Of a stretch of DNA of 64,000 nucleotides, positions 1-64,000 are shown in pieces. The stretch covers positions 64,001 to 128,000 of the forward strand of contig JAVRCV020000052.1 of NCBI GenBank assembly GCA_034530615.2, in the 5' to 3' direction. A program made the translations under genes and the position numbers. The stretch is from Aulosira sp. ZfuVER01 (GTDB lineage Bacteria; Cyanobacteriota; Cyanobacteriia; Cyanobacteriales; Nostocaceae). How positions within the stretch are numbered: the first letter of the stretch is position 1; every line of letters starts with the position of its first letter. A model generated the notes under the pieces. It searched no databases, was not told where the DNA came from, and saw only the letters and a list, made by a program, of their open reading frames with translations.

Positions 1-58
1 TTGTTGAATATATTCAACAAGCATAATTTATCAAATAATTTATTTCAAAGAAAAAATT

Positions 59-898
59 ATGATTTCTGAAAGAGGATTTATCACAATTTTAACAGGTATG
101 TATTCTTTTCAAGACTGTATACATTTTTTAGCTTCTATTAGAAAATTTCATCAAGAACCGATAATTATTTTAATTGACCGCGTTCCTAAAATTTTATATC
201 CTCTTTTGACAGCTTTCAAAAATGTTATTTTAAAACCAGCACCTGCTAATGAAAATACGGTTTTAGCCTCACGAGAAGCAAAATTAGCTTTATATGCAGC
301 ATCGGAATTTAAAAAAACGATTTATTTAGATTCAGATATCTGTTTACTATCTGACCTCAATGATGTGTTTGAATATTTAGATGAAGATGATTTTTTACTC
401 ACTAAAGATGTCCAACCTAGTATTGTTAAAGCTACCAACTTATTGAGAGGTAAGCAAGAAGAGATATTATCAGAAGTTTTACCAACCCTACAATCTGTAG
501 GTTTACCACTACAAGAAGATAGTATTCAGTATAACGGTGGTTTTATCGCTTTTCGTAAAACTGAAACAACTCAGAAATTATTTGATGAATTTAAGAGATT
601 TTTTGAAATTATCAAAAACAATCAAGAGAAATTACTATTAAAAGATCAAGGAGCTTTTGCTGCTGCGATCGCAACTGTCAAACCAAAGATTAAAGTCCTT
701 CCTCCTACATATAATTACCTGAGTAAATGGAAGGAGGCTTACAATATTGATGGTGAAATTAAAGTGCTTCACTGTACTTATCCCTATAGACCTCAATACG
801 CTAAAGACATTACTCGTTCATGCTATACAAGAATATTTGATAAACTTGCTAAATTTTTATTACCAAATCAAATTACCAATCCTTGGCGTACTAAGTAA
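59..898 (+). CDS. GT-A fold glycosyltransferase (GT8-like)
   Basis: 279 aa; IYLDSD (DxD), YNGG, DQG and LHCT motifs; lies in a glycosyltransferase cluster. Confidence 0.75.
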   Translation: MISERGFITILTGMYSFQDCIHFLASIRKFHQEPIIILIDRVPKILYPLLTAFKNVILKPAPANENTVLASREAKLALYAASEFKKTIYLDSDICLLSDLNDVFEYLDEDDFLLTKDVQPSIVKATNLLRGKQEEILSEVLPTLQSVGLPLQEDSIQYNGGFIAFRKTETTQKLFDEFKRFFEIIKNNQEKLLLKDQGAFAAAIATVKPKIKVLPPTYNYLSKWKEAYNIDGEIKVLHCTYPYRPQYAKDITRSCYTRIFDKLAKFLLPNQITNPWRTK

Positions 899-913
899 TA
901 ACTAATAAATATA

Positions 914-2077
914 GTGAGAAAAGTTTCTAAAATATCGCTACTAGTCTCTGACTTATCAAGTGCTGCTATCATGCGTGCATACTTGTTAGCTAAAGCTATT
1001 AAAATATTAGATATTGAAGTTGAAATAATCGGCTTTTTATTTGGAGATAATTTATATAGTAAATTACCCTCACAATTCCCAGTATATGATTTACCTGGTA
1101 GTCAATTTCCTGAATTTGGAAAAGCAATCGGGAAGATTTTACCAAAAATTCAGGGAGAAATAATTTATGCTATCAAGCCTCAAGTAGCAAGTTTTGGAGT
1201 AGCTCTATTAAAGAAAATATATAGCAAAAAGTCAGTAATTTTAGATATAGATGACTGGGAACTTAGCTGGCATGGTGGTGATGAATGGAATTATCATCCT
1301 ACACCCAAAAAGTTAACTAGAGAATTATTCAAATCAGATGGTGCTCTCAGAAGTCCTCATCATCCTTTATATGTGAAATGGATGGAAAAGCTAGTAAGTT
1401 ATGCTGATGCTGTGACAGTGCATACTAACTTTTTACAAACACGTTTTGGAGGTACATATATTCCCAATGGCAAAGATATCACCTTATTTGATCCTGCTCG
1501 ATATAATCCTGAGGCTAGCAGAATTCGCTATGGTTTATCTGAATACAAAATTTTAATGTTTCCTGGCGCACCAAGACCTTATAAAGGTGTAGAAGATGTT
1601 CTCATAGCGCTAGATAAAATTAATCAGCCCGACTTAAAACTAGCGATCGTAGGTGGAAGTCCTTATGATAATTACGATGAGCAGCTTCAACAACAGTGGG
1701 GACGTTGGATTATCAAATTGCCAAATTATCCAGCTGAGATTATGCCTGATGTAGTAGCTGCTGCTCACATTGTTGTCGTTCCGCAGAGAGATACACCTGA
1801 AACTCGTGCGCAATTCCCTCTAAAAATTACGGATGGAATGTCAATGGCTAAACCCGTATTATCGACACGGGTTGGAGATATTCCCGAAATTTTAGGTGAA
1901 ACTGGATATTTAGTTGAACCCACTAGCCCCGAACAAATTGCTGAACAAATTCAATTGATATTTCAAGATTTAGAGCTAGCAAATGAGCGTGGTAAAAAGT
2001 CTCGAGAGCGATGTGTAGAAAAATATAGCATAGAAGCTATGGCTTCTAGTTTAATGTCAGTAATTGCTCGGTTGTGA
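914..2077 (+). CDS. Glycosyltransferase family 4
   Basis: 387 aa, GTG start; RPYKG, FPLKITDGM and KPVLSTRVGDIPE GT-B motifs. Confidence 0.9.
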   Translation: MRKVSKISLLVSDLSSAAIMRAYLLAKAIKILDIEVEIIGFLFGDNLYSKLPSQFPVYDLPGSQFPEFGKAIGKILPKIQGEIIYAIKPQVASFGVALLKKIYSKKSVILDIDDWELSWHGGDEWNYHPTPKKLTRELFKSDGALRSPHHPLYVKWMEKLVSYADAVTVHTNFLQTRFGGTYIPNGKDITLFDPARYNPEASRIRYGLSEYKILMFPGAPRPYKGVEDVLIALDKINQPDLKLAIVGGSPYDNYDEQLQQQWGRWIIKLPNYPAEIMPDVVAAAHIVVVPQRDTPETRAQFPLKITDGMSMAKPVLSTRVGDIPEILGETGYLVEPTSPEQIAEQIQLIFQDLELANERGKKSRERCVEKYSIEAMASSLMSVIARL

Positions 2078-2235
2078 ATATCAAATTTAAAGAAAATGCC
2101 AGATTATCTAAAAATGTAAGGTGTATAAAATACGTATTTTCACCAATTAAATTTTCGAGAAATATGAAGATTAACTAATGTAGCAACAATGAGATATTCG
2201 TGTTAATAATAAATAAATTATGATGTACAGAAAAG

Positions 2236-4491
2236 ATGTCTACCAGGAAACTACTACTCAAATTTGCAAGACCCTATCCCGGCTTGATAATTTTGACAAT
2301 AATTTTAGGATTTTCCGGAGCATTATTTAATGGTGTAAGTACAACTTTAATTGTGCCAGTAATTTTAAAGATTGTGGGGCAGGAAGTAGATTTAAGTAGT
2401 GCCCCACAACTTCTGAATCTTATTATGTCTCCTTTTGATAAAGTTCCAGAAAACTATCGTGTCATAGTAATGTCTGGAGCAATTATATTAACAATCTTTT
2501 TAAAAAATCTAGCTAATTATAGTAGTAGTTTGGCATCAAGCTCTTTAACAAGAATTCTGACATCGGATATGAGAGAATCAGGATTCAAATTATTATTGGA
2601 AGTAGATATAGATTATTTTGCTAAGACAAAAGCTGGCGATCTAATCAACAAATTAGGTGGAGAAATTGGACGTGCAGCCAGTGTATTTGGAAGTACAATC
2701 AAGTTAATTATTTTAGTAATTACAATTTTAGTTTTTGTTGGCTTATTACTATCAATATCCTGGGAATTAACAATTTTATCTACAGTTTTACTATCATTAG
2801 TAACCTTAATTAATCAGTTTGCTATTTCCCGTTCCAAAAAGTTTGGTAAACAGCTGAGTGAGATGTCTAGTGCATATTCAATCGCTGTACTAGAAGTCCT
2901 GAGCGGGATTAGATTAGTTAAAGCAACAGGAAACGAAGACAGAGAATTTCAAGCGATTACAAAACTAATTCGTGCCCGCGAAAAAGCAGATTTTCAATCT
3001 CAGGTGAACTCCGAAGCAATCGGGCCTATAAGTGAGGTCATGGGAGTTACAGCTTTGATGCTGATTGTGTTATTAAGCAAAACTTTTTTTGCCGATCAGA
3101 TTGTTTCGCTTTCTGCCGTACTCTTGACATATTTATTGGTGTTGTTGCGGGTGCTACCATTAATTTCCCAATTAAATGCGATTCGTAGTGGTTTTGCTAG
3201 TACAGCTACTAGTGTGGATATGACTAGTGAATTTTTGAGCTTAAGTAATAAGCCATTCATGGGGAACGGTAAGCTTACCTACACAAAATTACAACAGGGA
3301 GTGAGCTTTAATTCATTGTCCTTTGCCTACCCTGGCCATGAGAAATTGGTACTCAACGATGTGACCCTAGATTTACCTCGTGGTAAAACTCTGGCACTAG
3401 TAGGCGGTTCTGGAGCTGGTAAATCAACTTTGGCAGATCTGTTACCGAGATTTTATGACCCAATAGCTGGCTCTATTACCATCGACGGTAAAGACTTACG
3501 AGAATTTGATGTCATATCCTTAAGAAAACGGATGGGGATTGTCAGCCAAGATACGTTTCTATTTAATGATTCAGTGCGGTATAACATCGCCTATGGCAAA
3601 CCAGAAGCCAGCGAAGAGGAAATTATTACCGCCGCCAAGCAGGCGAACGCCTATGAATTTATTAGTAAATTACCTAAAGGATTTGATACTTTAATTGGCG
3701 ATCGCGGCGTGATGTTATCTGGTGGACAAAGGCAAAGATTAGCGATCGCCCGCGCACTCGTCCAAAATCCCGAAATTTTAATTCTAGACGAAGCCACCAG
3801 CGCCTTAGATACGGTTTCCGAACGCTTAGTCCAAACTGCACTTGACGATCTCAGCCGCGATCGCACAACTTTGGTAATTGCTCACCGCCTTTCGACAGTT
3901 CAAAAAGCCGATCAAATTGCCGTTTTAGATCGTGGAAGTGTGGTCGAGGTAGGAACCCATGAAGAACTTTTACAAAAGGGTGGTTATTACTCACGCTTGT
4001 ACTCAATGCAATTTGCCGATCGTCCGGAGACCGAGGCTAAAAGCAATCAAAGCTTACTCCGCATCTCTCACGACATTCGGACACAATTAAACTCCATGAT
4101 TGGCTTACTACGCTTATTAATTGACGATTTAGTAGACAATTCTCAAGAGCGACAAGAATTAATTGCAGAATCTTACAAATCAGCCAAGATCATACTCAAC
4201 ACTATTGATATTTTTGATGATTTTATTAACTTACATAGCCAAGAAAACATCATCTCTATTGCCGATGGCAATCCTAGCAATATAGCTACCCATACCCAGA
4301 TTTCAAAGATGAGCCATATCTCCGTAGAATTTCGGAGTCGTCTTTCTGAAATACTTAACTCTCTACGAGCAATAATGGCTGATTTTATATCTCCCAATCC
4401 AGAGCCAAAACCAATAATTTTAGAATCTTATGAATCGGCTATTTACTTGCTAGATACGTTAAAAAATTTTGAAGACAGCCTTCTACAATAA
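2236..4491 (+). CDS. ABC exporter (HepA/MsbA-like TMD+NBD) with C-terminal HisKA-like extension
   Basis: Walker A GGSGAGKS, LSGGQ, ILDEATSALD; ~150 aa tail containing ISHDIRTQLNSMIG. Confidence 0.9.
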   Translation: MSTRKLLLKFARPYPGLIILTIILGFSGALFNGVSTTLIVPVILKIVGQEVDLSSAPQLLNLIMSPFDKVPENYRVIVMSGAIILTIFLKNLANYSSSLASSSLTRILTSDMRESGFKLLLEVDIDYFAKTKAGDLINKLGGEIGRAASVFGSTIKLIILVITILVFVGLLLSISWELTILSTVLLSLVTLINQFAISRSKKFGKQLSEMSSAYSIAVLEVLSGIRLVKATGNEDREFQAITKLIRAREKADFQSQVNSEAIGPISEVMGVTALMLIVLLSKTFFADQIVSLSAVLLTYLLVLLRVLPLISQLNAIRSGFASTATSVDMTSEFLSLSNKPFMGNGKLTYTKLQQGVSFNSLSFAYPGHEKLVLNDVTLDLPRGKTLALVGGSGAGKSTLADLLPRFYDPIAGSITIDGKDLREFDVISLRKRMGIVSQDTFLFNDSVRYNIAYGKPEASEEEIITAAKQANAYEFISKLPKGFDTLIGDRGVMLSGGQRQRLAIARALVQNPEILILDEATSALDTVSERLVQTALDDLSRDRTTLVIAHRLSTVQKADQIAVLDRGSVVEVGTHEELLQKGGYYSRLYSMQFADRPETEAKSNQSLLRISHDIRTQLNSMIGLLRLLIDDLVDNSQERQELIAESYKSAKIILNTIDIFDDFINLHSQENIISIADGNPSNIATHTQISKMSHISVEFRSRLSEILNSLRAIMADFISPNPEPKPIILESYESAIYLLDTLKNFEDSLLQ

Positions 4492-4495
4492 ACCT

Positions 4496-5707
4496 ATGAA
4501 AGATCCTGATTTAAAAAAGCATTATCTGTTTTTCATTGGTGAGGAATTGCCCAAGCCAGAAGCTCACTTAGTTCAGTCTACTAATGCAGCTAATGCAGCT
4601 GCCAACTTGGGATACTCAACAGTTTTAGCTTACCCAGATAAAGGAGTAAAAGCTATTAATATAGCTAATTTAATTTGTCCTTTTCAACCAAGAAAAACAC
4701 CTATAGAACTTGTTAATTATTACAACCTCCACGACAAGTTAAAAGTAGCGCCTTTACCTATGCCTTGGCCAATTGACAGATTGCGAAGTAAGTTCGCAAA
4801 TTCTAATACTGTTGCCTGCAAGTATTATCTCCCATTTCATATACTGCCAACTACCAAACTTGTCCATAGCCGCAACTGGAATTTTGTGAAAGCTGCTATT
4901 AAAAACGGTGTTCCGGCAATTTATGAACATCATCATCATGAAAATAAGCAATTTGAGCCTGAAATTATTCATAATCCACTGTTTCAAATTGCAGTAACAG
5001 TTGTCGATACAATCCGTGAATCCATGATTAAAAATGGTATGCCACCGGAAAAAGTGATTAAGCTGCATAATGGTTTTAATCACTTATTTATGCAAAGACA
5101 ACCAGAAAAAGCAGCAGAATGGCGCACTCAACTATTAAAAGATAAACGCTCACATTTAGTAGTCTACGCAGGAGCGCTACAGCAATTTAAAGGTATTGAT
5201 ATCCTAATTGATGTGGCTATTGAAATGCCAAATGTACAATTTGTTTGTGCAGGTGGAAAGCCAGCAGAAGTTACACATTACGAGCAATTAGCTAGAGAAA
5301 AACAAGTTAATAATATTACATTCTTAGGCTATCTATTACATCATGAGTTACCATCTTTGCTTCAAGCTGCTGATATTTTAGCTCATCCCCATTGTATGGG
5401 GGAAGCTGCAACTTTTACATCTCCATTAAAATTATTTGACTACTTCGCTTCTGGGACTCCTATTGTAGCTACAGAAATTCCTTCATTAATCGAATTTAAA
5501 AATACCAAATCTATAGCTGCTTGGTGCGATCCAGATGACCCTAAAAAATTCGCTGAATCTGTACAAAAGGTTTTAGAAAGTCATCCAAGAAAATTAGAAG
5601 GGTATTCAGATAGTATCGAATTTGTTAAGCAATTTTCTTGGGAAAATCGAGCCGCAAAAATTCTCAGTTATGTTGATGAATCGTTACTTCCACCAATTAT
5701 TACCTAA
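4496..5707 (+). CDS. Glycosyltransferase family 4
   Basis: YAGALQQFKG and SPLKLFDYFASGTPIV motifs; ATG at 4496 avoids overlap with the upstream gene. Confidence 0.88.
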   Translation: MKDPDLKKHYLFFIGEELPKPEAHLVQSTNAANAAANLGYSTVLAYPDKGVKAINIANLICPFQPRKTPIELVNYYNLHDKLKVAPLPMPWPIDRLRSKFANSNTVACKYYLPFHILPTTKLVHSRNWNFVKAAIKNGVPAIYEHHHHENKQFEPEIIHNPLFQIAVTVVDTIRESMIKNGMPPEKVIKLHNGFNHLFMQRQPEKAAEWRTQLLKDKRSHLVVYAGALQQFKGIDILIDVAIEMPNVQFVCAGGKPAEVTHYEQLAREKQVNNITFLGYLLHHELPSLLQAADILAHPHCMGEAATFTSPLKLFDYFASGTPIVATEIPSLIEFKNTKSIAAWCDPDDPKKFAESVQKVLESHPRKLEGYSDSIEFVKQFSWENRAAKILSYVDESLLPPIIT

Positions 5708-5727
5708 GTTATTTTTAACTAATTAAT

Positions 5728-6687
5728 ATGACAATTAAAACCATAGGTATGATTAGCAGCTATCGAGGTCTAGAAAATAGAGCCGATTGGCTGTGGCAAC
5801 AAACTCCAAAACAATTTGGCATGTGGGATAATATTCAAATGCTGGCACCAGCGTCTAAACCAGATTTTCTCCTAATGTATCAGTTTGATTTTCTTCAACC
5901 ATCTCCCCAGAAATCCTGGTTAGATAATTTTCGCAAACGGCAGCAAAAACCAACAGAAAATATTAATTCTGTACTACGAGGTCTCAATCAAGAGCAAATT
6001 ATTTATTTACTTAGAGAACCACCTTTAGATGAAATTGTAGAAATCACTAATTATAATTATCAACAAGCACAAAAGTATTGCGGCTACGTTTCTGGTCCCG
6101 ATGACTTTGCGCCTATTCCCGATTATATGCCGGCTATTTGGTATCATTCTAATTCCTTTCAGGATTTAAATGAAATGCCTTGTCCTGAAAAAATTGCTTC
6201 ATGTAGTTGGATTACTTCTGGGATTAGTCGCACAGTCAATCATCGCCAGCGTTTAGAATTTTTGCGCTCTTTACAAGAGAATGAAATTTCGTTTGATTTG
6301 TATGGGCGCAACTTACCAGTATGGGCGAATATCAAAGGAGAATTGAGTAATAAGTGGTATGGGATGGCACCATATTATTACAATTTGTCTATTGAAAACT
6401 ATGTTGATAATAATTGGTATGTAAGCGAGAAGCTTTGGGATAGTTTACTTGCTTGGTGCTTGCCAATTTACTATGGCGGGCCAGCAGCTGATAAATTATT
6501 ACCACCAGGTAGTTTTTTAAGATTGCCTAGTTTAGATGATAAAGGTATTGCTTACATCAAAGAAGTGACTGCTACACCTGATACTTGGCATGCAGCTAAA
6601 GATGCGATCGCAGAAGCACGCCAAATCATTTTACACAAGCTAAATCTGCTGAATTGGTTGTCAAATTTTGTCGTTAAACACTCATAA
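5728..6687 (+). CDS. Glycosyltransferase family 10 (fucosyltransferase-like)
   Basis: YYYNLSIEN...YVSEKLWDSLLAWCLPIYYG resembles the GT10 motif. Confidence 0.8.
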   Translation: MTIKTIGMISSYRGLENRADWLWQQTPKQFGMWDNIQMLAPASKPDFLLMYQFDFLQPSPQKSWLDNFRKRQQKPTENINSVLRGLNQEQIIYLLREPPLDEIVEITNYNYQQAQKYCGYVSGPDDFAPIPDYMPAIWYHSNSFQDLNEMPCPEKIASCSWITSGISRTVNHRQRLEFLRSLQENEISFDLYGRNLPVWANIKGELSNKWYGMAPYYYNLSIENYVDNNWYVSEKLWDSLLAWCLPIYYGGPAADKLLPPGSFLRLPSLDDKGIAYIKEVTATPDTWHAAKDAIAEARQIILHKLNLLNWLSNFVVKHS

Positions 6688-6690
6688 AAT

Positions 6691-7668
6691 ATGAATGGTA
6701 TTTGCACCCTTGCCAATGATTATGTTTTCGATCAATTGGTAGCTTTGCTCAATAGTATCGATACGATACTAGGTTCCGATATTCCTGTATGTATCTATCC
6801 TTTTGATGACCAGATACAACGGATTGCTGATGAAATAACCAGGCGACCTAATGTATTTATTTACAATGACCAGGAATCCATCAATTGCTGGGATCAATTT
6901 ATGCTGGAAGCAGCACCAGAAAGATTGGATAGCAGTAAATTTCGTCTCTATGGCGCTCACCGCCGTTTTTGTGCTTTTGATGGGCCCTTTGATAAATTTA
7001 TCTACTTAGATGCTGACACCTTAGTGATGAACTCACTCGCAGCAGTATTTGAAAAATTAGATAGTTATGACTTTGTTGTTTATGATTTCCAATTTAAAGA
7101 TGTTAGTAAAGTATATAACGTTAATTCTTCAAAATTGCGAGAAATTTTTCCACAAATTCGCATAAATTCAGAAATATTTTGTTCGGGTTTTTATGGCTCG
7201 AAACGAGGCATTTTTAATGCTGAGCAAAGAAAATCACTGCTATTTTATCTGCAAAATGGTGAAAGAGAAATCTTATATGAAGGTGCGGGAGAACAACCTC
7301 TGCTTAACTATATGGTAATGAGATCGAACCTTGCTATATATAATTTCGCTCAACAATTGGCACCTAATGAAGCAACGGGATGTTCTGTAAGCTCAAAGCA
7401 CTTTGAGGAAAGAGAGCATATTCTTTATGACAAGGGTAATCAACTAACTTATTTACATTATATTGGTGTTCCTCCTAACATCAATAAAGCTGTATGTGCT
7501 GGAGAGAATATTGATTTTCCCTATCGAGACTTATTTCTCTACTATCGCTACTTACACGAACCTGATAAACGTCCAGTATTTCAAAATATCACCAAATCTT
7601 ATAATGCTCCACCACCAAATTTACTCACCAGAGCTTTGAAAAAATTTAAGTTAATTCACCAAGGATAA
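6691..7668 (+). CDS. Npun_R2821/Npun_R2822 family putative sugar transferase
   Basis: GICTLAND..DQLVALLNSI start, GPFDKFIYLDAD, LTYLHY. Confidence 0.8.
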   Translation: MNGICTLANDYVFDQLVALLNSIDTILGSDIPVCIYPFDDQIQRIADEITRRPNVFIYNDQESINCWDQFMLEAAPERLDSSKFRLYGAHRRFCAFDGPFDKFIYLDADTLVMNSLAAVFEKLDSYDFVVYDFQFKDVSKVYNVNSSKLREIFPQIRINSEIFCSGFYGSKRGIFNAEQRKSLLFYLQNGEREILYEGAGEQPLLNYMVMRSNLAIYNFAQQLAPNEATGCSVSSKHFEEREHILYDKGNQLTYLHYIGVPPNINKAVCAGENIDFPYRDLFLYYRYLHEPDKRPVFQNITKSYNAPPPNLLTRALKKFKLIHQG

Positions 7669-7671
7669 TTT

Positions 7672-8562
7672 ATGAGTCGGGGAATTTATATAGTTGCTAA
7701 CGATTATGTACTTGATAATGCCATTGCCTTACTCAATAGCATTCGCTTTTATGACCAGGAAGTTCTAGTTTATCTCATACCTTTTAATGATAGTTATCAC
7801 AAAGTTGCCGAGCAACTTAGCACATTACATAATGTGCAAATTTTCCCAGATTTAGAACTAATTGAGCAATTTACAACACGTATAGGCGAAATTTTTGATC
7901 GAGATTTCCTCGCATTACCAAACAAAATGCGTAAACTTGTAGCATGGTTTGGCCCTTTAGATGAGTTTATTTATATTGACACAGATATTGTTGTTTTTGA
8001 AAAAATTGCTGACAATTTGAACCAGCTTGCTGAAGTTGATTTCTTCTGTTGCGATTATCATCACGCTAGTGACAAGCTACGTAATATCTTTTCTTTAGTA
8101 GTGAAAGAGCAACAAATTTTTTCAGATGCCCAATTAGAAGACGTTTTTAACAGTGGTTTTTGGGCTTCAAGAAAAGGTGCTATGACTGAGCAATACATGG
8201 ATGAAACTTTGCGTGAATGTGCTGCACATCGCGAATATTTTGATTTTTCGGAAGGTGTTACAGACCAACCCATTTTGAATTATCTCGTTCTCAAATTAAT
8301 TGCCAAACGCGGTAATCTCGTCAAAATTCCTGGCGGAGGGCCTGGTAGTTGGGCTGGTTCACGAAATTTCCAACAGCAAGACTACGTCCTGTATGACCGA
8401 GGACAACGACTTAAATATCTGCATTGGGCTGGAATAAAGATGAAAAGCAATAGTCCCTATTGGGAATTGTGGAAACACTATCGCTATCTTCATGAGGGTA
8501 AATTTGGTTTTATTCCAAAATTAACTCGTCGTTTATTCCCCTTTGTTACTGCCCGTACTTAA
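7672..8562 (+). CDS. Npun_R2821/Npun_R2822 family putative sugar transferase
   Basis: GIYIVAND..ALLNSI, GPLDEFIYIDTD, TDQPILNY, YLHWAG. Confidence 0.8.
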   Translation: MSRGIYIVANDYVLDNAIALLNSIRFYDQEVLVYLIPFNDSYHKVAEQLSTLHNVQIFPDLELIEQFTTRIGEIFDRDFLALPNKMRKLVAWFGPLDEFIYIDTDIVVFEKIADNLNQLAEVDFFCCDYHHASDKLRNIFSLVVKEQQIFSDAQLEDVFNSGFWASRKGAMTEQYMDETLRECAAHREYFDFSEGVTDQPILNYLVLKLIAKRGNLVKIPGGGPGSWAGSRNFQQQDYVLYDRGQRLKYLHWAGIKMKSNSPYWELWKHYRYLHEGKFGFIPKLTRRLFPFVTART

Positions 8563-8738
8563 TAAGTAGGTGGGCACAATTAAAGATAAATGACGAAGGC
8601 TGTTATTTGTGAGCCACTGCTTTGGATGGGTTCCCCGGCTTGTAGACACCCAGAGAGTGGCTTCCTGCAGGGTAGCAAGTGGCATCCTTGGTAAGGTTTC
8701 ATAACATAGTTTGATTTTTTATGTCGGCTTACTTATTA
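8560..8738. mobile_element. MITE-like element with nested small dispersed repeats
   Basis: Terminal inverted repeats TAATAAGTA (8560-8568) / TACTTATTA (8730-8738), extending imperfectly to ~24 bp; GC-rich inner unit GCCACT...AGTGGC at 8613-8683. Confidence 0.6.
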
Positions 8739-8749
8739 CGAGGATTTTT

Positions 8750-9784
8750 ATGATTGATGGTATTTACACTTTAGCTAATGATGTAGTCTATGACCAACTG
8801 GTTGCTTTACTCAACAGTATAGAAGCTAACGCTGGTAGAAAAATTCCGGTTTGTGTCATTCCATATAATGAGCAGTTAGATAAAGTAAAGGCAGAGATTG
8901 CAGCTAGGGATAATGTCACCTTATTTGAGGATTATGCATCTATCAATTATTGGGATAACTTTGCCACCCAGGTCTGGAAAAATTATCCCAGAGCACAGCA
9001 AACATGGCGGAAGTGGGGTTTTTCCGAACTTTATGAGCTACCGATGCACCGAAAATTTTGTGCCTTAGATGGCCCATTTGATAAATTTATTTATTTTGAC
9101 GCAGATACTCTTTTGATGGGAGCAATAGATTATATATATGACAAGTTAGAGAATTATGATTGGGTCACAAATGATTTTCAATATAAGTCTGGCATAAATT
9201 ACATTTTTGATGGTTCTATAGATTTAATTCAACAAATTTTTCCCGTAGAAAACTTACAATCTCATATATTTTGTGCTGGTTGGTTTGCTACTAAAAAACA
9301 CATCTTTCCACCGGATACCTTAGCCAATCTCTTAGAGAAATTACAGTCTGGTGAAGCTGATGTCATGGCTTTTATCGCACCAGATCAATCGTTATTTAAC
9401 TATATGGTCTTGAGAAGTGGCATTTCATACTATAACTTTGCTTATCATAATGCCGATACAGTAACTGGTAATCACTGGAGTTCTAAATTTGATGTAGTTG
9501 ATAATGTCCTTTATGACCAAGGACGGAGACTGACATACTTACACTATATGAGTATAGGCTCATCAAAGTTTACTAAACTTTGTGCTAGTGAAGATGTAGA
9601 TATTCCTTACCGAGATGTGTTTTTGCATTATCGTTATTTAAAATCCCCAGAAACCAGACCTCAAAGTTTTAAGCGTCCCAGTATGCTCCTCAAGTTACAA
9701 AATACTACTACAGGCTTTTTTAGGCAAAGAATCACGAATATTAAGCTTAACTATCGCAATTTTAGGGATAGAATCACTCAATAA
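8750..9784 (+). CDS. Npun_R2821/Npun_R2822 family putative sugar transferase
   Basis: ATG 8750 after a GAGGA RBS; GIYTLAND..DQLVALLNSI, GPFDKFIYFDAD, LTYLHY. Confidence 0.8.
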   Translation: MIDGIYTLANDVVYDQLVALLNSIEANAGRKIPVCVIPYNEQLDKVKAEIAARDNVTLFEDYASINYWDNFATQVWKNYPRAQQTWRKWGFSELYELPMHRKFCALDGPFDKFIYFDADTLLMGAIDYIYDKLENYDWVTNDFQYKSGINYIFDGSIDLIQQIFPVENLQSHIFCAGWFATKKHIFPPDTLANLLEKLQSGEADVMAFIAPDQSLFNYMVLRSGISYYNFAYHNADTVTGNHWSSKFDVVDNVLYDQGRRLTYLHYMSIGSSKFTKLCASEDVDIPYRDVFLHYRYLKSPETRPQSFKRPSMLLKLQNTTTGFFRQRITNIKLNYRNFRDRITQ

Positions 9785-9792
9785 TTAGTCTC

Positions 9793-10920
9793 TTATAATT
9801 CAGCAACTGCGTAAATCATTTCCAAATAAATTGGCAACAACTTATCCCAACTAAAACGCTCATAAATAAAGCGATGACGCTGATAGAACTTCGATTTATC
9901 TTTGTTTGCTAACAGTACTTGGGTGATTAGATCTACTAAACTACCAGTTTTTGTGAAGTCACCAAAATATCCTTCATTTCCAAACGTATAGCGGGTAACT
10001 GCATAATCATGTACTATGCAGGGTAAACCATAAGACATTGCTTCTAAAAACACTCTTGCTAGTCCTTCACTAAGGGAAGCCAACACAAAAGTATCTGCAA
10101 CTCTGTAGTAATCTGCAACTTCATGGGAGGCTACAGTTCTCACTTGGAAATTTTCAGATCCCAATAAACTGTTACCCAGTTCGATAATTTCACCTGAACT
10201 TCCATCTTGTTGACCTAGCAGCAAAAGATAAGGACGTGTTTCAGGTAAACTAGCGACTTCACGAATTAAGTAATCCATGCGTTTATGGCTTTTGCTGATG
10301 TGACCTACAGAAAGTATCAAAGGTCTTTTTTCAGGTAATCCTAGTTTATTCCTTAAATACTCTTTTTCAGATGGTAAAAGCATTTGTAATTCAGCAGGTA
10401 TTTCCGCCCCAGCAGTAACTAGAGTTTGCTTTTGAGCCGATATCCCTGCATTTAAACAATTGTGGAGATGCTGAGGTGCAACTTGTTGTATGAGGTCACA
10501 GTTAGCAAAAATGGGAGATCGAGGCCGGAGTGGACCTCCATTGCAAAAAAGTAATTTATAGTTCTGTTTGCTAAAATCTCTCCAACGTGCAAGTAAATTA
10601 CCAATATCGTTATCACTAAAGTAAATTACATTTGGTTTTTCTCGCTGTATATATCTTAAGAGGCTAAAACAAAAAGATATTTGTTCAACTAAATAAGCAC
10701 TAGTCTTAGTGTACTTAGCTATCCTACAGGCTGTTCTAGTGTGGCGAGGCAAATTCCATAAAGGAATTTCTTGTGCTTGCGCTTTGCCACCACCTTTAAA
10801 AAGCGTAACTTCTAGAGAAGATTCTTTTGATAGTGCCTGAAATGCTTGCTGGGCAAAAGATTCATATCCACGCATAACATGGCCGAGACCTGTACATATT
10901 AGAAAAACTTTAAGTTTCAT
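9793..10920 (-). CDS. Glycosyltransferase family 4
   Basis: HKRMD and SLSEGLARVFLEAMSYGLP (Ex7E) motifs. Confidence 0.88.
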   Translation of the reverse strand: MKLKVFLICTGLGHVMRGYESFAQQAFQALSKESSLEVTLFKGGGKAQAQEIPLWNLPRHTRTACRIAKYTKTSAYLVEQISFCFSLLRYIQREKPNVIYFSDNDIGNLLARWRDFSKQNYKLLFCNGGPLRPRSPIFANCDLIQQVAPQHLHNCLNAGISAQKQTLVTAGAEIPAELQMLLPSEKEYLRNKLGLPEKRPLILSVGHISKSHKRMDYLIREVASLPETRPYLLLLGQQDGSSGEIIELGNSLLGSENFQVRTVASHEVADYYRVADTFVLASLSEGLARVFLEAMSYGLPCIVHDYAVTRYTFGNEGYFGDFTKTGSLVDLITQVLLANKDKSKFYQRHRFIYERFSWDKLLPIYLEMIYAVAEL

Positions 10921-10993
10921 TATTTGATGTCCATCTAAAAATTATTAATCATCAACAAGGCTCTGTACAATTTGATTATTACAAGTTCGCTGA

Positions 10994-11968
10994 TTACCAA
11001 TAATAAAAATAAAAGTTACTCAATGTTGCTATTCTTAAGCACCAATAACGATAATAGTAGCCAATATATTTATCTAATTTACGTTTCAGCTTTTGAATTA
11101 TAGAAGTTTTTTGATATTCAATCGCTTCATGCTGTTGAAAATAAATCAACTTTTCATCTAAATTCGCTTTTCCTTTTTGAACTTTATGCTTTTCTACCCA
11201 ATCCTTGAAATATACAATATCTTCCATAGCGTTCCATTTTACTGGCAGTCCTGCCTTAGCCGCAGCTAATCCTATTGCATAGCCTTCTGCATTATAAAAA
11301 CCATTTAACTCGCAATAATTGGCAATTGTTTCCCAATGTTTGATAAATTCGATTTCTCGTCCATCTTGTCTAGTCACTGCAAATAACATTTCCATAACAA
11401 ACTGGGTATTAGGATTTTCTAAATCTATATCCAGCTTTTTAGATAGCTTATTAAGAATGGCTAAATCTCTAATTCTCTTTGGTTTATGCGTATCATTTAC
11501 GGAATTAATATATGCTTGATTATGCTTGATAAGACTGGCACAACTTCTGGCAGTTATACCAGGTAGCCATTCTATATATGATGGTATATTGTCCAATATT
11601 CTGATATCTGCATCGACAAATATGCAGGTATTAAACAGTGATAGTGCCTTAGCAATTACAAACCTTTTATCATGGTAGCAACCTATACTCTGTTGTTGAT
11701 GTTCAAATGCTAAAACCTGAGAATAATTACTAAAGATTTTTGGCTGATCTGTTAAAACTACCAACTTTGTTCCAGGGGCATATTTTTCAATATCTTGGGC
11801 TAATAATAAGGCATGAGAGCGATATCTCTTGCCTAATGCTAATGTACAAAAACAATGTTTCTTATTTTCTAAAATCATTTCTTTTAAACTAAATTTTGAT
11901 ACTTTTAATAAGCTAAAATTTTTACGAAATTTTAACGCAAATCCAAGGAAAGATTTGCTTTTTACCAA
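10994..11968 (-). CDS. Putative GT-A fold sugar transferase / hypothetical protein (start may be 11878)
   Basis: FCTLALGKRY and IFVDAD (DxD); cluster context. Confidence 0.6.
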   Translation of the reverse strand: MVKSKSFLGFALKFRKNFSLLKVSKFSLKEMILENKKHCFCTLALGKRYRSHALLLAQDIEKYAPGTKLVVLTDQPKIFSNYSQVLAFEHQQQSIGCYHDKRFVIAKALSLFNTCIFVDADIRILDNIPSYIEWLPGITARSCASLIKHNQAYINSVNDTHKPKRIRDLAILNKLSKKLDIDLENPNTQFVMEMLFAVTRQDGREIEFIKHWETIANYCELNGFYNAEGYAIGLAAAKAGLPVKWNAMEDIVYFKDWVEKHKVQKGKANLDEKLIYFQQHEAIEYQKTSIIQKLKRKLDKYIGYYYRYWCLRIATLSNFYFYYW

Positions 11969-12369
11969 ACATATATTTAGTGGAAGTACTGAGTTTTTAA
12001 GTCTTATGTATTTCTTATATTAATGGGAGTAAATATTCAAATGTATAAACTTTCAGTAAAAACTTTTACGTATTTGATAAAAATTCAAACTTCCAAAACT
12101 AAATAAAGGAAAAAGTATGCAATTTAATCGGTGTATACTTAAGCAAATATCAGTTTTACACTAAGAATCAATGTAAAAATTAATCAGCATCTTGTAAAAA
12201 CACGTCTGTTTTCTGACTATAATGTGGTTCAAATAAGTAAAACTTATGTAAAAAATAATACTTCTAAATATATTGATGCTTAAAAAAATAAATGCTCACC
12301 ACACTATGAAATCAATTCAGTGCGGTGAGCAGTTAAATTTATTTCTTTGAGGGTTAATGGTTCTAATAC

Positions 12370-12750
12370 CTAAGACAAAGAATCTAAATCCAGAGATTGC
12401 ATACCTTGGCGCTCCACAAATTCCAGCATACTTCCCAACTGTACCCAAAGTAGCAAACAAGTCAGTAAACCAACTGGTAAGCCTACTCCTAAAGCGAGGA
12501 GGGTGGGAAAGCCAAATATCTCGAAACCTGAGTAGAGAAAGAGGCAAATACCACCAGTGATACCCAGAAATGGCACAACAAGTTGTTTTAATGGGGAACG
12601 CGGTTTAACATTTTCTGCGCGATCGCTTGGCCATTTTTGAACAATTACTTTTAAAGTCCCAGATAAGGCTACACCCGAGGTTAATGCTGTTAATAAACCA
12701 ACAAGTAGTAGGAAATATGGCGGATGCAGAGGGTAATAGTACATGAACAC
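12370..12750 (-). CDS. Small cyanobacterial membrane protein
   Basis: 126 aa with three hydrophobic segments; co-oriented downstream of the ABC1 kinase. Confidence 0.7.
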   Translation of the reverse strand: MFMYYYPLHPPYFLLLVGLLTALTSGVALSGTLKVIVQKWPSDRAENVKPRSPLKQLVVPFLGITGGICLFLYSGFEIFGFPTLLALGVGLPVGLLTCLLLWVQLGSMLEFVERQGMQSLDLDSLS

Positions 12751-12796
12751 TCCTAATTTGTAAAGAAATTTAACAGTAATTTGGCGTTTTTACTTG

Positions 12797-14578
12797 TTAG
12801 TTTTGACCTTGGACTCCATTACCACCAAAAGTCATAAAGGATGTAGCTTTTGGTAGGATGGCGGCTGCGCCTTCTCTAGATAACTCTGTTAAAAAACCGA
12901 TCGCTACATCGAATAAACGATTGGGCTGTAAGTCATCTTTCACCAGATTCCACAGGCGTTGAACTTCTTCTGTGTGCAGACGGTCATCTTCAGTGAGGGC
13001 TAGCACCAATTGCTTACGGAGAAACTTACCTTCTTCAGACAGTAGAAATTGCAAACCCATCTGGGCTGTAGGTAAGACATCAAAACTGCCATCAGTACGA
13101 GCGATCGCAATTAAATTCTCTAACCGCTGCCACTGGAATTTACCATCTTTAAACAGCACATTTAATAACCGCCGCCTTAATTCGGGAGATTCTCCGGTCA
13201 ACAACCGTCGTGCGATATAGGGATAACCAACCTCAACAATTTTGAAATTTGGATTGAGGCTCAGGGCAATACCTTCTTGGGTAACTAGGGAACGAATAAT
13301 CAAAGCAAACTTCGCTGGAACTCGGAAAGGATATTCATACATTAATTCCGAGAACTCATCGGTAATCGTTTTGAAGTTAAAATCCCCGACGTTTTTGCCG
13401 ATGGCGTTCCCCAAGACAGATTCTAATGCTGGGACAATCGGGCAAATATTTGTGTCTGGGGTGAGAAAACCCAACTTCACAAAGTCTGCGGCTAAGTCAG
13501 AGTAATCTTTATTCACCAGATGCACTAAAGCATCAACTAGAGTTTCTTTGGTGTTTTCCTCCAGTTGATCCATCATCCCAAAGTCTATGTAAGCCATCCG
13601 ACCATCGGGTATGGCAAACAAATTCCCTGGATGGGGGTCAGCATGGAAGAAGCCGTGTTCTAATAGCTGTTGTAAACCGGAGGTTACACCGATTTTGATG
13701 ATTTCCTCTGGATCTAAACCGGCTGCGCGGATGCTTTGCGTATCTGTTAGCTTAAAGCCGTTAATCCATTCCAGAGTTAAAACACGGCTATTGGTATAAC
13801 GCCAATAAATACTGGGGACTTTGACACTGGGATCATCGCGGAAGTTGTGCGCAAATTTTTCTGCGTTGCGACCTTCATTGATGTAGTCAATTTCCTCAAA
13901 TAACTTTGTGCCAAACTCGTCCACAATTAATGTAAGGTCGTGACCGAGATTGAGAGGTAACCAAGGCGCTAGCCAAGTTGCACCCCAACGCATGAGATAC
14001 AGGTCACGTGTCAAAGTTGGTCGTAAGTTAGGGCGTTGCACCTTCACTGCTACTTCTTCGCCACTGTGCAAACGACCGCGATAGACTTGACCTAAGCTAG
14101 CAGCGGCTACGGGTTTAGGTGACAGTTCGGTAAATACTTCGCGAACTGGGCGATCGAGTTCGGTTTCGATAATCTGATAGGCTAGTGCATTATCGAAAGC
14201 TGGCAATTGGTCTTGCAGCTTGACCAATTCTTCTAAGAAGTCTTTCCGTATCAGATCGGGTCTGGTCGATAGGGCTTGACCAACTTTAATAAAAGTAGGG
14301 CCAAGGCCAGTGAGCAGTTCTCGTAATTGAGTGGCGCGTTTTCTCTTGTTCTGCTCTACTTGATTTTGCCATTCATCCCACTTCAGACTAATGATAAATC
14401 CAGCAAATGACAAGATAATTCTCAGTAAGCGCCCCCAAGCTAGCCAGGGACGGTAACGATAATAACTAGCGATCGCGTCTGGATTGTAGCGCCTTAGCTG
14501 AGCAGATTGATACTGACCCACGCTTTTATTTGCCTCTTCAACTGGGAAATTTACACTTTTTTTGTTGGTTTCCAACAC
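12797..14578 (-). CDS. ABC1/AarF/UbiB family atypical kinase
   Basis: LGPTFIKVGQ, AAASLGQVY, VAVKVQRP, FHADPHPGN, DFGMM. Confidence 0.95.
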   Translation of the reverse strand: MLETNKKSVNFPVEEANKSVGQYQSAQLRRYNPDAIASYYRYRPWLAWGRLLRIILSFAGFIISLKWDEWQNQVEQNKRKRATQLRELLTGLGPTFIKVGQALSTRPDLIRKDFLEELVKLQDQLPAFDNALAYQIIETELDRPVREVFTELSPKPVAAASLGQVYRGRLHSGEEVAVKVQRPNLRPTLTRDLYLMRWGATWLAPWLPLNLGHDLTLIVDEFGTKLFEEIDYINEGRNAEKFAHNFRDDPSVKVPSIYWRYTNSRVLTLEWINGFKLTDTQSIRAAGLDPEEIIKIGVTSGLQQLLEHGFFHADPHPGNLFAIPDGRMAYIDFGMMDQLEENTKETLVDALVHLVNKDYSDLAADFVKLGFLTPDTNICPIVPALESVLGNAIGKNVGDFNFKTITDEFSELMYEYPFRVPAKFALIIRSLVTQEGIALSLNPNFKIVEVGYPYIARRLLTGESPELRRRLLNVLFKDGKFQWQRLENLIAIARTDGSFDVLPTAQMGLQFLLSEEGKFLRKQLVLALTEDDRLHTEEVQRLWNLVKDDLQPNRLFDVAIGFLTELSREGAAAILPKATSFMTFGGNGVQGQN

Positions 14579-14793
14579 TACTTGCTAGTTGCAAGTACTA
14601 GATACCGAGAGTTTTTATAAAACACAATAAAGCTTTACCCATTTCTGGATAGTTTTACGGCAATATTTAGCCTGCTTTACTGCTGAGATTTTGTTATCTT
14701 TTTCTTAATTATACTTTAGAAAAGTACAAATATTCCTTCTCTATAAGGATTTTGGGTATTTATGTAATATTAAATACAATTGTGTATGGAGAA

Positions 14794-14889
14794 TTGGGCA
14801 TGGGGCATGGGGCATTGGGCATTGGGCATTGAGTATGATTCATAATTCTCCTTGTCTCCCTTGTCTTCCTTTTCTCTTTCTCTGCTTCT
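14794..14889. repeat. STRR block: (TKGGGCA)5 plus CCTTGTCT-rich tract
   Basis: Five heptamers at 14794-14828 followed by a pyrimidine tract. Confidence 0.85.
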
Positions 14890-14901
14890 AAAGACAAACG
14901 C

Positions 14902-15336
14902 CTAAAGCCACTCCCCGCCACGGAAACGCCAACGAAGAAAGATGATGCGCATGAGGCTTTGGGAGGCAATGAAAACTGCTAGCCAAACTATGCTGTAATG
15001 CAGGAGAAAAACTTGTGGTGGTAGTTCCTCTTTAGGTATGGGTATTGCTAAGAAGCCAAAAAGTTTGACGCCACAGAAAATAAATATAAATTCCCAGATG
15101 CCGACAAAGAGTTGATAAGCTGCGGGCCAGTCCCGATCCCAACGGAATTTTTGCAGATAGTTATAAAGTACATCCCAACCTAAGCCGAAGATGGCGACAT
15201 AGGTAAGTATCCAGAAATAAGCTGAGTTCGGGCCAGGGCCAATTAAACCGACTGCAAAAGGTAATGAGACTAATACACCTATAGTTGCTAGTAGTAATAA
15301 TCGAGTTTGCCACCGACCAAATAAAGTTGGAGTCAT
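14902..15336 (-). CDS. Hypothetical membrane protein
   Basis: 144 aa, ~4 TM segments, MTPTLFGRWQTR start, RWDRDWP motif. Confidence 0.75.
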   Translation of the reverse strand: MTPTLFGRWQTRLLLLATIGVLVSLPFAVGLIGPGPNSAYFWILTYVAIFGLGWDVLYNYLQKFRWDRDWPAAYQLFVGIWEFIFIFCGVKLFGFLAIPIPKEELPPQVFLLHYSIVWLAVFIASQSLMRIIFLRWRFRGGEWL

Positions 15337-15383
15337 GAGAGTGCTGAGTACTGAGTTTAATTGAGCTTTATCATACTCATATT

Positions 15384-15407
15384 AAAAAACTCCACAAGAT
15401 TGTGGAG
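15384..15407 (-). terminator. Probable intrinsic terminator downstream of the GDSL gene
   Basis: CTCCACAA/TTGTGGAG stem followed on the minus strand by T6. Confidence 0.55.
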
Positions 15408-15432
15408 CTTTTCGTAAAAATGGGAATTTTGT

Positions 15433-16143
15433 TTAAACCGATACGGGAGAATGGTAGGTTGCGAGTGCTTCCCAATTGCTTACATCTTCTAACAACGCTT
15501 GATAACCTAGTGTGTTGGGGTGAAGTCCATCGTCACTGATACGTTTGCGCCGCCAAAGTTCACCGCGTTCCATCCATTGGTCGAAAATATCGAGATAGGG
15601 AATTCGGTGTTTATTGCAAGCAATTCTAGTGGCTTCTTTGTAGCGGTACTGATCGGCATGATTGTAGTAGAAGCAATCTAGAAATGGCATTTTGGTTTCA
15701 TCAACAGGAACCATGCCAACAAATACTACAGGACAGAGTTGTTGCGCTTGTTCTAGTAGTTCGGCTATTTCTGATTCAAATAAACCGAAATCTGTATAAT
15801 TTCGCCCATTAGGACGAGATAAGCGCGCTGAATCATTTACCCCTACCGACAAAATAATCAAGTCTGGAACACGATTTCGCAGTTCACCTCGATGACGAAA
15901 TTCTACTTCTAGCCTTTGGGCGACTTGCTGGGTGCGATCGCCTCTTACTCCCAGGTTATAAAGAACATGACCAGTACTATCCGGTAACATCCACTGTCGC
16001 CGTAGTTGTTCGACCCAGCCTCCTTTGTCCGGATCGCCAAATCCATATACTAAGCTATCCCCCAGTGCGATAATCTTCAAAGGCTGACAATGGTTTGGAG
16101 CTATAGACAGCTGCATTGAGGAAGGTCGCTCGAATGTTTGCAT
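15433..16143 (-). CDS. GDSL/SGNH esterase-lipase
   Basis: GDSL, GVND and DGLHP motifs. Confidence 0.92.
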   Translation of the reverse strand: MQTFERPSSMQLSIAPNHCQPLKIIALGDSLVYGFGDPDKGGWVEQLRRQWMLPDSTGHVLYNLGVRGDRTQQVAQRLEVEFRHRGELRNRVPDLIILSVGVNDSARLSRPNGRNYTDFGLFESEIAELLEQAQQLCPVVFVGMVPVDETKMPFLDCFYYNHADQYRYKEATRIACNKHRIPYLDIFDQWMERGELWRRKRISDDGLHPNTLGYQALLEDVSNWEALATYHSPVSV

Positions 16144-16212
16144 CTTAAAAAAGACTATATTTTATATCTTTACAAGATTCTATACATTTCTACACCATTA
16201 CAAAGTATATTT

Positions 16213-17103
16213 CTACTCCCTACTTTGGGAAGAGTTGATAAAGTAAGGAACTAAAGCATCTTTGCGCGGCCAATTGCGATAGAGAAATCGCACTAGCAAA
16301 GGCAGCGAAATGAGCATAAGTACAACGCCAACCCACCAGCTAGAACGTAGTTGTTCTAAAAGGTTCACTGTGGAAGTAGTAGTCTTTGAACCACTGGATA
16401 ATAACCCCATTCCTACTGCTACTGAATTGTTGAACGCATGGCAGGCGATCGGTACAATGAGCGTGCGGGTTTTGATATATAAAACCCCCATGATGATGCC
16501 GAAAAGGGTCAATCCTAGCACATTGGCGTGTAAAATTCCGAACAATAGTCCAGAAAAAACTAAGGCAGATTGAATACCCCATTTAGTTGCCCAGCGCTGC
16601 AAGATAATACCTCTAAAAATAAATTCCTCAGTGATTGGCGCAATTACTATGTATACTATCCCTGCTAGTAGGTTATAAAATGGTGGTGAAGTAGTCCCAG
16701 GGGATGGCCTGCTAGCAAGTTGGTGCATGACACTTTCTACAAAAGTAGGTGCTGCTAATGAGAGTAAATAAAACGACACCAAATAGGCACTGAGGGAAAA
16801 TAGAATAATCAATAAAACTAAGCCGACCATCGGCAGCCATTTATGCTTGTTTGGTACTCGTCCGACTACATATTTAAGTTCAATGCCAAAGCGATTAAAA
16901 TCTGTTAGTTCCCAAAGGCACAGAAATCCAAAAATAAAAATGTAGAGGACTAACGTGACGATTTTAGTATTGAATTTTACACCACTAAACCCTTGAACCA
17001 CCCCTAGAGCAATACCAATACCAATCGTTAATAGTAAACCCCGCAAAAATAAATTGCGAACCTTGAGCTTCAGGAATGGATGAGGAGAATTCTCAGGTGT
17101 CAT
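16213..17103 (-). CDS. CPBP/CAAX-type intramembrane metalloprotease
   Basis: EEFIFRG, FGILH and HAFNN motifs; multi-TM. Confidence 0.92.
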   Translation of the reverse strand: MTPENSPHPFLKLKVRNLFLRGLLLTIGIGIALGVVQGFSGVKFNTKIVTLVLYIFIFGFLCLWELTDFNRFGIELKYVVGRVPNKHKWLPMVGLVLLIILFSLSAYLVSFYLLSLAAPTFVESVMHQLASRPSPGTTSPPFYNLLAGIVYIVIAPITEEFIFRGIILQRWATKWGIQSALVFSGLLFGILHANVLGLTLFGIIMGVLYIKTRTLIVPIACHAFNNSVAVGMGLLSSGSKTTTSTVNLLEQLRSSWWVGVVLMLISLPLLVRFLYRNWPRKDALVPYFINSSQSRE

Positions 17104-17146
17104 AAATTAATTGTGGGCGATCGCCTATAGTTTTGTTAGCTGTCAC

Positions 17147-19105
17147 CTAGGTGGGAGACTGATTAAATACCCACTTCAACCACTGGCTAAAAGAACTTAG
17201 AGCATTCAAACGCTTCACTCCAGGGGCACGGGCAGCAGCGAGTCCATCAACGGCAACTAATGCGGCATACTGCAAGCCTAAAAAGCTATCAACTGCTGCA
17301 TAAGGGCCACCGAGGGTAATTGCACCTGCGGCATACATTTGACCTTTCGTGTTACGCATTTCTACTAGCTCAAAGTTGTTGGCGACAACTAATCGCCCTA
17401 GGTGATTGAGAGGCAGACTGTAGTGTTTCACTAGGTCATCTAATAGAGGATTAGTTTGAACTTTGGCATCTAAGCCAGTGGCATCAATAATAAAGTCAGC
17501 CTCCAGTTTCATTTCTCCCAAGCCTTTTTCACGGATATGGGTAATGGTGCGGTTTTGGCTACCTTGTTCTACACCTAGTACTTCCCCAAAGGTAATTTGA
17601 TACCAGCCTTCGCTTAATCCTTGTTCTGTAATTCGCTGCCAATCGTAACGATCGGCGGTGGTAGTGCCACCCCAATCTGCTAGGAGGCTTTTGCGTTCAT
17701 CGGGACTAGCTTTTTCTAACATGACGCGCAGTTCACCACTCCAACAAGCTTTCGGCCAGTTAAAGGGCTGAAATTCATAATGATTTTTCACTGCACGTTG
17801 GGCTTTTTGGAATTTGTTGCCTTGGGGTTTAGGCGATCGCATTAAGTGCAAAACTGTAATATTACGGTTCTTCTTACGCGCTTCATAAATTCGCTGCACA
17901 ATCCGCGAAGCTACAATTCCTCGCCCTCGCAGTAACACCGTACCACCCTGTTGCTCTAGCTGCTGATAAACACCATCGTGTTCTTCATACGCATTCACAA
18001 CAGCTTTAAAGTCTTGATATTTTTCTCTATAAGCTTGTAAATCTGGTAAAAACTGAATCGCTGGATAGCCTGTTGCCAAGTGCAAATAACGTGTTATTAA
18101 AAAAGCATAATTTCTCGGGCCGCGAGAATAAGCGACGCAATATCTCCCATCTTCAGTTTTGCGAATTGCCCTCACTCGCCCATATCTATATATTTGTTGC
18201 CAGCCAATACGCTTCGCTTCCCTATCAATGGAATCAAAGACATTACCAGCACGGGGAGTATAAGTATCTACAAATGTTGGTTCAGCAAACACTTGCCATA
18301 AATATTTAAATGCTGAGTTGGGTTTACCTTGGGTAAAATCATGCCAAGCTTCTCTTAAAGCATAGCTAGGCCAGCCCCAAATGTTATCAGGACAGGAGTC
18401 TGAATTAGACCGTAATCTTTCATGTAAAGGAATTTGGGAATTTAAACAGAGGCGCTTATAACGGGCATAAGGTTCAGCTTCTAATCCCAAAGCCACAATT
18501 TTGTCAGCCCGGACACCACTAAGTCGCAGCAAATCCGTCCAGACAAAGCTACCCAATCCTGCCCCGACTGCGAGATAATCGCATTCATCTACAGGTAAGC
18601 CTGTAGCGTGAAGCGCTTGCACAACTACCTGCTGTTCCTGAAATGCTGGTGGCGGAAAATTACTACCGAGTGGTGTTACAACTGGGGTAGCCGGTAAACT
18701 GGGATCTGGGATATTGGTATTGGGATTAAACTGAATAGCTGAAGGCGGGCTGGTAGGTGGTATAGGTGCGTTGATACTAAAAGTCACCGCGATCGTGTAA
18801 GGGCCAATTTGTACCGTGTCACCGTTAGCCACAACGCTGCGTGTTTGTCGTTGTCCGTTAACAAATACACCGTTGACACTACCTTGATCGGTCACTACCA
18901 GTTGATTTTGTTCCCAATCAATTAAGGCATGGTAGCGAGAAACTTCATTACTATTCAGCAGCATTCGCGAGACACGCTCTCCCCTCAATTCTGTTGGTAA
19001 GCGTGCAAATTCCCGACCAAAAGCGATCGGTACACTTAATCTAGGTTCTCTTCGTTCTCCTGTAGCTGGATCGTCCCAACTTAATTGAATATGTAAGTTT
19101 GTCAT
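17147..19105 (-). CDS. FHA domain fused to an FAD/NAD(P)-binding oxidoreductase-like domain
   Basis: N-terminal FGRE..VSRYHA..SVNGVFVNG (FHA), Pro-rich linker, then GAGLGS, LATGY, GRGIVA, DATG. Confidence 0.75.
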   Translation of the reverse strand: MTNLHIQLSWDDPATGERREPRLSVPIAFGREFARLPTELRGERVSRMLLNSNEVSRYHALIDWEQNQLVVTDQGSVNGVFVNGQRQTRSVVANGDTVQIGPYTIAVTFSINAPIPPTSPPSAIQFNPNTNIPDPSLPATPVVTPLGSNFPPPAFQEQQVVVQALHATGLPVDECDYLAVGAGLGSFVWTDLLRLSGVRADKIVALGLEAEPYARYKRLCLNSQIPLHERLRSNSDSCPDNIWGWPSYALREAWHDFTQGKPNSAFKYLWQVFAEPTFVDTYTPRAGNVFDSIDREAKRIGWQQIYRYGRVRAIRKTEDGRYCVAYSRGPRNYAFLITRYLHLATGYPAIQFLPDLQAYREKYQDFKAVVNAYEEHDGVYQQLEQQGGTVLLRGRGIVASRIVQRIYEARKKNRNITVLHLMRSPKPQGNKFQKAQRAVKNHYEFQPFNWPKACWSGELRVMLEKASPDERKSLLADWGGTTTADRYDWQRITEQGLSEGWYQITFGEVLGVEQGSQNRTITHIREKGLGEMKLEADFIIDATGLDAKVQTNPLLDDLVKHYSLPLNHLGRLVVANNFELVEMRNTKGQMYAAGAITLGGPYAAVDSFLGLQYAALVAVDGLAAARAPGVKRLNALSSFSQWLKWVFNQSPT

Positions 19106-19209
19106 TGGTCATTAGTCATTTGTAATGGGGCATGGGGCATTGGGCATTGGGCAAGACTTATTAGTTAATTCCTCCTTGTCCTCCTTGTCCCTCTGCTCCC
19201 TGCTTCTCT
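19101..19209. repeat. STRR composite block: (GTCATTN)n, (TKGGGCA)4, CCTTGTC tract
   Basis: Heptamer tandems between the two FHA genes. Confidence 0.8.
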
Positions 19210-19809
19210 TCAATGATTCGGTGCAACTAATACACTAACTGCGGCGGCTAAGGATGTTCCACACCAAGGACAGCCAACTTGCAGATTCTCAGTGGGGGAG
19301 ATTTTATGACATTTGGGACACTCTAAGCCATAAACACCTGGTGGTGGTACGGGAGGTGTTGGTGGATGTTGGTGATGTCTAATTTGTACCTGTGGTTGTT
19401 GGTTGATTGGGGGTCTGGTGGGATGGGTACTTGCGATCGCTGGGGTTGGAGGTGTCAAAATTGTTGGCGGAATACTGTTAAGGGAAATGGCTGTGACTTT
19501 GACTTCCATTTGTCCTAATTGAATAATGCTACCTTCTCTTAAGGGCAGTTCGCCTTGAACTAGTTGTTGTCTATCTACTAAAGGGGGATTTTGCGATCGC
19601 AGGTTCCTGATATAGAAGCTTTGCTGCTGGCGGTGAAAAAAGATTTCTACGTGCAGACCAGATACAGTAGGGTTAGTTACAACAATGTCGCACCGGATTG
19701 GATCTCGACCGATGCGGACAGTACCAGGATTTTTGCTTGGTTGTTGTTCGTAAATGTTCTGTGTTTTTTCTTGACCTGCATCGTGCCACTCTAAAGTTAG
19801 TGCATTCAT
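19210..19809 (-). CDS. FHA domain protein with C-terminal zinc ribbon
   Basis: IGRD..VSGLH..SQN (FHA); Pro-rich linker; CPKC and CPWC. Confidence 0.85.
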   Translation of the reverse strand: MNALTLEWHDAGQEKTQNIYEQQPSKNPGTVRIGRDPIRCDIVVTNPTVSGLHVEIFFHRQQQSFYIRNLRSQNPPLVDRQQLVQGELPLREGSIIQLGQMEVKVTAISLNSIPPTILTPPTPAIASTHPTRPPINQQPQVQIRHHQHPPTPPVPPPGVYGLECPKCHKISPTENLQVGCPWCGTSLAAAVSVLVAPNH

Positions 19810-19935
19810 TGTTCTAACTTGTAACTTTTATTTGGTTACTTCAACTCCTTTCTGTGCGATTCCTAACACGACTCGGCAGGTGCAAGCAAGCATTTAGAAA
19901 AAACTTCAAACAAAATAATGTATATCATCTCCACT

Positions 19936-20601
19936 TTATCTTGAAGATGCTAACTTATCCGCAATGCGTGTAGTTTCTGGCAGCCGATATTTAGTTGTGC
20001 AACGCATTACGTAGTCAATTGCTGTCGGTAAACTAACTCGATGACCACTGGAGATATATAATGGCTTGACTCCTGTGCGCGTGCGTAAAACTGCGCCAAT
20101 TGTTTCTCCCTTATGTATTAGCGGTTGCCAGCTGCCTTTTGTTTCTGGTACTTCTTCATACTTACCAATTAGTAAGGATTTTGCCACTCCGATGGTGGGT
20201 AGATCTATAAGCAACCCTAAATGGCTAGCTATGCCAAGTCTTCGGGGATGGGCGATTCCTTGACCATCACACAGAATCAGGTTTGGCATGATTTTCACTT
20301 TTTCTAGCGCATCAAGTACAGCTGGGATTTCCCGAAATGACAGGAAGCCGGGAATATAAGGAAATGTCGTAGGACGGCGCGCTAGGGTAGTCTCAACGAC
20401 TTGCAAGTCAGGAAAACTCAGCACGGCGACGGCTGCACGACTAATCGTACCATCAACTTCAAAGCCCATATCTACCCCTGCAACGTATTGGACAGGTTCT
20501 GGGAATCGATCTTCTGTAATTATCCGATCGCGCAATTTTTCTTGGATGGCGATCGCTTCTTCTAAGTTATGCGGCCATGTATGTTCTTGATAAATCTTCA
20601 T
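19936..20601 (-). CDS. nfi: Endonuclease V
   Basis: AGVD, FPYIPGFLSFRE, DGQGIAHPRRLGIASH, RLPETTRIAD. Confidence 0.96.
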   Translation of the reverse strand: MKIYQEHTWPHNLEEAIAIQEKLRDRIITEDRFPEPVQYVAGVDMGFEVDGTISRAAVAVLSFPDLQVVETTLARRPTTFPYIPGFLSFREIPAVLDALEKVKIMPNLILCDGQGIAHPRRLGIASHLGLLIDLPTIGVAKSLLIGKYEEVPETKGSWQPLIHKGETIGAVLRTRTGVKPLYISSGHRVSLPTAIDYVMRCTTKYRLPETTRIADKLASSR

Positions 20602-20826
20602 ATTTAGGCTTGAACTTAATAAAATTCAAAGGTTTTAATGCCCGAAATCTCTATTAGCAATAGTGTATATATTGTTGCCAGGAATTTATTTTTTTGTAAT
20701 CTTTTGCTAAAGTTAGAGCGCTACAATTTTGGTTGATTACTTTGTCCTGGTAGCACATAAAATATTGCAAGATTGATGGTAGTTTATTTTTGCACAAACT
20801 CTTCGATCCCAATCGCAATACAAGCT

Positions 20827-21465
20827 ATGACACTCAATTTATATTTACTGCGACATGGAGAAACTACTTTTAGTCAAAGTGGTAATTTCTGCGGTGAAAC
20901 TGATGCAGAGTTGACCGCTGAAGGGATGCAGATGGCAGAGGGTTTTGCCGATGTTTATCAAAAATTGAAGTGGGAAGCGGTTTATGTTAGCCCGATGAAG
21001 CGCACAATTGCAACTGCCAAGCCATTTTGTGATGCTATCGGTATGGATATGCAGTTGCGTGACGGACTCCGAGAAGGTAGTTATGGCGAATGGGAAACTA
21101 AGAGTAAATCGTTTGCTCAAGAGAATTACCCCCAAAACTATGTAAAATGGATGACAGAACCTGCTTGGAATGCACCACTAGGTGGAGAGACTGCGGTAGA
21201 TATTGCTAACCGTTCCATGCCTGTAATTGCTGAAATTCAAGAAAAACATCCCCAAGGTAATGTTTTAGTAGTTTCCCATAAAGCCACAATTCGGATTATG
21301 CTTTGCAGTCTACTGGGAATTGATTTGGGACGCTATCGCTATCGGGTGAATATTTTGGTCGCGTCGGTAAGTATGGTTAAATTTGACGTTAATGGCCCTT
21401 TGTTAGAAATATTAGGCGATCGCCATCATATACCCGATCTTATTCGCTCTCGCCCGGGGACATAA
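20827..21465 (+). CDS. Histidine phosphatase family protein
   Basis: LLRHGET and VVSH motifs; ATG 20827 preferred. Confidence 0.92.
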   Translation: MTLNLYLLRHGETTFSQSGNFCGETDAELTAEGMQMAEGFADVYQKLKWEAVYVSPMKRTIATAKPFCDAIGMDMQLRDGLREGSYGEWETKSKSFAQENYPQNYVKWMTEPAWNAPLGGETAVDIANRSMPVIAEIQEKHPQGNVLVVSHKATIRIMLCSLLGIDLGRYRYRVNILVASVSMVKFDVNGPLLEILGDRHHIPDLIRSRPGT

Positions 21466-21681
21466 TAGTTGCTACTAATAGGCTTTCAAGACACTGTTGA
21501 CAGAATATCTGCGTTCGCTGCAACAAAATCTAGGCAGGAAATCTGAGGACTAGATAAAGCTCAGAGCGATCGCAAAAGTTTTCGGTCTAATGATAGGGGA
21601 AATAGGAAAAATTAGTGTTTGATGTTGCTAAATATCAGCAGTGGATGGTTGTTATGTAAACCATACATCCATTAACTTAGC

Positions 21682-22749
21682 TCATTTTAGAGATACATAA
21701 TTCGGTAATAAAGTATCTAACAAAGCATCAATACTATTATCATAGAGATCTGAAATATGTAAAACTCTTTCAGCTTTGTTAAAATAGCTCTTAATTGAGT
21801 GTTTATAGATGGGGTCGTAATAGGAATACAATAAATCCTGTACTAATGTTTCCCAATTACTAGCATCAATCAACTGATACCATTGACTTAATTTCTCCCA
21901 ACCGCAGCGATATTTAAGTTTCTCCAGTTTCTGTTTTAAAATATCAGGATGAGTTACTAGGTGATTATATTCTTGTAAGAGGAACTTAACTCTAGCCGCT
22001 GTTGGTAGTTGAATTTCTACACAATTAGCTTGCCTCATTTCATTCCAGAGAGACTGAGGCAAATAGACTTTCCCAATTTTGTTACTTTCTGATTCTATCC
22101 ATACTGGTTGATGCGGATCGAAACTTTGCAGCTTTTGTAATAGTAGAGTTTCAAAGTATTTTTGTGAGGGTTGATAGGCAAGTTTTCCTTGCAATTCTCC
22201 CCCCAACAGAGAACCGCGATGATTCGCTAAACTTTCCAAGTCTAAAACTTGAGCGTCACGCTGACCCATCTTATCTAAGATGTAAGTCTTACCACTACCA
22301 CTTAGACCGCACAATATCTGATAAGTAAATTTTGCGGGCAGATGTTCTAGTTGTTGGCGTACATAAGCACGATAAGTTTTGTATCCGCCATCAATAACAG
22401 TAACGCGCCAACCAATCTGTGTTAGCACCAAAGCCATGCTACCTGAACGCTGCCCACCCCGCCAGCAATAAATTAAAGGACGGTAGTCTTTATCTTTCGC
22501 TGCAAAATGTTGACTGAGATGCTGATAGATATTTCTAGATACTAAAGCAGCGCCAATTTTTTTGGCAGTGAAAGGGCAAACTTGTTTGTAAATTGTTCCT
22601 ACTTCAGCGCGTTCGGCATCATTCAAGACTGGTAAATTAATTGCACCAGGAATGTGGTCTTCTAAAAATTCGCTAGGTGAACGAACATCAATGATTTCAC
22701 TATAATTTTCAGTCCAGGGCTGCCGAGTATATTTAACTAAGGGTGACAT
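21682..22749 (-). CDS. mnmH: tRNA 2-selenouridine synthase
   Basis: Rhodanese IDVRSPSEF and YCWRGGQRS, P-loop GLSGSGKT, ANHRGS, ESESNKIG. Confidence 0.93.
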   Translation of the reverse strand: MSPLVKYTRQPWTENYSEIIDVRSPSEFLEDHIPGAINLPVLNDAERAEVGTIYKQVCPFTAKKIGAALVSRNIYQHLSQHFAAKDKDYRPLIYCWRGGQRSGSMALVLTQIGWRVTVIDGGYKTYRAYVRQQLEHLPAKFTYQILCGLSGSGKTYILDKMGQRDAQVLDLESLANHRGSLLGGELQGKLAYQPSQKYFETLLLQKLQSFDPHQPVWIESESNKIGKVYLPQSLWNEMRQANCVEIQLPTAARVKFLLQEYNHLVTHPDILKQKLEKLKYRCGWEKLSQWYQLIDASNWETLVQDLLYSYYDPIYKHSIKSYFNKAERVLHISDLYDNSIDALLDTLLPNYVSLK

Positions 22750-23498
22750 AACATTAAAATTCTCACTTGCTTAATTTTGACACTTCCATAACTTGAGTAG
22801 CGAAATTTTATAATTAGGTGAATTTAAATTAATCTATGTAAACTGTCAAAAGATTTGCATTTTTCCTTTGCTTTGACGGTCTGGGTATGAGGCTTGAAGA
22901 TTTTGGATTTGTTTCACGCCACTTGCGGATGAGGAATTCACCAAAAAAATCTAAAATTGCCAGTCAAGAAAATACTGGAAAGTCTAAGGAGTTTGGTTAT
23001 CTACAGGCGCTCCCAGAACCAGGACAACTATAGCACTCCTATTGGAACTGTGAAATTACTTGAGGAATTCGGTAATAGGCAGAGATTTTTTCATGATTGT
23101 TATATCAGAGTAAAAATCAGCAGTCATATTGATTGATAAGCTGAATACAATTATCAAAAATCAAACAAAAATCAGTATTTGAAGCTGGATTTTCATGGCG
23201 CTTGGTGGAGTATAAGTTGCGATCGCCTATCAAAATTGTTCAAACAGCTTGCGTAATCTTCGTCATTGTATCGGTATTCGGGCCATCGCCGTAACAGGGG
23301 TGAGACCAACTTTTGGCGATCGCAATTTTTCTTCCTAATCTTGAGAATTCCTTTAACTGTCTCATTCATGACAGAATCCGACTTAGCCATAGCAAAATTG
23401 CAATTTTGAAATCAAGGCGGTTTTTAGTGGTACAAAATGGAAGAATGAAATGGTAAATGACTCAGCAATGGCCTCTCAACAGAGTTGATGGTGCTGCC

Positions 23499-25979
23499 GT
23501 GATCGGAATTGTTATTGTTTCTCACAGTAAACAACTAGCGCTTGGCGTACAGGAACTTGCAGCGCAAATGGTTCAGGGTAAAGTCTCCTTGGCTATTGCA
23601 GCAGGGATTGAAGATCCTGAAAATCCACTGGGTACAGATCCAATACAGGTTTATGAGGCGATCGCTTCTATCTTTAATGATGATGGTGTCCTGGTGTTAA
23701 TGGATCTGGGTAGTGCTGTAATGAGTGCAGAAATGGCCTTAGAGTTCCTTTCGCCAGAACATAGGGAAAAAGTACATTTATGTGAAGCACCTTTAGTTGA
23801 AGGTGCGATCGCTGCTGTTGTTGCCGCCGCCGCAGGTCATAATATTCAGCAAGTTATGGCGGAAGCACGGTCGGCATTAGTTGCAAAAGCTACTTTATTA
23901 GGAATGGACAGCAGTCCATCATTAGTTATTCCCGCAACTCATCCTGAATTATCAACTAAAGAAATTCGGCTCACTGTCAGCAATCGCTTGGGTTTACACG
24001 CCCGTCCTGCGGCTCAATTTGTTACCACCGCCGCTAAATTTCAATCCCAAATACTAGTACAAAATATTACTAAAGGTACAAATCTAGTCCGAGGTGACAG
24101 TATTAACCAAGTTGCAACTTTAGGGGTACGCCAAGGACATGAGTTAATCATTACTGCTACTGGTGCTGATGCCGATCAAGCGTTGGCTGCGTTGGAAGCC
24201 TTAATTGCCAATAACTTTGGCGAAGATGAGTCTAGTTTGGAATTACCACCAGCCATCGAGAAGCTTACCCCAGCTACTCCCGGCGAACTTTCAGGAATTC
24301 CCGCTTCCCCAGGAGTAGCGATCGCACCTGTGGTTCATTATCAACCTGCTGCTGTTACGCCTACACAATACCACGTAGATAATGTTAATGCTGAGTGGCA
24401 ACGGTTACAAACAGCGATTGACACTGCTAAACAGCAAATTCAAGCATTATTTTCTCAAGCCTCGATTCAAATTGGTGATACAGAAGCCGCAATTTTTGTT
24501 GCCCATCTACTATTTTTAGAAGATCCTGTTCTACTAGAAGCAGTTCGCCAGCGAATTTACGAACAGCATCTCAATGCAGAAGTCGCTTGGCAAGCGGTTG
24601 TAGATGAGGTAGCGTCTAGTTACCACAAACTAGAAGATGCTTACTTGCAAGAACGAGTAGAAGATGTTATTGATGTCGGACAACGGGTGCTGCGCTTGCT
24701 AACGGGGACATCAGCAAATTTCTTGGAACTAGCGGAACCAGCTATTTTAGTGGCGACTGATTTAACTCCCTCGGACACCATTAGCTTAGATCCTAGCAAA
24801 GTGTTAGGTATTTGTACAACCTCTGGTAGTGCCACATCTCACAGTGCAATTATTGCCCGCACATTAGGGATTCCCGCCGTTTTGGGTGTAGATGCGGGGA
24901 TATTGTATCTCGAAGATGGAACGATAATGGCACTCGATGGAGAGAGTGGAAAAGCTTGGGTTGAACCAGAAGCAGATATTTTGAGTGTCTTAGAAGCAAA
25001 GCGAGAAGCTTGGTACATTACTCAACAGGAAGCACTAGCCAAAGCACATCAACCAGCAATCACCCGTGATGGTAGGCAAGTAAATGTGTTTGCCAATATC
25101 GGTAGCATAGCTGATGTTCAATTGGCTTTAGCTAGTGGAGCAGAAGGAGTAGGACTACTGCGTACAGAGTTCCTTTATTTAGGTAAGACAAGTGCTCCGA
25201 CGGAAGAGGAGCAATTAGCAGTATACCAGGCGATCGCACAAGTTTTAGATCGACAGCCATTAATTATCCGTACTTTAGATGTTGGTGGCGACAAACCACT
25301 ACCTTACATTAAGCCAGGAGTTCCAGAAACTAACCCTTTCCTTGGCTGTCGCGGAATTCGCTTTTGTTTGGAACATTCAGATTTATTTAAAACGCAGTTG
25401 CGGGCAATTTTGCGAGCCAGCAACGGACACAATATCAAGATTATGTTGCCGATGATTGCTACTGTGACTGAGGTACGGGCAGCTAAAGCAATTTTAAATG
25501 AAGTGCAACGGGAACTTAAGCAAGCTGGTATCTGTTTTGATGACAAGATAGAAGTCGGGATTATGGTAGAAGTACCCTCAGCCGTAGCGATCGCAGATCA
25601 ATTAGCAGCTGAAGTAGACTTTTTTAGTATTGGCACAAATGACCTTAGCCAGTATGTCATGGCAGGCGATCGCAACAACCCCAGAGTCGCCAATTTAGCT
25701 GATGCTATGCATCCGGCGGTGTTGCGGATGGTACAACAAACAGTTCAAGCCGGTCATGGGGCGGGAATTTGGGTAGGATTATGTGGTGAACTTGCAGCAG
25801 ATCCCGCCGCCACTACGATTTTATTAGGTTTAGGATTAGATGAATTGAGCGTCAATCCTCAAGCAATACCGATATTGAAACAAGCGATCGCCCAATTAAG
25901 TATAGTTGAGTGTGAGGCGATCGCTGCCTCTGCATTACAACTTGATTCTGCTGAACAAGTAAGGCTAATCAGTAATTGA
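23499..25979 (+). CDS. ptsP: Multidomain PTS protein EIIA(DhaM)-HPr-EI
   Basis: GTG start IGIVIVSHS (EIIA), GLHARPAA (HPr), TSHSAIIAR, GLLRTEF, SIGTNDL, GLCGE (EI); ORF open from 23457. Confidence 0.92.
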   Translation: MIGIVIVSHSKQLALGVQELAAQMVQGKVSLAIAAGIEDPENPLGTDPIQVYEAIASIFNDDGVLVLMDLGSAVMSAEMALEFLSPEHREKVHLCEAPLVEGAIAAVVAAAAGHNIQQVMAEARSALVAKATLLGMDSSPSLVIPATHPELSTKEIRLTVSNRLGLHARPAAQFVTTAAKFQSQILVQNITKGTNLVRGDSINQVATLGVRQGHELIITATGADADQALAALEALIANNFGEDESSLELPPAIEKLTPATPGELSGIPASPGVAIAPVVHYQPAAVTPTQYHVDNVNAEWQRLQTAIDTAKQQIQALFSQASIQIGDTEAAIFVAHLLFLEDPVLLEAVRQRIYEQHLNAEVAWQAVVDEVASSYHKLEDAYLQERVEDVIDVGQRVLRLLTGTSANFLELAEPAILVATDLTPSDTISLDPSKVLGICTTSGSATSHSAIIARTLGIPAVLGVDAGILYLEDGTIMALDGESGKAWVEPEADILSVLEAKREAWYITQQEALAKAHQPAITRDGRQVNVFANIGSIADVQLALASGAEGVGLLRTEFLYLGKTSAPTEEEQLAVYQAIAQVLDRQPLIIRTLDVGGDKPLPYIKPGVPETNPFLGCRGIRFCLEHSDLFKTQLRAILRASNGHNIKIMLPMIATVTEVRAAKAILNEVQRELKQAGICFDDKIEVGIMVEVPSAVAIADQLAAEVDFFSIGTNDLSQYVMAGDRNNPRVANLADAMHPAVLRMVQQTVQAGHGAGIWVGLCGELAADPAATTILLGLGLDELSVNPQAIPILKQAIAQLSIVECEAIAASALQLDSAEQVRLISN

Positions 25980-25980
25980 G

Positions 25981-26754
25981 ATGAAATATTTGCGTGAAAT
26001 TCTAGCTGTCACTCAGCGCATTTTAATTGAGCTATGGCGCCGCAGACGTAGCTTAATTTTCTGGGGTATTTTTCCTATTTCAGTATTAATTCTCAGTGGA
26101 TTTATCTTAGCAGAAAGGGCAAAATTACCACTTTCATCTGCTTTTGAATATGCTGCTCCCTCAAGTTTAGTAGGTGCGGCAATGTTTTTTAGTTGTTTGG
26201 GTGGAAGTGTCGCCACTGTAGTTGCAGAAAGAGAACAGCAAACCCTCAAACGCCTTTTTCTGTCTCCCTTAAGTGGCACTTCTTATTTTTTGGGAATATT
26301 TCTAGCTCATAGTTGCATTGGTTTGGGGCAGACCTTATTAATTTATACTATTGCAGCTTTTTGGGGTGCTACTTTTAAAGGATCGATTTTGTTAGGTTTG
26401 ATAATTATTTTCATGACTATCATTGCTTATGTGGGTTTAGGTTTTATTTTAGGAACACAATTAGCTCGTCGGATTGAAGATGTCAACGCACTAGTAGCAG
26501 CTTTTGGCGTACCTTTATTAATTCTAGGTGGAGCGTTTTTACCTGCTGCACTTTTTCCGCCAACCTTAATTAATCTCGCCAAATTCAATCCGATTTATCA
26601 CATGAATGAATCTCTCGTAGCCGTTTCAGCCAAGGGTGAAGGCATGGGTGAGATTTCATCACACTTTTGGTTTTTATTTGTTTTTGCTATAGCAATGTTT
26701 GTTTTTGGATGGCTCTCTTATAAGCGAATGTTAATCGTCGAGAGAAGATTATAA
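25981..26754 (+). CDS. ABC-2 type permease
   Basis: Six TM segments; EREQQTLKRL and NPIYH motifs. Confidence 0.9.
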   Translation: MKYLREILAVTQRILIELWRRRRSLIFWGIFPISVLILSGFILAERAKLPLSSAFEYAAPSSLVGAAMFFSCLGGSVATVVAEREQQTLKRLFLSPLSGTSYFLGIFLAHSCIGLGQTLLIYTIAAFWGATFKGSILLGLIIIFMTIIAYVGLGFILGTQLARRIEDVNALVAAFGVPLLILGGAFLPAALFPPTLINLAKFNPIYHMNESLVAVSAKGEGMGEISSHFWFLFVFAIAMFVFGWLSYKRMLIVERRL

Positions 26755-26755
26755 T

Positions 26756-26950
26756 CAGGCAGGAGGTAGGCGGGAAACCCTATAAATAAATTTTAGGAGT
26801 TTGAAATAAGACCACTTTTTTTCTTGCACTTTGTCCTCAAAAAAATTATTTTAATTTTTAATATGTAAGCTGGTAATTTTAAACCCTGTAGCAGAGAGAA
26901 CTATATCTATTTTCTTACTTCTGCCCTCTGCCCTCTGCCCTCTGCCTTTT
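26756..26950. repeat. Intergenic repeat/MITE-like element ending in (CTGCCCT)n
   Basis: Begins AGGCAGGAGG and ends with CTGCCCT x3 + CTGCCTT; the ends are complementary. Confidence 0.5.
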
Positions 26951-26961
26951 CTGATAAAAAT

Positions 26962-27855
26962 ATGCTAACAATTAAAAACTTAAATAAATCCTATGGTAAA
27001 AGACAAGTTCTCCAAAATTTGAATTTGCATATCGATTTTGGAGAAATTTACGGCTTAATTGGCGCAAATGGGTCCGGTAAGACAACTACAATTAATATTA
27101 TTTGTAATTTGCTCAATGCTGATAGTGGTGATATTAAAATCAATCATCAACCAGTTTCACAATCCACGAAAAAACTAATTGGTGTCGCACCTCAAGAAAA
27201 TATACTTTATAAAACTCTCTCTTGTGAAGAGAACCTGAAATTTTTTGCGGATATTTATGGATTAGATCGGAGAGAACGCCAAAGAGTCATTACAGAAACT
27301 TTAGTAGCAGTAAACTTAATAGATAGGGCAAAACATCCAGTAGAGACTCTCAGTGGTGGGATGCAAAGGCGGTTAAATATTGCCGTAGCTTTAGTACATC
27401 AGCCACAGCTAGTAATTCTTGATGAACCGACGACTGGGTTAGATATTGAGGCGAGATACGAAATTTGGGAGTTGATTCGTCAACTAAAAAATCAAGGAAT
27501 TACAGTTTTACTCACAACTCATTTATTAGAGGAAGCCGAACGCCTTTGTCAGAGAATTGGGATTCTCAAAAATGGTCATATATTGGCTGAGGGTAGTTTA
27601 GCTCAATTACGCACATTGATTCCAGCCCAAGAAGTTATCCTAGTGCAAACTGAGTTTGAAGAGCAAGCGATCGCTAGAGCTAACGAATATAATTTTACTC
27701 ATAGGCGTTATGGCAGCGATTTAGCTTTTTGGTTGCCAGAGCCTTTGGAATTAAAAGAAATTATTGCACGGTTTGAGGGCATAGCGATTAATTCAATTGC
27801 CCGCCAGCCTGTACGTTTAGAGCATATTTACGTGGAACTAATGCAACAGCATTAG
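26962..27855 (+). CDS. ABC transporter ATP-binding protein (ABC-2/DrrA-like)
   Basis: GANGSGKT, LSGGM, ILDEPTTGLD, TTH. Confidence 0.95.
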   Translation: MLTIKNLNKSYGKRQVLQNLNLHIDFGEIYGLIGANGSGKTTTINIICNLLNADSGDIKINHQPVSQSTKKLIGVAPQENILYKTLSCEENLKFFADIYGLDRRERQRVITETLVAVNLIDRAKHPVETLSGGMQRRLNIAVALVHQPQLVILDEPTTGLDIEARYEIWELIRQLKNQGITVLLTTHLLEEAERLCQRIGILKNGHILAEGSLAQLRTLIPAQEVILVQTEFEEQAIARANEYNFTHRRYGSDLAFWLPEPLELKEIIARFEGIAINSIARQPVRLEHIYVELMQQH

Positions 27856-28554
27856 CAATATCTGAATAATTCCAGAAAATCGGGATAATTTGGAGAATTT
27901 ATCTTTTTTATTGCCATCATACTCCATTATATCTTCAAGCTACTCTACGTTAATATGCGTTTAAGCACAGACTAGCGATCGCATCTTTAATTGTGCTAGA
28001 AACAATTATTTTTCACATTGCCAATTGCTGAATTCTGAAAATTGAGCTAGCTTTAGAGCCTCTCCGCAACTCATGCTTGAGCTTGCTGTTGTTAGCTTGT
28101 CAATCTGTAATCGACTGAATAAAATTTTGGATATTTTTTTTATAAAGGTTGCATAAAGATGACAAATTGTGTACCATCGTCTAAGTCAATTTGTCCGGAC
28201 AAAAAAAATAAGAGTTAAGTTACAGATGTAACTTGTATCTCAGTAAATTTGTCATGGCGGGAAAAGTTTGGGTGAAGTTATAAAGTGTGCATTGACCAAA
28301 TTGTGTTGATTTAATCAAGTCAACATGAGGATAAATTGTTGCATCTGTATTTCAGGGTAAATTGTCGATGTTAGCAAATTTTATGTAAATTTCGGCTGAT
28401 ATTTGCAATTATTCCTCAGTTCAAAATTGAGCTGAAAAAAATTATTACCGCAGGGTGCTCTGAATCCCATCATCTCGACAGCTTGTGAATGACCACAAAA
28501 CGTCTGTCCAAAAAGTCGATCTGAAAACATTCTTCATTTAAGGGAATTCAAAGC

Positions 28555-30519
28555 ATGACTACTTTTAACGTAACTACAACTGCCGATAGCGGAGCAGGTT
28601 CTTTACGTAATGCGATCGCCTCTGCACAAGCAGGAGACACAATTAAATTTGGCTCTAACCTTGCCAATCAAGTCATTAAACTCACCAGTGGGCAAATCAA
28701 TATTACGAAGAATCTGATAATTGATGGTGCAGGAGCAGCAAATTTAAAAATTAGTGGTAACTATGCCGGACGAGTATTTCAGGTTGGCAGACATGTTGAT
28801 GCAACAGTCCGAAACCTCACCATTGCCGATGGTTATACTACTGACAGAGGTGGTGGTATTCAAGTTGTTGACTATGGCAGTATAACGGTAGAAAACTGTC
28901 GATTCAGCTACAACTACGGCGGTATGGGTGGAGCCATCCATATTGGCTTTAGTGGTAAAGGCACAGTAATCAACAGTAGCTTTGATAACAACGATGGTAC
29001 TTTAACAAAGTCTGGCTTTAGTAGTGGAGCGATCGCCACCTATGGTTCTGGCGATCTGACCGTCAAAAATAGCCAATTCACCAATAATAAGGGTGTGAAT
29101 GGTGGTGCAATATATAGCCTACTCGGTGGCTTGACTGTAGAGAACTCAGTCTTTCGCAATAATAGTTCCAGCGGTCAAAGTTTTGGTGGTGGTGGTGGTG
29201 CAATCTTTACTGATGGAGCTAACCCAGTAGGGCCTGGTTCCACTGTTGGAGGTGTAATTGCCATCCGTGGCAGTAAATTTGAAGGCAATAAAACCAAGGG
29301 AGAAGGTGGCGCACTCTTTCTGTATGGTTACGAGGCAGACAAAATCCTTCTGGAAAATAGCACCGTAGTTGGTAACACAGCCAATTCTACCGATCAAGGT
29401 ATTGCCAGAGGCGGCGGCTTGCGAGGCAATAGCGCCCTCACAATTCGCAATGTCACTTTTGCTAACAACACCTCCGATAGACAAGGAGGTGCTTTGTGGA
29501 TAGATGGAGGCTCACCCAAGAATATCCTCAACAGTACCTTTTCCGGGAATAAGGCGCTCTATGATGCAGGCGGAGCAATGATGCTGAACACGGACAACTC
29601 CACGCCTGTGAATATTGTGAATTCTACTATCGTTAACAACTCTTCTGGAAAATTGGTTGGGGGAATTTGGATTGGCGATCCAGCAGCACCAGTAACCCTC
29701 AAGAATTCAATTGTCGCTAAAAATACATCAGCCGACCCAGCAAATATGCAAGTTGGGTATCAACTAAAAGATGGTGGTGGCAACATCGAATTTCCAGCTC
29801 CTTCACAAGGTCGTCGAGTTGTATCAGGTAGTCGGATTGTTGACCCTCTTCTTGGCTCCTTACAAACAATTGGTGGTTCTTTAGTACATCCCCTTCTAGC
29901 AAATAGCCCTGCTATCAATACTGGTAAGACAGGTAGTGGTATACCCACCATTGACGAACGAGGGATGCTGCGAGATAGCCAACCAGACGTTGGAGCCTTT
30001 GAGATATCCAGTCAGTTAAGTACAACAGGCATCAATACAAGTATGTCTGGGCCGAGTCTAATGCGTGGTACTAAAGGTTCCGATAACCTCCAAGGCGGTT
30101 CTGGTAGCAACATCATTCAAGGTGGTGATGGTAGCGACATCCTTAAAGGTAGCAGTAGTAACGATATCCTCCAAGGTGGTGAAGGTAACGATGTCCTGAC
30201 AGGTGGTCAGGGTAGCGATAATCTCAATGGTGGCGGTGGTAATGACCGATTTGTCTATCAAAACTTTTTAGACAAGGGTGATACTATCCAATATTTTGAA
30301 GCTGGAAAAGACCAGATTGACCTCAGCAAAATTATCGATGGTAGCAAGTTTATGAGCGCCAATCCTTTCAGAGATTATATAAAAACGGCGCAGGTTGGTT
30401 CTAATACCGTTGTGAGTATTAACCCAAATGGTGACACCAGCCCCTATCAATTCCAGAAATTTTTGACGCTGAATAACTTCACCAGTAGTAATCTAACTGC
30501 TAGAGATTTCGTTCTTTAG
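28555..30519 (+). CDS. Secreted beta-helix protein with RTX Ca-binding repeats and T1SS-type C-terminus
   Basis: DSGAGSLR start, GGAI/FxxN repeats, SPAIN..DVGAFE, GGxGxD nonapeptides, ends DFVL. Confidence 0.85.
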   Translation: MTTFNVTTTADSGAGSLRNAIASAQAGDTIKFGSNLANQVIKLTSGQINITKNLIIDGAGAANLKISGNYAGRVFQVGRHVDATVRNLTIADGYTTDRGGGIQVVDYGSITVENCRFSYNYGGMGGAIHIGFSGKGTVINSSFDNNDGTLTKSGFSSGAIATYGSGDLTVKNSQFTNNKGVNGGAIYSLLGGLTVENSVFRNNSSSGQSFGGGGGAIFTDGANPVGPGSTVGGVIAIRGSKFEGNKTKGEGGALFLYGYEADKILLENSTVVGNTANSTDQGIARGGGLRGNSALTIRNVTFANNTSDRQGGALWIDGGSPKNILNSTFSGNKALYDAGGAMMLNTDNSTPVNIVNSTIVNNSSGKLVGGIWIGDPAAPVTLKNSIVAKNTSADPANMQVGYQLKDGGGNIEFPAPSQGRRVVSGSRIVDPLLGSLQTIGGSLVHPLLANSPAINTGKTGSGIPTIDERGMLRDSQPDVGAFEISSQLSTTGINTSMSGPSLMRGTKGSDNLQGGSGSNIIQGGDGSDILKGSSSNDILQGGEGNDVLTGGQGSDNLNGGGGNDRFVYQNFLDKGDTIQYFEAGKDQIDLSKIIDGSKFMSANPFRDYIKTAQVGSNTVVSINPNGDTSPYQFQKFLTLNNFTSSNLTARDFVL

Positions 30520-30530
30520 TTGAACCAAAA

Positions 30531-30578
30531 GAAGTCCCAAGCCTCGCAAAGCAGCGGGAGCTTGGGGCAGAAGTCCAC
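30531..30578 (+). terminator. GC-rich hairpin (terminator-like or IS200/IS605-end-like) between convergent genes
   Basis: CCCAAGC-CTCGC...GCGGG-A-GCTTGGG stem. Confidence 0.45.
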
Positions 30579-30717
30579 GACGGCATAGCTTGTAGCGTTT
30601 GTGCCTTCAGGAGTACCGAGTACTGAGTGCTGAGTCCTAAGCAGGAATCTCACTGTTTACTCGGTACTCAGCACTGTTTCGGTCAGCCGGAGGGCTTGTC
30701 AAAGCATCGCTTGTTAT

Positions 30718-32145
30718 TTACTTTGCTGATGCGGCTTTTGAAAGAACTTCTAATGCACCTATGTCTATAACTGCACGTCCGTCACCATTTCCATCTTGTG
30801 GACGCTTTAAGCCTACTTGATCGGTAATTGGTGCGTTGATACCACTGAAATTGCTAGCGCCAAAATCAATTGCAGAGCTACCAGATCTGAGAGTAAAATT
30901 TCCCCTGGCTGGATCGCTAAATAGTGGATCTTTTCCCAGAATATTGTGAGTTAGCGAAGTGGTAAATTTAGAGGAATTGTAGACTAGGTTGTAGTCGTAT
31001 TGAGTGTTCTTGGCATTATATATTTTGTTAACTATTGCATCCTTTTTGGCATACATGATGTTGTTGAATACTTTCACCTGATCGGCATCAAGCACAGTAA
31101 TCTCTCCAGCTTCTCTGGTCTCAGGATACTGAGAATTTTGATAGGTTGTGTTATTAACCACATCAACATTAGCGCTGCTGTATACCACAATGCCAGCACC
31201 ACCATTCTTATAAGATATGTTGTTGGCAATGAGAGTTTTGCCTCTATACGGTTGATGAGTTGAATTGCTTTGAGTATTCAGGCTATCGTCAATCTCGATA
31301 CCATTACCCTCAGTAATTTTGCCTGTCTCTTTCCAAGGAATTAAGCTTTTGTTTTCGTAAACAATATTTCCCCGAATAATCATCTTGTATTGGCTGGTAT
31401 TGTTGTCAGAATTCCAGTTGTACAACATACCTATGGTGTTGGCTCCCCAAGGAGTGTAGAAGCAATTCTGGAATAGAACATTATTCTCGTATGTGAGATA
31501 GTCTGATTTAATACTACTTATACCTGCACCACCAAACTTAGAAACTTGGTTATTGCGAACTACAATATGGTGAGAATATTTGGTGATTTGAATTCCATTA
31601 TTTGAAGTCTGAGGATTGTTGAGATTGTTTTTTTGCTGTAGTGCATACTGCAAAGTGATATTGTCGTTATTTCCTTCTAATTTAAAACCCTCGACTGTAA
31701 TGTAAGAAGAGTTAACGATTTGAATGCCCGTGTAATTGTTTACTTTAATCAAGGGCTTATGTCCGGGATAGGCTTTGATGGTAGTTGGAGTCTTGGGCGT
31801 ACCTTGTTTGTTTTCAATATACATAACCGCTTGGGAAGGGTTTGTATTCGTATAAGTTCCGTTCATGACATATACGGTATCGCCCGGTTTTAACACGTAT
31901 GCTGCTTTGGACAAGGATCGAAATGCAGTACTTTCCTTCAAGCCATCATTATTATTATTTCCAGTTCCAGAGACATAGTAAGTTTTACCCGTCGTACTCT
32001 GGGCTATTTTTGTACTTGCATTAGCATCTGTAGGTATCAGCTTTGGTACAGACAAGTCTGCATTATCAGAGTATTCAGCTTTTAACCTAGCACCATTGCT
32101 AAAGTGAACAGGTCGGGTTATCGCAACCGGTTGATCTAAAAACAT
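30718..32145 (-). CDS. Right-handed parallel beta-helix (pectate lyase-like) protein
   Basis: ATG 32145 after AGGAG; TYYVSGTGNN, PGDTVYVMNGTY, Asn-rich repeats, DIGALE. Confidence 0.85.
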   Translation of the reverse strand: MFLDQPVAITRPVHFSNGARLKAEYSDNADLSVPKLIPTDANASTKIAQSTTGKTYYVSGTGNNNNDGLKESTAFRSLSKAAYVLKPGDTVYVMNGTYTNTNPSQAVMYIENKQGTPKTPTTIKAYPGHKPLIKVNNYTGIQIVNSSYITVEGFKLEGNNDNITLQYALQQKNNLNNPQTSNNGIQITKYSHHIVVRNNQVSKFGGAGISSIKSDYLTYENNVLFQNCFYTPWGANTIGMLYNWNSDNNTSQYKMIIRGNIVYENKSLIPWKETGKITEGNGIEIDDSLNTQSNSTHQPYRGKTLIANNISYKNGGAGIVVYSSANVDVVNNTTYQNSQYPETREAGEITVLDADQVKVFNNIMYAKKDAIVNKIYNAKNTQYDYNLVYNSSKFTTSLTHNILGKDPLFSDPARGNFTLRSGSSAIDFGASNFSGINAPITDQVGLKRPQDGNGDGRAVIDIGALEVLSKAASAK

Positions 32146-32801
32146 AATTATGCGACTCCTAGGGTGTTTGAGAATTCTAGTAGCGCACTCCTGGTATGAG
32201 GCAACGGAAATCTGCAAATCTCCGTGCAAAAAAAATATTCGCGATCGCTATAGATGCCTGGATAGTTGGTTTAAAGGCTAACAGCCCAATTTTTGAGCTA
32301 AGTAAAGCCCTCACGCTGACGTTAAGTTGGTAAATTTTTGACAAACGATCTACGCTTGCTTGACAGGCGATTGTTTGGGTGAAATCGCTTGCTAAACCTG
32401 AATTAGCTTACCATGCGTTTTTGTAACATCGGGTACAGCTATGCCACTTATAAAGCTGTCACAAGATATTGCTAATGAAAATACGAAAGGCATGGCTGTT
32501 GTAATATGAGAATAAACAGAGAAAAGTAAAGTTGAGATGATAAATTAACTTTCTTTTCAATGTCATCAGAAGGTGTCGTAAATACTCACAAATTTCTCTG
32601 TGTGTAATCGGAATTTATAACGTGCTGGTAATTTAGGTAGTATTTAACAGCCTACAGCAGGAGAAAACTTCCTAGAAAAAGTACCAGCTTTATCGAGTAG
32701 CTATTACAGCTAGTAATAAAGCAAAGAGAGTAGATTCGGTAGCCTTCTGTATGTTCTACAGAATCAGCGATGCATCGCGCTCACCTGATGGAGGTGAAAT
32801 T

Positions 32802-33461
32802 ATGTCTACAAAATTCCATACCCGCACGGAAGCTGGTAAGATGTTAGCCCGAGAACTGACAGCTTATACCGATTGCAAAGACTTGTTAGTTTTAGGTTTG
32901 CCTCGTGGTGGTGTACCCGTCGCGTATGAAGTGGCAAAGTTACTCGGTGCAACCTTAGATATTTGTTTAGTGCGAAAACTCGGTGTACCTGGTCATAAAG
33001 AATTGGCAATGGGTGCAATCACGTCGGGAGGCATTCGTGTCTTAAATTACGATGTTATCAGTTCCTTGGGTATCACCAATCAGACGATTAACCAAGTAAC
33101 GGCGGATGAATTGCAGGAATTACAGCGTCGCGATCGCGTTTATCGTGGCGATCGCCCTCCATTAGATGTAAAAAATCGCACTGTAATTGTTGTAGATGAC
33201 GGTATTGCTACTGGCTCAACTATGCGTGCTGCCATTACTATGTTGCAACAGCAACAGCCTAAGCGTATCGTTGTTGCAGTTCCCATCGCACCGCCAGAAA
33301 CTTGTGAAGAATTAAGTAATCAGGTAGACGAAGTAGTGTGTCTAAAAATGCCAGAGCGAATGTATGCAGTAGGTGTCTGGTATGAAGACTTTTCGCAAAC
33401 TACTGATGAAGAGGTGCGTTATCTGCTTGGCAAACAGTCAGCTGTTAGCAGTCACAGTTGA
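32802..33461 (+). CDS. Phosphoribosyltransferase family protein
   Basis: GGAGGT RBS; LPRGGVPVA and VVDDGIATGST PRPP-binding motif. Confidence 0.93.
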   Translation: MSTKFHTRTEAGKMLARELTAYTDCKDLLVLGLPRGGVPVAYEVAKLLGATLDICLVRKLGVPGHKELAMGAITSGGIRVLNYDVISSLGITNQTINQVTADELQELQRRDRVYRGDRPPLDVKNRTVIVVDDGIATGSTMRAAITMLQQQQPKRIVVAVPIAPPETCEELSNQVDEVVCLKMPERMYAVGVWYEDFSQTTDEEVRYLLGKQSAVSSHS

Positions 33462-33477
33462 GCATCCACAACGATCG

Positions 33478-34704
33478 CTACCTATTATCAGCAGCGCAGC
33501 GAAATCCTGTGAAAACCTGGCGCACGCTGGGATAATACCAGTTACGAAAACTTGGACGCAGTACCCAAGGACGAGTCGCCCAACTACCGCCTTTTAACAC
33601 GCGATGCTTTTGGTCAAAATAAACTTGCGAGTAACCTATATAAGGATAACTTTGAAACCCCTGATAGCCAGCAAACCAGGAAGCTGTCCACTCCCAGACA
33701 TTTCCTAGGGTGTCGTATAAACCATAAATACTTTGCCCGCCGGGATAAGCATCTACTGGTGTAGTTTTACCAATTAGGCGATCGCAATTACAATTCTCAA
33801 TTACTGCTTTTGCTTCTACATTCTGACTAGCCGCTTTTTCCCATTCGGCTTCTGTTGGTAGCCGCTTCCCGACAAACCTTGCGTATGCTTCAGCTTCGTA
33901 CCAACTAACACCACAAACTGGGTGATTATCCCAACTGAAATCATCTTGCCAATATAGCGGTTGTGTTACTTGCTCAGTTTGCAGCCAATTCCATCCAGCC
34001 TCTGACCAATAAGAAGAATCTTGATAACCACCTGCCTCCATAAATGCCCGATACTGCCTACAAGTAACTGGATATCTGTCAAGATAATAAGTATTTAAAT
34101 ATACTTTATATATGGGAGATTCATTATCTAGCGCATCAATAGAGTTACTACCCTGTGCAAATTCCCCGGCTGGGATTTCAATCATCTCTTCGAGATTGTC
34201 AGGTGCGGGTTGGTTTTCTCTGTCAGTGCGCAGTGACTTGTTATTCAATCGGGAAACTTTGACTAATTCCAACACCATGCTCATAATTTCGCAGTGTTGG
34301 CTTTCATGCTGAATTAAAAAGCGCCATAAACGTTCGTTTTGTTCAACATCAGCAACTTTCAGAGAATCTAGTACTTTGACTCTTACCGTATCCAAGTAAT
34401 AACGAATTTCCTCTAAATCGGGTAATTCCACACGCTTGGCTTTGGGTAAACCATCAGCCGCAAACAGCTGACGGTATTGAGGGAACAAACATGGTAAGCC
34501 TGCACTGCGTTCTAGTAGCCACAAAGATTCAGTGTAAGCAATATGTCCTAAGTGCCAGCCAACAGGACTAAAATCAGGATGCGGTTGAGCGCAAAAAGTC
34601 ATCCGATCCATACCCTCGAAGAGTGTCAGAGTTTTAGTCCGACATTCAACGAAAGCAAGAGTTATCGCCTCTCTCACACTAGATTTGCTCAAATTGGATA
34701 TCAC
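33478..34704 (-). CDS. egtB: Ergothioneine sulfoxide synthase (DinB + FGE-sulfatase domains)
   Basis: SPVGWHLGH, QHESQH iron ligands, RLPTEAEWEKAA, GNVWEW, GFRCA; GTG 34704 overlaps the egtC end. Confidence 0.88.
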   Translation of the reverse strand: MISNLSKSSVREAITLAFVECRTKTLTLFEGMDRMTFCAQPHPDFSPVGWHLGHIAYTESLWLLERSAGLPCLFPQYRQLFAADGLPKAKRVELPDLEEIRYYLDTVRVKVLDSLKVADVEQNERLWRFLIQHESQHCEIMSMVLELVKVSRLNNKSLRTDRENQPAPDNLEEMIEIPAGEFAQGSNSIDALDNESPIYKVYLNTYYLDRYPVTCRQYRAFMEAGGYQDSSYWSEAGWNWLQTEQVTQPLYWQDDFSWDNHPVCGVSWYEAEAYARFVGKRLPTEAEWEKAASQNVEAKAVIENCNCDRLIGKTTPVDAYPGGQSIYGLYDTLGNVWEWTASWFAGYQGFQSYPYIGYSQVYFDQKHRVLKGGSWATRPWVLRPSFRNWYYPSVRQVFTGFRCAADNR

Positions 34705-35467
34705 AGTCCACTCCCACACTGATGATGCTATTTTCTTGGACATCTGTCCAATTACCTGTAAATAGTGGTTCAGATGCAATAATTACTGCTCCGGGAAAAG
34801 TTGGATCGTCCCGCAACCAGTAAAGAGACGGAGCAGGCGATTTTGTACTAAAGCGACAAGCAATTAAGCGATCGCCATCACTAATTACCATATTGGCGGA
34901 AACATCAGCTTGATATTCTTCTGCCCATTCCCTCAACTGAAGTAATGTAATATGCAAAGCCTGCTCTACACTCTTACCAGGGTTAGCTTGTAAATGCTGG
35001 AGCAGTAAAGCAAAGATATGTTCCGAATCTGTACTTCCCTGAATGAATTGGTAAATTTCATCACTGAGTTGATTGCGAATCGGTCTGTATAGCGTCTGAC
35101 GGAACTTTTCAATCCGGCCATTGTGAGTAAACAACAAACGCTGATACTGAAATGGCTGAGAATTACTAAAATCTAAAGCTTGTCCTGGTGTAGCACTACG
35201 AACATAGGCTAATATTTGCCCCGATTCGACATAACGGCTGAGACTTGGCAGATTTTGGTCATTCCAAATCGGCAAGGTATTTTTGTAAATAAAGGGTTCG
35301 GTATCTTTTTGCGGATGATACCAACCCATACCAAAACCATCAGCGTTCACCACTCCCGAAAGCATTTCGCGAGGTTGATAACTCTGCACAATCAAGGAAT
35401 GTTCTGGTGTGTACAGTAGATGTTCTAAAGACACAGGTGAACCGAGGTAAGCAAGTAAACGGCACAT
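34679..35467 (-). CDS. egtC: Class II glutamine amidotransferase of ergothioneine pathway
   Basis: MCRLLAY N-terminal Cys, NADGFG, HNG, TDSE, IASEPL; adjacent to egtB. Confidence 0.9.
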   Translation of the reverse strand: MCRLLAYLGSPVSLEHLLYTPEHSLIVQSYQPREMLSGVVNADGFGMGWYHPQKDTEPFIYKNTLPIWNDQNLPSLSRYVESGQILAYVRSATPGQALDFSNSQPFQYQRLLFTHNGRIEKFRQTLYRPIRNQLSDEIYQFIQGSTDSEHIFALLLQHLQANPGKSVEQALHITLLQLREWAEEYQADVSANMVISDGDRLIACRFSTKSPAPSLYWLRDDPTFPGAVIIASEPLFTGNWTDVQENSIISVGVDCDIQFEQI

Positions 35468-35494
35468 AAATTAATTAGAATTTGGGATTGCTGA

Positions 35495-35989
35495 CTAGCT
35501 AGCAATAAACTTCAAAGCCACACCATTCATGCAATAGCGCTTACCAGTAGGTGCAGGGCCGTCGTTAAATACATGACCTAGGTGTCCACCACAACGATGA
35601 CAATGGACTTCAACTCTAGTCATAAAGAATGACTTGTCTACAGTTGTACCGATAGCTTCTTCCAGAGGTGCATAAAAACTCGGCCAGCCTGTACCACTGT
35701 TGAATTTAGTATCTGAAGAAAATAGAGGTAAATCGCATCCAGCACATACGTAAGTTCCCTGAGAATATTGCTTATCTAAAGGACTAGTACCAGCGCGTTC
35801 GGTGCCATGTTTACGCAGAACATGAAACTGTTCTGGTGTCAAGGTTTTGCGCCATTCTTCTTCAGTTTTGCTGATTTCAAATTCATTCTTTGCAGTTGCC
35901 ATAACTTCTGGTTTCCTTGTGAAATATTGTGATAAAAATGCTGTGCCAACTATGACTGCACTAGCTTCTAAAAGATACCGTCTGTTCAT
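35495..35989 (-). CDS. msrB: Peptide-methionine (R)-S-oxide reductase with N-terminal RR leader
   Basis: GTER, SGTGWPSF, HLGHVF, RYCMN. Confidence 0.96.
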   Translation of the reverse strand: MNRRYLLEASAVIVGTAFLSQYFTRKPEVMATAKNEFEISKTEEEWRKTLTPEQFHVLRKHGTERAGTSPLDKQYSQGTYVCAGCDLPLFSSDTKFNSGTGWPSFYAPLEEAIGTTVDKSFFMTRVEVHCHRCGGHLGHVFNDGPAPTGKRYCMNGVALKFIAS

Positions 35990-36070
35990 TATCTAGTTGC
36001 CATTTACCTTGCTGATTCGCCATTATGAGCGATCGCTCTGAATTAGCCGTGATAGCAAGATTAAAATCAT

Positions 36071-36508
36071 CTAAGAATCATTGAGATAGGTGCTATCAAC
36101 CGCTGATTGCAGGTCATCGGCTGCAAAATAGAATCGTTGAGCCGGAAAATAAATGCTGTTGTAGTCGCGGATAATTAATTCTGCTGGCAAATCCTCCTGG
36201 TTTCTGTTTAACGCTCTTTTTAAAGCTGTTACAAAACTACATTCACTCTAATAAATTATCGCTCCTGTAATCAAATCATTTGGGGTGGTGATTCCTGTAC
36301 CGCACTAGGTAGGGGTTTGGGTGAAGGGATTAGCAAACTGTCCGGTAAGTACGGTTGTCAGATTAATTGAGCGATTCTTCCTGAGGGGATGGGTCAGCAT
36401 TTGGAACAGATCGTCAAAGCAAATGGCAAGGAGTATATAGCTTGTTTGATGGGAGAGGTTAAAGATATATCGACCAATGATTTGGCAACCTGAATCGAGA
36501 GATTGCAT
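36071..36508 (-). pseudogene. Possible decayed ORF with two internal TAG stops
   Basis: One frame from ATG 36508 to TAG 36071, interrupted only at 36305 and 36248; no family recognised. Confidence 0.25.
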
Positions 36509-36624
36509 TATGTCGGTTGCTATGATACTGTTTATACCAACATCTGCACCTTAAAAATTTAATAAATACGTATTATTGACTGGTAGCCTAATGCTTAGTT
36601 TCCTCAAGCTATTTTGTTAAGAAA

Positions 36625-36823
36625 TGTAAACTGAGGGGGTTGTCCAAAAGCCCAAAGGCTGATTGTTTCGTAGGCCCCCTCAGGTGGCTTATTGTATAAG
36701 GGTTTGAGTTACTTGGAGAATGTAGTTATTCTCAATAACTGCCGTCTGTTGACAAGTAAAATCTACCCCCCTCAGTTTTACAGGTCTGTAAGCCTTATTT
36801 GGTAAGCTTTCTGTAAGAGTAGG
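36625..36823 (+). promoter_or_regulatory. CRISPR array 1 leader
   Basis: Non-coding, adjacent to the intact end of the array; CTGAGGGGG/CCCCCTCAG motifs and an AGTTATT-CTC-AATAACT palindrome. Confidence 0.75.
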
Positions 36824-37728
36824 GTTTTAAATCTCTTACCCCTCACGGGGATGGAAACTACACCTTGTCTAACAGCTGTTATACAACCCTCTTCTGTTTT
36901 AAATCTCTTACCCCTCACGGGGATGGAAACGTTAGAACTTCCCGGTAATGTATGAGCGTAACATGTTTTAAATCTCTTACCCCTCACGGGGATGGAAACT
37001 GTACTTCATACCACCAATGTATACCATATTACCAAGTGTAGCGTTTTAAATCTCTTACCCCTCACGGGGATGGAAACTGTCGCGGCTCTTCCTTCATACC
37101 CTCGCAATGCATCCAGTTTTAAATCTCTTACCCCTCACGGGGATGGAAACTGCTCAACCGTCACATCTTTGCCGAAGATAGCTCTGGCAAATGTTTTAAA
37201 TCTCTTACCCCTCACGGGGATGGAAACAGATAATCTTGTAGATAATCATTTTCGATTAAGAGAGGTTTTAAATCATTCAGAAAGACAGGCCTTACTCACG
37301 CCTATAAAAATGATAATCATTTTCGATTAAGAGAGGTTTTAAATCTCTTACCCCTCACGGGGATGGAAACGCTTGGTCTCAGGTCGAGGATTAGGCTTGG
37401 TGTGATGAGTTTTAAATCTCTTACCCCTCACGGGGATGGAAACGTTACTAGGAGCTTGCAAATAGGCTTCGGCAATTTGTTTTAAATCTCTTACCCCTCA
37501 CGGGGATGGAAACGTCTTACAAAACTTGAGTATCTTTGCTTGAAATCTAGTTTTAAATCTCTTACCCCTCACGGGGATGGAAACTTAAAGCTAAAGGAGA
37601 ATCAGAACCAGAGGCCAAGCTTCCAGTTTTAAATCTCTTACCCCTCACGGGGATGGAAACCTTCCGACACGACCAGGAATGGACGCGGGAACTGTTTTAA
37701 ATCTCTTACCCCTCACGGGGATGTAAAA
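36824..37728 (+). CRISPR. CRISPR array 1, 35-nt repeat GTTTTAAATCTCTTACCCCTCACGGGGATGGAAAC
   Basis: 12 repeats starting at 36824, 36896, 36965, 37043, 37116, 37193, 37336, 37409, 37479, 37550, 37626, 37694 (last ends GTAAAA, degenerate); spacers 33-43 nt; one anomalous 108-nt interval. Confidence 0.99.
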
Positions 37729-37743
37729 AGTTGAAAGTAGGTT

Positions 37744-37787
37744 GCGATCGCATTTGAAAAGTTGGCGTTGCATAAATGCGCGATCGC
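37744..37787. repeat. HIP1-N28-HIP1 hairpin element
   Basis: GCGATCGC at 37744 and 37780 with an inner GCATTT/AAATGC stem. Confidence 0.55.
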
Positions 37788-37838
37788 TCAATTATGTAAC
37801 CAAAGAATTATACTTTTTTGGTACATGAGGATTTTGAT

Positions 37839-38243
37839 ATGTCGCCCTGGACTAGTCTCATAACTGCTCTAACACTACTGCTGTACTTGGTCATCACCAT
37901 TAATGTTGGTCGAGCCAGAGCCAAATATAAAGTACTACCTCCCCAAATGACAGGAGATCCTGACTTTGAACGAGTGCTGCGCGTTCAGCAAAATACCCTA
38001 GAGCAAATAATTTTCTTCCTACCTGCTTTATGGTTATTTTCTTTTTACGTCAACCCGTTGTGGGGGGCGTTTATTGGTGCTATCTGGCTGCTGGGAAGAA
38101 TCGCCTACGCTTGGGGATATTATCAAGCGGCGGAAAAGCGGGCAGTTGGCTTTGGTATTAGTTCTATTAGCGGTATAGTGCTACTTTTAGGTTCTCTCGT
38201 TGGGATCATCTTGTCTCTGGTGCAGCCATTAAGTCATGCTTAG
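37839..38243 (+). CDS. MAPEG family protein
   Basis: VGRARAKY, FERVLRVQQNTLE, GRIAYAWGY; GAGGA RBS. Confidence 0.93.
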   Translation: MSPWTSLITALTLLLYLVITINVGRARAKYKVLPPQMTGDPDFERVLRVQQNTLEQIIFFLPALWLFSFYVNPLWGAFIGAIWLLGRIAYAWGYYQAAEKRAVGFGISSISGIVLLLGSLVGIILSLVQPLSHA

Positions 38244-38376
38244 AAGCGATCGCTATTGTTATACCAATTCCCGAAAATCCTGATACAGATAGATTGTTCG
38301 TGAATTGCTATCAGCAGATGCTCCTCTAAATATTCAACTTTGCGTTGGGGCATCTCGTCTAGTCTCAATAAAGCTC

Positions 38377-38477
38377 ATACCATTTTGGATTTTGGATTTT
38401 AGATTTTGGATTGTAAAAGATTGATTGACCAAGCTTTTGGGCGCTCCATCTGTCGCAATCATTTTTCAAATTGGTAT
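38377..38477. mobile_element. Small MITE-like element (ATACCA...TGGTAT ends) containing (TTTTGGA)n STRR
   Basis: Right end 38447-38477 is 28/31 identical (inverted) to 41932-41962; another degenerate end at 38261. Confidence 0.6.
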
Positions 38478-38523
38478 CAGTTAATCTCCGACGGGATACT
38501 GGGAGCCACGAACAAGCCCACAC

Positions 38524-39681
38524 TCACTGCTTGCGGGAGTGTGGGAGTATCTCACGAATCGACCCTTCAATCCCCTCAACATACCAATCCATTTCTAGTT
38601 GTGCTTTATTATCCAGTATTTTACCCTTGGGTACTCGGACTACTCCCTTTTGGTCTTTTACTGGGCCATCGAAAGGATTGGCAGTACCTTGAATAAACTG
38701 TTCTCGTTTGGTGTTGACTAATTGCTGAACATCGCTAGGAATCACTGGATTCATCGGGGAAATATCTACCATCCCTTGAGCAATACCATGCCAAACAGCT
38801 TGTGACTTCCATGTGTTGTTAATAACAGCCAAAGCTGTATCTATATAAAATTTTCCCCATTTATTAATTGCTGATGTCAGGTGTGCTTGGGCACCAAACC
38901 TACTCATATCGGTATTGTAGCCGAAAGCATAAATACCTTTTTCTGCTGCCAGTTGAATAGCCGCCGCAGAGTTAGTATGTTGGGTTAGCACATCTGCACC
39001 TAAATTAATCAAAGCTTGGGCGGCTTCCCTTTCTTTGGCAGGATCGTACCAATTTTTTACCCACATCACCCTAACTTTGGCCTGAGGATTTGTTGTCCGC
39101 AGTCCTTGAGTAAATGCGTTGATACCGCGAATTACTTCTGGGATGGGATGTGATCCAATAAAACCAATGACATTAGATTTGGTCATCTTGCCTGCAATTA
39201 TGCCGGTTAAATAGTGCGGTTCTTCAAAGCGTCCTGAATAAGTACCGACATTGGCAGCAAGTGTGTATCCTGTACAATTTTCAAAAAAAACATTAGGAAA
39301 ATCTTTGGCAACTTTAATTGTGGGGTTTATGTAGTCAAAGGCAGTAGTAAAAATTAATTTATTCCCGTCTAATGCTAGTTGCCGAATCACCCTCTCAGCA
39401 TCAACACCTGCATTAACATTTTCCACAAAGGTAGTTTTTACCTTATCTTGGAGATTCGCTTCCATTTCTCTGCGACCTAAATCATGAGAGTAAGTCCAGC
39501 CAAAATCACCGACAGGCCCCGCATACACAAACCCCACTTTTAGCGGTTCGTTGACTACTACAGGGGAAGCTGTTGGCACTACTTCGCTTTGAGATTTGGG
39601 ATTTTTACCTTGAATACAACTATTCAAGGCAAAGCTAGATCCTGCTAAAGTCGCATACTTGAGAAAATTCCGACGATCCAT
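38524..39681 (-). CDS. BMP family ABC substrate-binding lipoprotein with Tat signal
   Basis: MDRRNFLK, lipobox-like LNSC, KVGFVYAGPVGDFGW, GADVLTQH. Confidence 0.92.
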   Translation of the reverse strand: MDRRNFLKYATLAGSSFALNSCIQGKNPKSQSEVVPTASPVVVNEPLKVGFVYAGPVGDFGWTYSHDLGRREMEANLQDKVKTTFVENVNAGVDAERVIRQLALDGNKLIFTTAFDYINPTIKVAKDFPNVFFENCTGYTLAANVGTYSGRFEEPHYLTGIIAGKMTKSNVIGFIGSHPIPEVIRGINAFTQGLRTTNPQAKVRVMWVKNWYDPAKEREAAQALINLGADVLTQHTNSAAAIQLAAEKGIYAFGYNTDMSRFGAQAHLTSAINKWGKFYIDTALAVINNTWKSQAVWHGIAQGMVDISPMNPVIPSDVQQLVNTKREQFIQGTANPFDGPVKDQKGVVRVPKGKILDNKAQLEMDWYVEGIEGSIREILPHSRKQ

Positions 39682-39955
39682 TGTTAAGCGATTTAAAATT
39701 CAACAACAGTCAAGAGGTATTTGATTACTGATAACGGTAGACTTAGCCTAGTACCGCTTTGCGGAATTTAATGATTTACTGATAATAGCAATTCTCTACT
39801 AGAGTAAGCGATCGCATCTTCATCTCTTAACTCTGAAGAATGGCTCTCTGCGCCGGAATTTCTAAAGAAAATCTAATGTAGCAAATTGTGCCAGCTACAA
39901 AACCGGATAATGCATTAGGATTTGTCAAACTATCAACCTTAAAGCATTTATACCT

Positions 39956-40534
39956 ATGACATATACACCGAAAATTCTGGCCTTTGCTGGCAGTACTCGC
40001 GTAGATTCTTACAACAAAAAATTGGCTAAAATTGCCGCGAATGGTGCTAGGTCAGCAGGTGCGGAAGTCACTTATTTAGATCTGCGCGATTTACCCATGC
40101 CTCTTTTCGATGAGGATCTCGAAAAGCAACAAGGACAACCTGAAAACGCAGGTAAATTTAAAGAATTGTTACTTTCGCATCAAGGGTTCTTGATTGCTTC
40201 GCCTGAATATAACAGTTCAATTTCCGCAGTTTTGAAAAATGCGATCGATTGGGCATCTCGTCCCGCGCCAAACGAACCGCCTCTAGCAGCTTTTACAGGC
40301 AAAGTGGCTGCGCTGATGAGTGCTTCCCCTGGCGCACTAGGTGGTTTGCGGGGATTGGTTCATCTGCGCAGTATTTTAGGAAACATCAGAGTTTTAGTGC
40401 TTCCCGATCAAATAGCTGTCTCCAAAGCTTACGAAGCTTTCAATGCTGACGATTCATTAAAAGATGAAAAGCAACAGCAATCTATTGAAAAACTGGGTGA
40501 AAGTTTAGCCACAATTTTAGCAAAGCTTAACTAA
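39956..40534 (+). CDS. NADPH-dependent FMN reductase
   Basis: GSTRVDSYN and SPEYNSSISAVLKNAIDW motifs. Confidence 0.95.
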   Translation: MTYTPKILAFAGSTRVDSYNKKLAKIAANGARSAGAEVTYLDLRDLPMPLFDEDLEKQQGQPENAGKFKELLLSHQGFLIASPEYNSSISAVLKNAIDWASRPAPNEPPLAAFTGKVAALMSASPGALGGLRGLVHLRSILGNIRVLVLPDQIAVSKAYEAFNADDSLKDEKQQQSIEKLGESLATILAKLN

Positions 40535-40539
40535 ACTTT

Positions 40540-40911
40540 TCAGCGATTAATTAAATAGCGAGCACCTAGGAGTAGCAAAAAGATACCATACAATTTTTTC
40601 ATGGTCTCGCTGCTAATAAACGGCTGATTTGCAAACAATGCTCCAAATAAATTACCCACTACTAAACCAACTGCAATAATCACAGCATATTTGATATTCA
40701 GCTGACCATTGCGATAGTAAACTGCGGCTCCTAAAATCCCAATTGGTAATATTTGTGCAGCAATGGAAGTACCTGTGGCAAACTTCTGATCTAGACCCAT
40801 AAGTAAGACCATTGCTGGCACCATTATTGCTCCGCCACCAATACCAAACATTCCGCCAGCGACACCAGCAACTAAACCAATTAGTAACAGTTGAACGAGA
40901 ATATTAGACAT
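40540..40911 (-). CDS. Half-size TauE/SafE (TSUP) family exporter
   Basis: GGMFGIGGGAIMVP and ATGTS motifs; 123 aa. Confidence 0.88.
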   Translation of the reverse strand: MSNILVQLLLIGLVAGVAGGMFGIGGGAIMVPAMVLLMGLDQKFATGTSIAAQILPIGILGAAVYYRNGQLNIKYAVIIAVGLVVGNLFGALFANQPFISSETMKKLYGIFLLLLGARYLINR

Positions 40912-40917
40912 AAGAAG

Positions 40918-41883
40918 TTACAAACTAATTGTCCCAGACAAAATTGATTTAGGCAGCATACCATGAACTCCTTTTTGGGGACTGTTCACAACTTGGGTAA
41001 TCCGAAAATTTACTGCTAAACTACACAGCACATAAGCATCTTCTGGCGATAAATGTGTGAAGCGTTCTAGAAAATCAATCATATTTTTTAAGGCTTTTTC
41101 TAAGGCTTCATCTAAGGTTTTACCAAAGCCCATAGTTATGATATCGGTAGGAGTTTCAGCGATTGGTGTTGTTAAATGTAAATCTTTACGAACCTTCAGT
41201 TTAATTGAACCGTTCATAGAAGTTTCAATAGCAGTGACATTCACTTCACCATCTCCTTGTGCTGCATGACCATCACCAACAGAAAATAATGCACCGGGAA
41301 TAAAAATCGGCAAAAATAAGCGAGAACCTGCTTGTAATTCTCGGTTATCAATATTACCCCCATAACTACCAGGAGGAATAGAAGTGCGAGATAGTTCTGG
41401 AGTAGCAACACCAAGGATACCAAAAAATGGTTTGAGGGGAATTTTGATGCCAGTACCTTGAGGAAATTCAGCAATCTTGTTTTCTAAATCGAGGGGAATA
41501 AATCTTAAGGCTGGTTGATGAAATCTTTCTGGTAAAGCTCCCCAACCTGCACGAATTGCATTGAAACCTACAGGTAAACTTGGTGCGATCGCTTTTAATT
41601 GTACTTCCAAAACATCTGCTGGTTCCGCACCCCGCACATAAATTGGCCCTGTTAGCAAATGCGGCCCCCCGGCAATTTTACGTTCTGAGGATAAATTTTG
41701 GCAGATATCCAGAAATTCTGGGTTAACAAACTCAGGTGGTGCTTTATCGTACACATAATAACCACTGTAAGTTTCTACCTCAACGGTGTCACCAGAATCA
41801 ACAGTTAACACAGGTGATAGCAAGTGCGAAAAACCACCGAGATGAACTGTTTCTTTGGTTGCTTTTAAAATGTGATGGGTCAT
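40918..41883 (-). CDS. Acetamidase/formamidase family protein
   Basis: HLLTGPIYVRGAEP, GGNIDN, GDGHAAQGDGEV, AIE. Confidence 0.94.
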   Translation of the reverse strand: MTHHILKATKETVHLGGFSHLLSPVLTVDSGDTVEVETYSGYYVYDKAPPEFVNPEFLDICQNLSSERKIAGGPHLLTGPIYVRGAEPADVLEVQLKAIAPSLPVGFNAIRAGWGALPERFHQPALRFIPLDLENKIAEFPQGTGIKIPLKPFFGILGVATPELSRTSIPPGSYGGNIDNRELQAGSRLFLPIFIPGALFSVGDGHAAQGDGEVNVTAIETSMNGSIKLKVRKDLHLTTPIAETPTDIITMGFGKTLDEALEKALKNMIDFLERFTHLSPEDAYVLCSLAVNFRITQVVNSPQKGVHGMLPKSILSGTISL

Positions 41884-41931
41884 CTGAGCATCATTCTGAT
41901 TTAGCAGTATTAGTGCAATTTAATATACTTA

Positions 41932-42014
41932 ATACCAATTTGAAAAATGATTATGTCAGATGAATTCACACCAAGCCAGACCAAGAGAGTGATTCCCAAC
42001 CCCAAATCTAAAAT
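41932..42014. mobile_element. Truncated copy of the 38377-38477 MITE-like element
   Basis: ATACCAATTTGAAAAATGATT end and colinear interior to AAATCTAAAAT. Confidence 0.55.
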
Positions 42015-42040
42015 AGGAATTGTGATTGGCTCAAATGAAT

Positions 42041-42657
42041 CTTTCAATCCCCTTGCGGGGTAATAGTTAGTGGAAACCTAAATTTATATAAATTAAGTCT
42101 AAATCTTCGTTTCAATCCCCTTGCGGGGTAATAGTTAGTGGAAACTCACTAATATCTATTGCCATACGTTTTAAATATGTCCAGTTTCAATCCCCTTGCG
42201 GGGTAATAGTTAGTGGAAACAACTCTTTCTTAGTTTATGTAGTTTCTAATCACAGAAGTTTCAATCCCCTTGCGGGGTAATAGTTAGTGGAAACTTTCCA
42301 GGGTGGAAGCCCACAAACCCTAGAAGGGAGTTTCAATCCCCTTGCGGGGTAATAGTTAGTGGAAACTGCACTAGCAGCAGTGAACCCAGATGCTTTAAGT
42401 TTCAATCCCCTTGCGGGGTAATAGTTAGTGGAAACTTGGTTGGGTCTCCACCCAGAGCCAATTGATTCTAGGAGTTTCAATCCCCTTGCGGGGTAATAGT
42501 TAGTGGAAACTGCCACCGAAGTAGCGAAGTAAAGGAGGATTCACTAGTTTCAATCCCCTTGCGGGGTAATAGTTAGTGGAAACCGCTGCTTATCGTCAGC
42601 TAAACCTACAGATTGCAAACGTTTCAATCCCCTTGCGGGGTAATAGTTAGTGGAAAC
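42041..42657 (-). CRISPR. CRISPR array 2, 37-nt repeat GTTTCCACTAACTATTACCCCGCAAGGGGATTGAAAC (minus-strand reading)
   Basis: 9 repeats starting at 42041, 42109, 42184, 42258, 42330, 42399, 42474, 42547, 42621; 8 spacers of 31-38 nt; the 42041 copy is mutated (trailer) and a leader lies on the right. Confidence 0.99.
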
Positions 42658-42865
42658 ACCTCGGTGCTGAAACTCTTACAGAGTAAGTTTCCTGGGAAGG
42701 GTTTTGACGGGTCGAAAAAAAAGGTCATTTTCAGCCGCTCTTATTGCAAATAATTTGCATCTTCCCGAATTGTTGAAACGCTGTAATTATTAACTTGTCA
42801 AGGTTCTGGCGATTTTGGCAGATCCCCTAGGGTTTTTGCCCTCGCTTCGACTTGCCAAACGTCAA
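42658..42865 (-). promoter_or_regulatory. CRISPR array 2 leader
   Basis: Non-coding; TTTTGACGGGTC, TTTTGGCAGATC and inverted GACTTGCCAAAC motifs; TGCAAAT-A-ATTTGCA palindrome. Confidence 0.75.
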
Positions 42866-42974
42866 GTTGTTAGATTCATCATAAAACTACTTTCAGATCT
42901 TGTCGAGCTTTGATTAAAAATTAGGTGATGGCTTCAATCTTACCTATAAAAGCCGACCTCGAAGTAAGTGGTTT

Positions 42975-43022
42975 GCGATCGCCTGACTCTCTCCCTGGTA
43001 TTTATAGAGTAAGCGCAATCGC
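42975..43022. repeat. 48-bp HIP1-capped direct repeat, left copy
   Basis: 42/48 identical to 43561-43608; second HIP1 mutated (GCAATCGC). Confidence 0.85.
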
Positions 43023-43061
43023 ATGAACATCACAAGCGTTAAACGTTTTTAGCAAGCGCGA

Positions 43062-43280
43062 TTAGGCAGCTTGATTAACAGTTGGCTCCGGAAGAGGTTC
43101 ATTTGTGGCTTCATAAGCCATAATTAAAGACTCTAAAGCTTCAATACCGTTTGCCGCAGCCTCCTCATAAGTATCGCCATGAGTCCGCCAACGTTGTCCA
43201 GGAAAATCAGGAAATCCAACCAGAAAGCAGCTGTCTTCTTCAGACCATTGAATTAACATTTGATACTTAAATTTACTCAT
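43062..43280 (-). CDS. hicB: HicB family antitoxin (short form)
   Basis: YQMLIQWSEED..FPDFPG..THGDTYEEA..EAL..EPLPEP; overlaps hicA by 8 bp. Confidence 0.92.
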   Translation of the reverse strand: MSKFKYQMLIQWSEEDSCFLVGFPDFPGQRWRTHGDTYEEAAANGIEALESLIMAYEATNEPLPEPTVNQAA

Positions 43281-43500
43281 CTTCCTGCTTGTCCTGCTGT
43301 CGTTTCTCCTCTACCTCTTTTATAGCTTGTTGCACATCCTTTTCTTGGTAGGGTTTAGCGTCAGAACTATCTTTGCCTGAAACTGTTAGCTTTCCAGCAT
43401 ATAAGGGATGTATCCAGTTAGTGTGGCTTCCTTTTCCTGGGAGTTCAGTAAAGCCTACTTGACGTAGCCATTGTTTTAACTCTCTGATTTTCTTGGGCAT
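43273..43500 (-). CDS. hicA: HicA family toxin
   Basis: MPKKIRELKQWL..GF..GKGSH..HP; ATG 43500. Confidence 0.92.
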   Translation of the reverse strand: MPKKIRELKQWLRQVGFTELPGKGSHTNWIHPLYAGKLTVSGKDSSDAKPYQEKDVQQAIKEVEEKRQQDKQEDE

Positions 43501-43560
43501 TATCAGACGTTGACTATTAACCACAGCATATTAATTTCAATCTCACCCGTATCGAGTCAG

Positions 43561-43608
43561 GCGATCGCCTCACACTCTCTCTGATATTTATAGAGTAAGA
43601 GCGATCGC
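43561..43608. repeat. 48-bp HIP1-capped direct repeat, right copy
   Basis: GCGATCGC-N32-GCGATCGC with inner ACTCT/AGAGT stem. Confidence 0.85.
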
Positions 43609-43742
43609 TCACATCTACCCAGTCAATGCACAACGGGGGAGTAGAGGAGAATTTGCTGGATAATTATACTTTTTAGTCGATGCTTAAAGAAATATAAAAT
43701 TTAATTGCGGTATTGTAAAAGAGGCTTTTCATTAAATGAATT

Positions 43743-46010
43743 ATGAGCCAGTCAGAAGACAACGCTGTCCAAACTGCTTCTTTGACTAACCACGATCGCA
43801 AACCAATTCACATCCCTGGCTCAATCCAACCTCATGGTGTATTGCTGGTTCTTAGTCCTCAGCTAGAGATACTGCAAGTTAGCGATAATACCCTGGACTA
43901 CTTAAGCAAAACTACCCAAGAATTACTTGGACAACCTCTAAATATCTTGCTAGACCAGCAACAAGTTGCAGCTATTAAACAATGCTGGTCAAAAAAAATT
44001 GGTAGTCTATCTTATTACAAAGTATCAATAAATACTTTTAATGGAAAACAATACTTCGACTGTATTGCCCATCGTATAGAAGATGTTGTCATTCTGGAAC
44101 TAGAATTGATTGACTCTACATCTGAGGTGAGTTTCTTAAGTTTCCATGCTTTGGTCAATGAAGCGATCGCCCAAATGCAAAAGACATCGAACCTGACAGA
44201 ATTTTTGCATCTAGCGGCAACAGAAATCCGAGAAATCACAGATTTTGACCGAGTCATGGTCTATCAATTCGATCGTAACGCAGCAGGTTCCGTCATTGCT
44301 GAAGCCAAACGAGAGGATTTACCAACATATTTAGGGTTACATTATCCTGCTACAGATATTCCAGCGTCAGCCAGAGATTTATACACACGTTGTTTACTGC
44401 GATTTATCCCTAATTTAACTGCTAAACCAGTTAAGCTAGTTCCCACTGAAAACCCCATTACACATCAACCTCTCGATTTAAGCCTATCTGTACTTAGAAG
44501 TGTTGATTCATGCTGTCTTGAATATCACCACAATATGGGTGTGGCGTCACTTTTGGTAATCTCGCTGATTCAAGAACAGCAGCTTTGGGGTTTAATTTCC
44601 TGCCATCATCACACACCTAAGCATATTTCCCACGAAATCCGTCAAATCTGCGAGTTTTTGGGACGGATTGTATCTTCAGAGTTAACGCACAAAGTTAATC
44701 AATTGGAATTAGATTATAAAGTCAAACTTAAATCTCTACAGTCTGAGTTTATTGAGTCTATTTCCCAAGCAGATAATTTTATCGATGCTCTAATTAAACC
44801 AGAACTCCGCTTATTAGATGTTGTTAGTGCCTCTGGAGCAGCAGTTTGTTTAGATAATGAAATCACACTTGTAGGTGCAACACCCAATGTTGAGCAAGTT
44901 CGGACTCTAATGGAATGGGCAGATACTCAAGTCAAAGAAAATCTGTTTTCCACCGATTCTCTACCGCAGCTTTACCCTGATAGCACTGCCTTTAAAGATA
45001 CTGCTAGTGGCTTATTACTACTGCGAATTTCTCAAGTCCGACGCTATTACATTCTCTGGTTTCGTCCTGAAGTTATCCAAACGGTCAATTGGGCAGGTAA
45101 TCCCAATGAAGCTGTTGTTCAAATTGAAAAAGCAGATGGCACTATTACTTTGGGGCCGCGAAAATCCTTTGCCAAATGGCAAGAAACGGTACAATTAACT
45201 TCTTTACCGTGGAAACAATGTGAACTTGATAGTGCGATCGCTCTCAGGAATGCCATCGTTGGTATTGTACTTTCTAAAGCAGATGAGTTAGCCAAAATTA
45301 ACCTAGAGTTAGAACGCAGCAACCGCGAACTAGCCTCTTTTGCCTATGCGGCTTCCCACGATCTCAAGGAACCTTTGCGAGGTATATATAATTACTCAAC
45401 AATTATCTTAGAAGATTACGGTCAAATTCTCGATGATGACGGTATTGAGTGCTTAGAGACAGTAGTGACTTTATCAGTGCGCATGGAAACTCTGATTAAT
45501 GCGCTGCTGCGACTCGCCCAGTTAGGAAAAGCACAACTGCGTAAGCAAGCCACTGATCTCAACGAATTGCTCAACCAGTTACTTGATGTCTTTCATGCTA
45601 GTCGTCAAGATTCTGAGCTTTTGGATATTCGCATTCCTCAACCTTTGCCAACAATTCAATGTGATGCAGTTCTGGTTAACGAAGTCTTTAGTAACCTGAT
45701 TGCTAATGGGCTGAAATACAACGATAAAGCCGAGCAATGGGTTGAGATTGGCTATTTAGATCCCTCTGAGCAGCAGCAAACTTTAGCCGCCCCTCTGTTT
45801 TATGTCCGAGATAACGGTATTGGGATTCCAGAACATCATCGCGAAACTATCTTTCGACTGTTTAAGCGACTTCACTCCCAGGAAAAATACGGCGGAGGAG
45901 TAGGTGCGGGGCTAGCTATTGTTAAGAAGATTGTCGAACTTCATAACGGTCAGATTTGGGTTGAATCTACTGTAGGCATTGGCTCGACGTTCTATTTTTC
46001 CCTGGAATAG
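43743..46010 (+). CDS. Phytochrome histidine kinase (PAS-GAF-PHY-HK), tandem-Cys type
   Basis: PIHIPGSIQPHG, YPATDIP, LRSVDSCCLEY, PRKSF, ASHDLKEP, DNGIG. Confidence 0.92.
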   Translation: MSQSEDNAVQTASLTNHDRKPIHIPGSIQPHGVLLVLSPQLEILQVSDNTLDYLSKTTQELLGQPLNILLDQQQVAAIKQCWSKKIGSLSYYKVSINTFNGKQYFDCIAHRIEDVVILELELIDSTSEVSFLSFHALVNEAIAQMQKTSNLTEFLHLAATEIREITDFDRVMVYQFDRNAAGSVIAEAKREDLPTYLGLHYPATDIPASARDLYTRCLLRFIPNLTAKPVKLVPTENPITHQPLDLSLSVLRSVDSCCLEYHHNMGVASLLVISLIQEQQLWGLISCHHHTPKHISHEIRQICEFLGRIVSSELTHKVNQLELDYKVKLKSLQSEFIESISQADNFIDALIKPELRLLDVVSASGAAVCLDNEITLVGATPNVEQVRTLMEWADTQVKENLFSTDSLPQLYPDSTAFKDTASGLLLLRISQVRRYYILWFRPEVIQTVNWAGNPNEAVVQIEKADGTITLGPRKSFAKWQETVQLTSLPWKQCELDSAIALRNAIVGIVLSKADELAKINLELERSNRELASFAYAASHDLKEPLRGIYNYSTIILEDYGQILDDDGIECLETVVTLSVRMETLINALLRLAQLGKAQLRKQATDLNELLNQLLDVFHASRQDSELLDIRIPQPLPTIQCDAVLVNEVFSNLIANGLKYNDKAEQWVEIGYLDPSEQQQTLAAPLFYVRDNGIGIPEHHRETIFRLFKRLHSQEKYGGGVGAGLAIVKKIVELHNGQIWVESTVGIGSTFYFSLE

Positions 46011-46063
46011 TTTAAGATAAGTAACAAAAATCTTTTAATTATTACATTTTGTTAAGACAACTA

Positions 46064-46513
46064 ATGACCACGAAACTTCATGAACCTCTACTAGTTGTTG
46101 AGGACAGCAATGAAGATTTTAGGATGCTGCAACGCCTGATGCGACGCATGGCTGTCCAGAACCCTATATATCGCTGTACCAATGGGGACGAGGTTTTAGA
46201 TTTGCTCTATAAAGAGAGCAGCAATGAAAATTCTAGTGCAGTGCTGCGACCCTCTGTGATTCTGCTCGACCTCAATTTACCAGGGATTGACGGTCGTGAT
46301 ATCCTAGAGCGCCTCAAGCAAGATATAACTTATAGAGACATCCCTATTGTTGTTTTCACCACATCATCCAACCCTAGGGATATTGAATTGTGTTACCAAA
46401 AAGGTGCAAATGGCTATCTCGTCAAGCCTATGGATGCGCAAGGATTGCGAAAGACGATTCAGGCATTTGTAGACTATTGGTTGGAAACTAACACTCCACC
46501 AGTGTCACGTTAA
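46064..46513 (+). CDS. Single-domain response regulator (Rcp1-like)
   Basis: VVEDS, LLDLNLPGIDG, FTTS, YLVKP, DYW; follows the phytochrome. Confidence 0.93.
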   Translation: MTTKLHEPLLVVEDSNEDFRMLQRLMRRMAVQNPIYRCTNGDEVLDLLYKESSNENSSAVLRPSVILLDLNLPGIDGRDILERLKQDITYRDIPIVVFTTSSNPRDIELCYQKGANGYLVKPMDAQGLRKTIQAFVDYWLETNTPPVSR

Positions 46514-46954
46514 TTTGTGTATTTCTGGTTGATGAGGTAGCTAGAAGCAGAAAAGGACGCGGAGCGCGGTACAGCAGCAGACTGTATTCGTCTGTTGGTG
46601 CTGGGATTTGATATCCAGACTGCATAGAGGCTCTGAGTGAGTCTGTATGAGAGACACTCTGTTCAACCGGGGAAACCTCCATAAGCAAGTGTCCTCCCCT
46701 GTGTCTTCGCGATCGCTTCGTTCTCCGCATCAGGCTGTTTCCCCCTCTCTCTGCTGATTTCTCAGAATTACCACCAATTCCTTGCTGACGACTTAGTACT
46801 TACGTAGTGTTCTTGGCACGGTAGTCGCTTGCTTTAAGTTTTTTCACTAAACTTTAGATTTTATTTATATTTATTTTAGATTATTTTTAGAATTATGCAA
46901 GAGATTGCAACCTAGAGCAAAAAATCTCTATATTCCCCAGATCCTCATACTTTT

Positions 46955-48619
46955 ATGGTGGACACATGGACGCTACTGATCGTGGATGATTGTGCAGCGG
47001 ATCGAAAAATTTATCGTCGGTATCTTTTACAAGATCCTTACCAGTCCTACCAAATTTTGGAGGCAGACTGTGCAGAGGGCGGACTAGCCTTGTGTAAAAA
47101 AAATCATTGCGATGTCATTCTGTTAGATTTCTGCCTACCTGACATGAGTGGCTTGGAACTCTTTGATCGGCTGGAGAAAGAAATATTTGATACACCACCG
47201 ACTGTGATTATGCTGACTGGGCGGGGTGATGAAGAGGTTGCCGTGCAGGCAATGAAACGGGGTGCCCAAGATTATTTAGTCAAGCAATATCTGAAACCAG
47301 ATGTACTGCAACTAGCTGTTCGCAATGCCATCAAACAATCGTGCTTGCAAGCCCAGCTGTGTAAAAATCGAGAACGACAGCGCTTAATTGCTACGACAGC
47401 GTTACGAATTCGTCAATCTCTCGATTTGGAGCAAATTTTAAATACGGCGGTGGTGGAGGTACAACAGCTTCTCAAGTGCGATCGCGTCTTGGTGTATCAG
47501 TTTGCCCCAGAGAATGGCGGTAAGACTGTAGCCTCCTCCGTTGAGTCATGGGAGACTGTACTACCAAACCATAATATCCAAGATATCTGTCATGAGGTGG
47601 GGGGCGAAAACCATTATTGGGGATGTAAATTAGCCATTTCTCAAGTTTATGAAGCTGATTTGAGTCATAGTTACTTCAATCTATTAGAACAATTTAAGAC
47701 CAAGGAAAATTTAGTAGTTCCCATTCATTTGAGTAATAATGGCAAACTAGAAGATCCGCTTTGGGGCTTGTTGATTGCTCACCACAGTTCAGGAGAACGA
47801 GAGTGGCAAGCGGATGAAGTAGAAATACTCAATGAATTGTCAGTACAACTAGCGATCGCTATTCAACAGGCTGAATTGTTGGCGCAAACGCAAGCAGCGC
47901 TTGTCAAAGAAAAGCAACTCAATGCATTTAAATCCCAAATAGTAGCCACAGTTTCCCATGAGTATCGCACACCGTTAACTTCCATCTTGGCTGCTGCATC
48001 AACTGTGATTAAATATGGCAGGCAATTGGATGAATCTAAACAACAAAGGTTGTTGGGAATTATTGAGCAAAAAGCCAGGTCAATGTCTAAACTTGTGGAT
48101 GATATGCTGATGGTTAACCAAATTGAACTCGACAAAACCGGGTTTAAGCCCATCCCACTCGATCTGCTGCAATTTTTCTCCGATCTCATCGAACAAGCAC
48201 GAGAGACATTGACAGAGCAACATGAATTAATTTTTAACACCAGTGGAAATCACAAAGACTTCTGGGGCGATCGCGGGCTTTTGCAGCAAATATTTGTGAA
48301 TTTAATTTCTAATGCTATTAAGTATTCTCCTCATGGAGGTAGTGTAGAGGTTTACCTGATTGGCACAGAATCAGCGGTGATGTTTTACATTAAAGATGAG
48401 GGGATTGGCATACCAACAGCAGATCAAGAAAACTTATTCCAATCCTTCAGTCGTGGAAGTAACGTTGGTACAATTCCCGGGACAGGTTTAGGGTTAGCGA
48501 TCGCTAAATCTTGTGTAGAGTTACATGGAGGCAATATTACTTTGTCCAGTCAAATGGGGCAAGGAACTAAAGTGACAGTCAGCTTACCGAAGCAACCTCC
48601 TTTAAATATTTATAAATAA
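46955..48619 (+). CDS. Hybrid sensor kinase REC-GAF-HisKA-HATPase
   Basis: IVDD/LLDFCLP, DRVLVYQF..WGLLIAH, VSHEYRTPL, NAIKYS, GTGLGL. Confidence 0.93.
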   Translation: MVDTWTLLIVDDCAADRKIYRRYLLQDPYQSYQILEADCAEGGLALCKKNHCDVILLDFCLPDMSGLELFDRLEKEIFDTPPTVIMLTGRGDEEVAVQAMKRGAQDYLVKQYLKPDVLQLAVRNAIKQSCLQAQLCKNRERQRLIATTALRIRQSLDLEQILNTAVVEVQQLLKCDRVLVYQFAPENGGKTVASSVESWETVLPNHNIQDICHEVGGENHYWGCKLAISQVYEADLSHSYFNLLEQFKTKENLVVPIHLSNNGKLEDPLWGLLIAHHSSGEREWQADEVEILNELSVQLAIAIQQAELLAQTQAALVKEKQLNAFKSQIVATVSHEYRTPLTSILAAASTVIKYGRQLDESKQQRLLGIIEQKARSMSKLVDDMLMVNQIELDKTGFKPIPLDLLQFFSDLIEQARETLTEQHELIFNTSGNHKDFWGDRGLLQQIFVNLISNAIKYSPHGGSVEVYLIGTESAVMFYIKDEGIGIPTADQENLFQSFSRGSNVGTIPGTGLGLAIAKSCVELHGGNITLSSQMGQGTKVTVSLPKQPPLNIYK

Positions 48620-48655
48620 CTTTCTTAGTCAGGACTTTAGTCCTAGCCTTGAGGA

Positions 48656-49465
48656 TTATTCAATTGCTCCTTGTTGAGCAACAACTCCCACTGTGGCGTG
48701 ATAGATAGCCCAAGTACTTGGATCGTCAGCAAATTGACAATACTGCTCAATATCATGATCAGTTGCTTGACCAGTTGCAATGTATTTCTCTACAAGTTGT
48801 ATAGCAGACATTTTCATCACTGTTGCGATCCCAAAACCACCATTGGCTAGAGGTGTATCATTCTCTACAGATAAATTTTGTAATCCTAGCCTTTGCAAGA
48901 TAGCAGGTAACTTTACCCCCAGAGCGTAATCTAGTCCTTTATTTGTAAACATCCGCAGAATAGCTTGATTGACTCTATTCACAGACTGGAGTGTTTCTGA
49001 ATTACCCACAATAGCCCTCGCCGCCGCAAAATCAGGTTCCTCAAGTACAATCCATCCACCTGGTTTTAGCAGACTCAGCATTTGGGACAAAGCAACTCGA
49101 AAATCGGGTATATGAATCAGAACAAAACGCGCATGAATCAGGTCAAAAGATTGATTCTCCAGCGCGAGATGGCGAATATCTTCTTTTAATACTTCAACAT
49201 TAGATGGCAGTGGATCTTTTAAAAACTGAGTATCTAGATCTACAGCAACAACACTACCATTTTTGCCTACTATATCTGCCATCCATCGCATAATTGAGCC
49301 AGCCCCAGCTCCTACTTCCAGACATCGCCAATCGGTTGTCAAACCTGTTGCTAAAATTCGTCGTCGGCTGGCTGGATCAAATACTGTTTCAATTGTTTGC
49401 AGTCTTTCAATCTCTCTGAGATGTTGGGAATTAGCAAAAACGTAGCTAGACTCTGTCAAACTCAT
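48656..49465 (-). CDS. Class I SAM-dependent methyltransferase
   Basis: LEVGAGAG, FDLIHARFVLIH, LKPGG. Confidence 0.92.
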   Translation of the reverse strand: MSLTESSYVFANSQHLREIERLQTIETVFDPASRRRILATGLTTDWRCLEVGAGAGSIMRWMADIVGKNGSVVAVDLDTQFLKDPLPSNVEVLKEDIRHLALENQSFDLIHARFVLIHIPDFRVALSQMLSLLKPGGWIVLEEPDFAAARAIVGNSETLQSVNRVNQAILRMFTNKGLDYALGVKLPAILQRLGLQNLSVENDTPLANGGFGIATVMKMSAIQLVEKYIATGQATDHDIEQYCQFADDPSTWAIYHATVGVVAQQGAIE

Positions 49466-49709
49466 ATTACTTTATTCCTTTTTCAACATACCCTTAGCAA
49501 TTTTAAGATTCAGGGGACTAATGGTAAATAGGTTGGAAAAATACCTTATATGCTGTAATATTTTAGACTTTCAGTACTTTTTTAACATATAGATTCTAGA
49601 TGAGCCTAAGCGAACATACGCTTATATGGATGTGTTAGTTGCACAAATGGACGAAAAAGCATCTCGTGCGCCTAACACACCTCCTTTAATTGAATGTTTT
49701 ACTCAATTT

Positions 49710-50462
49710 TTAGTCAATCTTGCAGTGTCCAGCAAAAATAAAATGTGTGTCTCGGTTAGCTTTAGTTTTGTCAGGCCACTTCACCCAATAATGGTGTTCT
49801 TCAAAACGAGCATCTAAAACTGGGTACTTTCCTGGAGCAATCTCAACTAAAGACTCTTTAGGTAGATCTGATGATTGCTCTGTAGATGGTTTTAAAATAG
49901 TTGGTGTTGTAATCTCCAAAACGCGATCTTTATCAGCTTTGACTGGTTCTTCTTTTGATTCACCAATTAATCCATCTTTGATGGCTTCAGCCATTTTTTC
50001 AGCATCAAAGATATCCATATCTGTTTGAGAGTCACAAAAGCAACACTCAATTAAAATAGCTGGCATATTTGTATTTTTCAAAACAAATAAACCTGTATTT
50101 TTAACACCTCTATTATTAAATCCAAGTTTCACAATCTCTTTGAGAACTGATTGAGCTATTCCTTTAGAAGCGTTACTAATAGCGAAAACTTCTGTACCAT
50201 TAACTTTACCGTTGAATGCATTAAAATGAATAGAAACAAAAATATTTACATTATTTGCATTCGCTTTATTTGCTCTTTGAAGCAGAGAATTTGTAACACT
50301 ACTAGCTGTTTGAGGAGTACAATCAATAACAGTATGACCAGCTGCTTTTAATTTTTGCATTAGCAGCGTACCGACTTCTTTAGTTAAAATATCTTCTTTC
50401 TTGACGCCTAATGCTCCTGTGTCAGGAGGGCAATTGTGCCCCATATCAATACCAAATTTCAT
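49710..50462 (-). CDS. N-acetylmuramoyl-L-alanine amidase (Amidase_3) with short C-terminal domain
   Basis: IDMGH, SIHFNA, MPAILIEC. Confidence 0.92.
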   Translation of the reverse strand: MKFGIDMGHNCPPDTGALGVKKEDILTKEVGTLLMQKLKAAGHTVIDCTPQTASSVTNSLLQRANKANANNVNIFVSIHFNAFNGKVNGTEVFAISNASKGIAQSVLKEIVKLGFNNRGVKNTGLFVLKNTNMPAILIECCFCDSQTDMDIFDAEKMAEAIKDGLIGESKEEPVKADKDRVLEITTPTILKPSTEQSSDLPKESLVEIAPGKYPVLDARFEEHHYWVKWPDKTKANRDTHFIFAGHCKID

Positions 50463-50655
50463 AACTGATCTCCTGGTGATTCGCTGGGAAAGAAATTTAT
50501 CTGTACGGACAATTCCATATAGTAATCTAAGAGCGATCGCCTTGTCGGTGAGAAAAAGTGAGTAATTACTGTAAAAAAATGTAAAGGTTAACGTAATCTG
50601 CTCTTGAACAAGTGAAATCTCACAAAGTTCAACTATATAGAGAAGCTGATTGAAA

Positions 50656-50988
50656 ATGAAAGCACAAGAGGCCCTAAACCTAGTTGATATTCTCTTATGC
50701 TCTACTCAGTTTGGGCAAAAGCTCAATGACACTCAATCTGCGGTGTTTGTAGAAAGTTGGCTGGGACGCACTTATGCAGAAATTGCCAAGCAGTTGAGTT
50801 ATGAACACGACTATATTAAACAAGTTGGTTCTCAGTTGTGGCGATCGCTGTCTTTAGCCGTTGGGGAAGAAGTATCTAAAAAAAATATTCAAGCTGTTTT
50901 GCGCCGCTATCAACATTCACAAGGCAGCAAACAGCTATCTTCAGTCAAGAATGCCCAAGAATGGCAAGAAATAGTTGTTATTTCCTAA
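50656..50988 (+). CDS. Stand-alone HTH protein resembling the N-terminus of cyanobacterial NB-ARC/STAND proteins
   Basis: LNDTQ..W.GRTYAEIA..YIKQVGSQLWRSLS..GEEVSKKN. Confidence 0.7.
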   Translation: MKAQEALNLVDILLCSTQFGQKLNDTQSAVFVESWLGRTYAEIAKQLSYEHDYIKQVGSQLWRSLSLAVGEEVSKKNIQAVLRRYQHSQGSKQLSSVKNAQEWQEIVVIS

Positions 50989-51050
50989 TTTTACGTGCAG
51001 CAAACTCTAGCAACTGAGATTGCTGCTCAAGCAAAGCATTAAATCTTGGC

Positions 51051-51635
51051 TTACAGCCAGTACTTGGGATAAACCCTCTCTTGTGCCAGATTATTGAAAA
51101 CTACGGCGCAGAGTACCAAAATTATCGAACCTTCTAGAGCAGGTGTGAACAGAAATTGCCATTGAGCTTTTGTCATCATCACAACTAATGCCACTGCTCC
51201 CGAAGGCGGGTGTAAAGTACCAGTTAGCTGCATCATCCCGATGGCTGTCGCCACCGCCATTCCCATCGCCCAAGGTTCCGATCCGAAAAGATGCAGAATA
51301 GTGAGGCTGACTAGAGCAGCTATAAAATTACCGCCAATCACATTACGAGGTTGGGCTAAAGGACTGTCAGGTATACCAAATATTAAAACGCTAGTAGCAC
51401 CAAAGGGAGCCATTAGCAAAGGAGAATTAGTTTTGACAGAGAGGTAAGCAGTTGCCGCTATTCCAATAAAACTACCAAGCCAAGACCAGAAAATATGTCT
51501 GTGATGGGGTCTATCTAGAGGGACTGAACGCTTGCTGCCGCAGAGCTTAACACAGTAATTTTTCCATTTCAAGGAAATGCTTTTGGAATTTAACTTGGGC
51601 AGATATGTGTAATTAATTCGCTCTTTGGGTAGCAT
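51051..51635 (-). CDS. HPP family membrane protein
   Basis: APFGATSVL, SPLAQPRN, HPPSGA. Confidence 0.93.
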   Translation of the reverse strand: MLPKERINYTYLPKLNSKSISLKWKNYCVKLCGSKRSVPLDRPHHRHIFWSWLGSFIGIAATAYLSVKTNSPLLMAPFGATSVLIFGIPDSPLAQPRNVIGGNFIAALVSLTILHLFGSEPWAMGMAVATAIGMMQLTGTLHPPSGAVALVVMMTKAQWQFLFTPALEGSIILVLCAVVFNNLAQERVYPKYWL

Positions 51636-52264
51636 AGTTTTTTGTAAGTCTCATCAACAACCACATCAAAAAAACAGCAACTTTAGAAAAGTTAGCTGCA
51701 CAATACTTCCCTTGTCACCCTCAAATTTAGGAATTAACAAAGGAAATTACTCCAGTTCATTGGGAAACAAATGTCTCAAGTTTGAATAAATGCTGAATCT
51801 GCAATGCAAAATCTCAGCCTCATATCTAATTGTTAGACAAGGCTTCCACTGAATAAATCAGCATTTTTAGGGCAAGATTTGTCTCCACCCATAAATGCAA
51901 ACTTAAGAACTTTGTTTAATTATTATTGAATGTCATGATTACATAACATTTTAAACTTAATATTCCTTTAAATTCGTAAAAGTAGAGTTATTAAATATAT
52001 AAAAAAGTCATCTATCTCATAAATATTGCTTATAAATGCCTAATCAGCAAGATTTGAAAGGCTTGGTAAGCTGATGTGGGCCTAGATTGTACATTTTTGT
52101 GAGACTCTCCCCGAAGTTCATGTGGTTTCTCGTTTACCGAAGACTGGTAGATCTGACCAATATCCGCAAAACTAGCCCTAATAGATTCACACTTAGATGT
52201 CGCTTGCGCCTATGTATCTTTTTCAGAGCGTCATACTGATTGATATCATTTCCAGTTGAACACT

Positions 52265-52360
52265 TGTCATTGCGACTGGAGGGAAGCAATTCCAACACCT
52301 TTGCGATTGCTTCCCTTCGGGTTCAGTAGTTGCTACCCTGCGGGAACGCTTTCAGTGAAC
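52265..52360. repeat. REP-like hairpin / dispersed repeat downstream of hemW
   Basis: TGTCATTGCGA start; AGGGAAGCAAT/ATTGCTTCCCT 11-bp stem at 52280-52316. Confidence 0.5.
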
Positions 52361-52378
52361 AAAGTTCTAACTACGAAA

Positions 52379-53563
52379 TTATTCACCCAATTCTGCAAAT
52401 AACTCTGCCAAGATGACATTAGAAAATAAAAATCCTTGGGGATCGCTTAACCGCAATCGTCCCTTGCTAACTTCTACCCAACCTTTCTGAAAATACGGCT
52501 GTAAAAACTTATCAATCTCTTCTACTTTCTCTTCCCCAAATTTTGTCGCCAACGCCGTTAAACTAACACCTTCAGCCAAACGCAATCCCAACATGAGAGT
52601 TTCTAACAAAACTTCATTTGCTGGTGTGGCTTCACAATCAATTACACACCCGGCTTCTACCCATTGGTAATACTCCTTAGTCTTACGGGGACGAGTAAAC
52701 CGTTTACCCTGCACGTAGCTGGCCGCACCCATACCAAAACCATAATAAGAACGATTTTCCCAATAAACCCGATTATGCTGACATTGATGGCCAGGTTGGG
52801 CATAGTTAGAGATTTCATAATGCTCGTAACCCTCACCAGTCAAAACTTGCTGTGCCATCTGGTACATTTTGACTGTGGTTTCATCTGTGGGTAAAGGGCG
52901 ATCGCCTGGTTTGTAATAACGACCAAAAGCCGTACCCGGCTCAATGGTAAGGTCATAGATAGAGATGTGAGTTGGAGATAACCCCACAGCTTTTGTTAGA
53001 GAATCCTGCCAACGATCCAAAGACTGATGCGGTAAACCAGAAATCAAATCTAAACTGAATTCGGGTATCTCGACTTTGCGGACTAATTCCACAGATGCAA
53101 GAATATCTGCAATTGAGTGCGATCGCCCAGCAACTTTGAGTAACTCTTCTTGAAAAGCCTGTACACCCAAACTTACCCTATTCACCCCTAGACTGCGGTA
53201 GCCTGCTATATGTGCTAAATCAAACGTGCCAGGGTCCATTTCCATTGAAATCTCTGCTCCTGGTACAATACCAAAACGCCTTTCTAGTGCTTCTAGTATC
53301 TGTTGTAACTGCTCTATTGAGAGTAGCGAAGGAGTTCCGCCACCGAAAAAAATTGTTTTTAAGGGTTGACCAAATATCGGTGTAGTGCTGATTTCTTGAG
53401 TTAGCAGTTCCACATACTGGGAGATAGTACCAGATGTTTCACCACGCAAGCGATCGCCCACAACAGATATTGGAAAATCACAATAAAAGCACCTACGTCT
53501 GCAAAATGGAATATGCACATAAGCAGAACTGGGAACGCTATAAAAATTAACCTTTTTATTCAT
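52379..53563 (-). CDS. hemW: Radical SAM heme chaperone
   Basis: YVHIPFCRRRCFYCDF, GGGTPS, YEISN, HNRVYW. Confidence 0.93.
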   Translation of the reverse strand: MNKKVNFYSVPSSAYVHIPFCRRRCFYCDFPISVVGDRLRGETSGTISQYVELLTQEISTTPIFGQPLKTIFFGGGTPSLLSIEQLQQILEALERRFGIVPGAEISMEMDPGTFDLAHIAGYRSLGVNRVSLGVQAFQEELLKVAGRSHSIADILASVELVRKVEIPEFSLDLISGLPHQSLDRWQDSLTKAVGLSPTHISIYDLTIEPGTAFGRYYKPGDRPLPTDETTVKMYQMAQQVLTGEGYEHYEISNYAQPGHQCQHNRVYWENRSYYGFGMGAASYVQGKRFTRPRKTKEYYQWVEAGCVIDCEATPANEVLLETLMLGLRLAEGVSLTALATKFGEEKVEEIDKFLQPYFQKGWVEVSKGRLRLSDPQGFLFSNVILAELFAELGE

Positions 53564-53816
53564 TGTGAGAAATAATAAAATTAATCATCCTGAGAATTAA
53601 AAACAATAAAAATTTAGTAGTTTATTTAAGGGTTTTATCGTTTTACAACAAAACAATGAAAAATATAAAGTTAAAACTATTTGGTTATAATATTTGCAGA
53701 TATTGCCTGCTTAAACCCCTAGAGTTAAGTAAACATTTATCAATCTGTTTTGCCGATGAAATAAAAAATACTTAAACTCTTTCGGTTAATACCAGTTGCA
53801 GGAAAACAAAAAAACC

Positions 53817-54893
53817 ATGCTGGATGCAATTATTATTCTCTCATTTATCCTAGCAGCAGCGGGAATAGGGTTCTATAGCATTGAACTACTACCCAATGGC
53901 TCGCTAGATCGGGTGACAAACCTAGAAGCTTTACGCTTAGTTGTTGCCGTCTTTGCCGCCATTATTGGCGGTGCAGTTGGGCTGAGTTTCCAAACGACAT
54001 ATCGTCGCTTAGAAGCACAAGTCAGAGAAATGCCTCTGGAAATGATCTTAACGCGGGCGATCGGTTTGGTGATTGGACTATTGTTAGCCAACTTGATGCT
54101 AGCCCCGCTATTTTTGCTACCTATTCCGCCCGATTTTAGTTTTATTAAGCCCTTAGTGGCAGTTGTCGGCAGTATTATACTAGCCGTCACTGGTATGAAT
54201 TTGGCTGACACCCACGGGCGAGGTTTATTGCGATTCATTAATCCCAACACCGTAGAAACAATGGTAGCGGAAGGGACTCTCAAACCTGCCAATACTAAAG
54301 TGTTAGATACTAGCTGTATTATTGATGGTCGCATTGAAACACTTTTAGAAACCGGCTTTCTAGAAGGGCAAATTATCGTACCGCAGTTTGTCTTACAAGA
54401 ATTGCAACAAGTAGCCGATGCTAGTAAAGACCAAAAGCGGGTGCGGGGAAGGCGAGGACTAGAAATTCTCAACCGCATTAAAGAAGCTTATCCCGATCGC
54501 ATTCTCATCAACCCATCTGACTACGAAGATATTCCCACAGTAGATGCCAAGTTAGTGCGATTCGCGCAAGAAATCAACGGTACGCTGCTAACTAACGACT
54601 ACAATCTATCAAAAGTTGCTAGCGTGCAGAAAGTACCAGTCTTGAATGTCAATGATTTAGTTAACGCTGTACGTCCCACCTATTTACCTGGTGATAACCT
54701 TGATTTGAAGATTCTCAAAGAAGGTAAAGAACCCAGTCAGGGAATTGGCTACCTAGATGATGGCACAATGGTTGTCGTGGAAGAAGGTAGCAGTTATGTA
54801 GGTGGTGAATTGCGAGTGGTAGTCACCAGTGCTTTACAAACCTCCGCAGGACGCATGATTTTTGCTAAACCACAGGCTTCAGCATTGGCATAA
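53817..54893 (+). CDS. PIN/TRAM domain membrane protein (YacL-like)
   Basis: LDTSCIIDGRI, RGRRGL, TNDYNL, GYLDDGTMVVVE, QTSAGRMIF. Confidence 0.93.
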   Translation: MLDAIIILSFILAAAGIGFYSIELLPNGSLDRVTNLEALRLVVAVFAAIIGGAVGLSFQTTYRRLEAQVREMPLEMILTRAIGLVIGLLLANLMLAPLFLLPIPPDFSFIKPLVAVVGSIILAVTGMNLADTHGRGLLRFINPNTVETMVAEGTLKPANTKVLDTSCIIDGRIETLLETGFLEGQIIVPQFVLQELQQVADASKDQKRVRGRRGLEILNRIKEAYPDRILINPSDYEDIPTVDAKLVRFAQEINGTLLTNDYNLSKVASVQKVPVLNVNDLVNAVRPTYLPGDNLDLKILKEGKEPSQGIGYLDDGTMVVVEEGSSYVGGELRVVVTSALQTSAGRMIFAKPQASALA

Positions 54894-54927
54894 GACAATA
54901 GAATGTTTACTTCAAGTGAATTTAGCG

Positions 54928-54952
54928 ATCGGTGTAGGTTAACTGCACCGAT
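54928..54952. terminator. Hairpin between convergent genes
   Basis: ATCGGTGTAG-GTTAA-CTGCACCGAT. Confidence 0.55.
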
Positions 54953-54998
54953 TGTTTATTATATTCATGAGACTAACTTAATCAAGAAAGAATGAACT

Positions 54999-55817
54999 CT
55001 ATTGTTTATCGTTGCTCCCTAATTCCGCCTGTAAATTCTCTAACCGATCTGTTGATAAGCCGGTAACATTTGCTATTTGTTCTAATGGCATACCAGTATT
55101 AATTAGATTTCTCGCCACTTCAAGTAAAGCCTCAGCCTTACCTTCGGCTTTACCCTCAGCTTTACCTTCGGCTTTACCTTCTGCCTTACCCTCTTCTAGA
55201 ATATCTTGATAAATTACTGATTCACGCATAATATCTGACCTCAAAACTCGTTTTATCACCTCTTTATCTAATACTAAACCAGCTAAAACTGCTGTAGCAG
55301 CAGCAATATTACTTTGAGCTTTCAATTCCGTTATGCTGTTAATTTGTTGTGCGACATCATTAAGCACTACTTCTGGTTCAATTGTACTGCTTAATGCTGC
55401 AAAGGGTAACAGTCCAGGCGTTCTTATAAATACTTCAGTCGGTTGTTCCCAAAGTCTGATAACTGTAAATTCATGGCGCGTCTTAGGAATTGAAAATGTA
55501 TTTTGTTGCACCAAATCTGAGTTTGTCTGTTTGAGATAGATTACGACTTGATGCATTGCTTTTTTTGGGAATCGGCGATAAACGCGAACCCGATAATCTA
55601 GCATCCGAAAAGGGATTTCAGCATCAATTTGGGTTTGAAATTCTAGATGCAGTATATTTTGTGCTGACTGTAGCAAAATCAGCGCATCAGCACGAATCGG
55701 TTCAAGGGATAATTCTTGAGGACTCAGTTCCGTTAAAGTGATGGGTTCACCTAACAACCACGTAGCGAAGTCTGAGGAGAAATTTTCAGCGAGGAATTTG
55801 CAAATGTTGTCAAACAT
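54999..55817 (-). CDS. Rpn family (PD-(D/E)XK-like) protein
   Basis: FDNICKFL, RADAL, HLEFQT, RMLDY, MRESVIYQ, (EGKA)5, HTH-like tail. Confidence 0.9.
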   Translation of the reverse strand: MFDNICKFLAENFSSDFATWLLGEPITLTELSPQELSLEPIRADALILLQSAQNILHLEFQTQIDAEIPFRMLDYRVRVYRRFPKKAMHQVVIYLKQTNSDLVQQNTFSIPKTRHEFTVIRLWEQPTEVFIRTPGLLPFAALSSTIEPEVVLNDVAQQINSITELKAQSNIAAATAVLAGLVLDKEVIKRVLRSDIMRESVIYQDILEEGKAEGKAEGKAEGKAEGKAEALLEVARNLINTGMPLEQIANVTGLSTDRLENLQAELGSNDKQ

Positions 55818-55866
55818 ATTGCAATTTTAGCAATTAGTGCGTACATGCTGTATTTGTATAAGAAGA

Positions 55867-56055
55867 ATGCCAAGTAAAATTCGAGTTAAATTATGCGATA
55901 GCTGTAGTCAATCTGCATCAATTTTGTACAGAGTGAAATATGAAGAAGGCGGTAAATGGATATTTGTTTGTCCTGAATGTTGGAATTTAGTAAGTGAAAA
56001 CAACCCGTTTTATGTTTACGGAGGAACCTGGAAAGCTCAAAAAAATAGAAGGTGA
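55867..56055 (+). CDS. Small CxxC/CxxC protein
   Basis: 62 aa; CDSC, CPEC, YGGTWK. Confidence 0.65.
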   Translation: MPSKIRVKLCDSCSQSASILYRVKYEEGGKWIFVCPECWNLVSENNPFYVYGGTWKAQKNRR

Positions 56056-56056
56056 A

Positions 56057-56443
56057 TTAATGCTCATAAATCTCTAATGGCAAGTTATCTGGGTCTTTGA
56101 AGAAAGTAAACTTCTTGCCTGTAATTTCATCGATTCTGATATTTTCTACTTCTATACCTTGCGATTGTAAATCAATAACAGTTTGCTCAATATCATCAAC
56201 GGCAAATGCAAGATGTCTTAAACCACAAGCTTCTGGCGTACTAGGTCTTTGTGGAGGATTGGGAAAAGAAAATAACTCAATTTGGCTATTTTCGCCAACT
56301 CGTAAATCTAATTTATAAGAATTTCTGTGAGCGCGGAAAGTTTCGTGAATAATCGGAAAACCCAAAACTTCTACATAAAATTTTTTTGAGCGTTCGTAGT
56401 CAGAGCAAATGATAGCTATGTGATGAATATCATTGATTTTCAT
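56057..56443 (-). CDS. VOC/glyoxalase family (YaeR-like) protein
   Basis: HHIAIICSDY, IELFSF, GLRHLAF, DPDNLPLEIYE. Confidence 0.94.
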   Translation of the reverse strand: MKINDIHHIAIICSDYERSKKFYVEVLGFPIIHETFRAHRNSYKLDLRVGENSQIELFSFPNPPQRPSTPEACGLRHLAFAVDDIEQTVIDLQSQGIEVENIRIDEITGKKFTFFKDPDNLPLEIYEH

Positions 56444-56502
56444 AAATTACGAATTATGAATTATGAATTATAAGGGCAGGCGATCGCCCACCCTCACCTA
56501 AA

Positions 56503-57783
56503 TTAATCTTGTAAAATCGTCTTTGAGACAATTCTAGTTTTCTTGCGGTCTGCTTCCGACAGTTCTTCACCAGCTTGCAGGCGGGTGGCAGAAGTTTGTA
56601 ATACTGTGGCTGCACCTTTATCTCCTATCTGTAGGGCAGTTTTAGCGGCTGTTTGCAACATGGTTGCAGCACCAATGAGATCGCCCTGTTGTAATTTCGC
56701 TTCTGCTAACTGAGTTTGGCGATACTTGGCTAATGCTAAAATCGATTGCTGTACCTGAGGATTGGGATTTGGCTGGTAAACGCGAACCACATCTGCATAC
56801 ACAGGTGCGATCGCAGAAAGTAAGCCTTGTCTATCTACAGATGGATCGTCATAACGGATTTGCACATGGCCGATCTCTTGTCTACCTTCTGGTAAATTGC
56901 CTAGATAAATATTGACTAAAACTACCCGTTCCACATCTTGCATCAAGTCTCCCAAGCGCACAATAAAGCGTCCATCGGCTTCTTGCTGCACTGGTAACTC
57001 AATTGTATCTGGTGCTACTTGGGCAATCGGTTTGAGTTCTGCTAGCCGGACATTTGGCATTAAGGACAATAACAAGTAGGCGTTAGTTAGCCCAACAGAC
57101 TGAATCCTTCTAAATAAACGGCTAAATTCATCTACTGCTTGTTCGGGATGCTCAATATAAGCTAGAGTTCCACCACCAGCATCGGCAATTTTTTCTAGTA
57201 AATCAGAGTTCCAATTAGTCCCAAATCCCAAGGTGTTGAGAGTCAAGTTGAACTTAGTTGCTTTATGAGCAAGTTCTAGACAGCGTTTGTTGTCATCTGG
57301 CCCTAACTCCCATTTCCAAATTCGCAAGCTGCTTTCACCATGTCCATCTGTCAGCAAAAACGCCTGGGAAACAGCACCTTTTGTACCTTTCATCAATTCT
57401 GTAATTCCCAGCGCCAAACCTTCAGCAATTACCGTACCACCGCTAGCGCTAAGTTTGTTTTTAATTTGTGATTTAATGCTTTCGATGTCTTGAACTACTT
57501 GGTTGGGGATAATAACTTCTGCTGAACCAGCAAAGGCGACAACGGAAATGCGATCGCCTGGTTTTAGTCGATCGAGTAATCCTTCTACTGCTTGAATTAC
57601 GGTGTTGATTGGTTTTCCATGCATGGAACCACTCTTATCGAGAATCAAGCATAAGTTGATGGGCAAATTGCTATCAAATTCGCCAGCGATCGCAGAAATG
57701 GAAATGCCCAGTTGACGCTGGCTAGTTGCTTGCGCCACATCAACATTACTATCATTGAGTACCGACAGTAATTTTACTTTCAT
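56503..57783 (-). CDS. vWA domain protein (paralog 2)
   Basis: MIDAS DKSGS, GGT, LLTDG. Confidence 0.92.
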   Translation of the reverse strand: MKVKLLSVLNDSNVDVAQATSQRQLGISISAIAGEFDSNLPINLCLILDKSGSMHGKPINTVIQAVEGLLDRLKPGDRISVVAFAGSAEVIIPNQVVQDIESIKSQIKNKLSASGGTVIAEGLALGITELMKGTKGAVSQAFLLTDGHGESSLRIWKWELGPDDNKRCLELAHKATKFNLTLNTLGFGTNWNSDLLEKIADAGGGTLAYIEHPEQAVDEFSRLFRRIQSVGLTNAYLLLSLMPNVRLAELKPIAQVAPDTIELPVQQEADGRFIVRLGDLMQDVERVVLVNIYLGNLPEGRQEIGHVQIRYDDPSVDRQGLLSAIAPVYADVVRVYQPNPNPQVQQSILALAKYRQTQLAEAKLQQGDLIGAATMLQTAAKTALQIGDKGAATVLQTSATRLQAGEELSEADRKKTRIVSKTILQD

Positions 57784-59036
57784 TGGCGAGGAGTATCCTG
57801 CAAAACTGTTTTTGAGACAATTCTAGTTTTCTTGCGATCGCTTTCCGATAACTCTTCACCAGCTTGCAACCGAGTGGCGGAAGTTTGCAACACTGTGGCT
57901 GCGCCTGTATCTCCCATTTGTAAGGCAGTTTTCGCAGCAGTTTGTAACATTGTCGCTGCACCAGCGCGATCGCCTTGTTGCAATTTGGCTTCTGCTAACT
58001 GAGTTTGGCGATATTTAGCTAATGCCAAAATAGACTGTTGTACTTGAGTATTAGCAGCAGGTTGGTAAACTCTAGCTACATTCACATAAACTGGGACGTT
58101 GGGCGTGAATAACCCTGTCTTGTTATTAGCGGGGTCATCGTAGCGGACTTGCACATTGGCGATCGCTTGTTTACCTTCGGGCAATTGTCCCAGATAAATA
58201 TTAGCTAAAATCACCCGTTCCACATCCTTCATCAAGTCTCCCAAACGCACGGCAAAGCGTCCATCACCTTCTGGTTGCACTGGTAACTCAATCGTATCTG
58301 GAGAAACCTGGGCAATTGGCTTGAGTTCTGCTAGCCGGACATTTGGCATCAGGGAGAATAGTAAATAAGCATTAGTCAAGCCAATGGTTTGAATCCGGTT
58401 AAACAGGCGGCTAAACTCCTCCACTACCCGATCGGGGTTTTGAATATAAGACAGCGTGCCTAAACCAGCATCAGCAATTTTTTCTAAAATATCCTGATTC
58501 CAGTTGTCACCAAATCCCAAGGTATTTAAAGTCAAGTTATAGTTAGCAGCCAATTGCGCAAATTTCAAACAGCGATCGTTATCACCATGTTCATTTTCGC
58601 CATCAGTTAACAAAAAAACTTGAGAAACAGTGTCTTTTTTCCCCTTTGCTAACTCCTCAATGCCCAAACGCAAACCTTCATCAATTGCCGTCCCACCATC
58701 AGCACTCAAGCGGTTAATTTGCTTTTTGATGTGTTCTCGGTCTTCAATAACTTGATTGGGTACTAAGACTTTGGCCCGGTGATCGAAAACCACAACAGTC
58801 AGACGATCCCCTGGATTGAGTCTATCAACCAAACGATTTGCCGCTTGCTTGACAGTTTCTAGAGGTCGCCCATTCATCGAACCACTATGATCGAGAATTA
58901 AACATAAATTAAGTGGGACATTGCGATCCAAAATTTCCCCGATCGCAGAAATCGAAAGCGATAACTGACGCTGGCTGTTCGGTTGATTAGCATCTAAATT
59001 ACTATCATTCAGGACGGGCTGTAAGTTAACTTTCAT
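57780..59036 (-). CDS. vWA domain protein (paralog 1)
   Basis: MIDAS DHSGS, GGT, LLTDG; ATGA overlap with paralog 2. Confidence 0.92.
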   Translation of the reverse strand: MKVNLQPVLNDSNLDANQPNSQRQLSLSISAIGEILDRNVPLNLCLILDHSGSMNGRPLETVKQAANRLVDRLNPGDRLTVVVFDHRAKVLVPNQVIEDREHIKKQINRLSADGGTAIDEGLRLGIEELAKGKKDTVSQVFLLTDGENEHGDNDRCLKFAQLAANYNLTLNTLGFGDNWNQDILEKIADAGLGTLSYIQNPDRVVEEFSRLFNRIQTIGLTNAYLLFSLMPNVRLAELKPIAQVSPDTIELPVQPEGDGRFAVRLGDLMKDVERVILANIYLGQLPEGKQAIANVQVRYDDPANNKTGLFTPNVPVYVNVARVYQPAANTQVQQSILALAKYRQTQLAEAKLQQGDRAGAATMLQTAAKTALQMGDTGAATVLQTSATRLQAGEELSESDRKKTRIVSKTVLQDTPRQ

Positions 59037-59374
59037 AACGCAAAATTCCTAGTAAGGATATACATTTTTATAAATAACTTCAAAGCTTAACATTAGCGCT
59101 ACGGAAAACAGATACATTTAACTATCTGTCAAAAGTCTAGATTCCAAAGTCCAGAATAATTAATCTTGACCACTGACCATTGACCACTGACTCTTAACGA
59201 AAAAATATGCAACTTAAAATCGCAGTAGCTTATATTCAAGAATATCTTAGAAGCTAAGGATTGGCAGATGTTCAGCCCCCTGAACCATTAGCCAGAAATC
59301 CACACCTTGAAGATAGCTAGCATCGCGCTAGTATGTATTACAGTTAACGGCATAATTTCAGGCGATCAGTTGCT

Positions 59375-60037
59375 ATGGACATTTCCCCCATCAAGGCTGT
59401 TCAAGCCCCCTATTACGGCGATAATTCTTACCGGACGCCGCCGCCAGATTTACCTTCCCTATTGTTGAAGGAGCGAATTGTCTATCTTGGGATGCCCCTG
59501 GTACCTGCTGTCACAGAATTGATCGTCGCGCAACTACTCTATTTGCAGTCCGACGACCCCGAGAAGCCTATTAAAATTTATATCAACTCAACCGGCACAT
59601 CCGGTTATAGTGGCGAGCCGATTGGCTTTGAAACCGAAGCCTTCGCCATCTATGACACCATGAAGTACATCAAGCCACCCATCCACACTATCTGCATCGG
59701 TTCAGCAATGGGTATGGCAGCGATGCTACTCGGTGCCGGTACTAAAGGTTGCCGCGCTAGTTTACCCAACGCCAATATTATCCTGCACCAGCCCAAGAGC
59801 TACGCCCAAGGTCAAGCAACGGATATCCAAATTCGGGCGAAGGAAGTTCTGGCAAATAAGGCATCAATGGTTGATATCATATCTCGCACCACTGGGCAAA
59901 CCCCAGAAAAAATTACCAAAGATATGGATCGCCTCTTCTACATGACTCCCTATCAAGCTAAGGAATACGGTTTGATCGATCGAGTTTTTGAAAAAGAAGA
60001 ACTTGCCAATCCACCTCTGCCTGCGAGCATTCTTTAA
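59375..60037 (+). CDS. clpR: Non-catalytic Clp protease subunit ClpR
   Basis: PPPDLPSLLLKERIVYLG; SAMGM in place of the catalytic AASM; upstream of clpP. Confidence 0.88.
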   Translation: MDISPIKAVQAPYYGDNSYRTPPPDLPSLLLKERIVYLGMPLVPAVTELIVAQLLYLQSDDPEKPIKIYINSTGTSGYSGEPIGFETEAFAIYDTMKYIKPPIHTICIGSAMGMAAMLLGAGTKGCRASLPNANIILHQPKSYAQGQATDIQIRAKEVLANKASMVDIISRTTGQTPEKITKDMDRLFYMTPYQAKEYGLIDRVFEKEELANPPLPASIL

Positions 60038-60130
60038 TGAGTCAAGAGTCAAAAGTCAAAGGTCAATATCATTTTGACTGTGGATTGTGGACTTTGGACT
60101 AAGTAATAAATTACAAATGGAGTAGCAAAA

Positions 60131-60724
60131 ATGCCTATAGGTGTTCCTAAAGTTCCTTACCGGATGCCCGGCGGGCAGTTTACAGATTGGATTAGCATCT
60201 ACGATCGCCTTTACCGAGAAAGAATTATTTTTTTGGGGCGAGACATTGATGACGAAATTGCCAACCAAATTATCGCGGTTATGTTATACCTGGACTCGGA
60301 AGATCCAGGTAAGGACATTTATTTGTACATCAATTCCCCCGGTGGTATGGTTACTTCCGGCTTGGCAATTTATGACACCATGCAACACATCAAATCAGAT
60401 GTGGTAACAATTTGCGTGGGTTTAGCCGCCTCAATGGGGTCTTTCCTCTTGGCTGCTGGCACCAAAGGCAAACGCATGGCATTGCCTCACTCACGGATTA
60501 TGATTCACCAACCTTCTGGTGGAACCCGTGGACAAGCAACGGATATCGAAATTGAAGCTAGAGAGATTCTGCGGATTCGTAACCAGCTCAATCAGATTTA
60601 TGTCAATAACACTGGTCAGACTTTGGCCAAAATTGAAAAAGACATGGATCGTGACTTTTTCATGTCTGCTCAAGAAGCTAAAGAATACGGTTTGATTGAC
60701 CGTGTGATTGAAGAACGTCCTTAG
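60131..60724 (+). CDS. clpP: ATP-dependent Clp protease proteolytic subunit (ClpP3-like)
   Basis: YINSPGG, AASMG, IMIHQP, DRD. Confidence 0.96.
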
Positions 60725-60733
60725 TAGGTAGCA

Positions 60734-60885
60734 CAGGGGCAGGGAGCAGGGGGGACAAGGAAGACAAGGAGGACAAGAAATTTTAGGTTTTGGATTTTAG
60801 ATTGAAAACTAATCCAAAATCGTAAATCCAAAATCCAAAATTGTTTCCAATGCCCCATGCCCAATGCCCAATGCCCCATGCCCCA
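60734..60885. repeat. STRR composite block with nested inverted (TTTTGGA)n/(TCCAAAA)n hairpin
   Basis: GACAAGG tract 60734-60778, inverted heptamers 60781-60840, (TGCCCMA)5 at 60851-60885. Confidence 0.85.
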
Positions 60886-61003
60886 CACCTAAAATAAATT
60901 GTCAATCGTGAACTTTCAATTAGAATATAAATCTTTATTATTAATAACTTCAGACTTTAAGCGGAAAGCTTGAAGCTGAATATTCGATAGCTGATAGCTC
61001 AAG

Positions 61004-61633
61004 ATGGATCTTGGAGATTGCTACCGTGTATTGGGTTTAAGATCGGGGGCCTCTTTTGCCGACATCAAAGCGTCTTACAGACGATTGGCGCAGCAATATC
61101 ATCCCGACATCAACCCTGATGACAACAAAGCTAAAGACAAATTTATTGCATTGACAGAGGCTTACAAACTCCTGCTGACGGTAGTCATACCAACAGATAC
61201 TGTTGGCACTGCGAGTCAATCGCAGGTGTCTGCGCGTGAGGGAAAAAACGCAACAGCAACACCGCAGGAGAAAGCACCAGCAGCTTCGGTGAAAACCCAA
61301 CAAGTGACAACACCAAAGCCACCAAGTGTTACAGCCATAGAAGAGCGGCTCAAGTGGAAGACTTACGAGCAGTTGCAGCGATTTTTAAAAGAAAAACGAT
61401 ATCCGCAAGCGATCGCACTTGTCGAAGCGTTGGCAGATCGCTTACCAGAAGACACAGAAGTTCGTCAGTGGCAAGCTATTGCTTATCAAGTTTGGGGACG
61501 GGTGCTAATCGAGCAACATCAGGTGCTAAAAGCCAGAATTTATCTCAAAAAAGCCCTCAAAACTGACCCCAACAATAAAGCTTTGTGTAATGAGGTGCAG
61601 CGAGATTTCCAGCGTTTGGATCAGATTTTTTAA
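61004..61633 (+). CDS. J-domain protein with C-terminal TPR-like region
   Basis: YRVLGL..YHPD; ARIYLKKALKTDPNN. Confidence 0.9.
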   Translation: MDLGDCYRVLGLRSGASFADIKASYRRLAQQYHPDINPDDNKAKDKFIALTEAYKLLLTVVIPTDTVGTASQSQVSAREGKNATATPQEKAPAASVKTQQVTTPKPPSVTAIEERLKWKTYEQLQRFLKEKRYPQAIALVEALADRLPEDTEVRQWQAIAYQVWGRVLIEQHQVLKARIYLKKALKTDPNNKALCNEVQRDFQRLDQIF

Positions 61634-61646
61634 CGATCATTTTTTA

Positions 61647-61785
61647 TTGGGCATGGGGCAAACAAGGAGTGTGGGAAGTGTGGGAGGATGGGGAAGATAG
61701 GGAAAGCTAATAAAGTGTGTTTATTTTCTCCCCTCTCTCCCCTCTCTACCCAAACTCCCCCATCTCCCCTGCACCCCTACCTCCC
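61647..61785. repeat. STRR / purine-pyrimidine inverted tract between convergent genes
   Basis: TKGGGCA x2, then a G-rich tract and a C-rich tract. Confidence 0.6.
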
Positions 61786-63141
61786 CTATCTTTGGGCGTG
61801 TATATAGTCCACAAAGTAAAATTTAGGACGAAGCCAGAATTTTAACCAAGTGTAAACTCCTAAACTAATTAGGGCTGTAATCATTAAGGGTAAGCCTAGC
61901 TTGACTCGCAGCGCATCAGGGAGAAGGGCAACTACTGAGAGTGTAATAATAAAGTACGCTACAAGTATTACCTGCGATCGCTCTATATTTTTCAGGGCCT
62001 GACGACAGCTACTACAATGCTGAGTATGTTGTTTGTAGCGATCTAGCATCACCGAGCGATCTTCGTTGATTGTTGGGCTTTCTGGAACTTTAATACCCAC
62101 TTCGCTCCAAGGTAGTTGTCCGTGACAATACTTATCAAACCAATTCCGAAATTCAATGACTAAGCGATCTGCGCTTGTAGGTAGTTTGTAAGCAGTTTTC
62201 CAACTTTCAACTGATGTTTTTTGTTGAAGAAAGTACTCTTGTTGTTGCAAAAGTATCATATCTCCATCAAGAACCGAATTTCGAGTTTTGATATGAGTCC
62301 ACCAGCGAGGTATTAAACGATGAAGTGTTGTGGCAAAATTACGACTAAATTGCGCTACAATCCTTGATTTACCTGGAGACACGGGAATGCAATAGGTAAC
62401 GAGTCCCATCTGCTTGTCAGAGTTAGGAATACCAATCGCATACTCCAAGTGGCAAGGTGGTTCAAAAGTAATTTTTGTTTTATAGAATACTTCACTATTT
62501 ACTTCAATCAAATTTGGTGTTGATTGCAAAACTTTCAGAGGGATGGGTCTTGCTTGTTCGCGATCGCCTTGAAATCCATGATGGGCAAAAGGAACATGGC
62601 TAGGATCTGCAATATTTTCTACAAGGGTTTGCCAATCGTATTCTAAATCACGTACATAAGAATCCCAAACAAAACCTTTGCTAGCATCTACTAAAGGTGA
62701 TAAAGGTAACGGTGTAGCATCAGCATTGGCAGTTGATTTCGCATCTGGCCAGACCCAAAGTAAATCATTTTGTTGGCGTACAGGCAGCGAAACTACGCAG
62801 AAATTTTGTTGATTTTTAGTAACAATTTGTGGATCTTCAGCTTGGGGAATATGGGTACAAATTCCTTGCGCATCAAATTGCCAGCCGTGATAGCTACACA
62901 TTAAATTGCCTGTTTTCTCGTCAACCCTTCCTTCACTCAAGGGAGCTAGGCGATGAGGACATTGATCTAAAAATACTCGGTAAGTTTCAGATGATTGGGG
63001 CTTCCATACGACTAAACGAAGTCCCAAAAGAGTTACTGATGTTGGTTGCTTGGGGTCGATATCTTCAATTGGCAACAGAGGATACCAGTGCTGAAAAAAG
63101 TTGAATTCGGATTGCATTTTACTTTGTTTACCTTTAATCAT
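61786..63141 (-). CDS. Rieske non-heme iron oxygenase, PaO family (start may be 63117)
   Basis: CPHRLAPLSEG, CSYHGW, ENIADPSHVPFAH, HTQHCSSC. Confidence 0.93.
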   Translation of the reverse strand: MIKGKQSKMQSEFNFFQHWYPLLPIEDIDPKQPTSVTLLGLRLVVWKPQSSETYRVFLDQCPHRLAPLSEGRVDEKTGNLMCSYHGWQFDAQGICTHIPQAEDPQIVTKNQQNFCVVSLPVRQQNDLLWVWPDAKSTANADATPLPLSPLVDASKGFVWDSYVRDLEYDWQTLVENIADPSHVPFAHHGFQGDREQARPIPLKVLQSTPNLIEVNSEVFYKTKITFEPPCHLEYAIGIPNSDKQMGLVTYCIPVSPGKSRIVAQFSRNFATTLHRLIPRWWTHIKTRNSVLDGDMILLQQQEYFLQQKTSVESWKTAYKLPTSADRLVIEFRNWFDKYCHGQLPWSEVGIKVPESPTINEDRSVMLDRYKQHTQHCSSCRQALKNIERSQVILVAYFIITLSVVALLPDALRVKLGLPLMITALISLGVYTWLKFWLRPKFYFVDYIHAQR

Positions 63142-63574
63142 TTAATGAATTAGATTTGAGAACCAACAAATCTAAAACATCATTTAATGGCAGATTTAAT
63201 CACTATTTATCATATTGACGAACTAAAACTGATGTTACATCTATGATTGCACAGGCCTTATTTCAGGTTACTATCCTATTTATAGACTTTTCTTTGCTGT
63301 AAGGCTTAATTATTGTATATAATAAAAAATCTCTATAAATTACACTTTTAATTATTTTACTGAGGCAATCGTTAATTATTCTGAAAAATGAGTAAATAAA
63401 AAAGTGTGACTTGACGATATAAAAAGTAGTATTATAAGCGCTAGAAAATTTTGTGTTTCAAAATTAAGTCTAAAGCATAATAATATTACCTTGTGTAGGT
63501 GAAACCCTACTAGAGAGAGTAAAATCTGAAAACTAGAAATCCTCGGATTTATGGCTGGGGAATACTAAAAGTTT

Positions 63575-63835
63575 ATGTCTAATTCTGTAATTACTATAAC
63601 AGTCAAGTTATTTGCTGCTTATCAAGAAGCTTATAAAGCATCAGAATTGGTGTTAGAATTTCCCGATGGTACACCGGTGAGAGCAGTATGCGATCGCTTG
63701 ATTGCGGAACATCCAGAACTGCGCCAATTGCGAGATATTACCCGCTTTGGGATTAACTTAATATTTGTCGAACCGGATACACCCTTGCAAAATGGGGATG
63801 AAGTGGTGTTAATTCCCCCTGTCAGTGGTGGTTAA
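63575..63835 (+). CDS. moaD: MoaD/ThiS sulfur carrier
   Basis: VKLFA start region; ends DEVVLIPPVSGG. Confidence 0.9.
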   Translation: MSNSVITITVKLFAAYQEAYKASELVLEFPDGTPVRAVCDRLIAEHPELRQLRDITRFGINLIFVEPDTPLQNGDEVVLIPPVSGG

Positions 63836-63865
63836 CATAAATAGGCTCGCTAATCATGAAATCTG

Positions 63866-64000
63866 ATGACTAAACCAATAGTTTGGGTACATGGAGACTG
63901 TCTAAGTCCCCACAATCCTGCACTCCAACAATATCCTAACGTTCCAGCCATCTGGGTTTGGGACGATGCGTTGATAGAAGAATGGCAACTGAGTCTCAAA
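63866..64000 (+). CDS. Partial CDS, photolyase N-terminal-like cyanobacterial protein
   Basis: MTKPIVWVHGDCLSPHNPALQQYP..IWVWDD, open to the window end. Confidence 0.65.
   Translation, partial: MTKPIVWVHGDCLSPHNPALQQYPNVPAIWVWDDALIEEWQLSLK

Follow-up and report, generated by a model that had tools for sequence, protein, structure and literature searches.

A spacer antisense to RT-cas1 in an orphan CRISPR array of Aulosira sp. ZfuVER01: target, predicted pairing and possible origins

The orphan array and the trace of RT-cas1 beside it

The window, that is, the whole stretch of 64,000 nucleotides analysed here, comes from the genome of Aulosira sp. ZfuVER01, whose assembly amounts to 8.03 Mb in 83 contigs and is 99.99% complete. 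The window contains a CRISPR array, array 1, which has no adjacent cas gene and is therefore an orphan. A Pfam search of the 22 open reading frames between 20 and 50 kb of the window returned housekeeping genes and no Cas family. The array and its neighbours are arranged as follows.

35495..35989, minus strand: msrB, methionine sulfoxide reductase B (SelR; PF01641, E 9.7e-50), the upstream housekeeping flank
35990..36429, no strand: interval from the start of msrB to the remnant, the upstream side of the deletion/rearrangement junction
36430..36494, plus strand: remnant of the 3' end of RT-cas1, ~65 nt, from alignment to the L024, L059 and L048 loci
36495..36823, plus strand: leader of array 1, homologous to the leaders that follow intact RT-cas1 in relatives
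36824..37728, plus strand: CRISPR array 1, orphan, with 12 repeats of 35 nt and 11 inter-repeat segments
37228..37335, plus strand: composite 'spacer 6', 108 nt, from internal comparison of repeats and spacers
37818..38243, plus strand: MAPEG-family membrane protein (PF01124, E 2.1e-25), the downstream housekeeping flank

Array 1 is built from 12 copies of the 35-nt repeat GTTTTAAATCTCTTACCCCTCACGGGGATGGAAAC, the final one of which is degenerate and ends in GATGTAAAA. All 12 copies match the Rfam model CRISPR-DR37 (RF01347) with scores of 42.6-51.8 bits, for a gathering score of 40, and the lowest score, 42.6 bits, belongs to the last copy. The array is regular, with 10 spacers of 33-43 nt and one composite segment of 108 nt, 'spacer 6'. 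In this segment a 37-nt spacer is followed by a stub of the repeat, 10 nt long (GTTTTAAATC), then by 37 nt of other sequence and by a 24-nt part that duplicates the end of the segment's first spacer. The duplicated stretch (family D2) runs over 37241-37274 and again over 37312-37345, and the composite is an internal rearrangement of the array. The whole of array 1 had no match to phages, and among the 106 spacers that the host has in arrays with this type of repeat, none had a near-full-length match elsewhere in the host genome.

Effector genes are found elsewhere in the same genome. Contig C22 of the host carries a type III locus with genes for Cas6, three RAMP proteins, Csm4, Csm2, Cas10, Csx3 and a WYL protein, and further carries Cas1-Cas2, an RT-Cas1 and three arrays, with one more array on contig C73. 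The repeats on C22 and C73 have the 3' 20 nt, CCCCTCACGGGGATGGAAAC, in common with the repeat of array 1. The Cas10 of C22 contains GGDD and lacks the HD motif; by this feature and the position of RT-cas1 between arrays, the locus seems to resemble the III-D system of Anabaena sp. PCC 7120. That cyanobacterium belongs to the same broad host group, and its III-D arrays are, in the available text of the study describing them, split by an RT-Cas1 gene, as the C22 arrays are (Reimann et al. 2020, 10.1101/2020.04.14.041012).

Upstream of array 1 lies a trace of a gene that accompanies such arrays in relatives. The genes that best match spacer 4 (see below) encode RT-Cas1 fusions of 672 aa; behind each gene come a leader and an array, and the leader and repeat of array 1 are those common to arrays located directly after RT-cas1 genes. 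The repeats of these relatives differ from that of array 1 by 0 changes in L024 (Nostoc sp. DedQUE02), 1 in L048 (Nostoc sp. CreGUA01), 1 in G425 and 2 in L059 (Fischerella muscicola PCC 7414), and by 3-8 in the other loci. Positions 36430-36858 align to L048, L024 and L059 with 85-86% identity over 429-439 nt, a stretch that in these loci takes in the last ~62 nt of RT-cas1 and continues through the leader and repeat 1; the leaders are 84-86% identical. Within this region, 36430-36494 is 86-91% identical over 66-71 nt to the RT-cas1 ends of L024, L059 and L048, and encodes ..EYVACLMGEVKxYRPMIW.P with a 1-nt insertion and a stop codon changed to GAA. Since this segment aligns to the RT-cas1 ends of the clade together with the leader, it is regarded as what is left of RT-cas1. 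Leader matches in 60 other genomes of the family all start at 36430 or later, and the interval 35990..36429 has only chance-level matches to RT-cas1 loci and, beyond about 36081, no match in the same-genus genome.

The remainder of the gene is absent from the assembly. Using the RT-Cas1 proteins of L024, L048, L059 and host C22 as tblastn queries, nothing besides the remnant was detected between 33000 and 40000 of the window, and the same queries run genome-wide returned only the intact C22 gene and three unrelated cas1 genes, with no other fragment of clade-type RT-cas1 in the 99.99%-complete assembly. It follows that the RT-cas1 of array 1 is gone, and with it the site that spacer 4 would target. 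Contigs from 3 runs of one study (4 DNA runs were examined, and uncovered bins were not counted as evidence) match 35500 to about 36850 with 0-1 differences, bridging the junction at 36430 and breaking inside array 1; these runs may be the assembly's own source. No allele with an intact RT-cas1 upstream of array 1 was present in the contigs of these 3 DNA runs.

With regard to the relatives, the state of RT-cas1 beside arrays of this repeat type could be followed in seven. It is intact in four of them (L024, L048, L059 and G425), while G429 retains the Cas1 part only, G333 has a 68-aa fragment, and G371, which belongs to the same genus as the host, has an orphan array and no RT-cas1 remnant. 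No anti-cas spacer was found in the arrays retrieved from the three relatives with decayed or absent RT-cas1, and the orphan array of G371 has no spacers in common with array 1. In the same-genus genome msrB, MAPEG and Bmp are located on three different contigs and synteny with the host is not kept, so that the pre-deletion state is not visible there and the deletion can only be presumed to have occurred in situ.

Spacer 4 and its matches in RT-cas1 genes

37078..37115, plus strand: spacer 4, 38 nt, fourth from the leader side, identified by its translation and its matches to RT-cas1 genes

The earlier note on this DNA had proposed that the spacer at 37078..37115 is antisense to a cas1 gene at its catalytic motif. 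Its coordinates and translation are correct: the reverse complement of spacer 4, in frame 3, translates to DALRGYEGRAAT. A codon-degenerate scan for the codons of D-x-L-R-G-Y-E-G-x-A-A-T across 185,579 species, one genome each, yielded 64 loci, all of which encode a Cas1 domain, with an RT domain as well in 55. By title, 63 of these loci are cyanobacterial and one is a contig binned as Acetobacteraceae, and none of the 64 is itself a spacer in another array.

Four of the loci stand out by their agreement with spacer 4. The RT-cas1 genes of L059 and of L013 (F. thermalis PCC 7521) match it at 37 of 38 positions, that of L048 at 36 and that of L024 at 35, in each case in frame, and the differences are all synonymous or R/K. 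The remaining 60 loci match at 27-32 of the 38 positions. A metagenome scan, whose pattern left three variable sites free, returned a single contig (L084), which agrees with spacer 4 at 37/38 and is 99.8% identical to the F. thermalis locus. Further matches, G429 (36/38) and G425 (35/38), come from two complete genomes in the family of the host. The proposal of a spacer antisense to cas1, in frame at LRGYEG..AAT, is thus borne out by matches of 35-37/38 to RT-cas1 genes, and neither a better match in a non-cas1 gene nor one read in another frame emerged. The connection to RT-Cas1 suggested in the note holds as well, as spacer 4 is directed at the Cas1 domain of an RT-Cas1, and array 1 has a leader and repeat of the RT-cas1 type.

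The DALRGYEGRAAT motif corresponds to residues 491-502 of the host C22 RT-Cas1, inside the Pfam Cas_Cas1 match (338-627), and the target peptide sits in the Cas1 domain at the conserved ..LRGYEG.AA.. block. The Glu of the LRGYEG motif is presumably the metal-binding catalytic residue, as in work on E. coli Cas1. The available text of Wang et al. 2021 (PMC8102632) does not name the metal-ligand Glu of Cas1. Relatives of Cas1 are present in the PDB.

A chance resemblance to a short protein motif was also considered. The 12-residue basis given by the earlier reader was all that this explanation had in its favour, and it can safely be set aside in view of the in-frame matches of 35-37/38 in five independent records. 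We calculate that chance alone would produce a 38-mer with no more than one mismatch ~2e-9 times in 596 Gb, both strands counted.

A perfect source was found in none of the collections searched. There is no 38/38 match in the host genome, in 400 genomes of its order, in the species scan or in the metagenome contigs; at up to 3 mismatches, neither the host genome, besides the spacer itself, nor the 400 other genomes of the order contain a copy. IMG/VR, searched for exact and codon-degenerate matches, and PLSDB plasmids and phage records, searched by blastn at E<=1, returned no match to spacer 4 either. The four cas1 genes of the host match it, ungapped, at 30, 24, 20 and 19 of 38 positions, and the best of these sites, DMLRGYEGKAAT, lies in the C22 RT-cas1 at the same motif and in the same frame. 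Since the host genome has no near-perfect site, spacer 4 does not fall under a strict definition of self-targeting. The resident C22 gene is intact and shares 85% amino-acid identity with L024, and it represents a different lineage, with 30/38 at the target site and a leader that is ~70% identical. The derivation of spacer 4 from this resident gene is ruled out by its 8 mismatches.

Match count to spacer 4 and repeat distance are inversely related over the 22 loci with arrays (Spearman -0.65, a purely descriptive value as the loci are kin), and the RT-cas1 genes matched at 35-37/38 are those whose arrays have repeats differing by 0-2 from the repeat of array 1. Among intact members of the clade, protospacers differ by 1-5 nt at 81-90% leader identity; for spacer 4 the difference from these members is 1-3 nt with leaders 79-85% identical, which is the divergence that would be expected, judging by sequence comparison, of a copy of the lost cognate gene. 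Spacer 4 is almost certainly an anti-RT-cas1 spacer from the array's own gene lineage, whose cognate gene is gone and which has no perfect genomic target.

Such a spacer appears to be a single occurrence. None of 344 other spacers matches RT-cas1 (105 from the host genome and 239 from arrays in the loci of relatives, including arrays beside the four intact RT-cas1 genes of L024, L048, L059 and G425), so that spacer 4 is the only one of the 345 spacers examined to do so and is non-recurrent. An evolved feedback control, which the earlier note had offered as one reading, finds no support in these 344 spacers. Its suggestion of current self-targeting is likewise not sustained, with no host copy at up to 3 mismatches, 8 mismatches to the C22 RT-cas1 and the cognate gene deleted.

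The predicted crRNA and its pairing with RT-cas1 mRNA

Transcription of array 1 on the plus strand is indicated by the order of RT-cas1, leader and array in intact relatives, by the degenerate terminal repeat at the leader-distal end, and by the repeat hairpin CCCC-TCAC-GGGG, which is followed by exactly 8 nt, ATGGAAAC. Against this orientation, all 12 CRISPR-DR37 matches are reported on the minus strand, although the strands of Rfam DR models are here regarded as arbitrary. A promoter scan gave 4 promoter-like sites, with 3.9 expected from shuffles, and no terminators. The 8-nt length agrees with the 5' tags documented in Anabaena sp. PCC 7120, where, according to the available text, orphan arrays are expressed and cut by a remote Cas6 (10.1101/2020.04.14.041012).

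37070..37077, plus strand: predicted 5' tag of crRNA 4, the last 8 nt of the upstream repeat, ATGGAAAC

The crRNA 4 is predicted to start with AUGGAAAC, followed by the spacer, and a crRNA made from the plus strand of spacer 4 would, from its sequence, be complementary to RT-cas1 mRNA. Compared with the Fischerella RT-cas1 mRNA, the predicted crRNA has one mismatch, at spacer position 7. The complementarity extends into the repeat: the coding-strand flank after the protospacer is GTTTATTT, the first four bases of which pair with the AAAC of the tag, so that AAAC pairs with the GUUU 3' of the protospacer at positions -1 to -4 in L059, L048 and L024. In the resident C22 RT-cas1 the tag pairs with the flank at -2 to -4. 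Of the 1973 antisense protospacers that the gene could provide, 16-18 (0.8-0.9%) have a GTTT flank and 4.2-4.7% an NTTT flank. With the resident C22 mRNA, crRNA 4 can form 30 Watson-Crick and 3 G:U pairs out of 38, the true mismatches being at spacer positions 7, 11, 22, 30 and 33.

In type III-A systems, pairing between the tag and the target flank marks the target as 'self' and blocks the activation of Cas10, while RNA cutting by the backbone continues. Type III systems tolerate several mismatches, and their RNA cutting is independent of the flank. As the GUUU flank pairs with the tag, binding and cleavage of RT-cas1 mRNA by a type III complex would leave Cas10 inactive. Spacer 4 might accordingly act as a tolerated self-guide, keeping RT-cas1 mRNA low and, after the loss of the cognate gene, continuing to act on the resident C22 paralogue, with which it forms 33/38 pairs when wobble is counted. 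Such a role would amount to a negative feedback, by a guide RNA, on the enzyme that writes new memories; we consider it improbable.

A related possibility concerns the present day only and holds whatever the origin of spacer 4. Here crRNA 4 would bind the resident C22 RT-cas1 mRNA and lower it through RNA cleavage by the backbone, without Cas10 firing, thus providing guide-RNA feedback on the spacer-writing enzyme. The 30 Watson-Crick and 3 G:U pairs, the anti-tag at -2 to -4, the mismatch tolerance and flank-independent cutting of type III systems and the Cas6/Csm locus in the host genome are all compatible with it. Two of the mismatches, however, fall in the tag-proximal third, and no match to RT-cas1 was found among the 239 spacers of relatives, even in the arrays beside four intact RT-cas1 genes. 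We consider such cross-regulation improbable.

Origin of spacer 4 and comparison with known systems

The explanation preferred here, to which we attach about an even chance, is that the array's own RT-Cas1 lineage was sampled, that tolerance of the spacer or loss of the gene followed, and that the array is now an orphan served in trans. An RT-cas1 of its own would once have been located directly upstream of array 1, and this RT-Cas1, with Cas2, may have captured a piece of its own transcript or gene. Spacer 4 could then have survived as the GUUU flank pairs with the AAAC tag and would mark the target as 'self'; instead of this or besides it, cells devoid of the target gene may have been favoured. 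The body of RT-cas1 would subsequently have been deleted, leaving ~65 nt. At present, transcripts of array 1 could be processed and used by the C22 locus with its Cas6 and type III genes (Csm-like, with a Cas10 that lacks HD).

Several features of spacer 4 fit such a course of events. Silas et al. in 2016 and Schmidt et al. in 2018 reportedly described the acquisition of spacers from host RNA by RT-Cas1. The flank that resembles an anti-tag fits a filter for self-tolerance and would handicap a spacer directed against an invader, a fit that is post hoc, concerns one spacer and applies a rule from type III-A work. The literature on self-targeting, in the available text of a review, offers parallels: RT-Cas1 takes up spacers from host RNA, extended pairing with the repeat is one of the listed causes of tolerance to self-spacers, and in Staphylococcus aureus type III-A self-targeting escapers carry target deletions in about 90% of cases (Wimmer and Beisel 2020, PMC6990116). 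It has also been reported that self-targeting can end in the loss of cas genes or of the target itself (Stern et al. 2010; Guan et al. 2017; both as given in PMC6990116). Like these cases, in so far as that text describes them, spacer 4 matches a gene of host type whose copy was deleted while the array was kept. It differs from them in that its target is the spacer-writing gene of the system itself, in that its best remaining match is 30/38, and in that the order of events is a reconstruction.

Other observations speak against self-origin. No 38/38 source was found, and only one of the 345 spacers matches RT-cas1. RT-cas1 also decays beside such arrays where there is no anti-cas spacer (three of the seven relatives), so that its loss needs no spacer-driven cause. 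Spacer 4 is separated from the leader by three younger spacers, and these later acquisitions mean either that adaptation continued after spacer 4 was captured or that spacers were added in trans. The opposite Rfam strand call, a promoter scan no better than shuffles and the lack of synteny with the same-genus genome count against this reading as well.

As the main alternative, spacer 4 may be of foreign origin, captured from an incoming sibling RT-CRISPR module on a plasmid, an integrative element or in DNA or RNA of another strain, a possibility that seems rather unlikely. The capture could have taken place either before the array lost RT-cas1 or afterwards, in which case the adaptation genes on C22 would have acted in trans; the host RT-Cas1 and Cas1-Cas2, whose repeats have an identical 3' 20 nt, could indeed load array 1. 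In this role spacer 4 would guard against invasion by the module, as a type III counterpart of the anti-cas arrays of E. coli. The near-identical targets in different genera, Fischerella and Nostoc, imply horizontal spread; arrays with related repeats are found on 3 Nostoc plasmids, one of them predicted to be conjugative, and an Anabaena plasmid carries one of the 64 motif loci, though this locus matches spacer 4 at only 28/38. The E. coli CRISPR3 array, described further below, provides a precedent (PMC2886076, available text). Nevertheless, PLSDB and phage records (E<=1) and IMG/VR (exact and codon-degenerate) contain no match. Pairing of the crRNA tag with the flank of the target, at -1 to -4, should by the type III rule weaken immunity, and only ~0.9% of sites have such a flank. 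Furthermore, the same-genus orphan array of G371 has no such spacer, and spacer 4 thus shows no sign of having been kept by selection. A rival system on a plasmid or phage, as suggested in the earlier note, may be involved, though the plasmid, phage and viral-contig searches, which returned no match, lend it no direct support.

The closest known case is that of E. coli type I-F. Almendros et al. in 2016 reportedly described anti-cas spacers in the cas-less I-F arrays of E. coli. In the available text of Touchon and Rocha 2010 (PMC2886076), spacers of CRISPR3 match the cognate I-F genes cas1, cas3 and csy2 in strains that lack those genes. As in E. coli I-F CRISPR3/CRISPR4, array 1 is an orphan with a spacer against a cas gene of its cognate subtype that is absent from the genome, the host retaining only the 65-nt remnant of RT-cas1; in this sense spacer 4 is a further anti-cas spacer in an orphan array, of a kind already known from E. 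coli. The differences concern the type of system and the extent of the matching. Array 1 is type III and RT-linked and would target RNA, it has one such spacer only, with the adaptation gene alone matched, and its host keeps effector genes able to use the guide. The anti-cas spacers of E. coli are kept across strains, whereas spacer 4 is not conserved in the sister genome, being absent from G371 and, at up to 3 mismatches, from 400 genomes of the order. A foreign origin, if true, would mean that 'anti-cas' arrays, known from type I-F of E. coli, also exist in type III systems, which target RNA.

Returning to the self-origin favoured above, array 1 can be set beside the RT-Cas1 systems known to acquire spacers from RNA, which it resembles, as far as the available text describes them, in being an array of the RT-cas1 type with a spacer from within a transcribed gene (Silas et al. 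2017, PMC5513706). The acquisition data for such systems come, in the available texts, from overexpression or from natural spacers that were not mapped (PMC5513706, PMC6990116). A natural spacer against RT-cas1 itself is reported nowhere in the available main texts of the literature searched, PMC5513706 and PMC6990116 included, and the available text on Anabaena sp. PCC 7120 describes no anti-cas spacer, unlike the situation in array 1 (10.1101/2020.04.14.041012). If the self-origin is true, RT-linked adaptation writes self-spacers in nature, and the survivors of the filter are shown to be those with a repeat-like flank or those whose target was lost. Spacer 4 would then document, in nature and in a form that can be dated, how a CRISPR system recorded the very enzyme that does its recording. 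Three subjects seldom seen together would meet in it: the sampling of cellular RNA by RT-Cas1, the ways in which self-targeting is tolerated or escaped, and the frequent loss of cas genes beside arrays of filamentous cyanobacteria, which leaves these arrays as orphans. Under either origin, the locus offers a simple test bed for tag/anti-tag discrimination in cyanobacterial III-D-like systems. A last difference from the E. coli I-F arrays is visible in the locus itself, where the remnant of the lost gene is still joined to the leader of array 1.

RT-cas1 in relatives

The RT-cas1 gene, to whose Cas1 motif spacer 4 of array 1 is antisense, is interrupted in Fischerella thermalis PCC 7521 (L013) and in a metagenome contig (L084). 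These two near-identical records have a broken reading frame, and their likeness to the intact gene ends 195 nt past the point where the protospacer region starts. Differing stages of RT-cas1 decay are also found in three relatives with a repeat that is the same as, or nearly the same as, that of array 1.

State of RT-cas1 in the three relatives
L073, G333:C56:559-1290: Cas1 fragment of 68 aa, fused to the leader
L086, G371:C99 (same genus): orphan array, RT-cas1 remnant absent
L087, G429:C1: gene of 341 aa, Cas1 only, without the RT part

With regard to mobile replicons, arrays with related repeats are present on three Nostoc plasmids (NZ_CP091914.1, NZ_CP054694.1 and NZ_CP023280.1), one of which is predicted to be conjugative. 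The CRISPR family of array 1 is therefore also plasmid-borne.

The type III locus of the host

Another contig of the host genome, C22, carries a type III locus in which Cas10 presents the GGDD cyclase motif, while the HD dipeptide is absent from the whole Cas10 sequence. This system probably acts via cyclic oligoadenylate signalling and not DNA cutting. The Cas10 gene is adjoined by a Csx3 gene, and a TPR-CHAT gene is found immediately after the RT-cas1 array of the locus. The product of the latter may be a CRISPR-linked protease effector.

Features of the type III locus
C22:20335-22668: Cas10
C22:37281-41090 (L007:2281-6090): TPR-CHAT protein of 1269 aa, rich in TPR repeats, with a CHAT protease domain at the C-terminus

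Arrays of the window and their surroundings

Inter-repeat segment 6 of array 1 (37228-37335) is 108 nt long and consists, in order, of a 37-nt spacer, a 10-nt repeat stub, 37 nt of other sequence and a 24-nt exact copy of the end of that 37-nt spacer. In this region, 37241-37274 is duplicated at 37312-37345, and the segment is a scar from a rearrangement inside the array.

The window holds a second array, with a repeat unlike that of array 1 and likewise without cas genes in its vicinity. It is flanked by a formamidase-family gene on one side and a phytochrome kinase gene on the other.

Second CRISPR array
42109-42583: 37-nt repeat, GTTTCAATCCCCTTGCGGGGTAATAGTTAGTGGAAAC

Immediately past the terminal repeat of array 1 lie two GCGATCGC palindromes (37740-37790), which resemble the highly iterated palindrome that characterises cyanobacterial genomes. 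Further downstream, 3' of the MAPEG gene, lies a short stretch (~38257-38489) whose copy in the window contains a tttgga-type simple repeat. Three relatives have many copies of this stretch in their genomes, 75-100% identical, and it probably represents a small dispersed repeat element found in these cyanobacteria.

Follow-up and report, generated by a model that had tools for sequence, protein, structure and literature searches.

The window analyzed here is a stretch of 64,000 nucleotides belonging to contig C52 of the Aulosira sp. ZfuVER01 genome, which comprises 8.03 Mb in 83 contigs. Between the msrB gene and a MAPEG gene, it contains a CRISPR array on the forward strand (36824..37728) with 12 copies of a 35-nt repeat, GTTTTAAATCTCTTACCCCTCACGGGGATGGAAAC, 11 of which are identical to each other while the terminal copy (37694-37728) is degenerate, with 2 mismatches. 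The 12 matches to the repeat in the array compare with 0 in 100 shuffles. The array is preceded by a leader region (36244..36823, same strand), the last 25 nt of which (36799-36823, ending in TTGGTAAGCTTTCTGTAAGAGTAGG) are conserved in the repeat family and can be aligned with 23 other leader-repeat junctions. With the degenerate copy at its right end and the conserved part of the leader to its left, the array is oriented from left to right. Ten of its 11 intervals are of the size of a spacer (33-43 nt); the exception is interval 6, which spans 108 nt. The leader end and the repeat start together make up a near-palindrome at 36812-36839 (GTAAGAG...TTTAAA...CTCTTAC), and the related arrays of this genome on contigs C22 and C73 display a similar symmetry at their junctions (GGGTAGG...ATTACCC); this symmetry may be part of the recognition of the junction. 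A 112-aa open frame at 36992-37330, running through repeats and spacers alike, is an artefact of the repeats and not a gene.

No cas genes are found among the 13 ORFs that we scanned near the array (approximately 21.7-40.5 kb of the window), and the genome as a whole codes for 4 cas1 and 3 cas2 genes along with 12 arrays. In four of the other arrays, of which contig C22 has three and contig C73 one, the 35-nt repeats have the hairpin and 3' end CCCCTCACGGGGATGGAAAC in common with this array. The genes beside the arrays on C22 include cas10/csm1, csm2, csm3, csm4, csm5, cas6, CARF genes, csx3, a cas1-cas2 pair at C22:29390-30642 and, at C22:33731-35752, a gene for a 673-aa reverse transcriptase-Cas1 fusion (RT-Cas1) without a Cas6 domain. 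The 35-nt repeat with its CCCCTCACGGGG hairpin and ATGGAAAC end, the conserved leader end and the presence of the cas genes elsewhere in the genome show that this array is an orphan of the cyanobacterial type III (III-D-like)/RT-Cas1 repeat family. Filamentous cyanobacteria typically have orphan arrays that a remote Cas6 serves in trans; this has been shown in Anabaena 7120, whose type III-D arrays are likewise split by an RT-Cas1 gene (10.1101/2020.04.14.041012). In the three closest species (G006, G008 and G003) the msrB gene is separated from the MAPEG gene by 21-55 bp, with the block 36244-37781 missing and no array in its place. Given this absence from all three, the block formed by the leader and the array (about 36244-37781) is an addition in this lineage; the gain of an orphan array at the msrB/MAPEG site agrees with the fragmentation of arrays that has been described in filamentous cyanobacteria. 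The window also has a second orphan array (42041-42639) with 9 copies of a 37-nt repeat, GTTTCAATCCCCTTGCGGGGTAATAGTTAGTGGAAAC, and spacers of 31-38 nt.

The unusual interval 6 lies between two intact repeats, repeat 6 (37193..37227) and repeat 7 (37336..37370), and like them is described here on the forward strand. It reads, in order, spacer 6, positions 1-10 of the repeat, 37 unique nucleotides and the last 24 nt of spacer 6, upon which repeat 7 follows. Spacer 6 itself (37228..37264; 37 nt) is intact and directly 3' of repeat 6. Next to it is a stub with repeat positions 1-10 (GTTTTAAATC, 37265..37274), whose right edge would mark a bottom-strand cut between repeat positions 10 and 11, and then the 37-nt unique insert (37275..37311), presumably a mis-integrated spacer. 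A 34-nt segment is thereby present in two copies on either side of the insert: the first (37241..37274) combines the last 24 nt of spacer 6 (37241-37264) with the 10-nt stub and would correspond to the stretch between the staggered cuts, while the second (37312..37345) combines the same 24 nt (37312-37335) with 37336-37345, i.e., the start of repeat 7. The bases flanking the two copies differ on both sides (A vs T on the left and A vs T on the right), which fixes the length of the duplication at 34 bp and that of the insert at 37 nt. An exact 24-nt copy of spacer sequence at a distance of 71 nt is no chance event.

These features had been pointed out in a sequence-only reading of the window, which claimed a 34-nt repeat at 37241-37274 and 37312-37345 around a unique 37-nt insert; upon re-checking the sequence with a script we found this to be correct in every detail. 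Two likenesses that it reported are also directly readable from the sequence: the reverse complement of the site starts with GATTTAAAAC, which is alike at 8/10 positions to the repeat start GTTTTAAATC, and the end of spacer 6, TAAGAGAG, resembles the leader end TAAGAGTAGG.

To place the lengths of these elements in a wider context, we assembled a family set of 24 arrays with this type of repeat from the present genome and 11 others. The repeats in it are all 35 nt, and 204 of the 208 intervals are regular spacers (33-46 nt) with a mode of 37 nt (46/204). The insert thus has the modal spacer length of the family (37 nt), and at 34 bp the duplication falls a single base below the 35-bp repeat, which agrees with the match in length to a spacer and a repeat proposed earlier. 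The scar in interval 6 is a single event among the 208 family intervals, and also among the 149 intervals of the 12 arrays in this genome, of which 147 are regular; the only other irregular interval in the genome (113 nt, on contig C5) is accounted for by a degenerate repeat. The three remaining irregular intervals of the family are a trailer remnant (L029) and MITE-like insertions (L030 and L031). The duplication-plus-insert signature is absent from all other irregular intervals, both in the arrays of this genome and in the family arrays of its relatives. The arrays with identical repeats in G015 and G009 have no apparent spacer in common with the 36824-37728 array when the 20-nt spacer tails are compared. 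Further, a genome-wide scan for isolated duplication-plus-insert units yielded 17 candidates, 16 of which were judged to be ordinary short tandem repeats. The last of these, at G000:C50:43471, is an isolated exact duplication of 27 bp around a 30-nt insert (GGATTTTAGAGACAGCGATTTTAGATT ...), and its sizes (27/30) match no local repeat or spacer.

Of the two MITE-like insertions, that in L031 (G002:C1:7554300-7555600, locus 791-1030) is 128 nt long, is bounded by terminal inverted repeats (GGGACTTCCAA...TTGGAAGTCCC) and interrupts a repeat of a related array behind nucleotide 15; it has duplicated 3 bp (TTA) and looks like a MITE inside a CRISPR repeat. L030 (G002:C1:5095300-5098000, locus 2043-2285) is a 243-nt interval with inverted ends (GTGTCAACTTAAGC...ACGTTAAGTTGACAC), and is probably another small mobile element that lies inside a spacer.

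Taking the anatomy of interval 6 together with the above lengths, we infer that the scar arose when a Cas1-Cas2 type integrase encoded by this genome carried out one full-site integration of a spacer, out of register and at a staggered site inside the array. We estimate the probability of this reading at roughly 0.78; it is the most economical explanation and rests on the sizes, the read contigs (see below), the presence of matching adaptation genes and the analysis of the integration site. With respect to which of the four Cas1 proteins was the acting integrase, the repeat family points to either the type III Cas1-Cas2 pair or the RT-Cas1 of contig C22. Prior to the event, the array would have had the simple order repeat 6, spacer 6, repeat 7. 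A 37-bp prespacer would then have been joined to the top strand between positions 13 and 14 of spacer 6 (37240|37241), and to the bottom strand between positions 10 and 11 of repeat 7, with the two attacks bracketing 34 bp that lie 24-25 bp upstream of repeat 7. Gap filling would have copied the 34 bp between the cuts, just as the 35-bp repeat is copied in canonical integration. As for the order and orientation of the attacks, the bottom strand would have been attacked first, directed by the near-palindromic start of the repeat and keeping the register that the canonical attack has with respect to the TTTAAA core. The tail of spacer 6 (TAAGAGA, reverse complement TCTCTTA) would have reinforced this by resembling both the inside of the repeat and the end of the leader. 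A ruler would then have determined the position of the second attack, at a distance of 34 instead of 35 bp; this site lies 5' of a G and is otherwise unlike the end of a repeat.

This orientation is suggested by a comparison of the site with canonical junctions. The 24 junctions between leader and repeat in the family have the ending ...TTCTnnAAGnGTAGG|GTTTT, and the repeat start, G-T-TTTAAA-T-C, reads almost the same on both strands. Consequently, the bottom strand of every repeat offers GTAAGA|GATTTAAAAC, a mirror of the true junction GTAGG|GTTTTAAATC, and the canonical cut mirrored about the center of TTTAAA falls between repeat positions 10 and 11, which is exactly the bottom-strand cut of the scar. 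A junction profile was derived from the 23 homologues outside the present array, and we used it to scan both strands of the locus as reconstructed before the insertion, i.e., minus 71 bp. With the profile spanning -12..+15, the bottom-strand site ranks 10/2806, and only the true junction and 8 canonical repeat starts score above it; with that spanning +1..+15 it ranks 13/2830, preceded only by the 12 canonical starts. In both these scans it comes first of the 12 mirror sites in the array, by a small margin (4.2 vs 3.5 bits). Over -6..+10 the 12 mirror sites are tied, as they are identical over those positions. The top-strand cut site is unremarkable in all the scans, with ranks of 288, 629, 1222 and 430 (288 at -12..+15 and 430 at +1..+15). 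Both the cuts of the scar are 5' of a G, as are both the canonical cuts. This pattern would fit a sequence-directed first attack on the bottom strand followed by a second one set by distance, and mirror docking of this kind is likely for the scar.

Given that the mirror site occurs in every repeat, we also considered the tail of spacer 6 as a factor in its use. Its reverse complement has 7 exact nucleotides (TCTCTTA) in common with the repeat interior, which is reached by 0/204 other family spacers, and the tail has a 6-nt match (TAAGAG) to the leader end, which is reached by 4/204. These two figures are not independent, because GTAAGAG in the leader is the reverse complement of CTCTTAC in the repeat, and both statistics were picked after the site had been seen. 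The mimicry is also imperfect: compared with a genuine repeat, TCTCTTA is shifted inward by 3 nt, and AAGA stands where the leader end has its conserved TAGG. The proposal that spacer 6 provided a decoy site thus finds agreement in the ranking of the site and in the likeness of the tail, and is tempered by the 3-nt shift, the unmatched TAGG, the post hoc choice of the statistics and the full profile (-25..+35), in which the bottom-strand site is unfavored at rank 290/2740. Hence, we consider a decoy role of the tail to be plausible and moderately supported. Alternatively, with twelve equivalent sites available, the integrase may on a rare occasion have slipped at one of them unaided. We rejected a variant with the ruler anchored on TCTCTTA itself, as it would predict a duplication of approximately 38 bp and not 34.

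The mirror docking has to be weighed against an alternative involving the same integrase, whereby it docked in the forward orientation and merely slid to a position 24-25 bp upstream of repeat 7, with the likeness of the bottom strand to a junction being a coincidence. The two cuts are symmetric in their outcome, so the scar cannot reveal which of them came first; moreover, a mirror site present in all 12 repeats was used only once, and the low rank under the full-length profile also speaks in favor of such sliding. However, the pseudo-repeat aligned to a real repeat in the forward register agrees at 10/34 positions by hand count, which is at chance level, and the top-strand cut site ranks 288/2806, whereas the bottom-strand site is the best of all non-canonical ones and is in the exact mirror register. 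We therefore consider forward sliding to be unlikely.

Recombination could in principle generate the same interval without any out-of-register integration. Unequal crossing-over would first have doubled the spacer-6 unit, and 38 nt (repeat position 11 to spacer position 13) would then have been swapped for the 37 nt now present. According to the literature, spacer duplications by recombination are common in arrays, and 108 nt is also the sum of a spacer, a repeat and a spacer (37+35+36). Nevertheless, this scenario needs at least two events, one of which would have to exchange stretches of almost equal length and have both its endpoints within units; moreover, the 37 nt have no match in the genome that might have served as donor, and no other repeat of the array is changed except the terminal one. 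These points make it very improbable. We give even less credence to a Cas-independent duplication-insertion, whether it came about by repair, by template switching or through a tiny mobile element whose target duplication is long. Small elements do enter arrays of this family in relatives, as seen with the 128-nt and 243-nt insertions of L031 and L030, but the insert in interval 6 is single-copy and without terminal inverted repeats, both its lengths fit the local repeat and spacer sizes, and the duplication made by the L031 element is of 3 bp only. To our knowledge, a 34-bp target duplication fits no transposon class. A MITE or IS insertion in the narrow sense was rejected on account of the lack of inverted ends, the 34-bp duplication and the single copy. 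In-register ectopic acquisition of the type II-A style was similarly rejected, as the insert is not located between two complete repeats and has only 10 nt of a repeat on its left.

The junctions of the scar are seen in sequencing reads, independently of the assembler. A search of public runs recovered three, all from a single study, which contain this stretch; X4 gave short, diverged pieces only, and no RNA run was listed among those containing it. In each of the three runs a 101-nt contig covers 37245-37345 with 0 differences and crosses both the stub-insert junction and that between the insert and the second copy. The depths of these junction contigs are 245.5, 191 and 857.4, as against 174.8/203.5, 128.1/148 and 834.1/786.5 for the single-copy flanks on the left/right in the same order of runs. 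Both junctions are thus carried at full depth by contigs built independently of the assembly; they exist in the reads and are not a minority form. The three runs may have been the source sample of the assembly, which would make them independent of the assembler while perhaps not of the sample. Short reads are known to assemble arrays poorly, but with a different pipeline arriving at the same sequence without a difference in three runs, at a depth equal to or above that of the single-copy flanks, an artefact of assembly is scarcely credible.

We then looked for the origin of the insert and for the allele that preceded it. An exact search of the 8.03-Mb genome returned no other occurrence of the insert, and the best other matches by short-word blastn are 13-mers. 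There are 0 matches in exact scans of viral, genome and metagenome contigs, and among 401 genomes of the order, allowing <=3 mismatches, it is found in its own genome only. A blast against phages gave just two chance-level matches to a Sulfolobus virus (E = 6). When the whole array is used as the query, there is no match in phages, and only 3 Nostoc records in plasmids, at 66-70% identity over the full query, which we read as matches to the repeats. Because the spacers of this array match no phages in any case, and the plasmid matches are read as repeats, the blank protospacer search is weak evidence. An empty allele, 71 bp shorter, was not seen in a setting where the three closest species are without the entire array and the runs that hold it come from one study. 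Likewise, no co-existing allele without the insert was seen in the run contigs, which are built from short words that cannot resolve a 34-bp duplication. In sum, the suggestion of a natural full-site mis-integration gains from the sizes, the read contigs, the cas genes and the ranking of the site, while its protospacer and insert-free allele were not found in these searches.

The mechanism itself is already known from experiments, and the scar reveals no new one. In the E. coli type I-E system, off-target integration by Cas1-Cas2 is reported to spawn new arrays, or 'neo-CRISPR' units (Nivala, Shipman and Church 2018), and papers citing that work mention circumstantial natural cases in two other species. 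The scar would resemble these off-target events in having an insert of spacer length, a direct duplication of non-repeat DNA with the length of a repeat, staggered cuts and gap filling. Unlike them, it is a natural scar inside an existing array, across a spacer-repeat junction, without over-expression and with the integrase as its presumed agent, and it belongs to a cyanobacterial type III/RT-Cas1 repeat family rather than to type I-E. Another counterpart is the Cas6-RT-Cas1-Cas2 system of Thiomicrospira, for which 14 full-site events are described, 12 at the leader-repeat junction and 2/14 off it, with a 35-bp duplication of the adjacent sequence (Wang et al., 10.1101/2020.10.18.344481). The repeat is of 35 bp in both; however, from what is described, the Thiomicrospira events took place in vitro, with a plasmid as the target and the repair left to E. 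coli, and the fusion has a Cas6 domain, while the duplication in the scar is of 34 bp.

Two further systems provide parallels for the choice of the site and for the ruler. In type II-A systems (S. thermophilus, S. pyogenes and S. mutans), ectopic acquisition of spacers is known to occur in register (McGinn and Marraffini). As described there, the incoming spacer is placed in the interior of an array, at a point where the end of a spacer resembles the leader anchor, which is reminiscent of the present case; however, a true repeat is duplicated in that process, whereas the scar duplicates 24 nt of spacer and 10 nt of repeat. In the type I-B system of Haloarcula hispanica, it is reported that sequence fixes the first site and that the second depends on distance, irrespective of the sequence found there, giving duplications of 29-33 bp in place of the normal 30 bp, i.e., 1-3 bp off (Wang et al. 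2016, PMC4872114). In contrast to the scar, those results were obtained with repeats mutated by design, and the first cut was made at the true junction of leader and repeat. No report of a scar of this kind in a cyanobacterial or type III array was found in the literature that we searched.

Off-target CRISPR integration is known mostly from over-expression and test-tube work, and natural scars show that it occurs in wild genomes and where. The exact boundaries of the scar read out two cut positions of an integrase of the Nostoc-type type III/RT-Cas1 kind. As a single event, the scar suggests a rule whereby the first cut is made at the palindromic start of the repeat and the second by a ruler of 34-35 bp. 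Extending this, we tentatively propose, as a speculation that may well not hold, that integrases of the type III/RT-Cas1 family recognize chiefly the nearly palindromic ~10 bp with which the repeat opens (G-N-TTTAAA-N-C), dock on them either way around and place the second cut with a sequence-blind 34-35-bp ruler. If such mirror docking were true, there would be a cryptic reverse integration site in every repeat of such arrays. Spacer tails that resemble the repeat interior might then unmask this site, giving rise to inverted, silent spacers and to raw material for repeat-like units.

Finally, we consider what the scar would mean for the crRNAs. In type III systems, crRNA maturation proceeds by Cas6 cutting at the repeats followed by 3' trimming. 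The pseudo-repeat should not be processed, because it is without the CCCCTCACGGGG hairpin and ATGGAAAC handle that define the repeat family; this goes against the idea that it provides a functional route to new repeat sequences. Cas6 is thus not expected to cut anywhere from repeat 6 up to repeat 7, and would leave an intermediate of approximately 143 nt (8 + 108 + 27) as against approximately 72 nt for a regular unit. After 3' trimming, spacer 6 would be the sole guide and the insert would be silent. Thus, the 108-nt interval does hold two spacers as had been claimed, but just one of them, spacer 6, is expected to function as a guide if the general scheme of type III trimming applies. By this account the scar would be neutral, and its neutrality may perhaps be the reason for its persistence.

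A separate observation concerns the end of spacer 3 (AAGTGTAGC, 37031-37057), which, immediately before repeat 4, forms the most leader-like spacer-repeat junction of the array. This junction scores 18.1 bits, in comparison to 31.0 for the true junction and <=11.5 for the remaining ones. In-register ectopic integration at the spacer 3/repeat 4 junction would be invisible as a scar.
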